From Deltaproteobacteria bacterium (GTDB lineage Bacteria > Desulfobacterota > Binatia > Binatales > Binataceae): a stretch of 64,000 nucleotides of DNA. Below the pieces are notes generated by a model. That model saw only the letters and a list, made by a program, of their open reading frames with translations. It was not told the DNA's origin and ran no database searches. The stretch is taken from the NCBI GenBank assembly GCA_021801125.1, contig JAJYYI010000127.1, forward strand, positions 3,835 through 67,834, written 5' to 3'. The number at the start of each line of letters is the position of its first letter. Position 1 is the first letter of the stretch. Positions 1 to 64,000 of this stretch are shown here, in pieces. The translations under genes were made by a program, and so were the position numbers.

Positions 1-504
1 AACCTGGGTGTAACCGACCATCGTTTGAAGAGTGTTGTATTCGGCCTCGGTCTCCTTCCACTTAGCATACAGCTCGTCGACGTACTCCTTGGCTACCAGG
101 CGGGGGTCTTTGTTCCATACCTGCAAGACGCGCTGGTAGGTGAGCCGTGCGATGTCCATGCGGGCTTTCGCTCGGGCCAGATTGCTGTGCAGTTCGGGCA
201 CGTCAAGCGTACACAGGAGACTGCCGGACTTCACCCAGTCGCCTTTGTCAACGGTGATGTCCTTGATGTAGCCGGTGACCTTCGCGTGCAGAGCGGTCTC
301 GTAAAAGCCCACGGCGTCGCCGGGTAACGTCACCGTGCGGTCAATCTCGCCACGGGCCGGCCGCACAACGTACACCTTCGGCACCGCCGGAGGCGTGGGC
401 GCAGTTTCCGCCGGAGAATTACAGGAAACGGCAAAAAGCGAAGCGACAAGCACCGCAATTAGGGACGTTATTCCCGACGATCTCAAGCTTGGGCTTTTAC
501 GCAT
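1..504 (-). CDS. Efflux RND transporter periplasmic adaptor subunit (membrane fusion protein, HlyD/AcrA family). N-terminal part only; the gene continues past the window start.
   Basis: Reverse-complement translation from the ATG at 504-502 gives MRKSPSLRSSGITSLIAVLVASLFAVSC(lipobox-like)...VYVVRPARGEIDRTVTLPGDAVGFYETALHAKVTGYIKDITVDKGDWVKSGSLLCTLDVPEL. This is the typical biotinyl-lipoyl-like domain of membrane fusion proteins. There is no stop before position 1, so it is absent from the ORF track. Confidence 0.8.
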   Translation of the reverse strand, partial: MRKSPSLRSSGITSLIAVLVASLFAVSCNSPAETAPTPPAVPKVYVVRPARGEIDRTVTLPGDAVGFYETALHAKVTGYIKDITVDKGDWVKSGSLLCTLDVPELHSNLARAKARMDIARLTYQRVLQVWNKDPRLVAKEYVDELYAKWKETEAEYNTLQTMVGYTQV

Positions 505-835
505 ATCCATACTTGCTAACCATTTTCCGAAGCATGGTCCGGCGATTAGACGTTCCCCGGGCGCCTATATTCAGCATTGACCTGCGTTAACGGACGAAGT
601 AGCCGAGCGACTAAAAGAAGCACAACATAGCGTCCAAGCCACTGCGCCATGCTCGCGCGCGTTGCCCTCATCCATCCTCGTTAGCGCCGTCACGTCAAGG
701 TGTTGTGCGCCATGCCCCGGCAAGGGGCAAAGCCGATTCGGAAGCGACATCTTCGGTTGTTCGACGTGTCTTGAAGGAGGGCTATTCAGTCGGTCAGCGA
801 ACGCCGTATAACGCAAAGACACCAAGCCGCGCTGT

Positions 836-857
836 TCCATATAAGTTCCATATAAGA
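836..857. repeat. Tandem 11-bp direct repeat (TCCATATAAGT / TCCATATAAGA) in an AT-rich 680-nt intergenic region.
   Basis: Read directly: gttccatataagttccatataagatgg. It lies between the divergent membrane-fusion-protein gene and the liv operon. Confidence 0.5.
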
Positions 858-1187
858 TGGATCGTTGTACACGTAAGCTTACTGGATTAGGGCTGTGCGA
901 TCCGCACGGCCGCTAAAACGCCATTTTCATACTATCAGCGCTACCAAGGTCACGGCTAGTCCGCAGCACATATTACCGCGCCTTCTCGCGCGGGCTTCAG
1001 GCTCACTTCAAATAGCGGGGCGCGCGGAGTTTGAATTTGTTCTCGTGCGGAGACCCAGCCGACTGTCCGGCTAAAAAATCGGCCGCTAGGCACCCATCGC
1101 GTTGAGTTTCATCGCCTAGGCCAGTAGCTTTTAGCTTACGCCAGAAACCGAACGGACTTCTTAACTCGCTGGCTGGGGGGAAGCGGT

Positions 1188-2324
1188 ATGAGTCTTTGGA
1201 CCTTTGGAGCGCGGCTGGGCGTCGCCCTTGGCCTTTTTTTCACCTTCTTGGCGCCGCTTCGGGCCGGGGCACAGACGTTGACGGTGGGGGTCATCTTTCC
1301 CCTCTCAGGGCCTAACGCAGTGTACGGGCAAACCTTTTCCCTGGGAGCGAATCTCGCCGTTAAGAACATCAACGACGGACACGATCTGCCGAATCCGATC
1401 AAGCTTCTTTACGAGGACAGCCAAGCGCTGCCTCAGCCAGCGATCATCGCGATGAACAAGCTCGCGAACGTCGAGCGGACCCCGTTCGTGCTGAGCGCGT
1501 TCAGCGGCGTTACGAAGGCTGTGGCGCCTATCGCGACGCGACGCAAGATCGTGGTCATCAACGGGGCCGCGGTCAGCCCTGAACTGGCCGGCCTCAGCCC
1601 GTACCTTTTTAACGTTATCCCGCTAGTGAACGATGAAATCGCGGCGCTGATGCCGTACGCGACCTCCAAGCTCAACGTAAAACACTTAATCCTGACCTAC
1701 GTTAACGATCCCTTCGGGCAGGGCGCGCTAGGTGCGCTGACCCAGCAATGCGCGCGCTTGGGATGCCAGACGGCGGCGATCAGCGTCAGTCCCGGGGCTA
1801 CCAACTTCCAGGCCGAAGTGGCGAAGATCCGCGCGGGACATCCCGACGCCGTATACATCGCCTCCTATGGGCAGCAACAGAACGTAATACTCAAGCAACT
1901 TCGTGACGGCGGCGTCACTGCGCGGATCTTCAGCTACTCCGGCATCAACCTTCCCGACACGATGAAACTGCCGGCGGCCCAAGGCCTGATTTTCACGACG
2001 CAATATGTGAGCTTTGATTCCCCTGACCCGATAACGAAAAAATTCCTCGAAAGTTTCCGAGCCACCAACGGCAACGGAGCGCCGAGCTTTTATTCGGTCA
2101 ACTACTACAACGCGATGCTGTTGTTCGCCCAGGCGGCGAAGTGGTTGAGCGACAAAAAGGAGCCGATCACCGGCGAGAATCTCCTGCACGCCATGCATAC
2201 GATAAAAACCTTCCAGGCGGTCGGGGGAACCATCTCCTTTCAACCCGACGGAACGGTGCGTCAGGCGATGCAGATCCTGCGCGTGGTCGACGGACGCCCG
2301 CAGGTAATCGCCACCGTGCAGTGA
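1188..2324 (+). CDS. livK: Branched-chain amino acid-type ABC transporter periplasmic substrate-binding protein (LivK/LivJ PBP1 family).
   Basis: 378 aa with an N-terminal signal peptide (LFFTFLAPLRAGAQT). The profile is typical of Leu/Ile/Val-binding proteins. It is followed by livHMGF. Confidence 0.8.
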   Translation: MSLWTFGARLGVALGLFFTFLAPLRAGAQTLTVGVIFPLSGPNAVYGQTFSLGANLAVKNINDGHDLPNPIKLLYEDSQALPQPAIIAMNKLANVERTPFVLSAFSGVTKAVAPIATRRKIVVINGAAVSPELAGLSPYLFNVIPLVNDEIAALMPYATSKLNVKHLILTYVNDPFGQGALGALTQQCARLGCQTAAISVSPGATNFQAEVAKIRAGHPDAVYIASYGQQQNVILKQLRDGGVTARIFSYSGINLPDTMKLPAAQGLIFTTQYVSFDSPDPITKKFLESFRATNGNGAPSFYSVNYYNAMLLFAQAAKWLSDKKEPITGENLLHAMHTIKTFQAVGGTISFQPDGTVRQAMQILRVVDGRPQVIATVQ

Positions 2325-2471
2325 GGCGCGATGCGTCAGTACGGCCACAGAATCGCAGGCAAGCAAGCAAGTCATCGCGGCAGCGCCGCGCGGACGCTCC
2401 TCGCGCGTGCGGCTGCGACACACGTCGAACGCTCGCGAGCGCGATAACACCCCACGACGTCGGGTATCGGC

Positions 2472-3341
2472 GTGCAGCTACTTTTGCAGTTGGCGATTAA
2501 CGGCGTCGCGATTGGGTGCCTTTACGCGCTCGTGGCGGTCGGGTTTGCGGTCATCTTCGGCGTCACGCGAATTTTCCATTTCGCGCACGGCGCTACCTAT
2601 CTGCTCGCCGCCTACGCGTACTATGCAACCGTTTCCATTTTCCATTTCTCCGCGCTGGTAGGACTCGGTATAGCCGCGCTGGTCGCGATGGCTTTTGGAT
2701 CGGCCTGCGAACGGCTGGTCTACCGCCCGATGCTTCGCTCGGAATCCTCGTTTCTGACCGTTTTCGTCGCTTCCTTCGGACTCTTCATCGTGGTCGAGAA
2801 CCTGATCGTGCTAATCTTCGGCAGCGGCTTCAGCACGCTCGAATCCGCCCTGAGCAAGGGACTGCTCTTCGGGCCTTTTGAGCTTTCGCCGGTCGGGATT
2901 ATCGCGATTGGCGGGTCGGCTGTCCTCCTGTTGGGTCTCGAGCTTTTTCTGGCCCACACGGACGCGGGTACTGCTCTGCGAGCGATGGCCGACAGCGCGG
3001 AATTGGTGCAGATAATTGGGCTCGATCGGCACCGTTGCGCGCAACTCGCTTTTGCGGCGGGCTCGCTGCTTGCCGTGCCCGCGGCCGTGCTAAGCGTTCA
3101 TTTGTCTGGGTTGTCGCCCCAGTCAGGGGCGTCAATGATTTTGATCGCGATGGCCTCCACGATCGTGGGAGGAATCGGAAGCCTCTATGGCGCGGCTCTA
3201 GGAGGCGTGGTCCTCGGAGTGGCCGAGAATGTGGGAATCTGGCGCCTTCCGGCCAGTTGGGGCGACGGCATTGCCTTCGGAGTGCTTCTCCTTTTTCTGC
3301 TTCTTCGCCCAGCCGGAATCGTGAGCGCCCTGCGGCGATGA
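2472..3341 (+). CDS. livH: Branched-chain amino acid ABC transporter permease LivH.
   Basis: 289 aa polytopic membrane protein starting MQLLLQLAINGVAIGCLYALVAVGF, with the LivH signature. Its stop overlaps the livM start in an ATGA. Confidence 0.85.
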   Translation: MQLLLQLAINGVAIGCLYALVAVGFAVIFGVTRIFHFAHGATYLLAAYAYYATVSIFHFSALVGLGIAALVAMAFGSACERLVYRPMLRSESSFLTVFVASFGLFIVVENLIVLIFGSGFSTLESALSKGLLFGPFELSPVGIIAIGGSAVLLLGLELFLAHTDAGTALRAMADSAELVQIIGLDRHRCAQLAFAAGSLLAVPAAVLSVHLSGLSPQSGASMILIAMASTIVGGIGSLYGAALGGVVLGVAENVGIWRLPASWGDGIAFGVLLLFLLLRPAGIVSALRR

Positions 3342-4267
3342 TCCCATACGCCGAGAGCCTTCTTATCTTCACCAGCCTCGCGGTGATCCTCGCCTCGTCG
3401 CTTAACTTGATGTTGGGCTACGGCGGGATGTTTTCGGCGGCGCACGCGGTCTTCTACGGTATCGGCGCCTACACTGCGAGCCTGCTCGCGCTTCACGTCA
3501 ACTCTTCGATTCTGCTTTGCGTACCGGCGGCGATGATCGCCGGAGGAGTCGCCGGAGCGCTGCTGGCCGTACCGGCGCTGCGGGTAAAGGAGGAATATTT
3601 CGTCGTCGCCTCGCTCGGCTTTCAGGTCATCGCGTCGACCGTCTTTAATCAATGGGTGGCCGTGACCGGCGGGATCGGCGGCCTCACCGGCATTCCTCCT
3701 GCGTCATTCATGAGCATCCAGGTGGACAGTTACGGCGGATACCTTGTCCTCGCTCTGCTGTGTGCGGCGGGCGTTCTGATAGCGCTGAAGCTGCTCGTGC
3801 GCTCCGAGTTCGGCCGCGCTCTGCGCGCGTTGCGCGACGACGAGGCCGCGCTCCAGGCGCTGGGACGCGATCCGGTGCGTTTGCGAGTTGCCACCGTGGT
3901 GATCGCCGCGATGTTGGCCGCGATCGCCGGTGCAATATACGCCTATTTCACCTCCTTCGTGAACCCGGAAAGCTTCTCGCTCGACGAATCGATTCTGATC
4001 ATGGTGATGGTCATTATCGGTGGTACAGGAACGTTGACGGGCCCGGTGCTGGGCGCGGTCTTCATCACCACGTTTCCTGCTCTGCTCAGTTTTGTGCAAA
4101 TTCCCAGCACGATTTTGGGACCGACGCAGCGCGTGGTCTATGGAGCGGTGATAACCCTGCTCATGATCTACGAACCGGAAGGTTTGCTCGGCTTTTTACG
4201 CCGCATCTCGCGCGTTGCAAGTTTCAGCGCTCTACGACGATGGCAACCGAGCACATCCTCGAGCTAA
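3338..4267 (+). CDS. livM: Branched-chain amino acid ABC transporter permease LivM.
   Basis: The true start is MIPYAESLLIFTSLAVILASS at 3338, inside the longer track ORF 3035..4267. The ATGA overlap with livH suggests translational coupling. Confidence 0.85.
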   Translation: MIPYAESLLIFTSLAVILASSLNLMLGYGGMFSAAHAVFYGIGAYTASLLALHVNSSILLCVPAAMIAGGVAGALLAVPALRVKEEYFVVASLGFQVIASTVFNQWVAVTGGIGGLTGIPPASFMSIQVDSYGGYLVLALLCAAGVLIALKLLVRSEFGRALRALRDDEAALQALGRDPVRLRVATVVIAAMLAAIAGAIYAYFTSFVNPESFSLDESILIMVMVIIGGTGTLTGPVLGAVFITTFPALLSFVQIPSTILGPTQRVVYGAVITLLMIYEPEGLLGFLRRISRVASFSALRRWQPSTSSS

Positions 4268-4977
4268 CCGGTCTGTCGAAGTCATTCGGCGGCAATCGGG
4301 TGATTACCGCCTTAGACTTGGCGATCAGCCGCGGCGGCGTGACTTCGTTAGTCGGACCGAACGGCGCGGGGAAGACCACGCTGTTCGATCTGGTCACCGG
4401 CTTCCTCACGCCGGACGCCGGCCGCGTCCGCCTGCTCGGGCGCGACATCACAGGAAAGCCTCCCCATCTCGTAGCGCGAGCCGGGATCGTGCGCACCTTC
4501 CAGAGCCTGCGCCTTTTCAGCAGCCTCACGGTTCTAGAGAACGTCCTGCTGGCCGCGGACAGCGAGGCCGGCATGCGCTCGTCGAGCGAGCGCCATGAGT
4601 CGGCGCGCGTCGCAATGGAGCGCGCCGGTGTCGCGGGACTCGCCGACGTGCGTGCCGCCGACCTTTCGTTCGCCGAACAAAAGTTCGTGAGCCTGGCGCG
4701 CGCGATCGCGAAGCCGGCAGGGCTAATGCTGCTCGACGAACCGGCCTCGGGGCTCGACGGCCCGTCGCTGCGCCGCTTTCACGCGATCGTGCGGGCCTTG
4801 GTCGACGAGGGACGCACGGTACTTCTGATCGAGCATAATCTCGATATCGTGCGCCAAATCTCTGACCGCGTGGCGTTCCTCAACAACGGCAGGCTCCTTG
4901 CGCACGGCACCCCTGATGAGATCTTCGCGATGGAAGAACTCGCCGCACTATACTTCGGAGATGACGCCGCCACATGA
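4240..4977 (+). CDS. livG: ABC transporter ATP-binding protein LivG.
   Basis: Starts MATEHILELTGLSKSFGG. Walker A GPNGAGKTT, ABC signature LSFAEQK, Walker B LLDEP. The track ORF 3652..4977 carries a spurious 5' extension. Confidence 0.85.
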   Translation: MATEHILELTGLSKSFGGNRVITALDLAISRGGVTSLVGPNGAGKTTLFDLVTGFLTPDAGRVRLLGRDITGKPPHLVARAGIVRTFQSLRLFSSLTVLENVLLAADSEAGMRSSSERHESARVAMERAGVAGLADVRAADLSFAEQKFVSLARAIAKPAGLMLLDEPASGLDGPSLRRFHAIVRALVDEGRTVLLIEHNLDIVRQISDRVAFLNNGRLLAHGTPDEIFAMEELAALYFGDDAAT

Positions 4978-5684
4978 TGCTGCGCGTGAAGGATCTAAGC
5001 GCCGGTTATGGCAGCCTTAACGTTCTCGACCGGGTCTCGCTCGGCGTAGAAGCGAGCGAGGTCGTGGCGCTTTTCGGCCATAACGGCGCCGGCAAAACCA
5101 CCCTCCTGAAGGCGATCTTCGGCCTGCTCGGCGACGCTCGCGGCGAGGTCTCTTTTCGCGACGAAAACATCCTCAATCAAGCGCCGAAGAACCTTACCAG
5201 CCACGGGATTGCTCTGGTTCCTCAGGGACGCGGCGTCTTCGCCAACTTGACGGTTGCCGAGAATCTACGCCTCGGCCTGCTCGCCGCCGGCGTGAAGGCC
5301 AATAGCGCTGAAGGCGAGCGTCGCCTGGAACGCGTGTTTCAACATCTACCGCTGCTGCGCGAGCGCTTTCACGAACGGGCCGGCCGGCTTTCCGGCGGAC
5401 AGCAACAGATGGTAAGTATTGGACGCGCGCTTGTCCTGGGCCCGTCGCTATTATTGATGGATGAGCCGTCAATCGGGCTTTCGCCCAAGATCGTGCAGGA
5501 GGTGATGCATCTGGTGCGCCGACTCAGAGATGAAGCCGGGCTCGCTGTGCTGTTGGTGGAACAAAATGTGCGCCATGCTTTGAAAGTCGCCCAGCGCGTT
5601 TACGTGCTCAAGGCCGGAACCGTCATCTTGGAAACCACGCCGCAGCAACTTAGCGATCTGAAGAGCCTCTGGGACCTATTTTGA
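4974..5684 (+). CDS. livF: ABC transporter ATP-binding protein LivF.
   Basis: MMLRVKDLSAGYG...GHNGAGKTTLLKAIFG...LSGGQQQM...LLMDEP. ATGA overlap with livG. Confidence 0.85.
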   Translation: MMLRVKDLSAGYGSLNVLDRVSLGVEASEVVALFGHNGAGKTTLLKAIFGLLGDARGEVSFRDENILNQAPKNLTSHGIALVPQGRGVFANLTVAENLRLGLLAAGVKANSAEGERRLERVFQHLPLLRERFHERAGRLSGGQQQMVSIGRALVLGPSLLLMDEPSIGLSPKIVQEVMHLVRRLRDEAGLAVLLVEQNVRHALKVAQRVYVLKAGTVILETTPQQLSDLKSLWDLF

Positions 5685-5691
5685 TTTCGAC

Positions 5692-6339
5692 ATGGCTGTA
5701 CAAGGTTTGAACTCGCGCGGTGCCGGCGTCCAACGCCTGCGCCGCAATCACGATGGCCGATTATCCGAAGATCCGATCCGCCGTTTCCTGCAGCTGTTTG
5801 AGCGAGCGCAACGCGCGGGGACGCCCCAGCCGGAGGCGATGGCGTTGGCCACCGCCGAGCCTAACGGTCGCGTAAGCGCCCGCTTCGTGCTCCTCAAAGG
5901 CGCAAGCGACCAGGGTTTTGTCTTTTATACCGACACCCGCAGCCGCAAGGGACGAGACCTCAAAGGCAACCCTCGCACCGCCGCTACCTTCTACTGGTAT
6001 CCGCTGCGAGTCCAGGTACGGATCGAAGGACGCGTCGAGCCGGTCTCGCCGGCCGAGGCGGACGAATATTGGGCAAGCCGCCCGCGGGAAAGCCGACTCG
6101 GCGCGAGCATTTCCAGGCAGAGCAGCCGGCTGAGTTCGCGCGAGCGGCTGTTGGCGGATTTCAGAGCGATCCAGGAACGGCTTAAGGGAAAAGCCGTTCC
6201 TCGGCCAGGCTACTGGACAGGATTTCGTATCGCGCCAGACCTGATTGAGTTCTGGACCGCCCGGCCCCATCGCCTGCACGATCGCGTGGTTTTCCTTCGC
6301 TCCCGCGGTAAGTGGGAGAAACGCCTCCTCTACCCCTGA
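5692..6339 (+). CDS. pdxH: Pyridoxamine 5'-phosphate oxidase.
   Basis: 215 aa. Conserved FVFYTDTRSRKGRDL, ATFYWYPL, RIEG, PLP-binding stretch and C-terminal WTGFRIAPDLIEFW..RLHDR. Confidence 0.85.
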   Translation: MAVQGLNSRGAGVQRLRRNHDGRLSEDPIRRFLQLFERAQRAGTPQPEAMALATAEPNGRVSARFVLLKGASDQGFVFYTDTRSRKGRDLKGNPRTAATFYWYPLRVQVRIEGRVEPVSPAEADEYWASRPRESRLGASISRQSSRLSSRERLLADFRAIQERLKGKAVPRPGYWTGFRIAPDLIEFWTARPHRLHDRVVFLRSRGKWEKRLLYP

Positions 6340-6571
6340 GACAAGCGGCGGACCGGCCTCTCATTTGACCGGCGATGCTTCTCGGGCCGGAGGGCGCGCA
6401 AAGGCGGCGCGACGCCATCACACCGTTGCTTTGGTCCGCCAGTAAAATCGCGACGCGACGGCTCGCGTAATTTTCCCAGGCCCGCTCGGGGGGCTGCCAG
6501 CCCTTTGGCGCACCTACCCAAAAGCGCTAATAGAGAGATCGGCTGTGTTCAGCAACGAGGGGGTTTTCTCG

Positions 6572-7216
6572 ATGAAACTTTACGGCTTTTTCCGTTCGTC
6601 CGCGGCGTTTCGCGCCCGTATCGCGCTCAACCTCAAAGGTCTCGACTACGAGTACGTTCCGGTCGATTTGCTCAAGGGCGAAGCGAGCAAACCGGAGTAT
6701 CGAGACGGCCTCAATCCGCAGGGACTCGTGCCGACGCTCGAGGTGGACGGCCTGTTGATCGCGCAGTCGTTGGCCATCTGTGATTACTTGGACGAAATTA
6801 AGCCGCAGCCACCACTGATGCCGCACGACGCCGCGGGCTGCGCGCGAGTCCGCAGTCTTGCGCTTTTCGTCGCTTGCGATATTCACCCGCTCAACAACGT
6901 GCGGGTGCTCGAGTACCTCACCAATCAAATTGGCGTGAGCAAGGACCAGCGTCTCGCGTGGTACCATCATTGGATTCACGAAGGGTTTGTCGCGCTGGAA
7001 AAATCGCTGTCGCGCTCTCCAGCAACCGGCAAGTTCTGTCATGGCGACACGCCTACGCTCGCTGATGTGTGCCTGGTGCCCCAGGTCTACAACGCTTACC
7101 GTTACAAAGTAGATATGACGCCGTACCCGACACTGAGGCGAATCAACGAAACGTGCCTCGCGCTGCCGGCGTTCGACAAAGCGCGCCCGGAAAACCAGCC
7201 CGACGCCGTCCCGTAA
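6572..7216 (+). CDS. maiA: Maleylacetoacetate/maleylpyruvate isomerase (GST zeta class).
   Basis: MKLYGFFRSSAAFRARIALNLKGLDYEYVPVDL... matches the GST-zeta N-terminus (SSxxxRxRIAL). The ATG at 6572 lies 12 nt after a GAGG. Confidence 0.8.
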   Translation: MKLYGFFRSSAAFRARIALNLKGLDYEYVPVDLLKGEASKPEYRDGLNPQGLVPTLEVDGLLIAQSLAICDYLDEIKPQPPLMPHDAAGCARVRSLALFVACDIHPLNNVRVLEYLTNQIGVSKDQRLAWYHHWIHEGFVALEKSLSRSPATGKFCHGDTPTLADVCLVPQVYNAYRYKVDMTPYPTLRRINETCLALPAFDKARPENQPDAVP

Positions 7217-7681
7217 CAGTGAGTGAGCTAGCACCGGGAGCGAAGTCGCCCTGCGCCTTCACGGGTTGCGGACAGCGCCGCAGGTCTTGGCGTAGGGCCG
7301 AGGACTTCTGCGCCCCTACGAAAAGTTCCGTCTTTCGGCTTCGCTTTTCTGGCACCCGCACAAGGCCCACGGCTTACCGTGGAGGTTGCACAAAGGCATC
7401 GCGCGCAATAAGCGCACCGGGCAAAACACGCGCGAAGCACGGCTGGCCGCGGCCAAAGCGCCGGTCAAGATTGCCCGACCAAACGCGGCCCTTCAGCGCA
7501 GTGTCGGCTCGCGTCGACGCGGAGGCTTGGCGCATCCGCGCGCACGTCCTAGACTTTCACCTAAACTAACTTAGCTGGCTTCGGGGGTTCAGGGCGCGTC
7601 GCTTCTCCCGAAAATGAGACCAAGCTTCAACAAAATCAGGACAGGCGCGTAACCACTTACCGAACCTCCGGCGCCTACCCT

Positions 7682-8539
7682 ATGCCCGATCAGGGAGGCA
7701 AGAGGATGAACACCGCCAACGCCAGGGTGAGGCAGGAGGAACGACTGCGCGAGGTTTTTGAGAATCTGCTAGCGACGGTCAAGGACTTTGTCCAACACCA
7801 CGAAGTAACCCATGACGAGTACCGGCGAGCGGTTGAATTCTTGTGCGAGACGGCCCGTCAGGGGGAACTTACGCTGCTGTGCGACGTTTTCCTTGAGGCC
7901 ACCGTGGACGCCGTTGAGTCAAGCGGCCGCATGGGCACGGCGAGTTCCGTGGAAGGCCCGTACTACGTCCCCGAGGCGCCGGTTTTGCGATCGCCGTGCG
8001 TATTGCCTCATCGCGCGAACGAGCCTGGCGAGCCGATGCTCTTTCACGGAACGGTGCGGGCGACCGACGGCACGCCCCTCGACGGCGTTATGCTCGACGT
8101 ATGGCAGGCGGACGCGAATGGGGCTTATTCTCATTTCGACGTCGCCAAGGAAGCGGCGCCGTATAATCTGCGGGCTCGCGTCTTCTGCGACGAGCGCGGG
8201 CGCTTTGAGATTCGGACCTGGGTCAGCGCGCCTTACCATATTCCAAAAGACGGCCCGACAGGAGGGCTTCTGACGGCCCTAGGGCGTCACCCTTACCGCC
8301 CCGCCCACATTCACGTCAAGCTTTCGCATCCGCAATGTCTGCCGCTGACAACCCAACTTTTTTACGAGGGCGACCCGTACCTCGACTCGGATGTTGTGGG
8401 CGCGGTGAAAGCGCCGCTCATTGTGCGGTTGGTTAAACAGGAAGACCCCGCCGAGATTCGCCGACAAGGCCTCGGCTCCCCGTTCTATGCGCTTAAATAC
8501 GACTTTGTGCTGCCGCACCGGACAGCCAAGGCCGCTTGA
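7682..8539 (+). CDS. Intradiol ring-cleavage dioxygenase (catechol / hydroxyquinol 1,2-dioxygenase family).
   Basis: Invariant intradiol motif ...GRHPYRPAHIHVKL... and upstream Tyr/His ligands. The true start may be the internal MNTANARV at 7706. Confidence 0.75.
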   Translation: MPDQGGKRMNTANARVRQEERLREVFENLLATVKDFVQHHEVTHDEYRRAVEFLCETARQGELTLLCDVFLEATVDAVESSGRMGTASSVEGPYYVPEAPVLRSPCVLPHRANEPGEPMLFHGTVRATDGTPLDGVMLDVWQADANGAYSHFDVAKEAAPYNLRARVFCDERGRFEIRTWVSAPYHIPKDGPTGGLLTALGRHPYRPAHIHVKLSHPQCLPLTTQLFYEGDPYLDSDVVGAVKAPLIVRLVKQEDPAEIRRQGLGSPFYALKYDFVLPHRTAKAA

Positions 8540-8829
8540 TCGGCGAGGCACGACCGCCTCGCTACGGCCGACGCTCTTGCGAGATCTCGAAGGGTCCGCC
8601 GCGCTTGGCCGTGTAGAAGAAAACTCGTTGCGCGCGGCGCCGGTTGGCGCTGGCTTTTATAAGGTTAACCCCAACCGCGCCCGCCACGCCGCCGTTTCGC
8701 GAGCGGGTAGCGAGGCGTCGATCGGCTGGTCCTTACCCTTCATAATGCGCCTGGAGAACCACTCCGACACCGCACCGCGAGCGCCCTCGGCGGACGCCCC
8801 GCTCAGCACGGTCGAACGCTCATGAGGAG

Positions 8830-9069
8830 TTAGTGCGTCATTAACACCCGATGGACCGGCTCGTCGGCAAAGGCTGACTCGCTGTAGCAGGACAAGCAAA
8901 ATGGAATCACCGCGGTATGTGTGGCTTCCTGCCCAACCACTACCACTGACGTGGGTTCGTCACATTCCGAGCAGGCAAGCAGATCGGTGAGCGCGATCGA
9001 TAAAACGGAATCAAAGGTTACGGTCGCCTCACTCGTTGCCGGAACCGTCCGGCCATCCTGATGTGCCAT
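8830..9069 (-). CDS. Small hypothetical protein (80 aa) with two CxxC pairs (ACSEC ... CLSCY), putative zinc ribbon. Second gene of the low-GC cassette.
   Basis: ORF track 8830..9165, minus strand. The internal start MAHQDG at 9069 has GGTGAGG 8 nt upstream and leaves a 16-nt gap to the upstream gene. I recognise no known family. Confidence 0.4.
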   Translation of the reverse strand: MAHQDGRTVPATSEATVTFDSVLSIALTDLLACSECDEPTSVVVVGQEATHTAVIPFCLSCYSESAFADEPVHRVLMTH

Positions 9070-9085
9070 CACGTGTACCTCACCC

Positions 9086-9652
9086 CTAATCACTCGAATT
9101 GCGATCGAGCGGCAGGGTCTTAATGAACTCAGCCAACCTGGAAGCCTCGGCCGAAGATAGATCAATCGGCAAATCGACCTTTACTTTAAGGTTCAGTCGA
9201 AGCGGAAAAACGTAGGTTTCGAGCTCCGCTTCTCGAACTATCCGCCCCCGCTCCTCCTCGGATACGGGCTCCAGAGCCACCTCCTCGCCTATCGCCGTCT
9301 TGCCCACGCTGGACAGTCCAACTGCCCATTGGAAGCGCGACGGGTGCCCCTTGCGCCCTACAATGAAGTTTCCACACCCGATTTTTTCAAGCTCGTGGAA
9401 GACCCCCAGTATGTCGCTCCGGTTCACCCGGGGATTCTCCATCGTTAGCCTAAAAACCAGGCTATCGACAGTAGTCTGAGCGCGGTTTCTTCCTCGCCGT
9501 GCGAAATCTTCGAGCATCAGGCGCGCCGTCGGATTCCTCCGATAGAGCTCCTTTAGCAGCGCGATATCAATTCCGGCTCCGTTACCGCTCATAAGGTCGG
9601 CGAATTCCAAATAGACTGACTTTATTTTCCTATATTCCGGGATTTTCTGCAA
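9086..9652 (-). CDS. Hypothetical protein (188 aa) of unknown function. First gene of the low-GC cassette beside tRNA-Val.
   Basis: ORF on the minus strand. GC is visibly lower than in neighbouring genes. An AT-rich promoter-like region lies at 9600-9720. I recognise no family. Confidence 0.5.
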   Translation of the reverse strand: MQKIPEYRKIKSVYLEFADLMSGNGAGIDIALLKELYRRNPTARLMLEDFARRGRNRAQTTVDSLVFRLTMENPRVNRSDILGVFHELEKIGCGNFIVGRKGHPSRFQWAVGLSSVGKTAIGEEVALEPVSEEERGRIVREAELETYVFPLRLNLKVKVDLPIDLSSAEASRLAEFIKTLPLDRNSSD

Positions 9653-10100
9653 TAAGAGCCCTTAATTTTTAAATAAAAGTTCATAGATCCATGTCGTATT
9701 AGGGCCCTAGCCGACCCGTTGCCGGAAGTAGACGACCAAGCAGACGGGCGCGCGGGGGCTTTTGCTCCGTCGGTTGATCGCAGCCGCCGAAGCCGCAAGA
9801 CGGACTGAACGACCGTTATATCGATAACGAACCGTCAAAAGACTGCGGCTGCCCAGTCCGCGCGTTTTGGTATCGCGCTCCCGGAAAGAAACTCAACCGG
9901 CCGGCACGATTGAGGCTTAAGCCGTATTTTTATGCGCGAAGGCTATTCTCCTGCGGCGGCCGGAAAAGATCCAAAGCGCGATAAAGACGCCATTTCTACG
10001 ACTAGATGGCGTTGGGCCACCCTGTGCAGCTTCGTGCTCACGTCATTGCCAGGCGGAAGCCCCCACGCCAACGTTGGCCCGCGCAGGCACCCGAATAGAT

Positions 10101-10175
10101 TGGTGGGCGGTGCAGGGTTCGAACCTGCGACCTACGGCTTGTAAGGCCGGCGCTCTTCCACTGAGCTAACCGCCC
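10101..10175 (-). tRNA. tRNA-Val (anticodon TAC), 75 nt including the encoded CCA.
   Basis: The reverse complement is GGGCGGTTAGCTCAGTGGAAGAGCGCCGGCCTTACAAGCCGTAGGTCGCAGGTTCGAACCCTGCACCGCCCACCA. The acceptor stem GGGCGGT/ACCGCCC is 7 bp, the T-loop is TTCGAAC, and the anticodon loop CTTACAA gives anticodon TAC. Confidence 0.85.
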
Positions 10176-10226
10176 GACTGACACGGGCTCGTCTGTCGGC
10201 GGTCCCCCCGGCCTGGGCGGCTGCGC

Positions 10227-10538
10227 TCACGATACCGGAGCTGCAGTAGGAGCCGCCTCAGCATCCTGGTTCAGGGAATCCTTGAGCTGCTTGCCCGCTC
10301 TGAATTTTGCCGAACGGCCCCCGGCTATCTGAATCGATTCGCCGGTCTTGGGGTTACGTCCGCTTCGGGGGCGTCGAATCGAGACCGCAAAGGTGCCAAA
10401 GCCCGATATGCTCACCCGCTCGCCTTGCTTCAGCGCGCCAGTGATCTCGTCGATTATAATGTTGATTGCGTGCTCGGCTTCGCTCCGATTGAGTCCCGCC
10501 TTAGCTGCCAGCCCCTCGATCAACTCGGTTTTCGTCAT
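10227..10538 (-). CDS. hup: HU family DNA-binding protein.
   Basis: MTKTELIEGLAAKAGLNRSEAEHAINIIIDEITGAL...RVSISGFGTFAVSIRRPRSGRNPKTGESIQI. This is the canonical HU/IHF fold sequence with an Ala/Pro C-terminal tail. Confidence 0.85.
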   Translation of the reverse strand: MTKTELIEGLAAKAGLNRSEAEHAINIIIDEITGALKQGERVSISGFGTFAVSIRRPRSGRNPKTGESIQIAGGRSAKFRAGKQLKDSLNQDAEAAPTAAPVS

Positions 10539-10650
10539 ATTGCCTATCGGCGCGGCGCGCCCCGTCCGGGCGACCCGCTACAGCCACCCACCGTATGATT
10601 TAACCACTTAAGCCCGCTTAAGCTCGCAAAGTATACTGCCGCGTCGCAAC

Positions 10651-13137
10651 TTAGAAGTTCGGCGGCACGGCCGGGCCTTCTTCCACCTCACCCTCTTCGC
10701 TAACCTCGGCAGCCGGTTCGTCATGGCTCGGCGCAAGCGGCGATGACGCTTCCATCGCGGAAGACGAAAGAAACGTTTCGCGACGATCAGCGCCTATCAG
10801 AGCACATCGCAGCACCTCATCCATATCCTCGACCTGGGTCAGAGTCACGTTTTTCAGGATGGCAGCCGGAATCTCCTCGATATCCTTGGCATTCTCCTTC
10901 GGCAGCAGCACCTCCTTGATGCCTCCCCGATGGGCCGCTAACACCTTTTCCTTGAGTCCGCCAATTGGCAAAACACGTCCACGTAGGGTAATTTCACCCG
11001 TCATCGCCAGGTCGTTGCGTACCGGCATCCGGCATAACGCTGAAACCAGCGCCGTCGCCACGGTAATACCGGCTGAAGGGCCGTCCTTCGGCGTTGCGCC
11101 CTCGGGTATATGGATATGGACGTCCACCTTCTGGTAGAACGTCGGGTCCAGATCGAGCATCTTGGCGCGGGATCGCACGTAGGACATCGCTGCGCGCGCG
11201 CTTTCCTGCATCACTTCCCCGAGTTGACCGGTGACTGTGAGCTTGCCGCGACCGGGCATGATCGTAACCTCCACGCCCAGCAGTTCGCCTCCGTTTTCGG
11301 TCCAGGCCAGACCCGTAGCGACGCCGACCTGCGGGTCGCTCTCGGCGAGCCCGTAGCGAAAGCGCGTCGGGCCGAGGTATTTCGATAGGTTGGCGGCGTT
11401 GACCTTAACGTTCGCGTTGCGATCGTTCTTGACCACTTCGACCGCCGCCTTGCGGCAAATCGCCGCGATCTCGCGCTCCAAGTTGCGCACGCCCGACTCG
11501 CGGGTATAACGCCGGACTACGCCCAGAAGCGCCTGGTCGGAAAATTCAATATTTTCTTCCTTGAGTCCATTGGCTTCGCGCTGCTTTTTCACCAGATAGC
11601 GCTTGGCGATGTTGAGCTTTTCGTGCTCCGTGTACCCTGGCAGTCGGATTATCTCCATGCGGTCTTGCAGCGGGCGCGGAATGCGCTCCAGCATATTGGC
11701 CGTTGTAATGAAGATAACCTTCGAGAGGTCGTAGTCTACGTCGAGGTAATGGTCGTTGAAGGCGCAGTTCTGCTCCGGGTCGAGCACCTCAAGCAATGCA
11801 GAGGACGGGTCACCACGAAAGTCGGTCGACATCTTGTCGACCTCGTCAAGCAGAAAAACCGGATTGCCGGAACCCGCCTTTCTCATCCCCTGGATTATCT
11901 TGCCCGGCAACGCTCCGATGTAGGTCCGCCGATGGCCACGAATCTCGGCCTCGTCACGCACCCCGCCCAGTGAGATGCGCACGAACTTACGTCCCGTGGC
12001 GCGCGCGATGGAACGGCCCAGAGACGTTTTTCCCACTCCCGGGGGCCCCACCAGGCATAGGATAGGTCCTTTTATTTCACCCACCAGCGCCTGCACGGCC
12101 AAGTATTCCAGAATCCGCTGCTTGACCTTTTCAAGACCGTAATGGTCCTCTTCCAGAATCCGCTCCGCCTCCTTGAGGTCGAGCTTGTCCTCGGTATACT
12201 CGTACCAGGGCAGCGACAGCAGCCAGTCGAGGTAGTTGCGCACCACGGTGGCCTCGGCGGACATCGGCGACATCATCTTGAGCTTCTTTATCTCGCGCTC
12301 ACACTTCTCGCGCGCCTCGGCCGACATCCGCTTCTCGCGCAGCTTTTCCTCCAGCTCCTGGATCTCGTTCTTGAATTCGTCCTTCTCGCCCAATTCCTTT
12401 TGGATCGCGCGCATCTGCTCGTTGAGGTAATACTCCTTCTGGGTCTTTTCCATCTGCTTTTTGACCCGATTGCGGATGCGCTTTTCGACCTCCAATATTT
12501 CCAGCTCTGAGCGCATATAGCCCAACAGGCGCTCCAAGCGCTCGGCCGGATTCGCTACCTCGAGCAAAGCCTGCTTGTCTTCCAGCTTGATCGCCACTTG
12601 CCCCACCAGCTTGTCGGCGAGATAAGCGGGATCGTCGATAGCGGCGATTGAGGCAACGACTTCAGGCGGAACTTTGCGATTCAGGCGCGCGTAGTTGTCG
12701 AAGGTCGTTCCCACCGAGCGCATCAGGGCCTCGACCTCGGTCGTGCGCTCGCATCTCTCCTCAATCTCTTCGACCTCGACCTCAAAGAGCTCATCAACCC
12801 TGATGTAGCGCAGGATACGAGCGCGCCGCTTGCCCTCGACCAGCGCCTTGACGGTACCGTCAGGCAGCCGCAGGAATTGCACGATCACTCCCAGCGCACC
12901 CACGCGATAGATGTCCTCAGGCGCGGGCTCCGAGACTCGGGCGTCCTTTTGCGCCGCCAGCAACAACAGCCTCTTATGCGCTTGAGCCTCTTCCAGCGCG
13001 CGAATCGACTTTTGGCGCCCGACGAAAATCGGATAAACCTCGTGGGGGAAGACGATGAGCTCACGCAACGGTAACAGGGGGGCACTCTTGGTGGGGTTCA
13101 CGTCGCGATCATCCTTTCTGTCATTGCGAAACAGCAT
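10651..13137 (-). CDS. lon: ATP-dependent protease Lon (La).
   Basis: 828 aa. Lon N-domain, Walker [10 protein letters not shown] and the serine catalytic site [10 protein letters not shown]. It has an acidic C-terminal extension. Confidence 0.95.
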
Positions 13138-13171
13138 CTTCTGCTATGGCCCCGCTCACACATGGGTCGGC

Positions 13172-14422
<1,251 letters not shown>

Positions 14423-14442
14423 ATTCCCTCCAGCGCTTCGGT

Positions 14443-15084
14443 CTAGGCCCTTCGGGTTACGATTATCTCATCGACAAGCCCATACTCAACCGCCTGGGCG
14501 GGGTCCATGAAAAGGTCGCGGTCGGTATCTTTCTCGATTTTCCGCAGGCTCTGGCCGGTATGTTTCGCCAGGATGTTATTGATCTCCTCGCGCAGACGCA
14601 AAATTTCGCGCGCCTGAATTTCGATGTCACTTGCCTGCCCCTGCGCTCCGCCCAGCGGCTGATGCATCATAATCCGCGAGTGCGGCAAGGCAAACCGCCG
14701 CCCCTTTTCGCCAGCTGCCAAGAGCACCGCGGCCATGCTCGCCGCCTGTCCCAAGCACACCGTCGAGACCGGCGGCTTGATGAATTGCATCGTGTCGTAA
14801 ATCGCCAGACCCGCAGAGACCGAACCTCCGGGCGAGTGGATGTAGAAACTGATCTCCTTATCCGGCTCTTCCGCTTCCAAAAACAGCAGTTGAGCCGTGA
14901 TAAGGTTGGCGACATCATCGTTGATCTCGCTGCCCAAGAAAACGATCCGATCCTTGAGCAGGCGGGAGTAGATGTCGTAAGCGCGCTCACCCCGCGCCGT
15001 CTGTTCCACTACGATGGGGACCAGGTTGGCTACGACCGGGCTTCGCACACTTCGTCGATCGCTTGAAGCCATGCGTTCGCGCAC
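14443..15084 (-). CDS. clpP: ATP-dependent Clp protease proteolytic subunit ClpP.
   Basis: [24 protein letters not shown]...[14 protein letters not shown] covers the catalytic Ser/His region. Confidence 0.95.
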
Positions 15085-15140
15085 CTCTTCATTTTAGTGC
15101 GTTTGAGAAATCCGGGCAACATAAGGCGTCGCCGTGGGGC

Positions 15141-16442
15141 TCAAGCCTCAGTGGGTTGCGCGGCATCACGCGGCTGCGAGTGCTCGACCAACCACTGCAA
15201 AGCCTTCTCGTGGCGCAGCGCCGCGCGAAGACCGAGACGGTTTTCCTCGCGCGCGTAGAATCTCGCCACGCGCTCTCGCTCGCGGCCACTCTCGCTCACC
15301 ATTCGCGCGACTCTGGCCGCCAGCTCGTCGTCGCTCACCTCGATGTTCTCCTGAGCAGCCAGCGCGTCAACGATCAGCCGCTCGCGCACCCGCTTCGCGG
15401 CAAGATCGTTGAGCTCCTCACGGCGACCGCGCACGCGCTCTAAAGCCTCTTCCTCGCCGAGCCCCTCAGCGCGCAGCCGCGCGACGACCTCCGCCTCTAT
15501 CCGCGCCGCCTCGCGCGCGACCATCGAGGCCGGCGCCTCCACCGGATTGCGTTCGAGCAACAGCTTGAGCGCCTGCTGACGCGCCTGTTCCAGCGCGCGC
15601 TCCTTGGCCTGCGCCAAAAGCGTCTGTCGCGTCTGTTCGCGCAACTGCGCCAAGCTTTCGAACGTCCCCAAGTCCCGCGCGAAGTCGTCGTCGAGCGCCG
15701 GCAACTCCCGATACAGTATGTCCTTCACCACGACGGTCCATTCGATTGTGCGGCCGCGCAGATGAGGCTCCCCATAGTCGTCGGGATAGCTCTTGGTCAA
15801 ATGCTTGGGCTCGCCCAAGCGGGCGCCCTTCATAAGCTCGAAAAGGCCATGCCTTAGCGCGCCTTCGGCGATTTCGACGAGCTGCGGCTCGCCACTCACC
15901 TCTGAGAGCGGCCTGCCGTCCGCTTGCGCGGTCACCTGCACCAGCGCCAGGTCGCCCGCTTCAACCTCCGAACGCTCCTGGACCTTCTTGAGCGGCGCAT
16001 GACTGCGGCGCAATCCTTCGAGCACTTCCGCGATCTCTTCTTCACGCACCTCGACGGGCTGGGGCGCAAGATCCCACCCCTGATAATCCTTGACCACTAT
16101 CTCCGGCTTCAGATCGAATACCGCAGCGAAGCGCAAAAGCTTGGGAAAGTCCGCCTCTTCGGTTACTATCTCCGGGTCTACCGCTGGTTTCAGCGCGTGA
16201 TCGGCAAGCGCCTTTTCGGTTGATTCGCGGATGAGCTTTTGCATCACTTCGCCGCGCACTTGGTCGCCGAAAAAGCGCTCCAGCAAGCGACGGGGAGCTC
16301 GACCTGGGCGAAAACCTTTCAGTCGGACCTGGCGTCCGAGTTCGCGATACGCTTGATCAAGCTCTCGCTCGATCTCTTCCGCGCCAAGCTCGATCGTCAA
16401 TTTGCGCCGCAGATCAGAGGGGCTCTCGAGATTTATGTTCAT
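15141..16442 (-). CDS. tig: Trigger factor.
   Basis: The track ORF 15141..16604 has a 54-aa spurious N-terminal extension. The conserved start MNINLESPSDLRRKLTIEL is at 16442. The PPIase and C-terminal domains are present. Confidence 0.9.
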   Translation of the reverse strand: MNINLESPSDLRRKLTIELGAEEIERELDQAYRELGRQVRLKGFRPGRAPRRLLERFFGDQVRGEVMQKLIRESTEKALADHALKPAVDPEIVTEEADFPKLLRFAAVFDLKPEIVVKDYQGWDLAPQPVEVREEEIAEVLEGLRRSHAPLKKVQERSEVEAGDLALVQVTAQADGRPLSEVSGEPQLVEIAEGALRHGLFELMKGARLGEPKHLTKSYPDDYGEPHLRGRTIEWTVVVKDILYRELPALDDDFARDLGTFESLAQLREQTRQTLLAQAKERALEQARQQALKLLLERNPVEAPASMVAREAARIEAEVVARLRAEGLGEEEALERVRGRREELNDLAAKRVRERLIVDALAAQENIEVSDDELAARVARMVSESGRERERVARFYAREENRLGLRAALRHEKALQWLVEHSQPRDAAQPTEA

Positions 16443-16870
16443 ACGTGGAAACCCTAGCCTTCTGAATAAGATCGGTAAACTGCCGTTTCGGCTAATCAGT
16501 TCAAGCAGACGCTGGCGGGAGGTGCAACCGGCGACCGTCGAAATCCGGCGCAACGTCGCCACCGCCCCCGACCCGAACCAACCCGCTTCGCGGAAGACGA
16601 CCACCGTAGCAAAAGTTTCGCGGGGGATCTTCCCTTCCCGATTTGAAGCATTTTGCGTGCCATCGAGGCGCCTAACAAGCTCGTGCGCTCATTTGAGCAT
16701 TGCTAGATCGGTCATCAAAAGCCATTGGAGACTGCTGTGCACTCTTGACTGCCGACCCAGCGCTGGATTATTTGCGAGCAATAGGTATACTGCTGAGCCT
16801 ACCACTCGTAGCATAATTATCCTTTAGGGTTGTTGTTGTCGTCTATCATTACTACGGAGGCCCTCGGCCG

Positions 16871-19150
16871 ATGAGTGAGTCAAATATAGTGTTGCCCGCC
16901 CTAACCGGCGGGCAGGTAACAATTCTGTGGTTGGTATTACTGTCCGCGGTGATTGCGCTACTTTACGGGTTGCAACTGGTCAAAGTGGTGATGAGCGCAA
17001 GCGCGGGACCCAAATCGTTAACCGACGTTTCCGATGCCATCGAGGAAGGCGCCATGGCCTACCTTGCCCGCCAAGTCAGAACGATGCGTTGGTTTGTCTT
17101 GGCGATCACGGTTGGTCTTTTCATACTCTACCGACGGGTCTACCCTGGATTTGCCCTGCCATTCGGCATTTCGATTGCGTTCCTGATGGGCGTCAGCGCC
17201 TCGTACGGCGCCGGCTACGTCGGCATGTGGCTGGCGGTCAAGGGCAATGTGCGCAGCGCCAACGCCGCGCTGACCGGCTTTAAGGAGGCGATGGAGCTAG
17301 CGTTCAAGGCTGGCGGCGTCTCCGGCATGTTCACCGTCGGGCTTGGTCTTCTGGGCGCGACGATTATCTTCCTCATATTCCGCGAGAACGCGATGAAGGT
17401 GCTGGTCGGCTTCGGCTTTGGTGGCTCGCTCGCGGCGCTTTTCATGCGCGTAGGCGGCGGAATTTACACCAAAGCGGCCGACGTTGGCGGCGACCTCGTG
17501 GGCAAGGTCGAAGCGGGTATTCCCGAGGATGATCCGCGCAACGCGGCGACCATCGCTGACAACGTGGGCGACAACGTGGGCGACTGCGCCGGCATGGCCG
17601 CCGACGTGTTCGAGTCGTACGAGGTCACGCTGGTGGCAGCGATCATTCTGGCTGCTTACGCCATGAGCGAGCCCGACTTCGTAAAGATTTACGGCGCGGC
17701 TTCCGGGGCGTTCGCTATGAAGCTCGTGATCTTTGCGCTGGTGCTGCGCGCGGTCGGAGTCTTCTCGTCGATCTTGGGCATAATGGCGGTACGAGTACCC
17801 GCCGGCAGCACGATGATCGATCCGATGCGCCCGATCGTAAACGGATACGTGGTATCGGCGCTCGCCTCGATAGTCGGGTTCTTCATCGTCAACTACTTCT
17901 TCATCCAAGACCCGCGCACCGGCGGCACCGACTGGCGTTTTTCGGTGGTTGCAACCTTCGGCATCTTGCTCGCCGTGGCCACCCTATGGTTGACCAATTA
18001 CTTTACCCATCCTGATCGTCGCCCGACCACCGAGACCGCAACTTCGGCCAGAACCGGCGTGGCGACATTGATTCTCAGCGGCCTTGCCGAAGGTATGGAA
18101 GCTTCGGTGTGGGCGGTTCTAATGATTGCGGTCGCAATTATCGGCGCGATGGCGGTGTTTCACGAATCGCTTGCGCTTCAGTTCTACGGCATCGCCTTAA
18201 CCGGCTTGGGGCTTCTGACCACGACCGGTTTTATTCTGGCGATGGACACTTACGGACCGATCACCGACAACGCGCACGGTATCTTCGAGATGGGCGGAGT
18301 TCATCGCGAAGAGGCGTCGCGCACGCTCTCCTGGATGGACGCGATCGGCAACACGACCAAAGCGCTGACCAAGGGGCTGGCTATCGCCACCGCGGTTATC
18401 GCCGCCGTCTCGCTTTTCCGCTCCTTTATTGACGAGGCGCATCTGGGCGCCATCGGCGTGCAGGTGAACATGCCGACGGTGTTCGTCGGTCTGCTCATCG
18501 GCGGCGCCGTGCCGTTTCTGTTCAGCTCGTTCGCCCTCAAAGCGGTGGGTCGCGCGGCCTTCGGCGTTGTGGTTGAGGTGCGCCGCCAGTTCCGCGAGCA
18601 TCCCGGCATCATGGAGTACAAAGAGCGTCCCGACTATCGCCGCTGCGTAGACATTGTCACCGCCACGGCGCAGAAAGAGCTGCTCGGCCCTGGCATTCTG
18701 GCCATTTTCGCGCCCCTGTTGGTCGCCTTCGCGCTCGGTGTTGGAGCCCTGGGCGGCTTCCTCGGCGGTACGATTCTATGCGCGCAGCTGCTCGCCGTGT
18801 TCATGTCGGACGGCGGGGCCACCTGGGACAACGCGAAGAAGAAAATCGAAGACGGTTTTCTCGGCGGCAAGGGAACCGAGATTCATAAGGCCGCGGTGGT
18901 AGGTGACACCGTTGGCGACCCGTTCAAGGACACCGCGGGTCCCGCGCTGAACCCGATGATCAAGGTGATGAACCTCGTGGCGATCCTAGCCGCGCCCTTC
19001 GCGCCGAGCAGCGCCTCCGGGCTCACCTTCGGCCGCGTTCTGGTGGTCATTCTAAGCCTGGTCTTGCTGGCGATTGCGGTTGGGCTCTCCAAGCGGGGCT
19101 CCATTGTCGAGGCACAGGCTGGACAAAAAGGGACCGCCGAGGCCGCGTAG
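16871..19150 (+). CDS. hppA: Membrane-bound proton-translocating pyrophosphatase, K+-independent type.
   Basis: 759 aa polytopic protein. Motifs GGG(I/L)YTKAADVGADL(V)GKVE and DNVGDNVGD. GNTTKA (Lys rather than Ala) indicates K+ independence. Confidence 0.95.
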   Translation: MSESNIVLPALTGGQVTILWLVLLSAVIALLYGLQLVKVVMSASAGPKSLTDVSDAIEEGAMAYLARQVRTMRWFVLAITVGLFILYRRVYPGFALPFGISIAFLMGVSASYGAGYVGMWLAVKGNVRSANAALTGFKEAMELAFKAGGVSGMFTVGLGLLGATIIFLIFRENAMKVLVGFGFGGSLAALFMRVGGGIYTKAADVGGDLVGKVEAGIPEDDPRNAATIADNVGDNVGDCAGMAADVFESYEVTLVAAIILAAYAMSEPDFVKIYGAASGAFAMKLVIFALVLRAVGVFSSILGIMAVRVPAGSTMIDPMRPIVNGYVVSALASIVGFFIVNYFFIQDPRTGGTDWRFSVVATFGILLAVATLWLTNYFTHPDRRPTTETATSARTGVATLILSGLAEGMEASVWAVLMIAVAIIGAMAVFHESLALQFYGIALTGLGLLTTTGFILAMDTYGPITDNAHGIFEMGGVHREEASRTLSWMDAIGNTTKALTKGLAIATAVIAAVSLFRSFIDEAHLGAIGVQVNMPTVFVGLLIGGAVPFLFSSFALKAVGRAAFGVVVEVRRQFREHPGIMEYKERPDYRRCVDIVTATAQKELLGPGILAIFAPLLVAFALGVGALGGFLGGTILCAQLLAVFMSDGGATWDNAKKKIEDGFLGGKGTEIHKAAVVGDTVGDPFKDTAGPALNPMIKVMNLVAILAAPFAPSSASGLTFGRVLVVILSLVLLAIAVGLSKRGSIVEAQAGQKGTAEAA

Positions 19151-19197
19151 CTCCCGCAGCGTCGTTGCGGGAAGACTGTTCCCGCCCTTGACCACAA

Positions 19198-19239
19198 GCA
19201 GTTCCGCAGCGCTAGCTAAGGTTAGCGCTGCGGAACTGC
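19198..19239. terminator. Perfect 17-bp inverted repeat (GCAGTTCCGCAGCGCTA-gctaaggt-TAGCGCTGCGGAACTGC) between convergent genes. Probable bidirectional intrinsic terminator.
   Basis: Read directly. It overlaps the stop codon of the minus-strand ORF 19222..19581 and lies 48 nt after the hppA stop. A GATTTTG run follows on the plus strand. Confidence 0.45.
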
Positions 19240-19581
19240 CGCTGTAGACGCTGGATTTTGAGAGAAAGCCGCGCCTTGCGAAGCGGCCGAGGTACCGCTT
19301 TGGGGGTCGGCGCCGAGCCGCTGGCGTAGCATCTGTCGCTCGAACTCCGGACTGATACCTTCGCCGCGCGTCAGCTTCGCCCGGTCCTTCGGGCTCATTT
19401 GGGCCCATATGTAAGCGGCAGAGATTGCGTCCCCCCGGCTTACCGCGGAGTAGTACTGCTCTTGAGGCGTCGGACTATGATGAAACGGCCAGCATCCAGC
19501 CGCCACGAAGAGCATAGCCCCGGCGGCAAGCCGGCTGACAGCCGCAGACGCAAGGCTACGCGGTATGACGCTCCGTGTCAT
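19222..19581 (-). CDS. Hypothetical secreted protein or possible lipoprotein (119 aa).
   Basis: Signal-like N-terminus (LFVAAGC). I recognise no family. Confidence 0.4.
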   Translation of the reverse strand: MTRSVIPRSLASAAVSRLAAGAMLFVAAGCWPFHHSPTPQEQYYSAVSRGDAISAAYIWAQMSPKDRAKLTRGEGISPEFERQMLRQRLGADPQSGTSAASQGAAFSQNPASTAAVPQR

Positions 19582-19797
19582 AGCAGATATCGTCTCGCGG
19601 ACTTTGACAAAATAAAGCTCTAGCGTGAAACCTAGCCCGCGCTAAAGCCGCGCCCGAACATTGCGCCGTGTTAGGGCCGCGCGTCTGTATCCAGCCTCGG
19701 CAAGTGGCTCGCGCGCTCATCGGATCCCCGCATGCGGCGCATCGCCAGACTGCTCTTAGGGCACTTTGGACGCCCCGTGGACTTTTAAGCGCCCTCT

Positions 19798-20889
19798 ATG
19801 GCTGAAATAATAACCCTGATGCAATTGAGCAGCGAAAACGTAGCCGCTAAGGCCGAAGACATTCTGCGCCGTGTTCTTTATCCCGGCTACAACAGTGACA
19901 TAGTCAGCCTCGGCGTTGTAGAGGAGATAAAAGCGGCTCCTGAAGAAGGCGTTGTCGTTACGTTGCGCCACGCCGGCTTGCGAGAGGACACAATACAAGA
20001 AGTAGCACGCCAGGCGCGCCAGCTTCTCGTCACCGAGCTTGAGTTGCCGAAGGTCGAGGTGATGGTGCGCCGCCTTGATCCCGAATTAGGCGAGCGTACC
20101 GGACGCGTCGCCCTTGACGGTGTGCGTTACGTGGTCGCTGTGGCGAGCGGCAAGGGTGGCGTAGGCAAGTCCACGGTGGCAGCCAATTTGGCGGTCGCGC
20201 TCAGCCACCTCGGCTATCGTGTGGGACTGCTCGACGCGGACATCTACGGTCCGTCGATCCCGATGATGTTCGGCACCGGGTCGGCGCGCCCGCAGAGCGC
20301 CGGAGAGCAACGCTTTCACCCGGTGGAACGTCACGGCGTGGCGTTGATCTCGATCGGCATGTTTCTGACCAGCCGCGCGCCGGTCATCTGGCGCGGTCCG
20401 ATGGTAATGAGCGCTGTACAGCAGTTCCTCAAAGAGACGGTCTGGGGGTCACGGGACTTTCTGGTAGTGGATCTGCCGCCCGGCACCGGCGACGCCCAGT
20501 TGACCCTGGCGCAGCAGGTTTGCCTGGACGGCGCCGTGATAGTCACCACCCCGCAGGACGTGGCGCTGTTGGACGCTCATCGCGCGCTCAGGATGCTTCG
20601 ACAGGTGCACTGCCCATTGCTCGGCATCGTCGAAAACATGAGTTATTTCGTATGTCCGGACTGCGGCGAGATGGACGAGGTTTTCGGCCACGGCGGCGGC
20701 GAAAGGTTGGCGCGCAACGAAAATCTCAAGCTGCTCTCACGCCTACCGCTCTACGGCGAGGTTCGCGAGGCCGGTGATCGGGGCGTTCCTCTGGTTTCGG
20801 CACAACCCGAGCATCCGGTCAGCCGGGCATTCGCGGAGCTCGCGCGAGAGGTTGCAGCCCAGGTTGAAGGGCAGAGCCGGTATAGCTGA
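19798..20889 (+). CDS. apbC: Mrp/NBP35/ApbC family iron-sulfur cluster carrier ATPase with an N-terminal DUF59-like domain.
   Basis: VAVASGKGGVGKSTVAANLAVAL (deviant Walker A) and a C-terminal CPxC-like region (CPDCGEMDEVFG). Confidence 0.9.
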   Translation: MAEIITLMQLSSENVAAKAEDILRRVLYPGYNSDIVSLGVVEEIKAAPEEGVVVTLRHAGLREDTIQEVARQARQLLVTELELPKVEVMVRRLDPELGERTGRVALDGVRYVVAVASGKGGVGKSTVAANLAVALSHLGYRVGLLDADIYGPSIPMMFGTGSARPQSAGEQRFHPVERHGVALISIGMFLTSRAPVIWRGPMVMSAVQQFLKETVWGSRDFLVVDLPPGTGDAQLTLAQQVCLDGAVIVTTPQDVALLDAHRALRMLRQVHCPLLGIVENMSYFVCPDCGEMDEVFGHGGGERLARNENLKLLSRLPLYGEVREAGDRGVPLVSAQPEHPVSRAFAELAREVAAQVEGQSRYS

Positions 20890-21578
20890 CAATAAAACAA
20901 CGCCGTTATGCTGGCGCTTTCAACCTAGGTTTGCTTTCCTAATGAACTAGCTGTCCGCTTGAATGGATGGAGGGCCTTGAGTTAAGCCGGTCCGAATTCG
21001 ATCAGCCTGGGGGCTGAGAGGGGGACCGCTCGCCCGATGCGAAAGGTCGAACAAAGGTTGAGCGGGCGAGGGGGATCTCATCAACCCGAGCTACCCTTCG
21101 GATGCTTCAAGGTCCCGGCTGGTCGATGTCGGTGGGGTGCGAGAATATTGGGCAGGGTTGAACGCGCGGTCGCGGCTGCCGGGCGAAGCGCCCCAAGCTG
21201 CCCACGCCAAGGAGGGAGCGCACAGCGATTCGCGTTTTCGGGTGTAACGGTTCAATCGTGCGCGAGCTTGCCGCACCGTGTTCGGCGACCGCATGTGACT
21301 GGGCGATAGTCAACCACGGCGACAGGGCGCAAGCGAAAAGCAGAAAGCGAGAGGTGACAAGACAGGCGCCATTGCCAGGCGTTGCCACGCGATGAGCATA
21401 CGCCCACGCGTGGCAACGGACCCGGGTATAGTTACGACCCCCTAGCACCCTTTGCGCTGCCGGGAAAGGAAGGCCGACCTCGGTTCAACCCTTCTACCCG
21501 CACGCGGTCCGGCCTGTACGAGGAATCGGGGTCAGGAACTCGCAACAAGAGCTCCGGCTGAAGTTCCAGAGGTTCTTC

Positions 21579-22880
21579 ATGAAGGTTTTGGTTATCGGAG
21601 GAGACGGCTATCTTGGGTGGCCGCAGGTAATGCATCTATCCGCAAACGGGCATTACGTCGGTATCGTCGACAACTTTGTCCGCCGCGCCTTGGACGTGGA
21701 ATGCGGCACCGAAAGTTTAATACCCATCTACCCGCTGGAGACACGCATAGCCACCTGGGAGGAGATTTCCGGCAATCGTATAGAATCGTTTGTCGGCGAC
21801 ATTACGAATTTTGATTTCTTGACCAACGCCATCAGATCATTCGAGCCGGACGCGATCGTCCATTACGGCGAACAGCGAAGCGCGCCCTATTCGATGGTGA
21901 ACCACGACCACGCGCTCTTCACGCAAATCAACAACGTAGTTGGTACGCTGAATATCCTATACGCACTGAAGGAACATCGTCCGGAATGTCACCTCGTGAA
22001 GCTCGGGACGATGGGGGAGTACGGAACGCCGAACATAGATATTGAAGAAGGCTTTATCGAGATTTCTCACAATGGTCGCCGAGACGTCCTGCCCTATCCC
22101 AAGCAACCGGGCTCCTTTTATCATTTGTCCAAAGTCCACGACTCGCACAATATCATGTTTGCTTGCAGGGTCTGGGGGCTGCGTTCGACCGACCTCAATC
22201 AGGGAGTCGTCTATGGAGTGGAAACGCCGCAAACCGTCCTGGACGAACGGCTGGCCACCCGCTTCGATTACGACGGGATCTGGGGCACGGTGCTAAACCG
22301 TTATTGCGTCGAGGCGGTCATCCATCATCCGCTGACGGTTTTCGGCGAGGGCGAGCAAACGCGCGGCTTCCTGGATATACGGGATACGATGCGCTGCGTG
22401 GAACTTGCCATCCTCAATCCCCCCGCACTCGGAGAGTACCGCGTGTTCAACCAATTTACGGAACAGTTCACAGTCAGGGAACTCGCCGAGTTGGTTCGAC
22501 AAACGGCCCATAAGAAGGGACTCCCTGCCCGGATCGTCAGAGAAAAGAACCCCCGCGTCGAACAGGAAGTGCATTATTACAACGCCAAGCACGTCCGTTT
22601 GATTGATCTAGGCCTGGAGCCTCACTGCCTGACCGACACGTTGGTTGATTCGATGCTAGACAAGATCAGCGAGTACAAGCACCGCGTGCGCGTGGAAACG
22701 ATCCCGTCGCTCGTCAACTGGCGCATGACCAACAATCCGACGAGGTATATCGCTCCTTCCAGGCGACACGCTGAACAAGCTGCTGGCGCTAAGCTGCCTT
22801 CGGAAGGCGACCTCGGTTCGGTCGTATCTGCTCATCTGAGGAAACAGATCCTGAATTCTCGCGATGGGAAGGTTGGTTAA
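21579..22880 (+). CDS. sqdB: UDP-sulfoquinovose synthase (SQD1/SqdB).
   Basis: Near-colinear similarity to plant SQD1 that I recall: VLVIGGDGYLGW, FGEQRSAPYSM, HLVKLGTMGEYGTPNIDIEEGF, LPYPKQPGSFYHLSKVHDSHNI, DLNQGVVYGV, HPLTVFGEGEQTRGFLDIRDT, FRVFNQFTEQF, PRVEQEVHYYNAKH. Confidence 0.9.
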   Translation: MKVLVIGGDGYLGWPQVMHLSANGHYVGIVDNFVRRALDVECGTESLIPIYPLETRIATWEEISGNRIESFVGDITNFDFLTNAIRSFEPDAIVHYGEQRSAPYSMVNHDHALFTQINNVVGTLNILYALKEHRPECHLVKLGTMGEYGTPNIDIEEGFIEISHNGRRDVLPYPKQPGSFYHLSKVHDSHNIMFACRVWGLRSTDLNQGVVYGVETPQTVLDERLATRFDYDGIWGTVLNRYCVEAVIHHPLTVFGEGEQTRGFLDIRDTMRCVELAILNPPALGEYRVFNQFTEQFTVRELAELVRQTAHKKGLPARIVREKNPRVEQEVHYYNAKHVRLIDLGLEPHCLTDTLVDSMLDKISEYKHRVRVETIPSLVNWRMTNNPTRYIAPSRRHAEQAAGAKLPSEGDLGSVVSAHLRKQILNSRDGKVG

Positions 22881-23078
22881 TCGTCGCAAGGCTCACGCTA
22901 CGGGCATCGGGCGACGCAAAGGTTCCCATTCCTTTATGCACTGCGCAATCGGTGCGACTCCTTGTTTGACATTGGAAAGCTGCTCTTCCGTCCTCGCGTC
23001 GAGAGCGACGACGATCGGTTGGTTGATGAATTCCGTGCGGCACTATTCGAACGAAGTTCCGTCGCAATCCAAGTCTAA

Positions 23079-24236
23079 ATGGAACCCTTTCGCGAACTAA
23101 TCTTATTTTGCGTTTTCGTATCAACGATCTATTACGTGATAACGTGCATTACGGGCATTCTATTCGCCCGCCAAGCCGTTTCGCCCTTACCACCCCTTCC
23201 TGATCCGCCGCCTCACGCTCTCGTGCTTCGTCCGCTTCACGGCTACAGCGAAAATATGCTGTGTAACGCGCGCAGCCTTCTAGAGTTGGACTATCTGAAC
23301 AAAACGACCATTTTCGGAGCGACCTCAGAAAAGGACGGTTCAACACAGATCGTGAGGGCCCTGACGCAGGAGCAGCCGTCCGCCAACGTGATCGGAACCG
23401 TAGGCCAGGCGGAAGCGGGCAACCCCAAGATGGGCAAGCTCATTTCGATGCTGCGTGATGCACCGGACGCCGACGTGATCGTCATGCTTGACGCGGACGG
23501 GAGAGTTGCGCCGAACCTTCTTCGCCGCGTCATCGGCGAGCTCTACGAAGATGACGGCGTCGGCGCCGTGACCTGTATATTTTCCGGCACGCCCGGCAGG
23601 CGGGAGATAGGAGCGCATCTCGAGGCGCTTTTAATCAACACGGACTTTGCGCCGACGGCGATGCTGTCAAAATTCATCGAGCCCACCCGCTACGCCTTTG
23701 CCGCCTGCATCGCAATCAAGAGAAATGTGCTTCGCGCGATAGGCGGGATCGAAGCGCTCCGAGACAACTTCGGAGACGACATCGTCTTGGGTTACAAGGT
23801 TGCGGCGGCGGGCTATAGAGTCAGAATCTCGAACGCGCTGGTCACCACGATAACCGAGGAAAAAACTCTGGTCGACTTTCTGCGTCATCAAATCCGCAGT
23901 TGGCGCGTGGATCGCCGACTGCGTCCGATAAGCCTTGGACGAATCCTTATCAATGGATGCTTCTGGGCAGTGATGCTGCTGCTCTTTTCGGGGCTGCATG
24001 CGGGCTCGGTGACGCTGGCCGCGCTCGTCGTCGGCGTTCGGCTCGCCACCAGCATCGCCATCATCAGGAATGTGCTTGGGGTACCGCTGGAAAAAAGAGA
24101 CTTGTTTCTCATACCGTTTAAGGATCTGCTGATGGCCGGAGTTTGGGGGGCGAGCCTTTTCGGCAACACGGTGCGATGGAGCGGACGGCGTTTACGTTTG
24201 GGAGCGAACGGAAAGATGCAGCAGGTAGAGTGTTAG
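23079..24236 (+). CDS. Membrane glycosyltransferase, family 2 (GT21 / ceramide-glucosyltransferase-like, also HpnI-like).
   Basis: N-terminal TM segment, LRPLHG, the D-containing VMLDADG, a Q..RSWRV (QxxRW-like) motif and C-terminal TM helices. Same strand, 200 nt after sqdB. Confidence 0.75.
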   Translation: MEPFRELILFCVFVSTIYYVITCITGILFARQAVSPLPPLPDPPPHALVLRPLHGYSENMLCNARSLLELDYLNKTTIFGATSEKDGSTQIVRALTQEQPSANVIGTVGQAEAGNPKMGKLISMLRDAPDADVIVMLDADGRVAPNLLRRVIGELYEDDGVGAVTCIFSGTPGRREIGAHLEALLINTDFAPTAMLSKFIEPTRYAFAACIAIKRNVLRAIGGIEALRDNFGDDIVLGYKVAAAGYRVRISNALVTTITEEKTLVDFLRHQIRSWRVDRRLRPISLGRILINGCFWAVMLLLFSGLHAGSVTLAALVVGVRLATSIAIIRNVLGVPLEKRDLFLIPFKDLLMAGVWGASLFGNTVRWSGRRLRLGANGKMQQVEC

Positions 24237-24359
24237 GCGGCGCGATCCCCGGGACGCGTTGGCGCCGCGTTGTGAGCCTTTTAGCAGCCGACTCGATCGT
24301 GCGCGCTCAACGGAAACCTGAAAGCTCGCCACGTCTTCCATCTCTCAAGGCTGCGAACG

Positions 24360-24407
24360 CGCGCCCTAGAGGCGTTGCGAACGCCTCTAGGGCGCGGCTG
24401 GATTTTT
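24360..24407 (+). terminator. Perfect 17-bp palindrome CGCGCCCTAGAGGCGTT-gcg-AACGCCTCTAGGGCGCG followed by CTGGATTTTTG. Intrinsic terminator after the sqdB/GT2 unit.
   Basis: Read directly. It sits in the GT2-ferredoxin intergenic region. Confidence 0.55.
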
Positions 24408-24559
24408 GCGGCAAACGGAGGTCCGGCGCGGCGGTCTTGACTAACCATGCTGTCGCGGCTTCCAATTGCCCGTAGACACGACTCGAAGGCTCATCAAGGC
24501 GAGAGCCAGGTCGAAGATCGGCGGCGCTACGACCTGGCAAGCTTTGCAGGCGGTAGAGG

Positions 24560-24895
24560 ATGGCAACTTTAATTACTGAGGAGTGCATCAACTGCGGGGC
24601 GTGCGAGCGTGAATGCCCCAATCACGCAATCTACGAAGGCGGCAAGGCCTGGGAGCTGAACGGCGGCAGCGGAACGCCGCTTAAAGAGGACATCTACTAC
24701 ATAGTTCCCGACAAGTGCACCGAGTGCGTCGGCTTCTTCCCGCGCGAGCAGTGCGCCGTGGTTTGTCCGGTCGATTGTTGCGTGCCCGACCCCAACATTC
24801 CTGAGACGGAGGGCGTGTTGATCGAACGCGCGAAAACACTCCATCCGGAGCTGACCTTCGACGGCGATTTTCCTTCGCGCTTTCGTAAATCCTGA
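24560..24895 (+). CDS. 4Fe-4S dicluster ferredoxin (YfhL-like).
   Basis: CINCGACERECP and CTECVGFFPREQCAVVCPVDCC. Confidence 0.8.
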   Translation: MATLITEECINCGACERECPNHAIYEGGKAWELNGGSGTPLKEDIYYIVPDKCTECVGFFPREQCAVVCPVDCCVPDPNIPETEGVLIERAKTLHPELTFDGDFPSRFRKS

Positions 24896-25114
24896 ACGAA
24901 GCTCCGGATTGGCGCTGGAGTCGGTTGACCGCATCCTCAACCGATACCGTGCGCATCAAAATGCCGGAAGATGTTCGCGCCCGTGGCCACAAACGCTTGG
25001 CGACGCGCGGTCCGCGCAACCCGCGTCGAGCCCTTCGCAGCGGCGCGCCGTGGCGGCTCGATTCGCCCCACCCCTATGCGCGCGGCTTTGCTCCAGTGCC
25101 GGTCGCCACGTAAA

Positions 25115-26332
25115 ATGATTGCCGTGCGATTAAAGGACCGAACTATCGTGGTCGGCGTGACCGCGAGCATCGCCGCCTACAAGGCTGCGGAGTTGGTTCG
25201 CGTGCTCGTTGCGCGTGGCGCCAAAGTCAAGGTGATGATCACGCGAGGCGCCGCAGAGTTCATCGCGCCGCTCACGTTCCAAACGCTAAGCGGAAGCCCC
25301 GTCGCTTCCGACCTCTTCAGCCTTACTCAAGAGTCGGAAATAGGCCATATTCGACTGGCCGACATGGCCGACGCTATCGTTATCGCGCCGGCCAGCGCCG
25401 ATTTCATCGCCAAGGTCGCGCTGGGACTGGCTGATGACTTGCCGAGCACCGTGCTGCTCGCGACCCGATGTCCCGTCGCTTTCGCACCCGCGATGAACGT
25501 GCATATGTATCAGCACCCTGCGACGACCGAGAACTTAAATCGCCTGCGGGCTCGCGGCTGCGCGATTATCGAGCCCGAGCAAGGCTCGCTTGCTTGCGGA
25601 TACGAGGGAGTGGGACGGCTCGCTGAGCCAGCCGACATCGCCGACGAAGTCGAGCGCCTGGTCTGCGCGCGAGACCTGGCCGGCGAGCGCATATTGATCA
25701 CCGCCGGTCCCACGCAGGAGCCGATAGATCCGGTGCGCTTCGTATCTAATCGCTCGTCGGGCAAGATGGGATTCGCATTGGCGCGGGCCGCCTGGATGCG
25801 CGGCGCTGATGTGCGTCTGGTGGCAGGGCCTAGCGCGCAGCGCGCCGCGCGATCGGTCGAGCGGTTCGACGTGCGTCAAGCGAGCGAGATGCTGGATTTG
25901 ACGGCGCGAAACTTTCCTTGGTGCACCACGTTGATCATGGCTGCCGCGGTGGCTGATTTCCGCCCCACCAAGCCGGCTGCGCGAAAAATAAAAAAACGAG
26001 CTGACGGCCTGACGCTTACGCTGGAGCCGATCGCGGATGAGTTGCCTAATCTAGCCCAAAAAAAGGGCGCGCGGCTCATGGTGGGCTTCGCCGCCGAGAC
26101 CGACTCGTTGCGCGAAAACGCGCTTAAGAAACTGCGCGAAAAAAATCTCGACTTGATAGTAGGCAACGACGTGTCGCAGCAAGGCGCCGGCTTCGGCACA
26201 GACACTAATATCGTGACTATCACAGACCGCGAAGGGCTCACCGAGAATTATCCGATGATGTCTAAAGACGACGTCGCGCACGTAATCCTCGACTGGGTAG
26301 TTCGGATGCGTCGGGCTAGAGAAGGGCCGTAG
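25115..26332 (+). CDS. coaBC: Bifunctional phosphopantothenoylcysteine decarboxylase / phosphopantothenate-cysteine ligase.
   Basis: Conserved start [24 protein letters not shown] at 25115; the track ORF has a 48-aa extension. The flavoprotein N-domain and CoaB C-domain (GKMGFALA) are present. Confidence 0.9.
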
Positions 26333-26439
26333 GCGCCGGTTGCCTCGTCGTCGGCCTGAACGCGGCCATAGCCAACCGCTTCGCACGAAGCTTGCCGGCG
26401 TCAACGCGGCCGGTCGTTCCCACCCCTCGGAGGAATCGC

Positions 26440-27600
26440 ATGGGCAAGGTTGCCAGACATCTCGACACGCTCCTCGTACACGCCGGTGAGCCCTCCCCGC
26501 TCATCGAAGGCGCCGTCGGTATCCCGATCTTCCAGTCGTCGACTTACCAATACCGGGGCGAGTCGAGTCACGACACGGCTCGTTATGTGCGGCTTAGCAA
26601 CACTCCGAATCATATCGCGCTGCATCGCAAACTAGCCGCCGTCGAGAACGCTGAAGCGGCCCTCGTGACGGCTTCAGGGATGGCAGCGATTTCGACCACT
26701 CTGCTCGCGCTACTGCGTCCGGGCGATCATATCCTGGCGCAAGATTGTCTCTACGGCGGCACTCACGCCCTGATGTTCGCGGAGTTTCCGCGCTTGAACA
26801 TCGAAGTTGACCTTATCGATGGCGACGCCCCGACTTCGTGGGCGGCGCGAGTTAAGTCGAACACGCGGGCGATCTACGTGGAGACTATATCGAATCCGCT
26901 GATGCAGGTGCCCGACCTCAAGGCCGTTGCGAGTTTCGCGCGCGAACGACGACTGATTTCGATAATCGATAACACCTTCGCCAGCCCGGTTAACTTCCGC
27001 CCCGCAGAGCACGGCTTTGATCTTTCGCTGCATAGTGCCACAAAGTACCTTAACGGCCATTCAGACGTCGTCGCGGGCGCGGTCATCGGCCACGCGGCCC
27101 TGGTTGAGAGGATCAGTCACCTGCTGACTCGTCTCGGCGGCTCGCTCGATCCACATGCCTGTTTTCTGGTGCATCGCGGGATGAAGACGCTGGGCGTGCG
27201 CATGCGCCATCAAAATGAAGCTGCCCTGCGCATCGCGCGTTTTCTTGAGCAGCATCCAAAGGTGGCCACAGTGAACTATCCCGGGCTTGAGAACCACCCC
27301 CGCCATCAACGAGCACGCGAGCTTTTCGACGGTTTCGGCGGGATGCTTTCGTTCGAAATCAAAGGCGGCGTTGAAGTCGCCGATCGCTTTTTAAGCAAAT
27401 TGGCACTGCCCATCTGCGCACCCAGCCTGGGTGGCGTGGAGAGCCTTATCACGCGACCCGCGACCACCTCGCACGCGGCCATGCCCGAGGCGGACCGGCA
27501 GCGCGCCGGTATCACCAACAGCCTGATTCGCTTTTCGGTCGGCCTGGAAGCCGCGGAAGACCTAATTGACGACTTCGCGAAAGCCCTGGCCGCTTGCTGA
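26440..27600 (+). CDS. PLP-dependent transsulfuration enzyme (cystathionine gamma-synthase / beta-lyase / methionine gamma-lyase family).
   Basis: MGKVARHLDTLLVHAG...SATKYLNGHSDVVAG (PLP-binding Lys)...SLGGVESLI. GGAGG lies 7 nt upstream of the ATG at 26440. Confidence 0.8.
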   Translation: MGKVARHLDTLLVHAGEPSPLIEGAVGIPIFQSSTYQYRGESSHDTARYVRLSNTPNHIALHRKLAAVENAEAALVTASGMAAISTTLLALLRPGDHILAQDCLYGGTHALMFAEFPRLNIEVDLIDGDAPTSWAARVKSNTRAIYVETISNPLMQVPDLKAVASFARERRLISIIDNTFASPVNFRPAEHGFDLSLHSATKYLNGHSDVVAGAVIGHAALVERISHLLTRLGGSLDPHACFLVHRGMKTLGVRMRHQNEAALRIARFLEQHPKVATVNYPGLENHPRHQRARELFDGFGGMLSFEIKGGVEVADRFLSKLALPICAPSLGGVESLITRPATTSHAAMPEADRQRAGITNSLIRFSVGLEAAEDLIDDFAKALAAC

Positions 27601-27833
27601 TCAGAGGTCATCTAACGTTTCCTTACCTAGGCGGGCATCGGCCGATACACCTTCTCGTACCGTCGGCGAACCGCTATGCTTCGCAGCACAAGGCATCGCA
27701 TAGCCGCTCAAGGCGCACCGCCCGCGAGTCGCATCAAGCCGCTGAAGCCATTAAGCGGTTGCTCATTCCCGATCGGCCCGACGATTTTTTCGAAGCGTTG
27801 AATTAAAAATAAAGTACTAAGTCATTTGTGGGT

Positions 27834-29033
27834 ATGAAGATCGGGATCAATCTGTTAGGTCTGCGGCCGGCAATGATAGGCGGTGTGGAGACCTACATCC
27901 GCGGTCTTCTAGCAGGGTTGTGCCACGTCGACCATGATAACGAATACGTAATTTTTGCCAACCGCGACAACTATGCAACGTTTAGCGGCCTTGCCGAGAA
28001 CTTTCGGCTGGAACGATGCGAGTTCGCAGCGGGTTGGAGACCGTGGTCGCTATTTGTGACGCGTGTGCTAGGAGAACAGCTTTACCTCACTTGGCGCGCG
28101 GCGCGCGAGCAACTGGACGTGCTGCACTCCCCGCTGGACACGATCAGTCTGTTCGCCCCTTGCGCGACCGCGATGACGCTGCACGACATCAATTTCGACG
28201 CTGTTCCCGAGGCCACCACGGCCTTCCGCCGCCGGCTCGCTCGCATTTTGGTGAAGGCTTGCGCGCGCCACGCCACGGTTGTCTTAACCGTTAGCGAGTT
28301 CAGCCGGCGCGAGATTGTGCGCGAAATGGGCCTTGCGCCGGAACGCGTCAAGGTGACTTACAACGCTTCCGGAAGGGACAGGAGCGCCAGCGAGAATTAC
28401 TGGCCTGGATTGGCGCGCAAAATCAATCTGAGGCTGCCGTACATAATCGCTCTTAGTAGCCTTAACCCGCACAAGAATCTGGGCAGCCTGATCGCCGCCT
28501 TTGCCCGCCTGCGACCGGAGGGTCGTTGGCAATTGGTGGTAGTCGGCCATCTTCCGACGCGCGGCGTCTGCCTGCGTGAGTTGGCTCTCAGCTATGGGGT
28601 CGAACGCGCGGTGACCTTCACTGGCTACTTGAGCGACGGGGAACTGACTCTGGCGCTGAGGCACGCTCGGATGTTGGCATTCCCGTCGCTATACGAGGGA
28701 TTCGGCATACCGGTCATCGAGGCCATGAGCCTGGGAGTTCCGGTCGCGTGCTCGAACGCCGCAGCGCTGCCGGAAGTGACTGGCGGAGCGGCCCTGATGT
28801 TCAACCCGCGGGATCCCGCGGCAATCGCCTCGGCGATAAGCCGCCTGCTCACCGACGAGCGTCTGCGCGAGCGCCTGATCGCCGCCGGCTATAAGAACGC
28901 TCGACGCTTTTCCTGGTCGCGCACCTCCGAGCAAACGCTGGCCGCCTACCGCTACGCCTACGCGGCAAAAAATCGGCGCAGCCTACCTGTGGATCCTGCC
29001 GCTGCGCCAAGCCATCAGATGCAAGAACTGTGA
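27834..29033 (+). CDS. Glycosyltransferase family 4 (GT-B fold).
   Basis: EGFGIPVIEAMSLGVPV (E-x7-E motif region). An AT-rich promoter-like stretch lies upstream. Confidence 0.8.
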   Translation: MKIGINLLGLRPAMIGGVETYIRGLLAGLCHVDHDNEYVIFANRDNYATFSGLAENFRLERCEFAAGWRPWSLFVTRVLGEQLYLTWRAAREQLDVLHSPLDTISLFAPCATAMTLHDINFDAVPEATTAFRRRLARILVKACARHATVVLTVSEFSRREIVREMGLAPERVKVTYNASGRDRSASENYWPGLARKINLRLPYIIALSSLNPHKNLGSLIAAFARLRPEGRWQLVVVGHLPTRGVCLRELALSYGVERAVTFTGYLSDGELTLALRHARMLAFPSLYEGFGIPVIEAMSLGVPVACSNAAALPEVTGGAALMFNPRDPAAIASAISRLLTDERLRERLIAAGYKNARRFSWSRTSEQTLAAYRYAYAAKNRRSLPVDPAAAPSHQMQEL

Positions 29034-29202
29034 CCCCTGAGGCGGGGAAACTACCGCCCAGCTCTCGGGCAAGCGGCAAGGCTTGAACGAGCGAGTGCGA
29101 GGTTCTCGTCAAGTCAACGGGCTTCCTTGAGCTTCAAAACGAACGTCCGACCTCGCGGGATCCTCGCTTCAAAACTGGCCTTTCCACGAAAGAGGCGTAG
29201 CC

Positions 29203-30798
29203 TCACGGTCGACCGCCAGCTAGAAATCCACGCGAGCGCAGTGTTGGGCCGCCGTTGGACATCCGCTTGACCTGCATCGGTTGGCCCTTGCCGCAATTGG
29301 GAATGGCGAACAGGCGAAGATCGTTGCCAGCCCCGTCCACGTTGAGAAAGAACCGTTTGCTGTCGGCGACCAGGCTGCCGGAGCGGTAGAGGCGGCCCAA
29401 GCGGCCGTGATCTATCTCGTAAACGCGGCGCGCCGAGATGCGGAAGTTTTCTCGTGACTCGGCAATGGACGGAATCATATGGCCGCACACGTAAAAACCT
29501 CGGTCAACCTCGCTTATGAGGTCTTCCGGTTTTTGCTCGCCGGCCATGAAGAACGTGTTTGACATTCTTATCAGCGGAACGAACCAAGCCTCGGTGGCAC
29601 GGACCGAGCCGTTAGCTCGCGCACCGAGGACCGCGGCGGTTGCTCGCGAGTGCAGAAAGTCGCGAAAAACGCCGCGCTCGATATGGACGGCGCGCTGGCC
29701 GGGCACGCCCTCGGCGTCGTAGCAGTAATGGCCGTAGGCTGGCAGCGTCGGGTCCGAGCAAGCCGAAACGAACCGCGAGCCGACGACCTGTCCTACCGCG
29801 TTGTCCTTAAGCGAACGTAAGAACCAGCTTCGACCGGCGTAGGCCGCTTCGCTCTTGAGCGCGCGGTCGGCTTCGCAAGGATGACCGACGATCTCATGCA
29901 CCAGGAGAGCGTTAAAATGCGGATCGGTTACCACGGTGACCTCGCCCTGGGGAGGCTTGAGGACCGGCGCTCGAGCAAGCTCGGTTGCCTCCTTGCCGAG
30001 CGAGGTGGCAAAGGTTGCCAAGTCCGGATTCGGCATCGGTCCCTCGGCCCAGCCTTGAAGCAGGCACTCTAGTCCCCGTTGTTGGCCGATCGTGTCATAA
30101 ATCTCCTGCACGCCGGAGCTGGCTTGCGCCACGACGTAACAGTCGCCTTGAGAGAAGGCGAAGGCCTGGGAAATCACCGTTCCCTCGCTGTCGAGAAATA
30201 GTTCATGGCGAAGCTCGGTGAGCACCGAGATTGAGTTGAAGGCGATGGAACAGCCGAGGCCGGCAGCGCTCGCCGAGGCATGGCGGCTCAATTCGCGCAC
30301 GGCTTTGCCGCCTACGACCAGCGGATCAAGCCGGAACACCGCGGGTAGTTCAGCCCGAACGGCCCTTGGGCCAGGCTCGGCCAAGTCAATCGAGCCTCGC
30401 GACGTCCCACTACCAAGCACTGAGCGGCGTTTGCGCTCCGTGGCGTCGATCGCAGCTCGCTCGTAAGCTTCCTCGAACCCGCCACTTAGCGCCGTCAAGA
30501 GTTGCTGCGGGCGGCCTGCCAGACGTCCCACCATCGCTCCGTACTGGCCACGGCCAAAAACCCTTTGGTCACGGTTATGAAGCACGTTCAGGCCGAAGCC
30601 CGCGTTCTCGCTTTCGGCGCTGCGCCGAACGATGCCGTCCTCGGCTTGCGCGCTAACCCTGAACGTCGCCTCAAAGCGCAACTCGGCGTGGGCCGCGCGC
30701 CGGCGTTTTACGATGGCGGCAAGCCAGTTCAGCCCCTCAGTCTTTAAGAACTCTATTGCTGCGAAGACATCCGTCGATTCCATGGTCGGTTTCATCAA
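29203..30798 (-). CDS. TldD/PmbA family metalloprotease.
   Basis: 531 aa with HEIVGH-type metal site and a Gly-rich C-terminal region. No partner pmbA gene is adjacent. Confidence 0.75.
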   Translation of the reverse strand: MMKPTMESTDVFAAIEFLKTEGLNWLAAIVKRRRAAHAELRFEATFRVSAQAEDGIVRRSAESENAGFGLNVLHNRDQRVFGRGQYGAMVGRLAGRPQQLLTALSGGFEEAYERAAIDATERKRRSVLGSGTSRGSIDLAEPGPRAVRAELPAVFRLDPLVVGGKAVRELSRHASASAAGLGCSIAFNSISVLTELRHELFLDSEGTVISQAFAFSQGDCYVVAQASSGVQEIYDTIGQQRGLECLLQGWAEGPMPNPDLATFATSLGKEATELARAPVLKPPQGEVTVVTDPHFNALLVHEIVGHPCEADRALKSEAAYAGRSWFLRSLKDNAVGQVVGSRFVSACSDPTLPAYGHYCYDAEGVPGQRAVHIERGVFRDFLHSRATAAVLGARANGSVRATEAWFVPLIRMSNTFFMAGEQKPEDLISEVDRGFYVCGHMIPSIAESRENFRISARRVYEIDHGRLGRLYRSGSLVADSKRFFLNVDGAGNDLRLFAIPNCGKGQPMQVKRMSNGGPTLRSRGFLAGGRP

Positions 30799-30999
30799 AG
30801 TGCAACCCTTTGCAGCATTAATCCCTAAAGCATTTTATATAGGCGTGATTCACGACCTTGGCCCTATCCGAAGCTCTCGGCCGGCCTTCTGCGATTGCTC
30901 TTGAATAAGATTCGACTCTGAAGCGTTCGTTCTTTTATCTTGATGGCGGCTTCTCCTAATCCTAGATTTCACATCAACGCTTATTTAAGGAGAGGCAAC

Positions 31000-31839
31000 A
31001 TGCAAGAAGCAACGGACTCTCTGATTGCCCGGCGAGATCTGCTTCGGATCGGGGCGCTTGCCGGTGTTGGCATGGCAACCCTGCTCGGAGGGCTTGGTGT
31101 CAGGCAGCCCCGGGCCCAAGGGATATCCAGTTACTGCAACTCATTCGGCAAAGCCGTCGGCCCCCACGACGCGTTGCAAGCGCTGATTGACGGGAATAAG
31201 CGCTGGGCAACGGGGATGCAAACACATCCGGGGGAAGATCCCTCGCAACGTGAGTGCAATGCCGAACACTTTCAGACGCCGTTCGCGGCGATTCTGTCGT
31301 GCGTCGATTCACGGGTTCCTCCGGCATTGATCTTCGATTGGGGCATCGGCGACCTGTTCGTGGCCCGCGTCGCCGGCAACAGCGTGGTGCCAATTCTCGA
31401 GGATAGCCTCAGATATGGCACAGAGAGCTTGGGGGCAGCGGTGCTGTTCGTTCTGGGCCATACTGCTTGCGGCGCTATCTCGGCTGCCGTCGATTATTAT
31501 TTACGGCAGCTTGCCGATAATCCTTACGAAGAGTCCATCCCCGAGTTTGCCCCTGCCGACCCCAGTTCGAAGGATTCCGGGGCCCCATCACCTGAATACG
31601 CATTCATACCGCCGATATTGCCAGCGGTTAAGGTCGCGCGCAGAATCGTTAAACAGCAGGGTGGCGACCCGAATGATCCCACGCAGGTGATTCCAGTCGC
31701 AACGAACCAACACGTTATTCTAACGGTTGAATACTTGAGTTCGCGGCCGCCTTTTCGGAGGCTAGTTAAGGACGACAAGCTTCTGGTCAAGGGTGGCGTA
31801 TACGATATAGGTACCTATTGGGTCACCGTTTTGATTTAG
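31000..31839 (+). CDS. Beta-class carbonic anhydrase with a Tat signal.
   Basis: Probable start MQEATDSLIARRDLLRIGALAGVG (twin-arginine) after AGGAGAGG. Zinc ligands CVDSR ... HTACG. Confidence 0.85.
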   Translation: MQEATDSLIARRDLLRIGALAGVGMATLLGGLGVRQPRAQGISSYCNSFGKAVGPHDALQALIDGNKRWATGMQTHPGEDPSQRECNAEHFQTPFAAILSCVDSRVPPALIFDWGIGDLFVARVAGNSVVPILEDSLRYGTESLGAAVLFVLGHTACGAISAAVDYYLRQLADNPYEESIPEFAPADPSSKDSGAPSPEYAFIPPILPAVKVARRIVKQQGGDPNDPTQVIPVATNQHVILTVEYLSSRPPFRRLVKDDKLLVKGGVYDIGTYWVTVLI

Positions 31840-31871
31840 CGCGTCGACAAGGAGGGGGGGGCCTCAAACCG

Positions 31872-32342
31872 ATGATAGAGCAGAGACTACGTAGGTTGAG
31901 GAAAATTGCAAACTGGAAAAGTGCGCTGCACGGCGGCGTGGCATCCAAGGCTCGCCAACTGCCGCTGCTGACCGTCTTGTCGGTCTCTCTGCTCGCCCTT
32001 AGCGGATGTGTTACGGAAAACGCGTCTTTGCAGCAAGAGCGGCTCGAACTGGTGCGCGACCAAATCGAGCTTACCAAACTCCATATAGAACTGGCTAAGG
32101 CGGCGCTTGCAAGGTTGCAGTCCCAAACGCAACAAGACCAGGCGTTGGCCCAGGCTCGCCGGGCGGGCGCCGCTGACCTTCAGGCGCGGCGCACCGCGAC
32201 GGTCGTGCTCTTGCGGAATATCGCGCGCGAACAACGCGGGACTACCGGCAAGACCTACTCAAGCCTGGCCGACTGGGTCGAAGCGGGCGGCGACCCGGAC
32301 CGTGCTCTACAAGCTGCGCTGCCCAACGGAATTCCCAAGTAG
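31872..32342 (+). CDS. Hypothetical lipoprotein.
   Basis: Strong RBS AGGAGGGGGGG, then MIEQRL...LLALSGC (lipobox), then a coiled-coil-like Q/A/R-rich region. Confidence 0.5.
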   Translation: MIEQRLRRLRKIANWKSALHGGVASKARQLPLLTVLSVSLLALSGCVTENASLQQERLELVRDQIELTKLHIELAKAALARLQSQTQQDQALAQARRAGAADLQARRTATVVLLRNIAREQRGTTGKTYSSLADWVEAGGDPDRALQAALPNGIPK

Positions 32343-32382
32343 CCCGCAAGCGGCGCCCGTTCCGATTCCCCGTGAAATCGGT

Positions 32383-33180
32383 TTACGGGAAAAACGGATA
32401 TCCCATCCCAGGGTAGAAGCCGCCCATCCCACCCCCGATAAAACCCAAGCCGATTATCGCGCCGATACCTAGCACCGGCAGCAGATAGTCGAGCCAAGAT
32501 CCCGACGGCGACCCACTTTGTTGGGGGAACTGCTGAGCCTGGTAGCTTTGCAGACTCCCCAACGAGCCCAGGCCGTTCGCCGGCAGGCTATTTTGGTTGG
32601 CGGCAAGGTAGGCGTTTTGCCCCGAAGTGGACGGCGTTCCCGCAGGCTGCTGGGGCTGCAGGTTCAAAAGCTCCGGTCGAACCTTTATCGCGTTTACTAT
32701 TTTGACGCTCGGGTCATCGAGCAGCCGCCGCACCTTGGCTTCCGCATCCGATTTCCCGTAGGGCGTGGCAACGAAGCCGTAGAGCGTTACCTCACGATCG
32801 CCGTATCGATCGCGCCGCACCTCGGCCCTGACCAGCGGCAGCCGGTTGTGTTCCAGGTAGCGGGTCAGCTCGTCGCTTTGCTCGACGACTGGCCCGCTGA
32901 GCACGATCGGCGCGGGAGCGGGACCTGACGACCCGGCCTGCGATAGCGTCTCGCTGGTACTTTGCGCCGTCGACTGCGCTCCGCCCGTCGCGGGAGAAGA
33001 AAACGCTGGCGGTGGAGCGTTCGGCGCAGACATCGTCGCGCAAGACTGCGTCGTAACGAGCAAAATCGCAAGCCAGACTGAAATCATTCGTCGCGCGCTC
33101 AGCCGCAAAGGGAGGAAAGCCTCAGGCAACACAACTTTTGACGCCCGGCAAGGGCCCCCTATTCGAGTCGAACGCTCCAC
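32383..33180 (-). CDS. Hypothetical secreted or membrane protein with a BON-like domain, a Q/S-rich linker and a C-terminal glycine-zipper segment.
   Basis: VTLYGFVATPYGKSDAEAKVRRLLDDPSVKIVNAIKV resembles a BON domain. The C-terminus reads GIGAIIGLGFIGGGMGGFYPGMGYPFFP. Confidence 0.45.
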   Translation of the reverse strand: MERSTRIGGPCRASKVVLPEAFLPLRLSARRMISVWLAILLVTTQSCATMSAPNAPPPAFSSPATGGAQSTAQSTSETLSQAGSSGPAPAPIVLSGPVVEQSDELTRYLEHNRLPLVRAEVRRDRYGDREVTLYGFVATPYGKSDAEAKVRRLLDDPSVKIVNAIKVRPELLNLQPQQPAGTPSTSGQNAYLAANQNSLPANGLGSLGSLQSYQAQQFPQQSGSPSGSWLDYLLPVLGIGAIIGLGFIGGGMGGFYPGMGYPFFP

Positions 33181-33536
33181 GTCACGTCAGCCGCCGCCTG
33201 CCCTTGGCTTCGCCCGGCGCAACCTTCCCTCACGGCTGCAGCTCGCCGGTCGCGGAGCATACGGAAAGCCCGTTGCTTCTCGCCTGCGCTGTCCCGTCAA
33301 GCCTGATCATCGCCGCGTTGACCATGGGCCGGGTCGCATCCGGCGTGAGACCAAACGCTCCCATGCCGCCCGATCCGAAGAGCGCCATATTCGGCTAGAC
33401 GCACGCGCTTTTCACCTTTTAATTGGTGGTCGTATACAACCCTACGCTCACCCTTCGAGCCGCCTGGAGACGTGGTCATAACCCGTCTTGCGGCGAACTT
33501 TGAAGCGGGGCGTAGGCCGGCTACCGTGGGCAACTA

Positions 33537-34397
33537 TCAACGCGCTATGGTAGCTCTCAGTGACGCGCCTGCCACACCCCCAACAGAGGCGCCGAAGATT
33601 GCGCCGACGCACGAGCTGGCGGCGAGCTCCAGTGGCAGCGAAGCGCAGCGAAGCAGACCTCCAGGAAGGCGAAGCAGCAGAAAGAGACCAGCTACACCTA
33701 CGCCGAAGACGACGGGACCGGACCGAGTCCGTATTTGGGTTACAAACGCCGCTAAAAACACCGGCAACGATGAGTAAAGCCCGCTCACCGCGAAGTAGAG
33801 TGCTTCATCCCGAGGATTGTCAAACGCGGTGTTGACCCATGCGCTCGTTCTACAATACTCCAGCAAATGATTCATCGAACACGAAGCGCACAGACCCAAG
33901 AAAAGACCCATCGCGATGAGGCCCCCAAGCGCCGCCCACGATGCAGTGATTCCAAGGGGCAGCTTTTTATACCGCACGACTACCAGCGCTACCCCTACGT
34001 AGAGCGCGTTCCACAGCGCGCCGACGCTCAGTAGCGTTGGCGGTGCAAAAGCCGAGAGGCGGGCGTCTCGTTGTACAATCCAGGCCGACGCGACCGAAAA
34101 CAGCACGCCAACCAGAATGGAGAACAAGGCGGAGCGCCGGGCCTGCACCCGCTTTCTGTTGCCGGCCACGACCTCCAGGTCGGTGAGAATTTGCGCGCGC
34201 AGCGTCTGCGCCGCAGACGCCGGCACTTCCTGCTGGCGGAGCGTTCCCAGTCTTTGCCAAACCAATTGCATTTCGATCCACTTCAACTGGCATCGCACGC
34301 ACGATCGTAGATGTTCGTCGAGCTCTGCGCTCAAAGAGGTCTCGCCAACGCTTAGAATATCCATCAGCTCGATCTGAATACGCGCACAGTTATCCAC
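33537..34397 (-). CDS. Zinc-binding anti-sigma factor (ZAS-type), multi-pass membrane protein.
   Basis: N-terminal HLRSCVRCQ (HxxxCxxC) followed by several TM helices. It lies immediately downstream of a sigma-70 ECF gene remnant. Confidence 0.7.
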   Translation of the reverse strand: MDNCARIQIELMDILSVGETSLSAELDEHLRSCVRCQLKWIEMQLVWQRLGTLRQQEVPASAAQTLRAQILTDLEVVAGNRKRVQARRSALFSILVGVLFSVASAWIVQRDARLSAFAPPTLLSVGALWNALYVGVALVVVRYKKLPLGITASWAALGGLIAMGLFLGLCASCSMNHLLEYCRTSAWVNTAFDNPRDEALYFAVSGLYSSLPVFLAAFVTQIRTRSGPVVFGVGVAGLFLLLRLPGGLLRCASLPLELAASSCVGAIFGASVGGVAGASLRATIAR

Positions 34398-34494
34398 GGG
34401 CCACCTGGTATCGCGCCTCGGAGATTCAACCAGCGATGAAAGTATCGCAACACGAGATCTTCGGACTCTTTAACGAGCGAAGATGCGCATACGT

Positions 34495-34771
34495 TTAAGA
34501 CGTTACACTGGCCTGCTCATTCGCCATGCAGCGCAAGCTTGACGCGCAACCGCGTGAGCGCGCCGTCGTTCGTTGCGCACGGTGAGTAATAAAAACGCTG
34601 GCCGCATAGCGTCGGAACAGTTCTTCGAAAGCGCAGCTGTCGCCGTCGACGTACAGGACCATGAGTGCACCATCCGAACGATGCTCGTACGTCTTCATCG
34701 TAACCAAACGAGGCTGGGCGGCAAAAGTTACCGGACCGCGAAATTCGCGACCCAGATGAAAGCCCACTCAC
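34495..34771 (-). pseudogene. ECF sigma-70 factor remnant. N-terminal ~55 codons are fused out of frame to the last ~13 codons; regions 2-4 are deleted.
   Basis: Two overlapping track ORFs: MGFHLGREFRGPVTFAAQPRLVTMKTYEHRSDGALMVLYVDGDSCAFEELFRRYAASVF... and ...LTRLRVKLALHGE. They match the start and end of the intact paralog 37241..37882. The junction sequence AGCGCGCC is at 34557-34564. Confidence 0.7.
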
Positions 34772-34809
34772 TCTGGCGATGTTGAGCGCGCGACGTTACC
34801 GTTGGCAGG

Positions 34810-34839
34810 TTACGAAGATCACGCCTTCCCTCGCTTAAA
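34810..34839 (-). promoter_or_regulatory. Degenerate ECF-type promoter upstream of the sigma remnant (TTTAAG-N17-CGTAA; the -35 AAC is mutated to AAG).
   Basis: Compared with the copy-B promoter by eye. Confidence 0.3.
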
Positions 34840-35340
34840 CGAACCATCGCTGTGCCGGTACACGCGTCCGTAGCCTCGCCTTCGGCTGTTGGGTCAGACT
34901 ATGCCTTGCGCTTGCGGGGCTCGGCAGACCATAAGGACTACTAGTTCGCCGCCGCCTCTCGCGCACGCATCGACGAATAGCGATTCCCGCGAGGTCCCGA
35001 GCGGCGCCGGGAGCTAAATGCTTCCAGCCGCACGGTTAAGCGGAGCGCCTCGACGACCGGTGCTATTAAATCCGTCCCAAATCGCGCGCATGGCCTCCAT
35101 TGCAAAAATGCTAAGTACCTAGACTAACCTGCATTTTTCTGGCGCGAGCACCGGCACGGCATGCCGTCTAGCGCAAACTACGCCGCGGCGACGAGGCTCT
35201 CGCACGCTTGGCGGCTACTTCCCTTGAAAGGACGCGGCTTACGGGCCTCGTCGTTCCACCCAAGACAACGGCCTCCTGAGCGCGGACTTTTCTGCTTCAC
35301 CACGGCTGCGGCAATAACCTCAGAAAGTCAGGGCAACGAT

Positions 35341-35366
35341 GTAACTTTCAAGCCGCTTTGCCGTTA
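35341..35366 (+). promoter_or_regulatory. Candidate ECF-sigma-dependent promoter GTAACTT-N-CGTTA (AAC-N16-CGT), about 140 nt upstream of the barrel-like protein gene.
   Basis: Read directly. It resembles the putative autoregulatory promoter of the adjacent ECF sigma gene (TTAACTT...CGTAA). Confidence 0.35.
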
Positions 35367-35508
35367 TAAAGGGCCGGAATTCAAATTTCCTGCGTCCGGG
35401 ACGGCTTCGCGGCGAGCGGGTGCGTGGGTGGTAGGGTACGCGTAGTCGTAGCCACGCGAGTCAGCTTACCTGGTCGCCGGATGCCGAAAACTAAAAGGAG
35501 GTATGCAC

Positions 35509-36618
35509 ATGAAAGTGCATAGGTTTTTGGCGATCTTAGCGCTGGCGGGTGGGTTAGGACTGACCTTCATAGGCGCCGCCAACGCACAGGTCGGCGTGGG
35601 TTCAATATACAGCTACAGGGGCGTAGGCTTTACGCCTTCTGCACCGGTTCCGCAAAGCACCGGTCTTGGGACATACTACAACTTTTTCAACAACGAGGAC
35701 GCCGACCTCTACGGACTGCCGGCGAATCTGCTCTTCGGCGCGTGGTTCAGCACCTATATTAGCGACGGCGCCTTCATGGGCCCCAACGGTAGCAAGGTGG
35801 CCGGCGCACCAAACGGCGGCAACGTGTGGGCAAACGTCGCGTATATCAACTGGATCTATCCACTCCAGTTCGATACCCCAAGCTTCCGGGTGGCATTCAA
35901 CGCCTTTATGCCTATAATCGCGGCCAGCACCGAAGTTGCGGGACCGACGGAGTTTTGGTTCACCCCGCTTGAAATGTTCTACTCGTACCACCAATTCCGC
36001 TTCCTGCGTGATTCCACGTTTTTCGGCCCTTACCTCTCGCTGCCGGTCGGCGGAGGGTTCGGTTTTACTCCGGCTAACGGCCAGGTCAACCAGTACAACT
36101 TCGCGTGGTTAATGGAAGGTTGGTACCAATTCCAACACATGGATGAACTGGCGCTGGGCAACATGGGCCTCGGTTGGCTCAACACCTTGGAGTTCCAGCC
36201 ATGGTTCTCTTATAACCACCAGCTCAATACCACGCCGAATTTGCCGGCGAGTGCCGTATTCAGCACTGCCGGTGCAGCTCAGTTGGGGATTCCGGGAACG
36301 CAGCTCGGGGGCTACATGCCCGGGGATAACATCGACGCGGGCGGTATCTTCAGCTATGGCCTGAAGCAGCTAAACCCCGCACTCAAGAACTGGCGTATCG
36401 GCATGGTGTTCGACAGCGACTTCAGCGTGTTCCAGAACACCTGGGCCGGTGCTCCGATTAAAAACACCGCGGTCGAGATGGTGGACGTAGGGCCCAGCAT
36501 CCAGTACGCCAAGGGCGACTTCGTGTTGTGGTTCTACTACACCACTAACGTGCACACCCAAAACTACTACGGCTTGCAGCAGTTCTTCCTCCAGCTCTAC
36601 TACTTCTTCAACCTGTGA
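35509..36618 (+). CDS. Secreted aromatic-rich protein, probable outer-membrane beta-barrel (resembles phenol-degradation-like OMP family proteins).
   Basis: AAGGAGG lies 7 nt before the ATG at 35509. Signal peptide MKVHRFLAILALAGGLGLTFIGAANAQ. Alternating aromatic/Gly-rich sequence ending ...LYYFFNL. Codon usage appears lower in GC than the surrounding genes. Confidence 0.6.
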   Translation: MKVHRFLAILALAGGLGLTFIGAANAQVGVGSIYSYRGVGFTPSAPVPQSTGLGTYYNFFNNEDADLYGLPANLLFGAWFSTYISDGAFMGPNGSKVAGAPNGGNVWANVAYINWIYPLQFDTPSFRVAFNAFMPIIAASTEVAGPTEFWFTPLEMFYSYHQFRFLRDSTFFGPYLSLPVGGGFGFTPANGQVNQYNFAWLMEGWYQFQHMDELALGNMGLGWLNTLEFQPWFSYNHQLNTTPNLPASAVFSTAGAAQLGIPGTQLGGYMPGDNIDAGGIFSYGLKQLNPALKNWRIGMVFDSDFSVFQNTWAGAPIKNTAVEMVDVGPSIQYAKGDFVLWFYYTTNVHTQNYYGLQQFFLQLYYFFNL

Positions 36619-36648
36619 GCCTCGCGCTGGCCGCTGCAGCAGAAAACG

Positions 36649-36670
36649 GGCTTCGTGCGGAAGCTTTTGA
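36649..36670 (+). terminator. Short hairpin GCTTCG-TG-CGGAAGC followed by TTTTGAG, 30 nt after the barrel-like protein stop. Weak intrinsic terminator.
   Basis: Read directly. Confidence 0.3.
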
Positions 36671-36709
36671 GAGGCTGAGCCACCGGAGGTAAGCATCGCG
36701 ATTCCGCTC

Positions 36710-36827
36710 GCGGCGCCCGCACGAGCGACCCCGCGGTTAAACGGTTTTCCGCCGGCCCACCCGCTTCTAAGGGACCTCCTCCCGAACGGAAGTGGAAGGT
36801 AAGCGGGGTCGCTCGTGCGGGCGCCGC
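36710..36827. repeat. Perfect 25-bp inverted repeat (GCGGCGCCCGCACGAGCGACCCCGC ... GCGGGGTCGCTCGTGCGGGCGCCGC) enclosing a 68-nt spacer that has its own 7-bp sub-hairpin, followed by CTTACTTTTGG.
   Basis: Read directly: 36710-36734 pairs with 36803-36827. Confidence 0.6.
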
Positions 36828-37240
36828 CTTACTTTTGGCCTTGCCACGCGAGCAAACGTGAGCAACAAAACTCGGCGTGATTTTATGTTAGTGATCCCGA
36901 GGTGCCCTGCCGCCCACATGGGCACCCGGCGTAACGCCGTTATCTATTTCAAAATCTCTTCTATCCCGAATTTCCGATATAGGCCCAGCCGGTCAAGGCC
37001 GTATAAAGCACAAACTTTGACCGTCACGCAAACGGTAGGACACTTCTTATCGCGCGGACTCGGGCTCGCCGACGAACTGAGGAGACGTGCGACATTGCGT
37101 GGGCCTACGCCAGGCGGTCCATCTCCGGCTGGCAGTCAGAGAGCGCATCTCCTCTAGCGATAACAGTATCCGCGACTTGAGATCTCGGACTCTTTAGCCG
37201 GCGACGTCGCGCATACTTTTGAGATGCTGCACCACCATGC

Positions 37241-37882
37241 TCATTCGGCGTGCAGCGCAAGCTTGACGCGCAGCTGCGTGAGCGCGCGGAACAATCTCAC
37301 CTTTACCGCTCCTTGCGAAATCCCCAGCACGCCGGCTATCTCCGCGTTGCTCAACCCATGGTAGCGGCTCAAAAGCACCACCTCGCGCATCCCTTCCGGC
37401 AACGCAGCGATCGCCTGCTCTAAAACTCGGCCCGTCTCGGCGGCGACCGCCATCGCCTCCGGGGAAGGCGCAGTGACCGCGTCGCTCGCGTGATCCGTCT
37501 CAGCCTCCTCAGCTTTGCTAGTCGTGCGATGCTTGTGCTCGGCTCCGCTTCGTTCATCCCGCAGAAGATTCGTGGCGATAGTAAATAGAAACGTCTTAAA
37601 GAATCCGGCGCGATAGCTCTTGCGGCTGCGATGCAGGTGCAGGAAGGTCGCCTGAAAAAGGTCTTCCGCAAGCGCGCGATCGTTCGTTGCGCGCAGTAAG
37701 TAGCTAAAAACGCTGGCCGCGTGGCGTCTGAACAGTTCCTCGAAGGCTAGGCTGTCACCGTCGGCGTACAGGACCATGAGTGCATCATCCGAACTCTCCT
37801 GGTACGTCTTCATCGTAACCAAACGAGGCTGCGCGGCAAAAGTTACCGGACCGCGAAATTCATGACCCGGGTAACCGCCCAC
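37241..37882 (-). CDS. RNA polymerase sigma-70 factor, ECF subfamily.
   Basis: ...ALMVLYADGDSLAFEELFRRHAASVFSYLLR (region 2) ... VLLSRYHGLSNAEIAGVLGISQGAVKVRLFRALTQLR (region 4 HTH). The start could instead be the internal MKTYQE at 37813. Confidence 0.8.
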   Translation of the reverse strand: MGGYPGHEFRGPVTFAAQPRLVTMKTYQESSDDALMVLYADGDSLAFEELFRRHAASVFSYLLRATNDRALAEDLFQATFLHLHRSRKSYRAGFFKTFLFTIATNLLRDERSGAEHKHRTTSKAEEAETDHASDAVTAPSPEAMAVAAETGRVLEQAIAALPEGMREVVLLSRYHGLSNAEIAGVLGISQGAVKVRLFRALTQLRVKLALHAE

Positions 37883-37924
37883 TCACTTTGCCGTCGTCGA
37901 GCGCGGGACCTTACCATCGGCAGA

Positions 37925-37952
37925 TTACGAAGATGAACCCTTCCAAGTTAAA
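37925..37952 (-). promoter_or_regulatory. Candidate autoregulatory ECF promoter TTTAAC-N17-CGTAA upstream of the sigma gene.
   Basis: Read on the minus strand: gattcgTTTAACttggaagggttcatctTCGTAAtctg. Confidence 0.35.
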
Positions 37953-38180
37953 CGAATCGCTGATGCCTCAGTGTGGAACAATCTTCTGCACCTCATTACC
38001 AATCCCCCATCTTGCTGATCTCTTCACGGTTCGCTCGGAAACCAGACGGTCGAACTCCAATCTCGTGCTTAGAGAATGAGCGACGGAAAGTGCGTCTCGA
38101 ACTGCGAAAGCTTTCGACGCGATCCGCTTTGCGACCTCATGATCCGTTCCATTGATGAGCTATAAAGCCGCGAATAGTTC

Positions 38181-38228
38181 GGGGCGGGGCGCGCTGCCTT
38201 AGCCGAATCGGGCAGCGCACCCCGCCCC
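38181..38228. terminator. 18-bp GC-rich inverted repeat (GGGGCGGGGCGCGCTGCC-12 nt-GGCAGCGCACCCCGCCCC, one mismatch), 10 nt beyond the stop of minus-strand gene 38238..38579.
   Basis: Read directly. There is no clean U-tract, so it is a terminator-like stem or a protein-binding palindrome. Confidence 0.4.
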
Positions 38229-38237
38229 ATTTGCACC

Positions 38238-38579
38238 TCAGTTAGTGCGAGATGTAGCCCTCGAGTGGCTTACTACATCCGTCTGGCTGGAGCGCTCCGA
38301 GCTCCAGTCTCCTCCCCATTTGGGGCCGTAGGCGTCGATGTCACCTTGATGAAGGGGAGCAAAGTTCCGACCTTGAGTGAGATCGATGCCCCACTTGCCG
38401 TGGTAATTGTAATCAGCGTCTGGAGCGGAAATGGGCGGCGCAGCCTCCCCGGAGTTGTGGAGCGAGAGGGAGCCTTCGCATGAGCCCCAACAACCAGCGT
38501 AAGAGGGACCAACCGCCGCTGCGAAAAGAGCGCTCGCGGCGAGAGTCACAATCTTTCGTTTAACCGACTTGCGATCCAT
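38238..38579 (-). CDS. Small secreted hypothetical protein (113 aa; signal peptide, CWGSCEG motif, W/G/D-rich).
   Basis: GGAGG lies 12 nt upstream of the ATG. N-terminus MDRKSVKRKIVTLAASALFAAAVGPSYAG. Low-GC context. Confidence 0.45.
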   Translation of the reverse strand: MDRKSVKRKIVTLAASALFAAAVGPSYAGCWGSCEGSLSLHNSGEAAPPISAPDADYNYHGKWGIDLTQGRNFAPLHQGDIDAYGPKWGGDWSSERSSQTDVVSHSRATSRTN

Positions 38580-38981
38580 AAAGTTCTCATGCCTCCGTCA
38601 GCGAAATCCTCGGCTTCGAACCGCTCACACCGTCAGCCTGAGGGCCGAAAGCGCAACAGCTCGGAAGACCGCGGTTCGCGATCCAACCGATGGCTTGACC
38701 TGATGTCTTGGCTTTGAACGCCACGGCAAAGCCCCGGCGGGCTTCGCCCAAACGGCGCGGATGAAGACGACCGCGGCGCACGTCCGAAGCGCACGCCGCC
38801 CACGGCCTCCACGGACCCTTCGACCAGCGCTGAGGCGTAGACCAAACGGTCCTTAGCCTTCCGCAAAGGCTAGCGCTGGCGACGGGGCCTCAGATTAGAA
38901 CGGTCCTAAGACGCACCTCGCTTTTCCTAGCACGATAGGCGAGGGTACCGGTGAGAGGGGTTGAAGGCCGCGCAACGCCGT

Positions 38982-39377
38982 TTAGGCGTGGCGCACAATG
39001 ACGCCGTCAGAATCACACGTATGGGAACGCGGGAGTTCCCGACAGCGCACGCGCTCGGTTAGCGCTAGATTGCGATCGGCGTCAGACGACCGTTTAAAGG
39101 AGGCGCGCTGATCCCCCTCCTCGAACCGCACGCACCGGTCCGAACGCCGTCGAGATTCGACCTGCGCCGCGACGCGATGAGGCAACGTGTTGGGGACCTC
39201 GGAGATAGCGCGACGCACCGGACCGTAGTGGATAAAGCCGTCAACCGCCATCGAGCGGAAGGCCCGGCCGGGACGCGGCACCACTTGAGTGAGTAGTAGC
39301 AGGATGACTAGGACGAAAACGCCGCGCGAACAACGCCGCCTATTAACGACTATCCCCATACAGCGAAAGGACAGCAT
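38982..39377 (-). CDS. Hypothetical small protein with an N-terminal hydrophobic segment and four Cys.
   Basis: ORF only. Low confidence that it is expressed. Confidence 0.3.
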   Translation of the reverse strand: MLSFRCMGIVVNRRRCSRGVFVLVILLLLTQVVPRPGRAFRSMAVDGFIHYGPVRRAISEVPNTLPHRVAAQVESRRRSDRCVRFEEGDQRASFKRSSDADRNLALTERVRCRELPRSHTCDSDGVIVRHA

Positions 39378-39691
39378 AGACGCTATCCCGGACCAATTAG
39401 TTTAGGATTACCCAAAGAACATTGCAAGCTGTATTTACCTTGGCAAAATGCGGTATCGGCGCAAGCGCCAAGGCTTCCCAAGGCAAGGCTTTATGGCCGC
39501 TCGGGCAAAAGTTGCGAGCGCTCTCGCGGGTTTGACCGGGGAGCTTTGATGCTCCGCGCTCGACCTTGCAACTCCGCTTAGGCACTCGGGACTCGGCGCC
39601 CGCCGTCGCCACCGAGCAGGGGTACCCGCGCAAATCTTACCGGCTCAATGGCGTCACGTTATCGGCGCGCTCGCGTCCGCGTCGCGACTCG

Positions 39692-40285
39692 CTAGCGGCC
39701 GCGCAGACGGTCGAGGATGATTGCGGATGCTGCGCGCACCGACAGATGGTTGTAGTCGGTGGGACCACGCAGCGCCGACAGCACAACGTCGGCGCGTTGA
39801 GCGAGCGCCGGCGCAAGACCGAAGCCGGTGCCGAATAAAAGCATCACGGGTGCGCCCTCGCCCTCTATCCGCTGGCGCAGGACGTCGTACGCGAGTCCTT
39901 CGTTGGTACGGGCGGACGTCAGAACGAGCAGCGGTCGCGCCCCGGCGCGAAGCGTTGCATCATCAATGGCTTCGTCCAAATCCGCCACTACCTCGATTAG
40001 TCTCAGCGCGCGCTGGCGCCTTGCATCGAGCACGCGTCCTTGACCGGTGATCCAGTGGTCGATAACCGTGCTCGCAAACGCGCGTTGTTCGGGCACCGGA
40101 TGCACGACGTACGCCGTGCGAACACCATAAGTGAGTGCCGAGCGCGCCAGGTCGTGAATATCGAGGCTGGTGATCGCGCTTGCAATCACTCTCTCGCGGC
40201 GATCGAGCACCGGATGATGAAGTAATGCGACAAAAAGTTCAGCCATCTGGGGAGCCATCCGCAGGCCGGCTCTCTCGCCCACCAA
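39692..40285 (-). CDS. SPOUT-superfamily RNA methyltransferase (TrmH/SpoU-like).
   Basis: C-terminal motifs LLFGTGFGL and DYNHLSVRAASAIILDRL match the SPOUT knot motifs. Confidence 0.55.
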   Translation of the reverse strand: MVGERAGLRMAPQMAELFVALLHHPVLDRRERVIASAITSLDIHDLARSALTYGVRTAYVVHPVPEQRAFASTVIDHWITGQGRVLDARRQRALRLIEVVADLDEAIDDATLRAGARPLLVLTSARTNEGLAYDVLRQRIEGEGAPVMLLFGTGFGLAPALAQRADVVLSALRGPTDYNHLSVRAASAIILDRLRGR

Positions 40286-40559
40286 CGGGCAGCATTTGGT
40301 AAGATTAATCTTCGCAGCTTTACAAATGCGCGGCGCTCCAAAGAGTTTACCCGCCCCGAGTCCTCAATACGAGCAGGCCACCTCCAGCCGCTCATTCACG
40401 ACGCAGCGCCCAAAGCGAACGACGAATGGAACTTTCCAGACACAACGACCGCTTGGGTTTTGCCGCATTACCTCGCAAGTAATCGCCGGTGGCGCGACAC
40501 CCTGCTATGACTGTAGCTACGCAGGATGGTCGTGACGGAACGGCAGTCGAAGCCGCGGC

Positions 40560-41396
40560 GTGGGACCGCTCCTGCGCCGCTGGCGAGAAGCGCGCCATCT
40601 GAGTCAGCTCGACCTCGTGCTGGAGGCGGCGGTGTCCGCGCGCCATATCAGTTTTCTCGAAACTGGACGGGCGCAGCCGAGCAGAGAGATGCCTTTGACG
40701 CCGGCCAACGTGCTCGACGTGCCTTTCCGCGAACGAAACTTCCTGTTGCTCGCGGCAAGCTACGTGCTGTTTTACGACGATACCGGTCTTGATCACCCGC
40801 GGATGGCCCACATGCGAAGCGTGGTCGACGCGACTCTAAAGGCGAACGACCCGCGCAGCGCAATAGCGCACGACCGTCACTGGAACATCGTGATGGCGAA
40901 CGAGGCCTTCGCTCGGTTCCTCACGGTCACCCTCGGTAAGAAACCGCCAGGGCTGGAGCCGCTGCAGGTCGCGGCGCATCCGCGCCTCAACTTGCTGCGT
41001 CGAATCTTCGACCTCAACGGTCTGCGCCGAAAGATCGTAAACTGGGAGCCGATCGCAAAATGGCTGCTCAACGAGGCCTACCGCCGTCTGGCATGGGCGC
41101 GAGAGGAAACGCTGAGGACGCTTATCGCCGAAATACTTAGCTACGTCGATGTCCCCTCGCGATGGCGCAAGCCCGACCTGGAGGCGCCGCATCAATTGAT
41201 CGTACCAATAGGGTTAAACCTGAACGGCGTGGTCGCTCGGATGTTCAGCACTGTCACCGCCGTCGCCAGCCCGCACGACGTCACGCCTCAGGAACTCCAC
41301 GTGGAGATTTTCTACGCGGCCAACGCCGAGAGCGAAAAGGCGTTGCACGCGTGCGAGAAACGAACGAGCGCCAGGCCCAAACAACTCCTCGAATGA
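40560..41396 (+). CDS. XRE-family HTH transcriptional regulator with an MmyB-like C-terminal ligand-binding domain.
   Basis: LRRWREARHLSQLDLVLEAAVSARHISFLETGRAQPS (HTH_XRE), then an MmyB-like ~170-aa domain. Confidence 0.75.
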   Translation: MGPLLRRWREARHLSQLDLVLEAAVSARHISFLETGRAQPSREMPLTPANVLDVPFRERNFLLLAASYVLFYDDTGLDHPRMAHMRSVVDATLKANDPRSAIAHDRHWNIVMANEAFARFLTVTLGKKPPGLEPLQVAAHPRLNLLRRIFDLNGLRRKIVNWEPIAKWLLNEAYRRLAWAREETLRTLIAEILSYVDVPSRWRKPDLEAPHQLIVPIGLNLNGVVARMFSTVTAVASPHDVTPQELHVEIFYAANAESEKALHACEKRTSARPKQLLE

Positions 41397-41520
41397 GACG
41401 CAGGCGGGCGCCGTGAGAACCCGTCTTTGAAGGCGAATCTTCGGACGTGATCGCTCGCGCGCGGGGATCATCAACCTAGCGCGCAACGAACCTGGCGCGC
41501 AACGCGCCGGCCACTAATCG

Positions 41521-41991
41521 CTAGGCATCAGCGCCCTTCTGATGAGCCCGCAGCAACAGGGCTACTCCGATTCCCCACGCGCCGTTTATCAAGAGCCCGG
41601 TTACCATCCGCGCCGCATGCCATCCAGCGGCTACCGGCAGGCCCTTCAAGGGAAAGACGACAAACCACGCCACCAGCGTTGGTCCAAGCGCACCGAACAG
41701 CAGCGCAAGAACCCAATACAAGCCGCCGACCGGAAACCATGGCTCGGCGGCCACAAAGGCGACGCCCCAAATTCCTCCCCAGAAGGCGAGCGACCACACC
41801 TGAGGCACACCCAGAGGCCATGTCGGCTGCATCGGAAACGGCTTGAAAGCGGCTATTCCCAGGGCGTCAAGCAGCGTGAGCATTCCCTGGTGGAAAACCA
41901 TCACCGCCAAGAATCCCGCCGCGAAACCCGCCAGGTATCGCGCAAGGCCCACCCCTGAACTCCGTTGAGAAGAAGAATGGCTCGTCGACAT
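41521..41991 (-). CDS. Hypothetical Trp-rich integral membrane protein.
   Basis: 156 aa with about four predicted TM helices. Confidence 0.5.
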   Translation of the reverse strand: MSTSHSSSQRSSGVGLARYLAGFAAGFLAVMVFHQGMLTLLDALGIAAFKPFPMQPTWPLGVPQVWSLAFWGGIWGVAFVAAEPWFPVGGLYWVLALLFGALGPTLVAWFVVFPLKGLPVAAGWHAARMVTGLLINGAWGIGVALLLRAHQKGADA

Positions 41992-42120
41992 AATCTTCCC
42001 CTACCCAACGTGGAATATTGTGATCATATAGAACTCCGCCTCTGTTAGGTATGAAAGACGTTGCCCTATTAACTGGCTCGCCCGAGCGCCGCCCAGCGCA
42101 TCAACGGCGCCGCGCCTCGG

Positions 42121-42807
42121 CTAAGCCTTGTCTTTTCCGACGAGGTCTGGGCGGCGCTGAGCGGTGCGCTTGCGCGCTTGTTCGTCGCGCCAGGCGCGTA
42201 TCTTCTGATGGTCACCGCCGAGAAGCACATCGGGCACGCGCTGCCCGCGAAATTCGCGCGGCTTTGTGTACTGCGGGTACTCGAGCGTCGGCCCGCTCAG
42301 GGACTCCTCTTTGAGCGACTCAGGATTTCCCACCGCGCCGGGCACCAGGCGGGTGACGGCCTCGATAATCACCAAGGCGGCCAACTCACCGCCGGCCAGC
42401 ACGTAGTCGCCAATAGAAAGCTCCTGGTCGGCCATGGTCCGGACCCGCTCGTCGATACCCTCGTAGCGGCCGGCGAGCAGGAGGAGGCCAGGTTTATGCT
42501 GGGCCAGGCGTTCCACCTTGGCTTGATTCAGCACCTCGCCCTGGGGCGTCAAAATGATGCGCCAGAGACCGGGCCGACGCTCCAAGGCGGCGTCAAAGGC
42601 TGCCGCGATCGGCTCCGGCCGCATCACCATGCCGTGCCCCCCGCCGTAGGGCGTGTCGTCCACCTGCCGATACCGGCCAAGACCGTAGTTGCGCAGCGAG
42701 TGAAGCACGACGCTGATTAAGCCTGCCTTGATCGCGCGCCCTATCAAACCGCAGCTAAGCGGCGAGTCGAACAAATCAGGGAACAGCGTTACGACATGAA
42801 ACTCCAT
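42121..42807 (-). CDS. trmD: tRNA (guanine37-N1)-methyltransferase.
   Basis: MEFHVVTLFPDLF...YGGGHGMVMRPEP...LLAGRYEGIDERV...SIGDYVLAGGELAA. Confidence 0.95.
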   Translation of the reverse strand: MEFHVVTLFPDLFDSPLSCGLIGRAIKAGLISVVLHSLRNYGLGRYRQVDDTPYGGGHGMVMRPEPIAAAFDAALERRPGLWRIILTPQGEVLNQAKVERLAQHKPGLLLLAGRYEGIDERVRTMADQELSIGDYVLAGGELAALVIIEAVTRLVPGAVGNPESLKEESLSGPTLEYPQYTKPREFRGQRVPDVLLGGDHQKIRAWRDEQARKRTAQRRPDLVGKDKA

Positions 42808-42849
42808 GGAACAAGAACGAACCGGGTCCGGGGTGCCGCTTAACTGGCC

Positions 42850-43407
42850 TTAGTCGAGCAGACCGGGGATAGGCTCGATTGTAACGACGCGATGTTCCAT
42901 GTCCATAGATTTGATGATCTCGTCGACCACCGGCAGCAAGAATTCTCTGCCCTCGCCTTGGACCACCCAAACATCGTGCGCGCCGGTGAAAAATGACTCT
43001 TTGATTCGGCCGATGGCGTGGCCGTTGACAGCGCGTACCTCGCAGCCAAGCGCCTCGAAGTAATAGAACTCATTCGGGGCAGTGGGAGGAAGGTCGCTGA
43101 CTGCAGCCAGCACTGGTGCCCCTCGCATCGCGGCGGCCGCGTCGCAGTCGTTCAGCTCGCACAATCGAACCTTGAAGTGCCCGCGGCCGAGCCTCGCCGC
43201 ATGTACTACACGGTACTCCCGCGTTTGATTGTCCCGCGCTAAGAAGAGACGATGCAAAGTCTCCAGCGCAGAGGCATCGGGGTTATCGCACCTGATTTTA
43301 AGGTCTCCGCGCAGGCCATGAGGCGCCTGCACCGTGCCGAGTCGCACCAGCCTTGGCGGGCCGTCAATGCGCTTGCGCTGCGGTGCGCGGAGCCGGGAGG
43401 TCACCAA
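42850..43407 (-). CDS. rimM: 16S rRNA processing protein RimM.
   Basis: LVRLGTVQAPHGLRGDLKI...EFYYFEALGCEVRAVNGHAIGRI...PVVDEII. Confidence 0.9.
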   Translation of the reverse strand: MVTSRLRAPQRKRIDGPPRLVRLGTVQAPHGLRGDLKIRCDNPDASALETLHRLFLARDNQTREYRVVHAARLGRGHFKVRLCELNDCDAAAAMRGAPVLAAVSDLPPTAPNEFYYFEALGCEVRAVNGHAIGRIKESFFTGAHDVWVVQGEGREFLLPVVDEIIKSMDMEHRVVTIEPIPGLLD

Positions 43408-43415
43408 GGAAGCGA

Positions 43416-43652
43416 TTATTTCTCCTCGATGATCTCCAATACAACCTTGCGATTGGTACGCGAGGCGACCGCGTTGAGGATCGTCCGGATCGACTTGGCG
43501 GTGCGCCCTTGCTTGCCAATCACGCGTCCAAGGTCCTCTTTGGCCACGCGCAACTCGAGGACCGAAGCGGTGTCACCTTGTGTCTCGGTTACCTGCACCG
43601 CGTCAGGGTTGTTAACCAGTTGCTTGGCCAGGAACACCACTAGTTCCTTCAT
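43416..43652 (-). CDS. KH-domain RNA-binding protein (YlqC / UPF0109).
   Basis: [20 protein letters not shown]...[26 protein letters not shown]. Confidence 0.8.
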
Positions 43653-43932
43653 CTTCGGCTCCAGTTAGGGTGGATTTAGGCTTCGGCGCGGGCATCAGCT
43701 GTGCCTTTGCGATCAGATCGACCACGGTCTCGCTCGGCTTGGCGCCCGAGCGCAGCCAGCGCTCTAGCAACTCATTTTTGATGGCTATCGCGGGTGGATC
43801 GGGATTTGGGTCATAAGTACCAACCAGGTCAACGAACCGCCCATCCCGCGGGGCGCGTGAATCCGCAACTACGATTCTATAAAAGGGCCGCTTGCGCGCT
43901 CCATGACGGCGCAAACGGATTACCAGAGACAT
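43612..43932 (-). CDS. rpsP: 30S ribosomal protein S16 with a C-terminal extension.
   Basis: [42 protein letters not shown]. Its 3' end overlaps the KH-protein ORF by 41 nt. Confidence 0.9.
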
Positions 43933-43959
43933 TTATACTTTCTCCTTCATTAGCTTCGG

Positions 43960-45300
43960 TTAACCACCGAGGCCGAGGCTTCGGGCCAATCCCTTGCCTC
44001 CGCCCATCTTGGTGATTTTCTTCATCACCTTGCGAGTCTGCTCAAACTGCTTTATAAACCGGTTGACTTCTTGCACCGACACGCCGCTACCCGCAGCTAT
44101 TCGGCTGCGGCGCGAAGCATTGAGCAGCGCATGGTTGCGCCGTTCCTGCGGCGTCATCGAGTCGATCATGGCGCGTATCCGCACCAAGTCGCGCTGGGCG
44201 GCGGACGAGTCGGCTTGCGCGGCGATTTTCTTGAAGCCCGGGATCATTCCGAGAAGTTCGCCAAGCGAACCCATTTTCTCGATCGTCTTCATCTGCGCGG
44301 CGAAATCTTCCAGGGTGAACTCGTTCTTGCGTAGTTTGCGCTCCAGCTGCTTGGCCTGGGCCTCGTCGTAGTTGCGTTGAGTTCGCTCGACCAGCGTCAG
44401 GATATCGCCCATCCCGAGGATGCGCGTGGCGAGGCGATCGGGATGGAAGATCTCGAACGCCTCCAGCTTTTCGCCGGTCGCGGCAAACAGAATCGGCGCG
44501 CCGGTGATCAGGCGAATCGACAGAGCGGCGCCACCACGGGCGTCGCTGTCCAGCTTGGTCAGAATGAGTCCCGAGAGAGTGAGCCGTTCATGAAAGCCGC
44601 GCGCCACGTTGGCCGCTTCCTGGCCGGTCATCGCGTCGGCGACCAGAATGATATGGTGCGGCTGGACCAGCGCCTTAAGCCGCACCAACTCGTCCATCAG
44701 CTCTTCGTCGATCTGGAGCCGGCCGGCGGTATCAAAAATCACCGCATCGTTTCCGCGAACCTGGGCTTGCACCAACGCGCGCGAAGCGATCTCCAGTGGC
44801 GCTTCCTGCTCCGACGCCTCAAGTACCGCAACGCCTATCTGGGCGCCGAGCACGCGCAACTGTTCGATCGCCGCAGGTCGATAGACGTCCAAGGGCGCCA
44901 ACATCGGATGGCGCCCCGCTTCAGCCTTGAGCCATCTCGCCAACTTCGCCGCCGAAGTGGTCTTACCGCAGCCCTGCAGTCCGACCAGCATGATTTTTAC
45001 CGGCGGCTTGAACTTGAGCTCCAGAGGCTGCGCCTGCCCGCCCATCGCGCGGCGCAACTCCTCGTAAACGAACTTTATGAAGTGCTGCTCGCGGGTCAGC
45101 GATTGCAGCACCTTCTGCCCGAGTGCCTCCCTGCGGACGTGCTCGATAAATTCGCGCACGACCTTCAGGTTAACGTCGGCGTCTAGGAGGGCGAGCCTTA
45201 TCTCGCGAAGCGCGTCCTCGATGTTGCGCTCCGTGATACGGCCTTGGCCGGAAAGATTTTTGAAAAGCGCTTCGAAGCGCTGGGTCAGATTCTCAAACAT
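43960..45300 (-). CDS. ffh: Signal recognition particle protein Ffh.
   Basis: GLQGCGKTTSAAKLA, DTAGR, C-terminal M-domain. Confidence 0.95.
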   Translation of the reverse strand: MFENLTQRFEALFKNLSGQGRITERNIEDALREIRLALLDADVNLKVVREFIEHVRREALGQKVLQSLTREQHFIKFVYEELRRAMGGQAQPLELKFKPPVKIMLVGLQGCGKTTSAAKLARWLKAEAGRHPMLAPLDVYRPAAIEQLRVLGAQIGVAVLEASEQEAPLEIASRALVQAQVRGNDAVIFDTAGRLQIDEELMDELVRLKALVQPHHIILVADAMTGQEAANVARGFHERLTLSGLILTKLDSDARGGAALSIRLITGAPILFAATGEKLEAFEIFHPDRLATRILGMGDILTLVERTQRNYDEAQAKQLERKLRKNEFTLEDFAAQMKTIEKMGSLGELLGMIPGFKKIAAQADSSAAQRDLVRIRAMIDSMTPQERRNHALLNASRRSRIAAGSGVSVQEVNRFIKQFEQTRKVMKKITKMGGGKGLARSLGLGG

Positions 45301-45448
45301 CCGCGCTGCCCAAAAAATGACCTAGGTCGCTAGCTAAGACGCCGACCTCGTAAACCGGAAGCACCAAAACAAACCCAAAAGGAAAATAACCCAATACTAG
45401 CAAAGCGCCGCTCTCATGCTAGAGGCGTGTTTGTCCAAACGGCACGCT

Positions 45449-45904
45449 TCATGCCCTGCCACGAATCGCCCAAGTTGAGCTCGCCGCCAGGGCTTTCTGC
45501 CCGTCGGCCGACGAAACCAATGCCTCGAGGAAGGCAAGCCCCCGCGAACGATGAACCACGCGGGCCGAACCCTCGATCGGGCCGGGCGCCAAGGCGCGCA
45601 TGAAGGCGAGCTTGACCTCGATAGTCACCGCCCACTCGCCTTCGTCCAGCACGGAGGCGATAGCGGTCGCGAACAACTCGTCTGCAAATACCCCCAAATA
45701 CCCTCCCTGGATCGTCCCAAAATGGTTAAGTACGCTGGACGGCTGCTCGTCCCAAGTCCATCTCGACGCGCCGACCTCGAAGCTCGCCGGACGCATTCCA
45801 AGCTTAAGGTTTTCCGAACGATAACGCCCAATCTCCCCTTCGCGGACCACCCGGTTAAGCTCGCTCAGCGCCGAAAAATGCTTTTTCTCCGAAGCCCGGC
45901 TCAT
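45449..45904 (-). CDS. PaaI-family hotdog-fold thioesterase.
   Basis: HFGTIQGGYLGVFADELFATA...TIEVKLAFMRA. Confidence 0.8.
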   Translation of the reverse strand: MSRASEKKHFSALSELNRVVREGEIGRYRSENLKLGMRPASFEVGASRWTWDEQPSSVLNHFGTIQGGYLGVFADELFATAIASVLDEGEWAVTIEVKLAFMRALAPGPIEGSARVVHRSRGLAFLEALVSSADGQKALAASSTWAIRGRA

Positions 45905-46235
45905 TGGCGGTCAGGCTGATTAACATAGCGGAATGCCCGGTGAAGCGTAAGCTCCAAAAAACCGGGGCTTCCGTCTCGGGCAAAAGACGGAACCAATTGA
46001 TGACGGTTGGCCGGATAATGCCTTACCCGGGTATCGAGCGGTTCGACGCCCTGAGACCAATCTCGGGGCCGGACAACGCGACGTACGGCGCCGCAGATCG
46101 ACGAGGAATCCTTCGAGAAGAACTACCTGCCTTTAACACACCGAATCGTGGCGACACGTCCGGGCATCACCGGTAAATGCGCCAATGCAGACTCGCACGA
46201 GGCAACCGCTTATCCGATTCTCCGCCAGAGATCGA

Positions 46236-47798
46236 TCAGCCATGCGCTCGATCAAGCGACCGATATTGGATTGCTTCGCTGACGTGATGGGCTTCGATTT
46301 GGGATGCACTGTCCAGGTCGGCAATGGTGCGTGCCACTTTCAAAATTCTAGCATAGGCCCGCGCGCTAAGGCCAAGTCGATTGATGGCCAACTCCAGCAA
46401 CCGCTCGCCGGCGCGATCAACTTGGCAAAACTCGCGAACCTCTCGCGCACGCATCTGGGCATTGCAGAAAAGTCCTCGTTCGGCGAAGCGCTGCACCTGC
46501 ACGCGACGCGCCGCGTCGACCCGTTCGCGGATGGCGGCTGAACTTTCGCCTTCTCTGCGATCCGTTAGCTCCTTGTATCTTACCGCCGGAACCTCGATGT
46601 GGATATCGATCCGGTCCAGCAGCGGCCCGGAGATACGCGAGCGGTAGCGCTGAATCATGATCGGCGTGCAAGTGCATTCATGCTGCCGGTCAGTGTAGAA
46701 GCCGCACGGACACGGGTTCATCGCGGCAACCAGCATCACGTTGGCGGGAAACGTCACGGTCCCCATGACGCGCGCGATGGTGATTCGGCTCTCTTCAAGC
46801 GGCTGGCGCAGCACCTCCAAAACATTTTTTCGGAACTCGGGCAGTTCGTCGAGAAACAGCACGCCGTGGTGAGCCAAGCTGACTTCGCCGGGCCGCGGCA
46901 GCGGACCGCCGCCGACCAGGCCGGCGTCCGATATAGTGTGATGGGGCGCGCGGAACGGACGCGTCGCAATCAGCGCTCGACCATCCATCAGGCCCGCCAC
47001 GCTATGCACCTTGGTGGTTTCGATAGACTCCTCGAAGGTCATCGCCGGCAGGATCGTGGGAATTCTCTTAGCGAGCATCGTTTTCCCCGCCCCAGGCGGA
47101 CCGATCATGAGCACGTTATGGCCGCCGGCGGCGGCGACTTCGATCGCCCGCTTAGCCTGCTCCTGTCCCCGGACCTCGTTAAAGTCTAAGTCATACAGCG
47201 CGGCGCTCTCGAAGAGTTGCGTGAGCTTAACCTGAGTTGGCTGAAGCTCTCTAAGGCCGTCAAAGAACTCCACGGCCTCGCTCAGGTTATTAACCGCCAG
47301 AACCGATGTCGGCTCGCCGACAACCGCCGCTTCCTGCGCGTTTTCCTGGGGAAGCACCACGCCGGAATATCCGCCGGCGCGCGCCAGCAGCGCGGTGGGC
47401 AAGGCGCCACGGATACTTTTGACCCGTCCGTCGAGGGCAAGCTCGCCGACAACCAGATATTGCCTGAGCCGGTCGGCCTTGATGACGCCTGAAGCGGCCA
47501 GGATCCCCAGGGCGATAGGCAGGTCGAATCCCGAGCCTTCCTTGCGTGTATCCGCGGGCGCGAGATTGATCGTAATCTTGCGATTGGGAAACTCAAAGCC
47601 GGAGTTCTTGATCGCCGACTTAACTCGTTCCTGAGCCTCTCGCACCGCACCTTCCGCGAGGCCGACGGTCTTAAGCCCGGGCAAGCCACTGCTCAGGTCT
47701 ATTTCGACCTCCACCGGGTAGGCATCAACTCCGAACAATGCGGTTGATAAAGTGCTGGCGAGCACAGAAAATCGCCGCTCCCCACTCAAGAAAGACAA
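46236..47798 (-). CDS. comM: YifB/ComM family Mg-chelatase-like AAA+ ATPase.
   Basis: Lon-protease-like N-domain, Walker [12 protein letters not shown], and the C-terminal ChlI domain. Confidence 0.9.
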
Positions 47799-47939
47799 CG
47801 CGATAGTACAACGGAAGCGGCCATTCGAGCAGGCTGCTTAATCCGAAAGTACCAGGCGAGCGTTAGACCTCTTTGGTGGCAGCTGCCAACCCTCGACCGG
47901 CGCGCCTGAGACGCGGCACGCCTAAGATGTCGCTGCCAG

Positions 47940-49151
47940 TTATTGCCATATCGCGCCGGCAGCCGCTAAGGCGTCGCGCTCACCGCGCGTAAGCCCGAGC
48001 ACTTCCCCCAGCACGTAATCGTTATCGTCACCGACGTCCGGCGTGCATCGCGCCTTTGGTAAAGGCGCGTCGGAAAGCCTGAACGGCACGCCTGTCACCC
48101 GCAGCGCCGAACCGTCGGGCAGCGTGACGGGCATCCAAAAGCCGCGCGCCTCTAGCTGCGGATTGCGCGCGCATAAATCAGCCCCGTTCGCGACCAAGCC
48201 GGCGGCCACGCCGTGGCGCTGCAGAAGCTCCATAGCCTTCACGGCGTCATGCGCGCGCGTCCATCGTTCCACATGCGCGTCGAGTTCCGTACGGTTGCGC
48301 ATGCGCAAGAACAAGCTCGCGAACTTTGGCTCGACGGCCCACGCCGGCGAGCCTATCGCGTTTACGAACGCTCGCCATTCGGAGTGTGTGCGCACCGAAA
48401 GCGCTAGCCACCGGTCGTCATCTTCCGCCAGCGAGCGACAGCGGTAAACCCCGTGCGGCGCCGCGGGCCCCTCGGGCATGCTCGTCGCTTGAGGACTTTG
48501 GCTGCGCTCATTAACCGAGCTATCCAACAACGCAGGCCCGATTACGGCGGCCAAGCTTTCAAACTGGGAGAGATCGATGAACTGACCGCGGCCGGTCTTC
48601 TTGCGATGCCATAGCGCGAAGAGCGCCGCCAGCGCGCCGCTGTAGCCGCCCGCCATGTCAGCATACGAATAGCCGTAACCGGCCGGCTCCCCGCGCCGGC
48701 TCGCCATCATTAATGTAAATCCTGCAAGCGCTTGCAGCGTCGGACCATAGCTGACGTAGTTGGCACGAGGGCCGCTATGCCCGAAGCCGGACATGCTGAT
48801 GCATATAATGTCCGACTTGACCCTCGTAAGGCTTTCATAATCCATTCCCCACTGCTTCATCACACGAGCGGAGAAATTGTCGATCACGATATCGCTCTTG
48901 GCGACCAGCCGGCGCGCCAGTTCCACCCCTTGGGCCGTCGCCATATTGATCGCCACTGAGCGCTTGGAGCGATTGATATCACCCTGCAGCCCGGTTCGAC
49001 GCGGCCCGAGCGCGTCGGCGCCTTCGATCTTACGCTCGATCTTGATCACCTCCGCGCCTTGGTCGGCGAGGATTCGCGTGGCGACCGGGCCCGCCACCAC
49101 CCAGGTAAAGTCGGCCACGCGCACACCCTCCAGTGGAGCACGCCGTTGCAT
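47940..49151 (-). CDS. CoA-transferase family III (CaiB/BaiF).
   Basis: GVRVADFTWVVAGPVATRILADQGAEVIKIE. Confidence 0.85.
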   Translation of the reverse strand: MQRRAPLEGVRVADFTWVVAGPVATRILADQGAEVIKIERKIEGADALGPRRTGLQGDINRSKRSVAINMATAQGVELARRLVAKSDIVIDNFSARVMKQWGMDYESLTRVKSDIICISMSGFGHSGPRANYVSYGPTLQALAGFTLMMASRRGEPAGYGYSYADMAGGYSGALAALFALWHRKKTGRGQFIDLSQFESLAAVIGPALLDSSVNERSQSPQATSMPEGPAAPHGVYRCRSLAEDDDRWLALSVRTHSEWRAFVNAIGSPAWAVEPKFASLFLRMRNRTELDAHVERWTRAHDAVKAMELLQRHGVAAGLVANGADLCARNPQLEARGFWMPVTLPDGSALRVTGVPFRLSDAPLPKARCTPDVGDDNDYVLGEVLGLTRGERDALAAAGAIWQ

Positions 49152-50353
49152 CAGATCACTCCTTGAACGGAGAGCGCGGCTAACTCGTCGGGCGAGAGCC
49201 CAAGCTCGTCACGCAAGATTTCACCCGTATGCTCGCCCAGCAGCGGAGGCCGACGATAAACTTTGCCCGCGGTTGCCGAGAACATGTAGGGTGCGCCCGG
49301 ATAGCGCAACTTACGCCCAAGTTCCGGATGCTCGACCTCGAAAAAGAATCGGCGCGAGAGAAGCTGCTCGTCATCAAGCAACTCTTCGGGAGCTTGCACG
49401 CTGGCGTAGGGTATGCGCAGCGCTTGCGCTCGCGCAAGCAGCTCGTCTCTGAAATACGGTCGCACCCATTGGTCCAGAATGTCGAACAGGCGCTCAGCGC
49501 GTTCCTTGCGGTAGGTGACTTCTTCCCATTGCGGACCGGTCAGTTCCTGCGCCGCGCCGTCCCCCGCGACCCATTCGACCAACGAGGTCCAGTCGCCCAG
49601 CGTGCAATGCATCACGTAGCCGTCGCGGCATCGCCCGACCCTGAAATAGCGCGTCCAATGCAGACTTCCGCGCCGCTGCTGCACGACTCCGTCGCTCATG
49701 TAGCTGGGGGCGACATGCTCCACTGCGCTCGCCGTAGCCTCTAGAATGCTCACGTCCACCCATTGGCCAACTCCGTCGCGCTCGCGCGCCAGCAACGCAC
49801 ACATCGTTGCGATCGCGCCGTAGTAGGCGCCGCTGTGATAGGCCTGGAGCCCCAAAGGACGCACCGGCGCCTCCTCGGGAAAGCCGTTGACGTAGATCAT
49901 CCCGCCAAGCGCGGTCAAAACCAGGTCGTCGGCCTTGTAGTCACGCCATGGCCCGCTTTGCCCAAAAGGAGAGATCGAGCACAGCACAAGGCTGGGATTG
50001 AGCCGATGCAGGTCTGCCCAGCCCAGGCCCACCCGTTCCATATAGCCTGGGGCGAAGCTTTCGATCACCACGTCGGCCGAGCCGGCCAGCGAGCGCAAAA
50101 GCTCGATACCGCGCTCGTGGCTCAAGTCGAGCGTAAGGGAGCGCTTGTTAAGGTTGTAATTCCAGAAAAAGAGGCTGCGGTCGCGATGCGGGCGGTCGTC
50201 AAGAAACGGACCGATACGACGCGAGTCGGCGCCATCCGGCGGCTCGACCAATATAACGTCGGCGCCCATGTCGGCGAAAAGCTTGCCGCATAGCGCCGCA
50301 CGCCGGTCCGTGAGATCTAAAACCCGTAGCCCAGCAAGCGCGCTCATGGTCAC
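49151..50353 (-). CDS. CoA-transferase family III (CaiB/BaiF), second paralog in tandem.
   Basis: GLRVLDLTDRRAALCGKLFADMGADVILVEPP. Its stop overlaps the start of the downstream paralog. Confidence 0.85.
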   Translation of the reverse strand: MTMSALAGLRVLDLTDRRAALCGKLFADMGADVILVEPPDGADSRRIGPFLDDRPHRDRSLFFWNYNLNKRSLTLDLSHERGIELLRSLAGSADVVIESFAPGYMERVGLGWADLHRLNPSLVLCSISPFGQSGPWRDYKADDLVLTALGGMIYVNGFPEEAPVRPLGLQAYHSGAYYGAIATMCALLARERDGVGQWVDVSILEATASAVEHVAPSYMSDGVVQQRRGSLHWTRYFRVGRCRDGYVMHCTLGDWTSLVEWVAGDGAAQELTGPQWEEVTYRKERAERLFDILDQWVRPYFRDELLARAQALRIPYASVQAPEELLDDEQLLSRRFFFEVEHPELGRKLRYPGAPYMFSATAGKVYRRPPLLGEHTGEILRDELGLSPDELAALSVQGVI

Positions 50354-50362
50354 GCTGAAGAT

Positions 50363-50617
50363 TCAATCTCGCCTGGACCGATCAAGCGCGGGAGGCTCCG
50401 GCGCGAAAAAAGGGCTAAAGTCGAGCGTGGGCTTAATCTCCTCGAGCTTTTTCCCCTTGGGATCAGTGCGTTCCCCGCCCCGTACGCGGATGGTCTCGAA
50501 GGTATCCGGATTGACCCATCGCACCCCCATCGCGCACGGTTTGGCCTGACCCGCTTCGTCCACCGGTTCCAGTGCGCGCCCTTCATGATCGAAGAACGTT
50601 ACAAGCCGCAGTGCCAT
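50363..50617 (-). CDS. Hypothetical small protein (84 aa), first gene of the CoA-transferase operon.
   Basis: GC-rich, coding-like ORF 10 nt upstream of the CoA-transferase gene. I recognise no family. Confidence 0.35.
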   Translation of the reverse strand: MALRLVTFFDHEGRALEPVDEAGQAKPCAMGVRWVNPDTFETIRVRGGERTDPKGKKLEEIKPTLDFSPFFAPEPPALDRSRRD

Positions 50618-50771
50618 GATTTCAATTGTTGCTAACTTGAAAGCAGTTAGTGTCAGCGTCTTTACTATTAATAGCTTTAGGCAACCACCCGTTTCAATCC
50701 GCCCGATTCCCGCTGCCCGTTCTGCAGTCCCGCCGCACCGGGGAATGATTCAAGTATTCGCCACGATTCTG

Positions 50772-50804
50772 TTAAACTGGCCCTCGTTCGTCAGGCCAGT
50801 TTAA
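50772..50804. promoter_or_regulatory. 11-bp inverted repeat TTAAACTGGCC-n11-GGCCAGTTTAA in the divergent intergenic region between the CoA-transferase operon and ileS. Candidate operator or RNA hairpin.
   Basis: Read directly. Confidence 0.3.
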
Positions 50805-51119
50805 GCGCTTCGAGCGCAAACGTGGAATTTGCCAAAGAGCGCTTGCCGCGCGGCTTGCGAAGCGCGCATACGCCGCGGTTCGTTTTAGCCTTGCCTAGAG
50901 AACGGCCTGCCGGACGAACGCTTCGGGCCTAACATTCAGCGTAACCCGGCCCTTAGCTCCGGTACAGGCGGCGTGTTAGAGCTGGTGCGCACGCGTTGCC
51001 GATTAACAGGGATGGTTAGTTTCGGCGTGAGATCACCGATTGAAGCCCGATAACTTGATTCGAAGGCGCGTCGCCGACTACGCTCCCACAATCTCATCCA
51101 TGCCGTAAGTTCGAGTACC

Positions 51120-54017
51120 GTGTCACAGCTTGACTACAAAGCCACCCTCAATTTGCCGCGGACAACCTTTCCGATGAAGGCGGACCTGCCTCGGCGGGAG
51201 CCGCAGATCCTTGCCCGCTGGAACGAAATCAAACTTTACGAGCGCCTGATGGAGCTGCGCAAAGACGCTCCCAGCTTTGTACTCCATGACGGGCCGCCCT
51301 ATGCCAACGGCCCCGTGCATATGGGGACCGCGCTCAACAAAATCCTCAAGGATTTCATCGTGCGTTCCCGCTCGATGGCTGGCCTGAGAACGCCTTTCGT
51401 TCCGGGCTGGGACTGCAACGGTATGCCTATCGAGCATCAGGTGCTGCGCGAAATGGGCGCCAAGGCGCGCTCCACACCCAAGCTTAAGTTGCGGGAGCTT
51501 TGCCGGAGCTACGCCGAGAAGTTCATCACGGTGCAACGAACGGAGTTTCGCCGCCTGGGTGTGCTCGGCGATTGGGAGCGTCCGTACCTAACGTTCGATC
51601 CGCAGTACGCCGCCGCTGAAATCAGCGTGTTGCGCAAACTTGTGGAAGCCGGGTACGTCTACCGCGGCCTTCGTCCCGTGCATTGGTGCTGGTCGTGCCG
51701 CACGGCCTTGGCCGAGGCCGAGGTTGAGTATCGCGACCATGTCTCGCCTTCGATTTACGTCCCGTTTGCCCTAAACCAGCGTGTGTCGGACGCGGCCGCA
51801 TTAGCGGCCAATCCTGCGGACCGCGCGGTGCTCGCCGACGCGCATGCGCGGGGTCGCTTATTCGCCCTCATCTGGACCACCACGCCGTGGACGATCCCGG
51901 CCAACCTTGGAATTTGCCTCAACGAGGGCTTCGACTACGTGGCACTCCAGAGCGACAACGGATGCTACATCGTTGCCGCTCGCCTAGCGCCTGCGGTGCA
52001 AAGCGCCTGCTCGCTCAAGGTCATCGCGACGATACCCATAAGCCGCGAGGCGCTTCGCGCCCTCGACGGGCAAGACATCTTTCGTCATCCGCTGATCGCG
52101 CGCGACGGTCGCCTGATGTTCGCCGATCACGTCACCTTGGACAGCGGCACCGGCTTGGTGCATACGGCGCCGGGCCACGGGTACGAGGACTTCATCGTCG
52201 GCAACCGCTACGGGCTGGAGACCCTCACCCCGGTCGACGAGGCCGGCGTGTTTACCAACGAAGCGCCTGCTTACGTCGGCCGTCAGGTGTTGGAAACCAA
52301 TGACGCGATAGTCGAGGACCTTCGCGCGGCGGGCGGGTTGCTGCACGCCGAGCAAGTGAGCCATAGCTATCCGCACTGTTGGCGCTGCAAAAACCCGGTC
52401 ATCTTCCGCGCTACGGAACAGTGGTTCCTGCGCGTCGACCATGACCGGCTGCGCGAACGGGCGCTGGCCGAGATTGACAAGGTCACCTGGATTCCGCGTT
52501 GGTCGCGCGACCGCATCGGCAATATGGTCGAGCGGCGCCCAGATTGGTGCCTGTCGCGCCAACGACTGTGGGGGGTGCCGATACCGGCGCTGCGCTGTCT
52601 CTCCTGCGGCGACGTCGCGCTTCGACTCGAAGTGCTTCGCCGTTGCGAGGAGATCTTCGCCTCCGACGGCGCGGATGCGTGGTATGTGCGGCCGTTGTCC
52701 GATTTCATCGGCGCTGATCTTCACTGTGAGCGATGCGGCGGCCACGGCTTCGACAAGGGCCAGGATATTCTCGACGTATGGTTCGACTCGGGCTGTTCGC
52801 AAGAGGCCGTTCTCGCCCAGCGCGCCGAGCTGACCTGGCCGGCGGATTTATACGTTGAGGCGGTCGACCAACATCGCGGGTGGTTTCAGGTTTCGCTCAT
52901 TCCCGCAGTGGCGCTTCGCGGCGCGGCGCCGTACAAAGCAGTTCTCACGCACGGGCTTACGCTGGATGAACTGGGCCGCAAGATGTCTAAGTCGCTGGGC
53001 AATACCGAGAACGCCGCGCAGGTGATCGAACGCGTGGGCGCCGACGTATGCCGTTTGGTTTTCGCCTCGGTTGACTTCACCGCCGACATGAACGTGGGCG
53101 AGACGGTTTTCACCGCGACCGCGGAAGCCTACCGCAAAATCCGCAACTCGTGCCGCTACCTGCTGGGCAACCTGTTCGACTTTGATCCGGCAATCCACAG
53201 CGTGCCCTTCGCGCGCCAAATCGAATTCGACCGCTTTATCCTCGGACGGCTCGAAGCGTTGAAGACGCGCGTGCGCCAAGCTTACGACGTCTACGATTTT
53301 CAGGCGGCTTACAATGCACTGCTCAACTTCGTGGTCGTCGACTTGAGTTCGCTCTATATCGACGTTGTTCGCGACAGGCTTTACTGCTCGATCGCAGACT
53401 CGCCGGAGCGGCGGTCAGCGCAGACTTCTCTCTATCTCATTCTGGACACGTTGACGCGGCTGCTCGCTCCGTTTCTGCCTTACACCGCCGACGAGGTTTA
53501 CGCCCACCTGCCGGGCAAACGCGATCGCGAAAGCGTTCACCTGCTCGAGTTCGCCCCCGCCCAACCGTTATGGGCTGACGCCGACCTGGCGCGCCGCTGG
53601 GAGTATCTGTTGGCAATTCGCGGGATCGCGCTGAAAACGTTGGAGGCGATGCGCCAGGCGGGCGTGATCGGCGCCTCTCTCGAAGCGCGTCTGCGGCTGG
53701 GCGTGACCGGCGACGGCGCAAGCGATGCGAGAGCCGCGCTCGGCACCGACCCGGGGACATTAAAGGAGCTGTTCATTGTCTCGGACGTAGAGCTGATGAG
53801 CGCCGAAGATGCGGCAAAGATGAAAGCCCTGGCGGACGCCGCGCAGAGCGAGACGTTCAACCTCGATGGCGCGCTAGGAAGGGTAAGTTCGCGGCCGCCC
53901 CTGGTCGTGCTCGGCGAACGGGCTTCTGGCGACAAATGTCCTCGGTGTTGGACCTACGAGCCGCTTCAGGGCGACCCTCCGCTCTGTCGCCGATGCCGCA
54001 CGGTAATCCAGGCGTGA
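51120..54017 (+). CDS. ileS: Isoleucine--tRNA ligase.
   Basis: 965 aa with HMGTALNK (HIGH), KMSKS, and the C-terminal zinc finger CPRCW...CRRC. Confidence 0.95.
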   Translation: MSQLDYKATLNLPRTTFPMKADLPRREPQILARWNEIKLYERLMELRKDAPSFVLHDGPPYANGPVHMGTALNKILKDFIVRSRSMAGLRTPFVPGWDCNGMPIEHQVLREMGAKARSTPKLKLRELCRSYAEKFITVQRTEFRRLGVLGDWERPYLTFDPQYAAAEISVLRKLVEAGYVYRGLRPVHWCWSCRTALAEAEVEYRDHVSPSIYVPFALNQRVSDAAALAANPADRAVLADAHARGRLFALIWTTTPWTIPANLGICLNEGFDYVALQSDNGCYIVAARLAPAVQSACSLKVIATIPISREALRALDGQDIFRHPLIARDGRLMFADHVTLDSGTGLVHTAPGHGYEDFIVGNRYGLETLTPVDEAGVFTNEAPAYVGRQVLETNDAIVEDLRAAGGLLHAEQVSHSYPHCWRCKNPVIFRATEQWFLRVDHDRLRERALAEIDKVTWIPRWSRDRIGNMVERRPDWCLSRQRLWGVPIPALRCLSCGDVALRLEVLRRCEEIFASDGADAWYVRPLSDFIGADLHCERCGGHGFDKGQDILDVWFDSGCSQEAVLAQRAELTWPADLYVEAVDQHRGWFQVSLIPAVALRGAAPYKAVLTHGLTLDELGRKMSKSLGNTENAAQVIERVGADVCRLVFASVDFTADMNVGETVFTATAEAYRKIRNSCRYLLGNLFDFDPAIHSVPFARQIEFDRFILGRLEALKTRVRQAYDVYDFQAAYNALLNFVVVDLSSLYIDVVRDRLYCSIADSPERRSAQTSLYLILDTLTRLLAPFLPYTADEVYAHLPGKRDRESVHLLEFAPAQPLWADADLARRWEYLLAIRGIALKTLEAMRQAGVIGASLEARLRLGVTGDGASDARAALGTDPGTLKELFIVSDVELMSAEDAAKMKALADAAQSETFNLDGALGRVSSRPPLVVLGERASGDKCPRCWTYEPLQGDPPLCRRCRTVIQA

Positions 54018-54559
54018 GTTTTGAGACTTCGCCGGCGAGCGGCAAACCGGCGGGTTCACCTCACAAAGTCAGCCGCCTCGCGGTTGTATGGTTGCCTCTT
54101 CTGGCCGGCACTTTACCGGTTCTGCTGCTCGACCAATTGAGCAAGGTATACGTCAGCCACCATTTCTTTCCCTATCGTGGCTGGCCGCTGATACCTAACT
54201 GGTTCGACCTCACCTTCACGACGAATCCTGGGGCGGCTTTCAGTCTTTTCGCCGGCGGGCCGCCATGGGTGCGCACGGCGTTTCTATGCGCGACGGCTGC
54301 GGTCGCGGCGATCATCGTGGTGGTCCTGCTCTTGCGGGGCCAGGAGACGCGGCTGACCGCGTGGGGTCTGGCGTTGATTCTGTCCGGCGCCGTGGGAAAT
54401 CTTATCGACCGACTGCGCCTGGGCGTGGTGGTTGATTTTATCGACGTGCATTACTACTCCCATCACTACCCGGTCTTCAACTTGGCCGACTGCGCGATCA
54501 CCATCGGTGTCGGCCTGATTCTGCTGAGCGCCCTGCGCCGCTCGCGCCAGTCGAGCTAA
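54014..54559 (+). CDS. lspA: Lipoprotein signal peptidase II.
   Basis: LLLDQLSK...FNLAD, with conserved Asp residues. The probable GTG start overlaps the ileS stop (GTGA). The track ORF 53936..54559 extends back into ileS. Confidence 0.85.
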   Translation: MSFETSPASGKPAGSPHKVSRLAVVWLPLLAGTLPVLLLDQLSKVYVSHHFFPYRGWPLIPNWFDLTFTTNPGAAFSLFAGGPPWVRTAFLCATAAVAAIIVVVLLLRGQETRLTAWGLALILSGAVGNLIDRLRLGVVVDFIDVHYYSHHYPVFNLADCAITIGVGLILLSALRRSRQSS

Positions 54560-55566
54560 CCGCGCACGGCTCGAAAGACCGTCACTTGCGGCAGAAAGGC
54601 GTGGACCGTCTACCTCGCCAGCGTCGCGCCCCTTTGCCCCCGAGCCCGCAAAGCATTTCTCCGTCTGCATCGTCTTTCGCAAAAGCCAAAGCGTGGTGTA
54701 AGACGCCAAACTGACTCAATTAGGTCCAGCGCGTGACTGATTTAGATTGAAGGAATCAAGGCGCCTACGCGTCCGCATCTAGGCAGCCGCTCACAGGTTC
54801 GCCCGTCGGTAAGCGAAGATCTTTGCCGGAGTGAACACTCGAAAGCCTACGCAAACCTTTACTCCCCAACCCCTTGGCCTGCCCCGCCCCCGAAAATCAA
54901 GTTAGGCATGTAACACGCATTTTTTACATACAAACCACGCTCTAAGACGGCGCGCTACCACTTACGTTTTCTGGAATATATCTAACGGCACGGCTTTCGC
55001 TATAAACGTGAACAGTTGGCAGTTGAGCTGGTTTTGAAAGTGGAGAAGCCGTTTCGCTTGAGATCATGTACGTTGGGATCGAAGCTCGTCGGCCTCCCGT
55101 TTCGATTCTAGCCCTCGTCGCGAGGGTTTGAGCAGCGTCGATACCGGATACTTAGGGCTCCCAAGGCTGGCTTCGAGTTAATGCGCGAGGCCTGGGCTCT
55201 GCTTGAGTAACCCAAGTTCACGTTTTGGGGGTTTAAACTTTCAATCGGCTTGGCGCGGCGGCTCGAATTGTACCCGCAGCAAATGTCGGGGCAAAGAGTC
55301 TTTTGCAAAGTTTAGACACGTTTTCGCTGGGGCGAATTTGCAAAAACCCCCTTTTAACATAGCGCCAATTACGGGTATACTAAGAACTAAGACAAGAAAA
55401 ACAGTCGTTGGCTTATAACGGGTAATCTTGGCGCGTGAATCTTCGGGATTGCTTGACCGCCACAGGGCTACCATGCTCTGTGGCTGGCACGGAAGTCTCT
55501 TCGTTAGCGCAAGGCTCAGCGCGACCCGTGAAATGAGCCGGAATTGACATCGGAGGTTAGAATTCC

Positions 55567-55800
55567 ATGGCTGATTACAGCGCTTCTCAAGGTGGCACCA
55601 GGGTTCTCACGGTTAGGGAACTGTCCGAATACCTGCGAGTGCATCCTTCAACCATCTATAGGTTGCTCAAGAATGGCCAGCTACCTGGCTTTAAGGTGGG
55701 TAGCGACTGGCGCTTCGACGTCGAAACGATCGACCGATGGCGCGCCTCGCAAAGCTCGATGAGCACCTTGGAGGGCCAAGTCAAGGAGTCAATGGTGTAA
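55567..55800 (+). CDS. Excisionase-family (MerR-like) helix-turn-helix DNA-binding protein, standalone.
   Basis: LTVRELSEYLRVHPSTIYRLLKNGQLPGFKVGSDWRFDVETIDRW. GGAGG lies 8 nt before the ATG and a TTGACA sits upstream. Confidence 0.65.
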   Translation: MADYSASQGGTRVLTVRELSEYLRVHPSTIYRLLKNGQLPGFKVGSDWRFDVETIDRWRASQSSMSTLEGQVKESMV

Positions 55801-55910
55801 CCGTTTGCACCTCTTAGACGGTCGCCCAACTCGGCTTATTGAAGCTGAAGATTGTTAATGCACGTTTATGGGCGCATGCGGCTGGGCTCGGCACCTGATC
55901 TTTAAAGTGG

Positions 55911-55959
55911 TTCTTACTGCTGCCCGTAGCCTGTTGAAGCAAGCAGGTTACGGGCAGAG
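55911..55959 (+). terminator. Hairpin CTGCCCGTA-n20-TACGGGCAG followed by GGGCTTTATTC, between the convergent excisionase-HTH gene and aroB.
   Basis: Read directly. Confidence 0.35.
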
Positions 55960-55963
55960 GGCT

Positions 55964-57046
55964 TTATTCGGCCCTCGCCAGATGGCGGAGCAATTCGTCG
56001 AGTGTAATGCGAAGGGTAATTGCTTGACCCAATTCTCGTAACAGGATAAGTCGCACAGAGCCGGATTCGCGCTTTTTGTCCAGCGCGAGAGCATCCACGA
56101 ATTTCTGATCTTTCCAACCAGGGAGGAGTTCCGTCGGTAGGTCTGCGCCCTTAAGCCAGCGCTCCAGGCGCGCCACGGCGCACGCGTCAAGGCCGGCGAG
56201 GGTTTTAGACAGTCGCGCCTCCGCCACCATCCCGATAGCGACTGCTTCCCCGTGAAGCAGGCCGCCGAACCCTGACGCAACCTCCAGCGCATGGCCCACG
56301 GTATGCCCAAAGTTGAGTAGTGCGCGTAAACCCGCCTCTCGCTCGTCGCGCTCCACAATTGTGGCTTTATGCCTCAAGCATAGCGTGACAAAATGCCCCA
56401 ATATGTCCTCACTACGTCTCAGGATCGCAGCCTGATCTCGCTCAAGCTGCTCGAACATCTCCACGTCCATGATAGCGGCATATTTGATTACTTCCGCCAA
56501 GCCTTCACGAAATTCACGTTCCGGCAAGCTGCGCAGCACAGCAATATCGGCAGCGATAAGAGCGGGCTGATAGAACGCGCCGATAAGGTTTTTGCCCAAT
56601 GGATGGTTGATTGCGGTCTTGCCCCCCAACGCCGAGTCAACCTGGGCAAGCAGGCTCGTAGGAACCTGGACCAGCGCTACCCCGCGCAAAAAAGTCGCCG
56701 CGGCGAATCCTGCGAGGTCGCCGACAACACCGCCCCCTAGAGCGACGATCGCGCTGTGCCGGTCAAATCGCGCCTCAACCAACTTGTCATAGATTCGCTC
56801 GAGTGTGGCGAACGACTTAGACCGCTCGCCGGGCTCTACCTCTATCACCAGCGGCGCGTCGTCCAGGGGCTTTAGCGCGTGCACCACACGTTCGCGGTAA
56901 AGCGACCCTACATTGGTATCGGTCACCACCGCGACCCGGCCGTTCAGACCTGCAGCCAGCGAAAGCGAGCCGATTTGCTCGAGCAGTCCGCAGCCTACAT
57001 GAACCGTATAGGGACGCGGTTTGATGTCTACGTTAAAGCTTTGCAC
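55964..57046 (-). CDS. aroB: 3-dehydroquinate synthase.
   Basis: GGGVVGDLAGFAAATFLRGV, HPLGKNLIGAFYQP, and the metal-binding His region. Confidence 0.95.
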   Translation of the reverse strand: MQSFNVDIKPRPYTVHVGCGLLEQIGSLSLAAGLNGRVAVVTDTNVGSLYRERVVHALKPLDDAPLVIEVEPGERSKSFATLERIYDKLVEARFDRHSAIVALGGGVVGDLAGFAAATFLRGVALVQVPTSLLAQVDSALGGKTAINHPLGKNLIGAFYQPALIAADIAVLRSLPEREFREGLAEVIKYAAIMDVEMFEQLERDQAAILRRSEDILGHFVTLCLRHKATIVERDEREAGLRALLNFGHTVGHALEVASGFGGLLHGEAVAIGMVAEARLSKTLAGLDACAVARLERWLKGADLPTELLPGWKDQKFVDALALDKKRESGSVRLILLRELGQAITLRITLDELLRHLARAE

Positions 57047-57594
57047 GGATTTCGGCCGGCGCGTTCCAGCGCCGCCAGCACGGCGTTGACAACATCCTCG
57101 ATGGAAAGATCGGAGGTGTCAACGTTCACTTCGGCGCGCGCATACGCAGCCTGGCGTCGCGCCATCAAATCTTCGATCGCTTCCAACAAGGGAGCGCCGC
57201 TCTCAGTAAGCTTCGGCCGCACTTGCGAGCATTGCGCAACCCGCGCCGCGACTACCTCTGGTCGGGCGCGCAGCCATATCACGACACCCACCGCCGCCAT
57301 GGCCTCGAAATTTCCTGGTTCGACCAAGGTGCCGCCGCCCGTCGCGACGACCGCAGGAGCCGGGTCGGCGGCGAGTTCGGCGACCAGCCCACGCTCAAGC
57401 TCACGCAGACGAGGTTCGCCGTCTTCAACAATGATCGCCGCTGGGCTCTTGCCGCAGCGGTTCTCGATCTCCTGGTCGGTGTCAATGAACCTAAGCCCGA
57501 GTCTTTGAGCCACAGCTGAGCCAACCCTGCTTTTGCCGGTGGCCATAAAGCCGGTCAGTATCACCTTTTGTCTTCCCGGGCCCATTGCGGTCAA
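57028..57594 (-). CDS. aroK: Shikimate kinase.
   Basis: ILTGFMATGKSRVG (Walker A), FIDTD, GGG. Confidence 0.9.
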   Translation of the reverse strand: MTAMGPGRQKVILTGFMATGKSRVGSAVAQRLGLRFIDTDQEIENRCGKSPAAIIVEDGEPRLRELERGLVAELAADPAPAVVATGGGTLVEPGNFEAMAAVGVVIWLRARPEVVAARVAQCSQVRPKLTESGAPLLEAIEDLMARRQAAYARAEVNVDTSDLSIEDVVNAVLAALERAGRNPCKALT

Positions 57595-57667
57595 ATTATC
57601 GAGGGTCGCAGCGCAGCTTGGTTGGTTGCTTGCGGGGGCTTTTGCCGACGCCGACTTTCGCGTCTGG

Positions 57668-58834
57668 CTAAAAATGCTTGATCTGTTTGCAATAGCCCTC
57701 GTAGTTTCGAGTAATTTCTACCAGCGAGTCGCCGCCGAACTTCTCCAGAAGCGCCTTGGCCAGCTCAAAAGCAACCACGGTCTCGGCAATCACGGCCGCT
57801 GCCGGCACGGCGCACACGTCTGAGCGCTCGATCGTTCCCAACGCCGGTTCCTTAGTTTTGATGTCAACCGAGCGCAGCGGCTGCATCAAGGTCGACAAAG
57901 GCTTGAATGCTACCCTGACTCGCAAAGGCTCGCCGGTGCTCATGCCGCCTTCGGTCCCGCCCGAGTTATTCGAAAGTCGCAGGAAGCGTTGCGCTTCCTT
58001 GTCGTAGCCGATTTCGTCGTGCAATGCCGATCCGCGCAGCGCCGCAGCCCTAAAGCCAAGCCCCAATTCCACGCCCTTGGCCGACTGCAAGCTCAACAGG
58101 GCGTAGGCCAGCCGGCCGTCGAGTTTGCGGTCCCATTGCACGTGACTGCCCAAACCCACAGGCAGGCCCGTCGCGACCACTTCGACCACACCGCCCAGAG
58201 TATCACCGGCCTGCTTGCAGGCGTCGATTTCCGCGATAATCGCGGTCTCGGCTTCGCGGTCAAGCACGCGCACCGGAGACTGTTCGGCGGCCTCGCGAAG
58301 CGCCCTCAGGTCGGCCGTGGCCGGCGCCTTGGCGAGCGTAGCTCCGATGCTCACAACGTATCCGAGCACGTCGATGCCGAACGGCGAGAGAAGCTGGCGA
58401 GCCAGGGAGCCAACGGCGACGCGCGCGGTGGTCTCGCGTGCCGAGGCCCGCTCAAGCACGTCGCGTATATCGTCGAGATGGTACTTCAGCGCTCCGGCGA
58501 GATCGGCGTGGCCCGGCCGCGGACGGGTCACAGGATGGGCCGCGCCGCGGTCCGCCGGATCGATCGACATTCGCTTGTGCCAGTTTTTGAAGTCGCGGTT
58601 CTCGACCGTCAGCGTCACCGGGCTGCCCGTCGTGAGTCCGAAGCGCACTCCGGACAGCACGCGAACCTCGTCTCGCTCGATAGCCATGCGGCCGCCTCGC
58701 CCGTAGCCTTTCTGGCGGCGCGCCAAATCCTGATTAATCTGCTCGACACTGACGGCGAACCCCGCGGGCACGCCTTCCACGATCGCCGTCAACATGGGAC
58801 CGTGGGATTCGCCTGCGGTGAGAAAACGTAACAT
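57668..58834 (-). CDS. aroC: Chorismate synthase.
   Basis: MLRFLTAGESHGP...GRSSARETA-like, and the FMN-binding region. Confidence 0.95.
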   Translation of the reverse strand: MLRFLTAGESHGPMLTAIVEGVPAGFAVSVEQINQDLARRQKGYGRGGRMAIERDEVRVLSGVRFGLTTGSPVTLTVENRDFKNWHKRMSIDPADRGAAHPVTRPRPGHADLAGALKYHLDDIRDVLERASARETTARVAVGSLARQLLSPFGIDVLGYVVSIGATLAKAPATADLRALREAAEQSPVRVLDREAETAIIAEIDACKQAGDTLGGVVEVVATGLPVGLGSHVQWDRKLDGRLAYALLSLQSAKGVELGLGFRAAALRGSALHDEIGYDKEAQRFLRLSNNSGGTEGGMSTGEPLRVRVAFKPLSTLMQPLRSVDIKTKEPALGTIERSDVCAVPAAAVIAETVVAFELAKALLEKFGGDSLVEITRNYEGYCKQIKHF

Positions 58835-59129
58835 CGACGTGAGGACTTAAGTCAGCCACAGGCGGCGGCACTTACCGCGTCCGCTCGCCTTAAAAAAAGA
58901 TTATTCGATTCAAGCAGAGTTGGCCACGCATTTAAAGCGCGCACTTCGGACGTCCCATTCTCGCCGCCACGTCACCCGCTATACTTGCTGGAAAGCGGAC
59001 TCGAACGCATCGAATCGATGGAAATAAAGGAGGCGTTAATAAACTGGGACATTCTATAATGGCGGGCTTTCAGTCCGGCTCGCAACGGCCGCCGACGGTT
59101 GGACTTGTCGCAGCCTTTCGCGGGAACTA

Positions 59130-61679
59130 TTGCTAGTACCCGGTCTTGCTGGGCCGGTTAACTTCTCGGCGCTTGACGACACTCTCGGAATTTTCTTGCT
59201 CAACGAGACAACGACACTTGAACCTGGCTCACCAGTAAGGGTAGCCCAGGTGCTGCTTCTGGCACCGTCAAAGGCGGTGGGACCGTTGAGCTACGCCGTA
59301 CCCGACCACTTGGCCTCATCGCTAAAGCCAGGCCATCGCGTATTGGTGCCCCTGCGCTCTCATAAGCTCACGGGCATCGTCCTCGGATTTGAAGACAGCG
59401 CGCCCCTGAACCTGAAGCCCATCGCCGATCTCCTTGACTCAAGCCCCATTTTGGACGGGGCCCATATCGAGCTTTTGCGCTTCATTTCACGGTACTATCT
59501 GGCCTCGCTAACGGAGGTATGCAGGGCGATCATCCCGGCCGCCTTGCGGGTGGAGACCAGGAACGTCTACAAGCTAGTGCGCGCGCCCAACGCGCTGGAA
59601 TCAGCCGCCCTGAGCCGCGCCGAGCATCAGATACTCGCCGCCCTGTCGAAGCGCCCGCTTACGTCTTCGCGTCTTGAACAAATGACCGACAGGACCCGGG
59701 GCGCCCTGGTCAAGCTCGAAGCGCTCGGGCTTATCGCTCGCGTCGCCTCCAAACGGGGCGCGCATCGTCCATCCCTCCCGCATAGCGTGCGGCTCGTCGC
59801 GACCGACGTGCAGCGCGCGATTCGAGGCGTGCATCAGCGCCGCGTGCTCGATATTTTTCTCCATGCTGCGGGCCACAAAATGGCGACCGCAGAGTTCGCG
59901 GCGGCGAGCCCGCAAGAGAAAAACGCGATTCGTACCCTGATAAAACGAGGCGTCTTGGAGAGTGTCGAGCGCGAGCCGGTGCTCTCAGCCTCGGGTTTCG
60001 ACCCGGGCTCGCCATTCGAGCTCAACGCCGACCAAAGGGAGGCTATTGCGGCGGTCACACCCGCGATTGAACACGGGCGTCCCCAGACGTTCTTGCTGTG
60101 GGGCGTGACCGGCAGCGGCAAGACCGAGGTTTATCTCAGGCTTGCCCAGCGATGCGTCGAGCAGGGACGGCGAGCGTTGGTCCTCATTCCGGAAATCGGC
60201 CTCACCGAACATCTTATCGGCGCTTTTTATGCGCGCTTCGGCTCCCGCGTCGCGGTCCTGCATAGCGCTCAGCGCTCCTCCGAGCGCTGGGCGGGATGGA
60301 GCGCGCTTCGCGACGGAAAGGCCGAAATCGCGATCGGCCCGCGTTCCGCTATCTTCGCGCCGCTTAGCGACCTTGGGCTCGTGATCGTGGACGAGGAACA
60401 CGACGGCTCCTACAAGCAGGAAGAGGGAGTTCGTTATAACGCGCGCGACCTTGCCGTCGCGCTCGGCTCGTTCAGCTCGTGTCCGGTGGTTCTGGGCTCG
60501 GCCACGCCGTCGGCCGAATCGTACGTTAATGCCCGGCGAGGCCGTTATCGGTTGATCTCCTTGACGCGCCGGATTCTGGACCGCCCGATGCCGGCGGTGG
60601 AGGTGATCGACCTGCGCAAGAAAGCCGCCAAAGCCTCTCGGCCCCAACCCGACAGCGGCGCGCGAAGCGGCGGCGAGGGATTGCCGCTCTCGGCGGAGCT
60701 GCTCGACGCTTTGCGCGAAAACCTCGCTGCGGGTTCGCAGAGTATCGTCTTCCTCAATCGTCGGGGCTATCACAATGCTCTTCAATGCCGTTACTGCGGC
60801 AGCGTAATGTGCTGCAACGCGTGCAGCGTGAGCCTCAATTTTCATCTCCAGGATCGGTCGCTGCGCTGCCACTACTGCGGCGAGCATCGGCCGGCGCCGC
60901 AAAACTGCCCCGAATGCGGCGCCTATGGTCTCGAAGGTCAGGGTTATGGCACTGAACGAATCGCCAGCGCGCTGGCTGAGTTGTTGCCGCAAGCGCGGAT
61001 CGAGCGCATGGACAGCGACGCAAGCCGCCGGCGCGCTAGCAGAACGCGCACGCTGGAGGCTCTCGCCGCGGGCGAGGTCGACATTCTGGTCGGCACCCAG
61101 ATGGTTGCCAAAGGTTTCGATTTCCCCGCGGTCACGCTCGTCGGCGTGGTCTTGGCCGACCAGACGCTCAACTTGCCCGACTTCCGCTCGGCCGAACGGA
61201 CCTTCCAGTTGCTGACCCAGGTCGCCGGCCGTGCCGGACGCGGCGAGCGCCCCGGGAAAGTGCTGATTCAAACCTTCGTGCCGCATCATTACAGTATCCG
61301 AGCGGCCAAGGCTCAGGATTACGCGCGCTTTATGCGGCGGGAACTCGAGCTTAGGCGCGAGCTCAACTATCCGCCGTTTGCTAAGCTCGCTCTGATGCGT
61401 TTTGAAGGGCTCGATCAGACGCGTATTGCTAAGCTTGCCGGCGAGACCGCGAGCGCCTTCTCGCTAAGCGCCTGTACTAAGGACCTGCAGGTCACCGGGC
61501 CCTCGCCGGCGCCGATAGAGCGGCTGAAAGGCCGGTATAGATGGCAACTGATGGTGCGCACACGCACCGCGAAGTCGATGCACGAGGCGCTGGATGAGGT
61601 CCGCGCGCGCGTTGAAGCAGCGGCCAAGCGCGACAACGTCAGAATGATTCTCGACATTGATCCGATCAGCATGCTCTAA
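59130..61679 (+). CDS. priA: Primosomal protein N' (replication restart helicase PriA).
   Basis: Walker A GVTGSGKTEVYL, DEEHD, and a Cys-rich zinc-binding insertion (CRYCGSVMCCNAC...CHYCGEH...CPECG). The track starts at a TTG; the true N-terminus is uncertain. Confidence 0.9.
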   Translation: MLVPGLAGPVNFSALDDTLGIFLLNETTTLEPGSPVRVAQVLLLAPSKAVGPLSYAVPDHLASSLKPGHRVLVPLRSHKLTGIVLGFEDSAPLNLKPIADLLDSSPILDGAHIELLRFISRYYLASLTEVCRAIIPAALRVETRNVYKLVRAPNALESAALSRAEHQILAALSKRPLTSSRLEQMTDRTRGALVKLEALGLIARVASKRGAHRPSLPHSVRLVATDVQRAIRGVHQRRVLDIFLHAAGHKMATAEFAAASPQEKNAIRTLIKRGVLESVEREPVLSASGFDPGSPFELNADQREAIAAVTPAIEHGRPQTFLLWGVTGSGKTEVYLRLAQRCVEQGRRALVLIPEIGLTEHLIGAFYARFGSRVAVLHSAQRSSERWAGWSALRDGKAEIAIGPRSAIFAPLSDLGLVIVDEEHDGSYKQEEGVRYNARDLAVALGSFSSCPVVLGSATPSAESYVNARRGRYRLISLTRRILDRPMPAVEVIDLRKKAAKASRPQPDSGARSGGEGLPLSAELLDALRENLAAGSQSIVFLNRRGYHNALQCRYCGSVMCCNACSVSLNFHLQDRSLRCHYCGEHRPAPQNCPECGAYGLEGQGYGTERIASALAELLPQARIERMDSDASRRRASRTRTLEALAAGEVDILVGTQMVAKGFDFPAVTLVGVVLADQTLNLPDFRSAERTFQLLTQVAGRAGRGERPGKVLIQTFVPHHYSIRAAKAQDYARFMRRELELRRELNYPPFAKLALMRFEGLDQTRIAKLAGETASAFSLSACTKDLQVTGPSPAPIERLKGRYRWQLMVRTRTAKSMHEALDEVRARVEAAAKRDNVRMILDIDPISML

Positions 61680-61776
61680 CCTGCTTTGTCCGAAGCCGCA
61701 CTTGTCCGCAAAAAATGGCTTATCTTTTACGGGTAAACAGTCTTTGGTAGGCTTACACGGGAGTTTGAGTAAGCGA

Positions 61777-62319
61777 ATGGCTCTGCTACAAATACGCAAA
61801 TACCCCGATCCGATCCTCAAGCAACCCGCCAAACCGGTGACCCAGATCGACGATGCGGTGCGCAGTTTTATCGAGAGCATGGTGCAGACGATGTACGCGG
61901 CTCCCGGAATCGGGCTGGCGGCGCCGCAGGTCGGCGACTCTAGGCGGATAATCGTAATCGACGCCGATCAGGAGAATCCCGGCCGACGCCTGCTCAAGCT
62001 GATTAATCCCGAAGTTGTAGAGATGCATGGCAAGGTGACCTGGGAGGAAGCGTGCCTTTCGGTGGTGGATTACAGCTCGCCGGTGCAAAGAGCGTCGCAT
62101 ATAGTCGTCAAGGCCTTGACTCCCGATGAAAACGAGCTCGAGATCGAGGCCGAAGAGTTTTTGGCGGTAGTCTTTCAACATGAACTCGATCATCTAGACG
62201 GCCGGCTGTTTATCGACCGTCTCAGCGGACTTAAGCGGCAACTGTATCGTCGCAAGCTGCAAAAGCTGATCAAAGAGGGCAGGCTCGAAAATTACGCCAC
62301 GGCCGCGGCTCGCGCGTGA
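61777..62319 (+). CDS. def: Peptide deformylase.
   Basis: The start is MALLQIRKYPDPILK. Motifs GIGLAAPQVG, EGCLS-like EACLS, and HELDHL. Confidence 0.95.
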   Translation: MALLQIRKYPDPILKQPAKPVTQIDDAVRSFIESMVQTMYAAPGIGLAAPQVGDSRRIIVIDADQENPGRRLLKLINPEVVEMHGKVTWEEACLSVVDYSSPVQRASHIVVKALTPDENELEIEAEEFLAVVFQHELDHLDGRLFIDRLSGLKRQLYRRKLQKLIKEGRLENYATAAARA

Positions 62320-62604
62320 CTTGATTCACGCGGTCCTTTGCGTGGGCAGAATCGTATCCGGCTGTCGCAGCGCCTATTCGCTGAGCCGCGCGCGGCGGTT
62401 CCAATCGAAGAGGCAACGCCGGCGGGATCGCGAAATGCGCGGCGCCCGATTAGGCTGCTCGCGGGCCGGCCGTTGCGACCGGCCGGATGGGACCAAGCAA
62501 TACGGCGCGAACACTAATCGCTGCGGCGGCGGGCCACCTCGCCAAGAGCGCGCCACCCCTATGGGTCCCGACCAGCCACAACCCCGGCGCGCCGCGTACG
62601 GCAG

Positions 62605-63699
62605 GTGATGCGGCCATCGTTGCGCATAGTTTTCATGGGCACGCCGGAACTAGCGGCGCATATCCTCGAGCGTCTGCTCGAATCAGCTTCCGGCGCATTG
62701 ACTACCCGCCCTGCGACCGAATCGCGCACCGAGGCAGGGTCTCTCGCCGAACCGCCGGAACGCTCTCAAACCCAAACGTCCGCGCAAACGCCGCGGCGCG
62801 CTGCCGATTTAGCCGGCGAGGGTGCGCAAGCACGGTTCGAGGTGGTAGCGGTAATCACCGGTCTCGACCGACCGCGCGGCCGCGGACTTGCGACGCAGCC
62901 TTCAGCGGTGGGTCAAATCGCCGCCCGCCGCGGAGTCACCGTGTACAAACCCGCGAGCGTTCGCGAGCCGGGATTCATCGACCTGCTACGGTCACTGGCA
63001 CCGGACCTTCTGGTCGTCGCCGCGTACGGGCGTATCCTTCCGCGCGAAGTGTTGAGCGCACCGCGGCTGATGCCGCTTAACGTGCACGCCTCGCTGCTTC
63101 CCAAGCATCGCGGCGCCAGTCCGGTCGAGGCCGCGATTTTGGCGGGCGATCACGAGACCGGCGTGAGCATCATGCGGATGACCGAGCGGATGGACGCAGG
63201 GCCGGTGCTGCTGCAACGCGCGATACCGATTACGCCGGACGATACACAGACAAGCCTCAAGGCGCGCCTGGCGGAGTTGGGAGCAAGCGCGCTACTGGAG
63301 ACGTTGGAGAAAATCGCGCGCGGCGTGGCGAGCGAGGCCGCTCAGGACGAGACACAGGCAACCTATTGCAGGCCGATCAAAAAAGAAGACGCATGGATCA
63401 ACTGGCACGCCGATGCGGTCTATATCGAGCGCATGGCGCGCGCCTACGATCCGTGGCCGATCGCGCGCACGAAGTTTGCCGGCGAGCCGCTCCTTATCTT
63501 CAGAGCCGAGTCTATTTCCGACGCGGCAAGCGACCAGCCGCCGGGCACGATCGTCCAGGTCAAGCCGGCGCCGCTGGTAAGCTGCGGCAAGGGCCTGCTC
63601 AAGCTTGTCGAGGTGCAGGCTGTCGGCCGCAAGCGGATGAGAGCGAGCGATTTCATTCATGGAAAGCGCGTGGCGCCGGGCGCGCGGCTTGGGGTGTAG
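62605..63699 (+). CDS. fmt: Methionyl-tRNA formyltransferase, with a ~50-aa low-complexity insertion near the N-terminus.
   Basis: RIVFMGTPELAAHIL ... [insertion] ... AVITGLDRPRGRG...NVHASLLPKHRGASPV... Confidence 0.9.
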   Translation: MMRPSLRIVFMGTPELAAHILERLLESASGALTTRPATESRTEAGSLAEPPERSQTQTSAQTPRRAADLAGEGAQARFEVVAVITGLDRPRGRGLATQPSAVGQIAARRGVTVYKPASVREPGFIDLLRSLAPDLLVVAAYGRILPREVLSAPRLMPLNVHASLLPKHRGASPVEAAILAGDHETGVSIMRMTERMDAGPVLLQRAIPITPDDTQTSLKARLAELGASALLETLEKIARGVASEAAQDETQATYCRPIKKEDAWINWHADAVYIERMARAYDPWPIARTKFAGEPLLIFRAESISDAASDQPPGTIVQVKPAPLVSCGKGLLKLVEVQAVGRKRMRASDFIHGKRVAPGARLGV

Positions 63700-63709
63700 A
63701 CTGCCCGCG

Positions 63710-64000
63710 ATGTCCGTGCAGCGGGGTCAGAGTTCGCGCGGTCTCGCCGATGCCAGACGGTTAATCTCGATCAAGTCGACGGACCCACCTGAAGAGAGTT
63801 CGCCAGGACTTCCCGCTCGCGCCGCAGCGCTGAGAATTTTATTGCGGGTCGAGCGCGGGGCCTTCGCGGATGTCTTGTTGGGCCATCAATTGCCGGGCTT
63901 CGGACGGTCCGATCGCCGCCTCATTACCACGCTGGTCTTGGGCACGACGGCCTGGCGCAGCCGTCTCGATTACGAACTCGAGCGGTTGGTGCGCGACGGA
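63710..64000 (+). CDS. rsmB: 16S rRNA (cytosine967-C5)-methyltransferase RsmB, N-terminal NusB-like domain only; the gene continues beyond the window end.
   Basis: MSVQRGQSSRG...AALRILLRVERGAFADVLLGHQLPGFGRSDRRLITTLVLGTTAWRSRLDYELERLV. It is in frame to position 64000 with no stop. The def-fmt-rsmB gene order is conserved. Confidence 0.75.
   Translation, partial: MSVQRGQSSRGLADARRLISIKSTDPPEESSPGLPARAAALRILLRVERGAFADVLLGHQLPGFGRSDRRLITTLVLGTTAWRSRLDYELERLVRDG

Follow-up and report, generated by a model that had tools for sequence, protein, structure and literature searches.

Pairing of sqdB with an HpnI-related GT21 glycosyltransferase in Binataceae suggests a non-canonical sulfoquinovosyl transferase and a candidate sulfonated hopanoid

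The 64,000-nucleotide stretch of DNA analyzed here (the window) comes from a soil bacterium of the Binataceae, represented by a metagenome-assembled genome (G000) that is 96% complete. A gene for a UDP-sulfoquinovose synthase, sqdB, is followed in this stretch by a gene for a GT21 membrane glycosyltransferase (Table 1). Both open reading frames were recovered exactly where an earlier note, made from the sequence alone, had placed them. That note also held that the GT21 gene was the sole gene co-oriented with sqdB, which proved incorrect: all genes from hppA through a GT4 gene lie on the plus strand. The pair is delimited not by orientation but by an ORF-free leader and a terminator, and the stem and T-run of the latter (24360-24396) bear out the strong terminator that had been noted 3′ of the GT21 gene. 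In the leader, we detected no credible ORF, no Rfam match at E ≤ 1 (riboswitch or small RNA), and no sigma-70-like promoter by a simple scan, and no alignment was possible to the corresponding region of a congeneric genome (G030). The hairpin in the spacer between the two genes has a stem of only 7 bp and resembles a weak terminator-like site; co-transcription of sqdB and the GT21 gene is plausible.

Table 1. Features of the sqdB-GT21 locus (positions within the window)
Feature	Coordinates	Strand	Description
Leader between mrp/apbC and sqdB	20890..21578		ORF-free, 690 nt; upstream edge of inserted two-gene cassette
sqdB, UDP-sulfoquinovose synthase (SQD1/SqdB type)	21579..22880	+	433 aa; match to PDB 1QRR/1I24 SQD1
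sqdB-GT21 spacer	22881..23078		198 bp; weak hairpin at 22937-22956
HpnI-derived GT21 lipid glycosyltransferase (clade S), proposed sulfoquinovosyl transferase	23079..24236	+	385 aa; PF13506
Intrinsic terminator closing the sqdB-GT21 unit	24360..24407	+	17-bp stem, 12 GC pairs, 3-nt loop, T-run

By homology, the product of the first gene is a true SQD1/SqdB-type UDP-sulfoquinovose synthase, with its reaction predicted from orthology to SQD1. It matched Arabidopsis SQD1 (PDB 1QRR) with an E value of 2.6e-165 (553 bits), and residues 2-387 aligned without gaps to residues 3-388 of 1QRR, leaving a C-terminal tail of ~45 aa outside the SQD1 homology. The SQD1 residues T145, Y182, H183, and K186 are identical at the aligned positions, within the GTMGEYG and SFYHLSKVHDS blocks; Thr145, Tyr182, and Lys186 are the SDR catalytic residues, to which SQD1 adds His183. 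The full-length, gap-free match and the retained catalytic residues uphold the original identification of the gene as sqdB. The protein scored 490 bits against NCBIfam NF041015, under the curated cutoff of 575. Of two control genomes that matched this model at E ≤ 1e-40, Synechococcus elongatus and Sulfolobus acidocaldarius, just one passed, so the cutoff appears too strict for at least one control genome. The GC content of sqdB is 0.548, versus 0.61 to 0.62 in the flanks.

The second gene encodes a polytopic GT2/GT21-type transferase, as had been proposed: its product matched Pfam Glyco_transf_21 (PF13506) at 92 bits (gathering cutoff, 21.7), and its closest solved relative is the ceramide glucosyltransferase UGCG (E = 7.6e-12, full-length alignment). 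The best NCBIfam match was HpnI (TIGR03472), at 226 bits and under the cutoff of 310. The carotenoid glycosyltransferase CruG was rejected as an identity with a match of just 29 bits. An AF2 model (pLDDT, 88; pTM, 0.87) gave membrane GT2 synthases as its best Foldseek matches. With transmembrane segments at residues 3-31 and 283-358 by hydropathy, the predicted layout is an N-terminal transmembrane helix, a cytoplasmic GT-A domain, and C-terminal transmembrane helices. Conservation of the N terminus across 11 homologues backs the start codon position in Table 1, and the gene call in the database (P0001) is shortened to 326 aa. The D..D and QxxRW-like motifs described in the earlier note were retained in part. 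The aspartates D86 (D1), D138-A-D140 (DXD), and D233-D234 (D3) and the arginine R273 are present. The tryptophan, however, is displaced: the motif reads Q271-I-R-S274-W275, with Ser274 aligned to W276 of human UGCG and Trp shifted by +1. This Trp of the (Q/R)xxRW motif, which touches the acceptor in solved GT2 synthases, was lost in 11/11 proteins of the clade containing the window GT21 (clade S), whereas 28/28 canonical HpnI-like proteins kept it, as did 141 of the 148 family representatives covering the motif. It was also the single column found when specificity-determining positions common to all sqdB-adjacent proteins were sought. We rejected the W-to-G/S change as a general signature of a sulfoquinovose donor, since an independent sqdB-linked GT21 lineage in Terriglobia retains the Trp.

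The pairing of this GT21 gene with sqdB is not due to chance, because the nearest relatives lie in sqdB operons, a congener carries a divergent pair in reversed order, and copy numbers match. The nearest relatives, P0002 (66% identity) and P0003 (64%), both belong to operons of co-oriented sqdB, epimerase, and GT21 genes found on contigs from soil metagenomes, and in a further genome (G028) an sqdB-epimerase pair adjoins hpnK-GT21. In G000, the pair occupies the mrp-fdx interval; in G030, it is found one intergenic site further along this housekeeping locus, between fdx and coaBC, with the gene order reversed. The two pairs are 46%/59% identical, compared with 75 to 93% for their flanks, and relatives have an intact hppA-mrp-fdx-coaBC locus in which mrp is directly followed by fdx. 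Because the pairs are diverged, reversed, and at different sites while the flanks are similar and the locus is undisturbed in relatives, comparison of these loci indicates that the pair was inserted as a unit on at least two independent occasions. Across genomes, where the earlier note had proposed looking for co-occurrence, the adjacency is conserved in the nearest relatives and in the G030 pair, and copy numbers co-vary. Clade S was found in 4/165 genomes of the family, all four of which carry sqdB, and sqdB was found in 19/121. In the four genomes, the ratios of sqdB to clade S copies are 2:2, 2:2, 1:1, and 1:1, and their sqdB genes group together; clade S was not found among the sqdB-less genomes sampled. 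A metagenome scan with the single GT21 protein found nothing, and one with a GT21 alignment recovered three loci in all, of which just one was new. An exhaustive search of representatives revealed no more clade S clusters, the clade being hidden under 50%-identity representatives that retain the Trp. The closest GT21 paralogue type, C3 (57% identity), always had a PAP2 phosphatase gene no more than 1.6 kb away in the loci seen. P0004 and P0005 (~56% identity), which lie in RND-TetR-LTXXQ-GT21-PAP2 loci without sqdB, were set aside as evidence against adjacency, being identical to the C3-type paralogues of G000 and G030, genomes with a second, unlinked sqdB.

The earlier note had pointed to a canonical sqdX or sqdD elsewhere in the genome as potential counterevidence. 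In the 96%-complete G000 assembly, no GT8 was detected (Pfam PF01501), and tblastn with Sinorhizobium meliloti SqdD gave no match. The GT4 encoded in the window (27828-29033) was rejected as SqdX, with orthologues in 14 sqdB-less genomes and none in G028. As proxies standing in for a bona fide SqdX, we used the sqdB-adjacent GT4s of G078 and of a Terriglobia genome. Their best matches in G000 reached 42 to 46%, confined to a C-terminal fragment that a contig end cuts off within a polysaccharide-type cluster, and the G078-type GT4 occurs in three genomes without sqdB as well. By this proxy comparison, G000 holds no convincing SqdX-like GT4, and no GT4 tracks sqdB. A GT2 beside sqdB on a Pseudonocardia plasmid, considered as a counterpart, has no similarity to the window GT21.

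Gene linkage, co-mobility, and copy-number co-variation, from which we infer the donor, point to the GT21 as the likely sulfoquinovosyl transferase. On this genomic evidence, a non-canonical GT2/GT21-type enzyme appears to replace SqdX/SqdD. It is improbable that the GT21 is instead an extra HpnI isozyme using UDP-GlcNAc or UDP-glucose, with sqdB linkage reflecting an envelope-remodelling island and another enzyme transferring sulfoquinovose. That reading would accommodate several observations: HpnK, a deacetylase implying a GlcNAc intermediate, adjoins clade S genes in G028 (249 bits) and G018 (242 bits; cutoff, 232.6); sqdB lies 100 kb from the clade S gene in G018; neither G000 nor G030 has its C3-type copy linked to sqdB; the 15 other sqdB-bearing genomes of the family have different sqdB neighbors, either PF00535 GT2s or a GT4; and one G000 GT4 gene (G000:C40:38006-38465) is cut by a contig end, so that only a fragment was compared. 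It fits poorly with acquisition of the pair twice as a unit, in differing orders, at one locus; with nearest relatives in tight sqdB operons; with the 1:1 copy match in four genomes and the absence of the clade from sampled sqdB-less genomes; and with the canonical hpnI that every clade S genome already has beside hpnJ.

Trees placed the GT21 within the HpnI (hopanoid) lineage, answering the earlier question of its position relative to HpnI and glucosylceramide synthases: clade S arises inside the HpnI-like group, where GT21-HpnL-HpnK clusters of Terriglobia are its sister. HpnI-domain proteins have been reported solely in genomes with SHC and HpnH (bioRxiv 10.1101/2025.07.29.667474). G000 carries SHC (713 bits) and HpnH (387 bits), and its host is, judged by gene content, a maker of C35 hopanoids. 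A separate hpnI-hpnJ pair lies at G000:C105, where the hpnJ-adjacent copy, at 281 bits, also falls under the HpnI cutoff; the window GT21 locus is linked to neither hpnJ nor hpnK. Our choice of acceptor draws on family descent and on the hpnK/hpnL neighbors within the clade. A hopanoid is more likely because the GT21 is nested in the HpnI lineage, its relatives lie beside hpnK/hpnL, and the genome makes C35 hopanoids; bacteriohopanetetrol (BHT) is the most likely acceptor, followed by diacylglycerol or another lipid. Thus, the earlier suggestion of a non-canonical sulfoquinovosyl transferase beside sqdB gained support from conserved adjacency, mobility as a unit, copy numbers, and the lack of a detectable GT8/SqdD, whereas its suggested acceptors, ceramide and diacylglycerol, are not the best supported.

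We consider it rather unlikely, yet deserving of weight, that the GT21 transfers sulfoquinovose to a non-hopanoid acceptor: diacylglycerol (giving a beta-linked isomer of SQDG), ceramide, or another membrane lipid. All evidence coupling sqdB to the GT21 applies equally to this case, the fold is that of the ceramide glucosyltransferase, and diacylglycerol is the acceptor of some bacterial GT21 enzymes, among them Agrobacterium Pgt. Loss of the motif Trp throughout clade S suggests an altered acceptor site, and the acceptor may therefore have changed away from BHT. The consistent proximity of PAP2 to the C3-type paralogue could point to diacylglycerol supply, which counts against a sulfoquinovosyl-BHT product; however, PAP2 proteins have many roles, and the C3-type PAP2 gene shares an operon with GT9 and MFS genes. 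Clade S also falls inside hopanoid-associated GT21 lineages, with two members adjoining hpnK. HpnK at those two loci fits a GlcNAc donor equally well.

From the pair we predict a sulfonated membrane lipid not described before, probably a hopanoid carrying sulfoquinovose. In the pathway that we propose, SqdB would convert UDP-glucose and sulfite into UDP-sulfoquinovose in the cytoplasm, and the GT21, a diverged paralogue of the BHT N-acetylglucosaminyltransferase HpnI whose GT-A domain is predicted to face the cytoplasm, would move sulfoquinovose from this donor to a side-chain hydroxyl of BHT. This would yield sulfoquinovosyl-BHT, a composite hopanoid with an anionic charge; a beta-sulfoquinovoside is expected because GT21/GT2 enzymes invert. 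The SQDG of plants and cyanobacteria is alpha-linked. The separate canonical hpnI-hpnJ pair would be kept for the cyclitol-ether branch, and sqdB plus the GT21 gene would constitute a mobile module. We put forward beta-sulfoquinovosyl-BHT as the specific product tentatively, at somewhat below an even chance.

SQDG, the known form of sulfoquinovose lipid, comes from two enzyme types only, GT4 (SqdX/SQD2) and GT8 (SqdD) (PMC13436972; bioRxiv 10.1101/2022.08.18.504050). A GT21 partner, if true, would add to these a third class of transferase with an independent evolutionary origin, and alpha-specific sulfoquinovosidases should not cleave a beta-linked product. A hopanoid acceptor would bring a new class to the composite bacteriohopanepolyols, relevant both to membrane biology and to bacteriohopanepolyol-biomarker geochemistry. 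Sulfoquinovosyl-BHT would then be without precedent as a sulfonated composite hopanoid and as a sulfoquinovose lipid built by an inverting GT21, and it would be a candidate lineage-specific lipid biomarker and an unrecognized source of sulfoquinovose in soils. A full-text search of one literature library found no title or abstract describing a GT21 sulfoquinovosyl transferase or a sulfoquinovosyl hopanoid.

Among known systems, HpnI of the HpnI-HpnK-HpnJ composite-hopanoid pathway resembles the window GT21 in architecture and length and is its top family match. The window protein differs in being a third paralogue with 41% identity to the genome's own hpnI product, in its linkage to sqdB rather than hpnJ, in its sub-cutoff score, and in its predicted donor (UDP-sulfoquinovose rather than UDP-GlcNAc). 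In the SqdB/SqdX (SQD1/SQD2) system of cyanobacteria and plants, an orthologous synthase likewise precedes a lipid glycosyltransferase. SqdX, however, is a retaining GT4 with a GT-B fold, whereas the partner here is a predicted inverting polytopic GT21 that should form a beta linkage, probably to an acceptor other than diacylglycerol. As in the SqdB-SqdD-SqdC/SqdA system of Rhodobacter and Sinorhizobium, where the transferase gene directly follows sqdB in S. meliloti, the GT21 gene directly follows sqdB; yet the sqdB of that system is only 41% identical to the one in the window, and neither a GT8 family member nor an SqdD homologue was detected in G000. SqdD makes sulfoquinovosyl glycerol, which is acylated afterwards (bioRxiv 10.1101/2022.08.18.504050). 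UGCG shares family, fold, D1/DXD/D3, and the motif Arg with the window GT21 at ~20% identity, with the Trp shifted. Pgt of Agrobacterium and Mesorhizobium is a further bacterial member of the GT21 family.

Terriglobia sqdB loci offer a further parallel: in 7/20, sqdB lies within 3 kb of a gene for a GT21-type membrane glycosyltransferase. Downstream of this separate GT21 lineage come genes for a GT-C of PMT_2/ArnT-like type and for a small protein resembling EamA. This arrangement is consistent with a different role, in which the GT21 would load sulfoquinovose onto polyprenyl-phosphate; as in the Arn pathway, the sugar would then be flipped and attached, outside the membrane, to lipid A, a glycan, or a protein. 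G000 does have an ArnT-like GT-C near hpnI-hpnJ. We regard such a role for the window GT21 as highly improbable, with neither a GT-C nor a small flippase gene near the pair in G000, G030, L037/L038, or G028. GT21, HpnI, and UGCG enzymes act on lipid hydroxyls and are not known to act on polyprenyl phosphates. The Terriglobia lineage is, moreover, phylogenetically separate, with 24 to 33% identity to the window GT21 and a branch outside all HpnI-like proteins. Its clusters place a true sqdB near a GT21 gene, as in the window, but differ in their GT-C and EamA-like genes and in the motif Trp, all of which are absent here.

Both plus-strand ORFs lie exactly where the earlier note had placed a UDP-sulfoquinovose synthase gene (sqdB) and a glycosyltransferase gene. 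The window corresponds to G000:C125:3835-67834. Alignment of the window SqdB to Arabidopsis SQD1 (PDB 1QRR) was gap-free (E = 2.6e-165), and both the Thr/Tyr/Lys triad and the YHLSK-block His are conserved. These features bear out the synthase call at the level of sequence, and we take the ORF to be a true UDP-sulfoquinovose synthase. Its NF041015 score, 490 bits, falls below the cut-off of 575; in the control for that model, two well-known genomes (Synechococcus elongatus and Sulfolobus acidocaldarius) had matches at E<=1e-40, and just one of these passed that cut-off. The C-terminal tail extends ~45 residues past the SQD1 homology (window 22741-22880), and SqdB relatives carry unconserved tails of 20-60 residues.

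Features of the sqdB-GT21 pair in the window
Feature	Position	Strand	Note
sqdB (UDP-sulfoquinovose synthase)	21579-22880	+	433 aa ORF
GT21 (Pfam Glyco_transf_21)	23079-24236	+	385 aa ORF
Terminator after GT21	3' of 24236	+	17-bp stem

The second gene had been described as a polytopic GT2/GT21-type transferase, and its Pfam family and hydropathy agree: one N-terminal transmembrane helix is followed by C-terminal ones. The top NCBIfam match was HpnI, the bacteriohopanetetrol (BHT) N-acetylglucosaminyltransferase (226 bits; cut-off 310), the best solved relative was ceramide glucosyltransferase, and the AlphaFold model (pLDDT 88, pTM 0.87) matched membrane-embedded GT2 synthases. Together, these results establish family and topology. 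In the database the gene is called as P0001 (326 aa), a form without the conserved N-terminus; the longer, 385-aa form is correct. Upstream of the pair is a 690-nt leader without ORFs, and downstream is the anticipated terminator, now confirmed; GC content is lower within the pair (0.55-0.57) than in the flanks (0.61-0.62).

The pairing of sqdB with GT21 is more than chance, on four independent lines. Among 5.8 billion proteins, the closest GT21 relatives, P0002 (66% identity) and P0003 (64% identity), are encoded on soil contigs where sqdB, a GalE-like epimerase gene, and GT21 are co-oriented, an order found on one further contig. In the family genome G028, sqdB-epimerase is followed by hpnK on the opposite strand and a GT21 of the same HpnI-derived clade as the window enzyme (clade S). 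The earlier note had made its proposal depend on conserved adjacency, and the linkage is kept on the P0002 and P0003 contigs, in G028, and in G030, a MAG of the same genus deposited as 'Deltaproteobacteria bacterium FK3.bin127'. The co-occurrence survey that it had suggested placed clade S only in sqdB-bearing genomes (4/4): the source genome G000, G030, G028, and G018, of 165 family genomes. Overall, sqdB occurred in 19 of 121 sampled family genomes. The four genomes have sqdB and clade-S genes in copy numbers of 2:2, 2:2, 1:1, and 1:1; these genomes are kin rather than independent, and we give no p-value. None of the four is flagged as unpublished; family tallies (clade S, sqdB, the window GT4, and the G078-type GT4) include unpublished G017, G042, G044, G058, G071, and G086. 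No further close relative was found in a 400-genome phylum sample. Except for the G030 cassette copy, the sqdBs of clade-S genomes group together.

Gene order is hppA-mrp-sqdB-GT21-fdx-coaBC-metC-GT4 in G000 and hppA-mrp-fdx-GT21-sqdB-coaBC-metC-GT4 in G030. Flanking genes are 75-93% identical, whereas the pair itself shares just 46%/59% identity and has its order reversed, and mrp-fdx(-coaBC) is undisturbed in G028, G018, G076, and G004. From these comparisons we conclude that the hppA-mrp-fdx-coaBC-metC locus (window 16871-29033 versus L018/L046 of G030 and L077-L081) took up distinct sqdB+GT21 cassettes in the two congeneric genomes, in adjoining intergenic regions. The two genes are shown to be linked, to move together, and to match in copy number.

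Clade S fell within the HpnI-like radiation in both IQ-TREE quick and FastTree trees, the comparison with HpnI that the earlier note had recommended. Its sister is a Terriglobia group with genes in GT21-HpnL-like-HpnK clusters; the hpnJ-adjacent HpnI group of the Binataceae adjoins both, and proteobacterial hpnI-hpnJ-hpnK enzymes branch further out. Each clade-S genome has one canonical hpnI, with hpnJ adjacent in G000 and G030, the two inspected for context. All five Terriglobia genomes with hpnK-linked GT21 carry sqdB, a count resting partly on unpublished G123 and G125. In the alignment, one feature marks off clade S: loss of the (Q/R)xxRW Trp, which aligns with W276 of human UGCG. Gly or Ser replaces it in 11/11 clade-S proteins; it is kept in 28/28 canonical relatives and in 141 of 148 motif-covering family representatives (150 listed).

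We propose that the window GT21 probably uses UDP-sulfoquinovose as donor; BHT is a more tentative candidate for its acceptor. Because GT2/GT21 enzymes are inverting, the product would be beta-linked. Loss of the (Q/R)xxRW Trp may reflect either the donor or the acceptor; in solved GT2 synthases this residue contacts the acceptor, so clade S may instead act on a non-hopanoid. A hopanoid acceptor is favored by the position of clade S, its HpnL/HpnK-linked sister, the SHC and HpnH matches above cut-off in G000, which demonstrate hopanoid capacity, and a recent survey in which HpnI domains were confined to genomes carrying both SHC and HpnH (bioRxiv 10.1101/2025.07.29.667474).

The earlier note saw sqdB paired with a GT21 in place of a canonical transferase, SqdX (GT4) or SqdD (GT8). 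No GT8 family member or SqdD homologue was found in G000. SqdX may be absent as well: GT4s adjoining sqdB in other genomes, used as stand-ins for an authentic SqdX, had no convincing orthologue in G000, although one GT4 there is truncated where its contig ends. The window GT4 does not track sqdB across the family.

Elsewhere in G000, downstream of the canonical hpnI-hpnJ pair on contig C105 (L015:7737-13556), lie genes for a bestrophin-like protein and an ArnT-like GT-C (214 bits to ArnT). A third HpnI-like GT21 (57% identical, clade S) lies on C3 (L016:8051-9211; also L001-L005, L020, and L074), always in RND-RND-TetR-LTXXQ-GT21 convergent with a PAP2-GT9-MFS operon, whose PAP2 may provide diacylglycerol or have lipid A as its substrate. 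The second sqdB (70% identical), on C32 (L014:1-11030), is syntenic in G030 (L019) and G028 (L017). It clusters with genes for a histidine kinase, sigma-54 response regulator, CitMHS/ArsB-type anion permease, Omp85-like protein, and GalE-like epimerase, and may form a regulated sulfolipid or sulfur-uptake unit. In G078 and in the soil GT21 operons L037 and L038, sqdB likewise has the epimerase gene on its 3' side. In G018 (L021:5068-9310), the clade-S GT21, HpnK, and a Wzi-like outer-membrane protein (PF14052) appear to be encoded in one operon.

In other sqdB-bearing family genomes, the partners of sqdB are PF00535 GT2s or a GT4. At L023, L025, L026, L031, and L032, sqdB is divergent from a 334-aa gene that lacks any Pfam match and convergent with 1-2 soluble-type PF00535 GT2 genes, a different putative sulfoquinovose route. 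Among sampled Terriglobia, sqdB was present in 29/151 genomes, with a GT21 within 3 kb at 7 of 20 sqdB loci (class tallies include unpublished G640, G654, and G671). Unlike clade S, these GT21s form a separate deep lineage, keep the Trp, and are accompanied by GT-C and EamA-like genes; the sqdB-GT21 link thus had at least two origins. A PMT_2/ArnT-like GT-C directly adjoins GT21 at L086 and L090, and a small EamA-like protein is encoded at L095. The mobilizable Pseudonocardia autotrophica plasmid pPA12743CP (L064, 4663-10939) is another non-canonical context: its sqdB, 55% identical to that of the window, is divergent from the gene of a 'glycosyltransferase family 2' protein of 416 aa, with cysteine synthase-family and MFS transporter genes nearby.

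Follow-up and report, generated by a model that had tools for sequence, protein, structure and literature searches.

A duplicated ECF sigma factor gene and its decayed copy beside a membrane ZAS anti-sigma factor gene in Binataceae

Known sigma/anti-sigma modules and the Binataceae locus

SigR-RsrA of Streptomyces coelicolor consists of an ECF sigma factor and a ZAS anti-sigma factor, RsrA, which is small and soluble. The mycobacterial ZAS anti-sigma factors RslA (for SigL), RsmA (for SigM), and RskA (for SigK) are membrane anchored, with one transmembrane helix and an extracytoplasmic domain. The RskA/SigK pair is a subject of PMC7509140. The locus analyzed here lies in a 64-kb stretch of Binataceae DNA (the window). 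It resembles SigR-RsrA in that its ECF sigma factor has only sigma-2 and sigma-4 domains, the sigma gene stands behind a promoter of its own type, and the anti-sigma factor carries H-x3-C-x2-C plus an upstream Cys, like RsrA. Like RslA, RsmA, and RskA, members of the anti-sigma family combine a cytoplasmic ZAS domain at the N-terminus with a membrane part, and their genes directly follow the sigma gene. Unlike RsrA, the window protein has approximately six predicted transmembrane segments and extra conserved cysteines, and unlike the mycobacterial proteins, its family has a polytopic membrane domain. Also in contrast to SigR-RsrA, the anti-sigma gene of the window adjoins a dead sigma gene, and the sigma factor that presumably works is encoded in a separate transcription unit.

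ECF sigma paralogs have expanded and decayed in the Bacillus cereus group, where duplication was reportedly followed by divergence or loss (PMC3171730), as at our locus. The window differs in that the duplicate seems to have taken over the function and the anti-sigma gene appears to have retained the promoter stub of the original. We regard the locus as a tidy but rather ordinary example of a duplicated gene with one decayed copy, which leaves the understanding of ECF systems unchanged. Our explanation, to which we assign a probability of approximately 0.7, is that the sigma gene was duplicated, the original died, the remaining copy (sigma B) supplies the protein, and the regulatory loop is now split into two units. 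The locus would then be a clean natural case in which a sigma/anti-sigma loop outlives the physical separation of both genes.

Two copies of the sigma unit and the lesions in copy A

Local alignment and self-BLAST revealed a direct repeat (copies A and B; Table 1), with self-BLAST matches at E = 4e-81 and 3e-26. It is the sole repeat of such a kind within the window. The view of the initial annotation that the sigma unit is present twice was borne out at the nucleotide level, with an identity of 332/397 (83.6%; 73% to 97% by segment), slightly lower than the 85-90% given there. Homology extends through both noncoding flanks (a leader of ~150 nt and 85 nt of 3' flank, 73-80% identity), a feature of segmental duplication by which copying within the genome and acquisition from a close relative look alike. 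Its limit on the anti-sigma side is 34432, which leaves 35 nt to the GTG at 34397, and the first ~10 nt of the anti-sigma gene, previously counted as part of the unit, lie outside it.

Table 1. Features of the sigma/anti-sigma locus (window coordinates)
Feature	Position	Strand	Basis
Repeat copy B, 812 nt: upstream leader, promoter, intact sigma gene, 85 nt 3' flank	37156..37967	-	Local alignment, self-BLAST
P_B, ECF-type promoter motif GTAACTTTTGCCGCGCAGCCTCGT	37823..37846	-	Motif search; same motif upstream of sigma in five relatives
Sigma B, intact ECF sigma factor, 190 aa	37241..37813	-	Pfam Sigma70_r2 and Sigma70_r4_2
390-nt segment (codons 46-175), present in B, deleted from A	37290..37679	-	A/B alignment
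Perfect 25-bp inverted repeat, 68-nt spacer	36710..36827	.	Free energy -88.5 kcal/mol, z = -6.5
Intervening gene, signal-peptide protein, 369-371 aa, likely start ATG 35509	35503..36618	+	ORF, homologs
P_barrel, third sigma-type promoter motif, within TGTAACTTTCAAGCCGCTTTGCCGTTATAAAGGG (a few bases longer on each side)	35341..35364	+	Motif search
Repeat copy A, 425 nt: leader, promoter, sigma remnant, 3' flank	34432..34856	-	Local alignment, self-BLAST
P_A, same ECF-type promoter motif as P_B, one spacer mismatch	34708..34731	-	Motif search, alignment
Sigma pseudogene remnant, open frame of 67 codons from ATG	34495..34698	-	Alignment to B
Anti-sigma factor, 286 aa, GTG start	33537..34397	-	Full-length alignment to relatives' proteins

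Sigma B matched Pfam Sigma70_r2 (E = 1.5e-13) and Sigma70_r4_2 (E = 6.8e-18) and NCBIfam TIGR02937 (103 bits; cut-off 42.9). Its start codon is consistent with the N-termini of homologs, and an identical protein is on record (P0002). Having only sigma-2 and sigma-4 domains and a length within the range of about 170-220 aa, it falls into ECF (group 4); the remnant in copy A, from which regions 2.2 to 4.1 are deleted, does not. Comparison by eye with homolog sequences showed one clear change at a family-conserved position of sigma B, Y31H. A cognate anti-sigma gene directly downstream, typical of ECF sigma genes but not universal, is present in the relatives and missing at sigma B, where tblastn found no adjoining anti-sigma relic. 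The distance of ~2.8 kb reported earlier for the only intact sigma gene was confirmed: the B stop codon is 2,843 nt from the anti-sigma start codon, and the two sigma ATGs are 3.1 kb apart, with B upstream.

The sigma gene adjoining the anti-sigma gene had been called a pseudogene, correctly: relative to intact B, the middle of copy A is gone and the frame is shifted. The large deletion comprises 130 of the 190 codons and is in frame, fusing codon 45 to codon 176. The initial annotation had described a loss of exactly 400 bp, a length not divisible by three, that joined the first ~55 codons to the last ~13; the alignment gives 390 nt, with about 45 codons fused to the final 15. The frameshift exists, but it is due to a second, 1-nt deletion (B 37704 has no counterpart between A 34589 and 34590) located 24 nt upstream of the 390-nt junction, not to the large deletion. 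Codons 1-36 of the remnant are in frame, and the original stop codon is out of frame at 34518-34520. In B, the segment missing from A is bracketed by the 8-nt direct repeat AGCGCGCG at 37281-37288 and 37671-37678 (the second site had been placed at 37681-37688), and the single hybrid copy AGCGCGCC at A 34557-34564 is the deletion junction. With a repeat at both segment ends in B and one at the junction in A, this is the signature of a microhomology-mediated deletion, as already recognized. The repeats (CGCGCGCT) encode R-A-L. Constraint on the remnant looks relaxed, judging from the A/B pN/pS of 0.61, which rests on 58 codons (pS about 0.19), and from the replacement of several residues that the family conserves (LLR to SPC, A17V, and Q to R, by eye against homologs).

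Related loci and the origin of the second copy

In five of the five relatives examined, all Binataceae metagenome-assembled genomes (loci L005, L007, L008, L019, and L020), the sigma gene and a gene for a protein of 298-304 aa overlap at their ends. The sigma factors are 58-63% identical to sigma B, and the anti-sigma factors encoded directly after the sigma genes in L005, L007, and L008 are 39-40% identical to the window protein over its full length. Because all five carry sigma and anti-sigma as an overlapping pair, unlike the window, copy A is the ancestrally placed copy. The relatives share with the window the motif GTAACyTT-N13-CCGTT and a start codon close to the -10 element. Their pairs adjoin mercury-resistance (mer) operons in 5/5 cases, being divergent from merTP-merA-HMA operons, and the motif precedes both the sigma gene and the merTP-merA operon in each relative. 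In contrast, mer genes are missing from the window, one of its two sigma copies is dead, and the motif stands before an unrelated secreted-protein gene.

The syntenic relative L013 is without the sigma/anti-sigma pair at the equivalent site, and the intervening gene has the opposite orientation there; the window locus differs from it by an insertion and an inversion. No single simple event accounts for direct repeats around an inverted gene. The term segmental duplication, used in the initial annotation, holds for the duplicated flanks but does not cover the full history, which includes the insertion and the inversion of the intervening gene.

Because the copies differ by 16%, the second copy could have come by transfer from a close relative: sigma with its flanks would have been acquired from a closely related lineage, and the resident copy, then dispensable, would have decayed. 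The divergence (pS about 0.19), the mosaic structure of the locus relative to L013, and the position of the module outside the mer context seen in all five relatives are in line with such a transfer. We nevertheless consider it unlikely. Copies A and B share the short C-terminus LRVKLALH[AG]E and the 8-nt spacing from the -10 element to the ATG, both found in none of the close homologs inspected, and they also have matching 3' flanks (85 nt) and leaders (about 150 nt). In addition, a donor-like sigma factor at 63% to 100% identity was absent among 5.8 billion protein clusters.

Promoter motifs, the anti-sigma gene, and the proposed circuit

The family promoter GTAACTTT-N13-CGTT (consensus form GTAACyTT-N13-CCGTT) is conserved in the five relatives, and its -35 and -10 elements are identical in A and B. 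In terms of the general ECF pattern (an AAC-containing -35 and a CGT-containing -10), GGTAACTTT-N13-TCGTT is found upstream of both copies as a sequence motif only. The pattern GTAAC[CT]TT-N11-15-CGT[TC] occurs three times in the window, each time in the sigma locus, with ~0.075 occurrences expected by chance. Since the -10 element CGTT of P_B ends 8 nt before the sigma B ATG, the sigma B mRNA is probably leaderless. P_barrel is located ~140 nt upstream of the intervening gene; the sigma-type motif was absent upstream of the homologs of this gene in L010, L012, L013, and L014. The presence of the motif here and not in the relatives suggests rewiring of the regulon.

The initial annotation had regarded the remnant promoter as damaged by a mutation of its -35 AAC to AAG. 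However, the AAG belongs to the intact copy (B 37910-37912; A 34795-34797 is AAC) and lies outside the promoter conserved in the relatives, and P_A differs from P_B only in the spacer. P_A is contained in a 60-nt block (34687-34746) with a single mismatch to B, compared to the 16% average divergence. This excess conservation is suggestive (P about 3e-4 per tested window, about 0.09 after correction for the windows tested), and local gene conversion could also explain it. The minus strand of this region yielded no sigma-70-like promoter. Terminator-like matches between P_A and the anti-sigma start were limited to one weak stem of 6 bp at 34594-34613, which falls within the stub (the overall scan gave 8 matches versus a shuffled mean of 6.1, no excess). 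Thus, nothing in the sequence obviously seems to replace or block P_A.

The anti-sigma gene has an AGGTGG ribosome-binding site 4 nt upstream of its GTG. The N-terminal part of the protein contains the ZAS residues C4, H29, C33, and C36 and is followed by ~6 hydrophobic segments (hydropathy). Across 47 family members, H29, C33, and C36 do not vary, and conservation of C4 is at least 90%; the window protein retains these and all other invariant or near-invariant family residues (W129, P212, P245, and a glycine motif). With an intact ORF and these residues, it looks functional. It gave no Pfam zf-HC2 (PF13490) match at E <= 1, whereas 39 of the 47 homologs did match (best E = 5.5e-11), and its match to the NCBIfam anti-sigma model NF052375 was weak (E = 1e-4, under the cut-off). 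The family has 53 representatives among 1.8 billion proteins, and its polytopic membrane domain is without a Pfam model. Between the original stop codon of the remnant and the anti-sigma start there are ~120 nt, compared to the overlap in the relatives. Because 85 nt of this spacer are common to both copies, it predates the duplication.

In the history that we propose, the sigma gene was duplicated together with its promoter and short flanks in an ECF sigma/ZAS membrane anti-sigma module. The ancestrally placed copy, which directly precedes the anti-sigma gene, would have been inactivated afterwards, when the in-frame deletion between the 8-nt repeats took out the bulk of sigma regions 2 to 4 and the 1-nt deletion shifted the frame of the remnant. 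Sigma B, encoded 3.1 kb upstream, would now be the source of sigma protein. It would activate its own promoter P_B; P_A, from which transcription would cross the 300-nt stub and reach the anti-sigma gene; and P_barrel before the secreted-protein gene. The anti-sigma factor would still bind sigma B. Since the genes of sigma B and the anti-sigma factor are both behind the same sigma-type motif, the feedback loop, with its positive and negative arms, has most likely survived, divided into two transcription units. The dead sigma copy seems to live on as a cassette that provides the promoter and leader of the anti-sigma gene. The earlier alternative of an anti-sigma factor acting in trans or an unrestrained sigma factor was overstated, as the protein acts on sigma wherever its gene lies.

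The circuit could also be broken, with P_A silent for the anti-sigma gene or the anti-sigma factor mismatched to sigma B, which would be unrestrained or otherwise controlled; the anti-sigma factor might then be decaying or newly employed. The loss of translational coupling over the ~120 nt that replace the overlap of the relatives, and the missing zf-HC2 match, point in this direction. We judge both the break and such a fate of the anti-sigma factor to be improbable: the anti-sigma ORF is intact with all family-invariant residues, next to a sigma copy with two disabling lesions and changes at conserved positions; the -35 and -10 of P_A are unchanged; and the 120-nt spacer is older than the duplication. 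Very improbable is a function of the remnant itself, as a 67-aa peptide from a probably leaderless start or as a regulatory leader RNA. It does persist despite about 16% divergence and has a 67-codon ORF from a conserved ATG, but only 36 residues of sigma region 2 precede the frameshift, too few to fold. Furthermore, the stub RNA is without excess structure (z = 0.71), no Rfam matches were obtained in the stub region, and conservation is centered on the promoter, not the ORF.

The mer operons with a sigma-type promoter beside all five related loci suggest ECF-based control of mercury resistance. Tentatively, the sigma factor and its 6-TM ZAS anti-sigma factor might form an ECF-type thiol- or metal-reactive switch for Binataceae mer operons, replacing or acting beside MerR. 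At the present locus, this switch would be off its mer context and rewired to a secreted protein, its loop split and the stub selected only for carrying the promoter of the anti-sigma gene, which would be sigma-dependent and probably leaderless. Full-text literature searches directed at this question found no description of ECF-based control of mercury resistance. We see this family context, an uncharacterized polytopic ZAS anti-sigma factor and its sigma factor beside mer operons, as the more valuable by-product of the analysis.

Assembly support and the intervening gene

Colinear contigs from at least eight other sequencing datasets, all of them metagenome or short-read assemblies, show the same structure; they include JGI 3300039716, ENA ERZ27236928, and Logan SRR22746116, SRR22746121, SRR22746123, SRR22746138, and SRR13201255 (99.9-100% identity). 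The 226-kb JGI contig spans the whole locus gap-free at 99.985% identity, and the remnant junction is crossed with identical sequence by the ENA contig and by several Logan contigs that stem from different runs. A base-by-base comparison of three contigs (L001, L002, and L015, each in its covered part) revealed no SNPs within 33537-37967. Several short contigs do stop in or near the repeat (L001 inside sigma B, L016-L018 shortly after), as is common where repeats break short-read assemblies, but because of these colinear contigs, and with an A/B difference of 16%, too large for assembler confusion, it is very unlikely that the 390-bp gap or the second copy is an artefact of a collapsed or chimeric assembly, a caveat raised in the initial annotation.

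The intervening protein, described as barrel-like in the initial annotation, had no Pfam, NCBIfam, or PDB match; eight homologs were found, and its AlphaFold model has a mean pLDDT of 29. Between the convergent 3' ends of its gene, which is inverted relative to L013, and sigma B lies the perfect 25-bp inverted repeat listed in Table 1.

Structure of the duplicated sigma segment

The anti-sigma gene stands beside a sigma pseudogene, whose intact paralog is found at a distance of 3 kb. This core of the initial annotation stood, while several of its quantitative details and its promoter claim did not. A repeat search recovered the proposed direct repeat as two collinear blocks, one offset by 3115 nt and the other by 2724 nt. 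Self-BLAST carried its 5' end out to 34856/37967 (E = 4e-81 and 3e-26) and detected no other repeats in the 64-kb window. Overall, copy A (with the sigma remnant, or stub) and copy B (with the intact gene, sigma B) show 83.6% identity (332/397), and an 85-nt 3' flank is common to both. The repeat was said to span the anti-sigma start; homology stops at 34432, 35 nt before the GTG at 34397.

Features of the sigma/anti-sigma locus (window coordinates)
Feature	Position	Strand	Remark
Anti-sigma gene	33537-34397	-	286-aa ORF
Sigma B gene	37241-37813	-	intact
Intervening gene	35503-36618		likely start 35509
Repeat block	A 34829-34590 = B 37944-37705	-	85% identity, gapped local alignment
Repeat block	A 34589-34566 = B 37703-37680	-	83% identity, gapped local alignment
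Repeat block	A 34565-34462 = B 37289-37186	-	81% identity, gapped local alignment
Two further short blocks	ending at A 34432 / B 37156	-	gapped local alignment
P_B (motif before sigma B)	37823-37846	-	strict pattern scan
P_A (motif before remnant)	34708-34731	-	strict pattern scan
P_barrel (motif before intervening gene)	35341-35364	+	strict pattern; ~140 nt upstream of intervening gene

Copy A lacks the segment that corresponds to B 37290-37679. In copy B, this segment is bracketed by CGCGCGCT on the coding strand (AGCGCGCG on the plus strand, at 37281-37288 and 37671-37678), with both occurrences encoding R-A-L, and a single hybrid repeat copy is left in A at 34557-34564. The deletion comprises 390 nt, exactly 130 codons (46-175), and is in frame; the frame-breaking 400 bp reported initially arose because the second repeat was placed 10 nt too far along. 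The remnant is frameshifted because of a separate 1-nt deletion (B 37704 is unmatched between A 34589 and 34590). From its ATG at 34698, it has 67 open codons, with sigma sequence in the first 36 only.

Between the copies, pS is ~0.19 and pN/pS is 0.61 (58 comparable codons). Comparison by eye with homologs revealed changes at family-conserved positions in copy A (A17V, LLR to SPC, R to G at the junction, and Q to R near the C-terminus) and one clear case in copy B (Y31H). These sequence data fit a relaxed constraint on copy A. The close homologs inspected have neither the short C-terminus (LRVKLALH[AG]E) nor the spacing of promoter and ATG seen here. Since these features and the 3' flank are common to A and B, the copies have a recent common ancestor; conceivably, the second copy was transferred from a very close relative.

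The structure is very unlikely to be an assembly artefact, since contigs of other assemblies show it too. The exact proteins of the locus are also recorded in other assemblies. A JGI contig of 226 kb (sample 3300039716) is collinear with window 27241-47813, gap-free and at 99.985% identity. ENA contig ERZ27236928 and Logan contigs (from SRR22746116, SRR22746121, SRR22746123, SRR22746138, and SRR13201255) reach 99.9-100% identity across the remnant junction or sigma B. No SNPs relative to the window were found within 33537-37967 in the near-identical contigs L001, L002, and L015, as far as each extends over this interval. At 25324-25416, the window shows seven SNPs in 93 nt against ENA contig L001, which is elsewhere 99.93% identical, and this patch is locally variable or recombined.

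Proteins, promoters, and a proposed circuit

Sigma B starts at ATG 37813 and has 190 aa with Sigma70_r2 and Sigma70_r4_2 domains (Pfam), and its score exceeds the NCBIfam ECF cut-off. The closest homologs are 56-63% identical, one of them annotated as Candidatus Binataceae. Right after these homologs, proteins of 298-300 aa are encoded, to which the anti-sigma is 39-40% identical end to end. The window's own anti-sigma protein gave no significant Pfam match. A word-indexed protein search returned the query protein alone, and HMMER was needed for the family, which has only 53 representatives in 1.8 billion proteins (full search); a scan of genome contigs with the anti-sigma protein yielded no related loci.

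In an alignment of 47 family members, H29, C33, and C36 never vary and C4 hardly does, a pattern recognizable as the ZAS signature, and Pfam zf-HC2 is matched by 39 of the 47. Hydropathy analysis predicted about six membrane segments beyond residue 90; further cysteines are at positions 170, 173, 182, 251, and 263. The window's anti-sigma looks functional, because all invariant and near-invariant family residues are retained. No relic of a second anti-sigma gene was detected beside copy B by tblastn.

Directly upstream of both sigma genes, we found GGTAACTTTTGCCGC[C/G]CAGCCTCGTT, separated from the ATG by 8 nt. Alignment of upstream regions showed that the relatives' sigma genes are preceded by a matching element, GTAACTTT-N13-CCGTT. 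In the window, the strict pattern was observed three times (~0.075 expected), and all three matches are within the sigma/anti-sigma locus. The P_barrel sequence, TGTAACTTTCAAGCCGCTTTGCCGTTATAAAGGG, is close to the relatives' consensus. P_A and P_B are embedded in a 60-nt block (34687-34746) that has 1 mismatch versus 16% average divergence (P ~3e-4 per window, ~0.09 allowing for all windows tested). The claim that the remnant has a mutated -35 (AAC to AAG) is reversed: copy A has AAC (34795-34797), while intact copy B has AAG, and this site is further upstream than P_A and P_B and is not conserved in relatives.

The -10 end is 8-12 nt from the sigma ATG in the window (37806-37852, 34691-34737) and in relatives (L005:5944-5990 and equivalents). 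This short distance suggests that sigma mRNAs across the family are leaderless or nearly leaderless. A fourth, looser match (GTAAC-N15-CCGT) is located on the opposite strand inside the copy B leader (37871-37894, +). It is probably due to chance, because it is not kept in copy A and there is no ORF ahead.

In the circuit we propose, sigma B would be the sole source of sigma protein. It would recognize P_B, resulting in positive autoregulation, and P_A, from which a transcript running through the stub into the anti-sigma gene would provide negative feedback. It would also recognize the promoter of the intervening gene. The anti-sigma gene carries its own AGGTGG ribosome-binding site, and the promoter scan gave no sigma-70-like match on the minus strand of the locus. 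From P_A to the anti-sigma start, a single terminator-like match was seen, a weak 6-bp stem within the stub (34594-34613); overall, terminator matches were no commoner than in shuffled sequence. The stub RNA has no unusual structure. By analogy with ZAS proteins and considering the mer context of the family, thiol-reactive or metal stress would be the likely signal for the anti-sigma. The initial suggestion of an unrestrained sigma is unlikely, and the system at this locus belongs to a known kind, its state being unusual but not surprising.

Association of the family with mer operons

The association of the anti-sigma/sigma family with mer operons offers the more interesting lead. Five distinct related loci were examined (L005, L007, L008, L019, and L020). 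In all of them, the end of the sigma gene and the start of the next gene overlap (by 8 nt in four and by 20 nt, as called, in L020). The next-gene product was translated for L005, L007, and L008, and in each case it is orthologous to the window's anti-sigma. Mercury-resistance genes, merTP-like genes among them, flank the pair in 5/5 loci, as do HMA-domain proteins. The 473-aa MerA of L005 scored 508 on TIGR02053 (cut-off 454), and a C-terminal Cys-Cys pair is present in both MerA-like proteins of this locus. Most loci, but not L007, have a second MerA-like gene; MerC calls were confined to L019, L020, and L006, the last being the L005 locus in its ENA copy. The window contains no mer genes.

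The pair, a sigma and a 6-TM ZAS anti-sigma, is divergent from the merTP-merA-HMA operon in 5/5 relatives (L005:1-12582 and the others). A pattern scan located the element (GTAACyTT-N13-CCGTT) before both the sigma gene and the divergent merTP-merA operon in all five. This arrangement and the common promoter suggest that mercury resistance is under ECF-type control by the sigma family. Literature searches on ECF sigma with mer/merA and on Binatia with merA found no description of ECF-controlled mercury resistance, and those on ECF sigma pseudogenes or duplication found nothing directly relevant. In L005, the interval from the mer operon to the sigma gene encodes a small HTH_17 protein, preceded by a sigma-type promoter. 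The homolog of this protein in the window (55603-55779, +; 46% over 59 aa) has no sigma-type promoter nearby.

Locus history and the intervening gene

The relative locus L013 is syntenic with the window flanks (RNA methyltransferase, two small proteins, then PmbA/TldD, GT4, Cys/Met, and CoaBC genes). Sigma and anti-sigma are absent from L013, and the intervening gene has opposite orientations in L013 and the window with respect to the flanks. Judged from this comparison, no fewer than four changes lie behind the window arrangement: the module arrived, the intervening gene was inverted or re-inserted, the sigma gene was duplicated, and the deletions occurred. One-step origins from an L013-like order (single inversion, tandem duplication, Campbell-type integration, and replicative transposition) were rejected, because none gives direct sigma repeats around an inverted gene. 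Downstream of the anti-sigma, at 31818-33180, the window has a 234-265-aa ORF, a 174-aa ORF, and a carbonic anhydrase gene, which are absent from L013 and may have arrived together with the sigma/anti-sigma module.

The intervening gene product is a signal-peptide protein with eight homologs and no Pfam, NCBIfam, or PDB profile match; its AlphaFold2 model (8 sequences) was unusable (mean pLDDT 29). The closest homologs (L010-L012, 78-83% identity) have an unrelated gene neighborhood and follow an ArsC-family gene. Alignment of the homologs' upstream regions revealed no common promoter. The sigma-type motif is absent before the homologs in L010, L012, L013, and L014, and these upstream regions are not alignable with the window. 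The sigma-type promoter on this gene was found in the window only (35503-36618 vs L013:8001-9104).

The intervening gene and sigma B are convergent, and the gap between their 3' ends holds a perfect inverted repeat of 25 bp, which is GC-rich and has a 68-nt spacer (36710-36827; -88.5 kcal/mol, z = -6.5). An Rfam scan of 33000-38600 gave only spurious miRNA-like matches on the long hairpin (27 bits vs a gathering score of 105). The inverted repeat is single in the window and is not found downstream of the homologous gene in relatives. It is followed by a T-rich tail on the plus strand only. Possibly, the inverted repeat serves as a terminator or is left over from a small mobile element.
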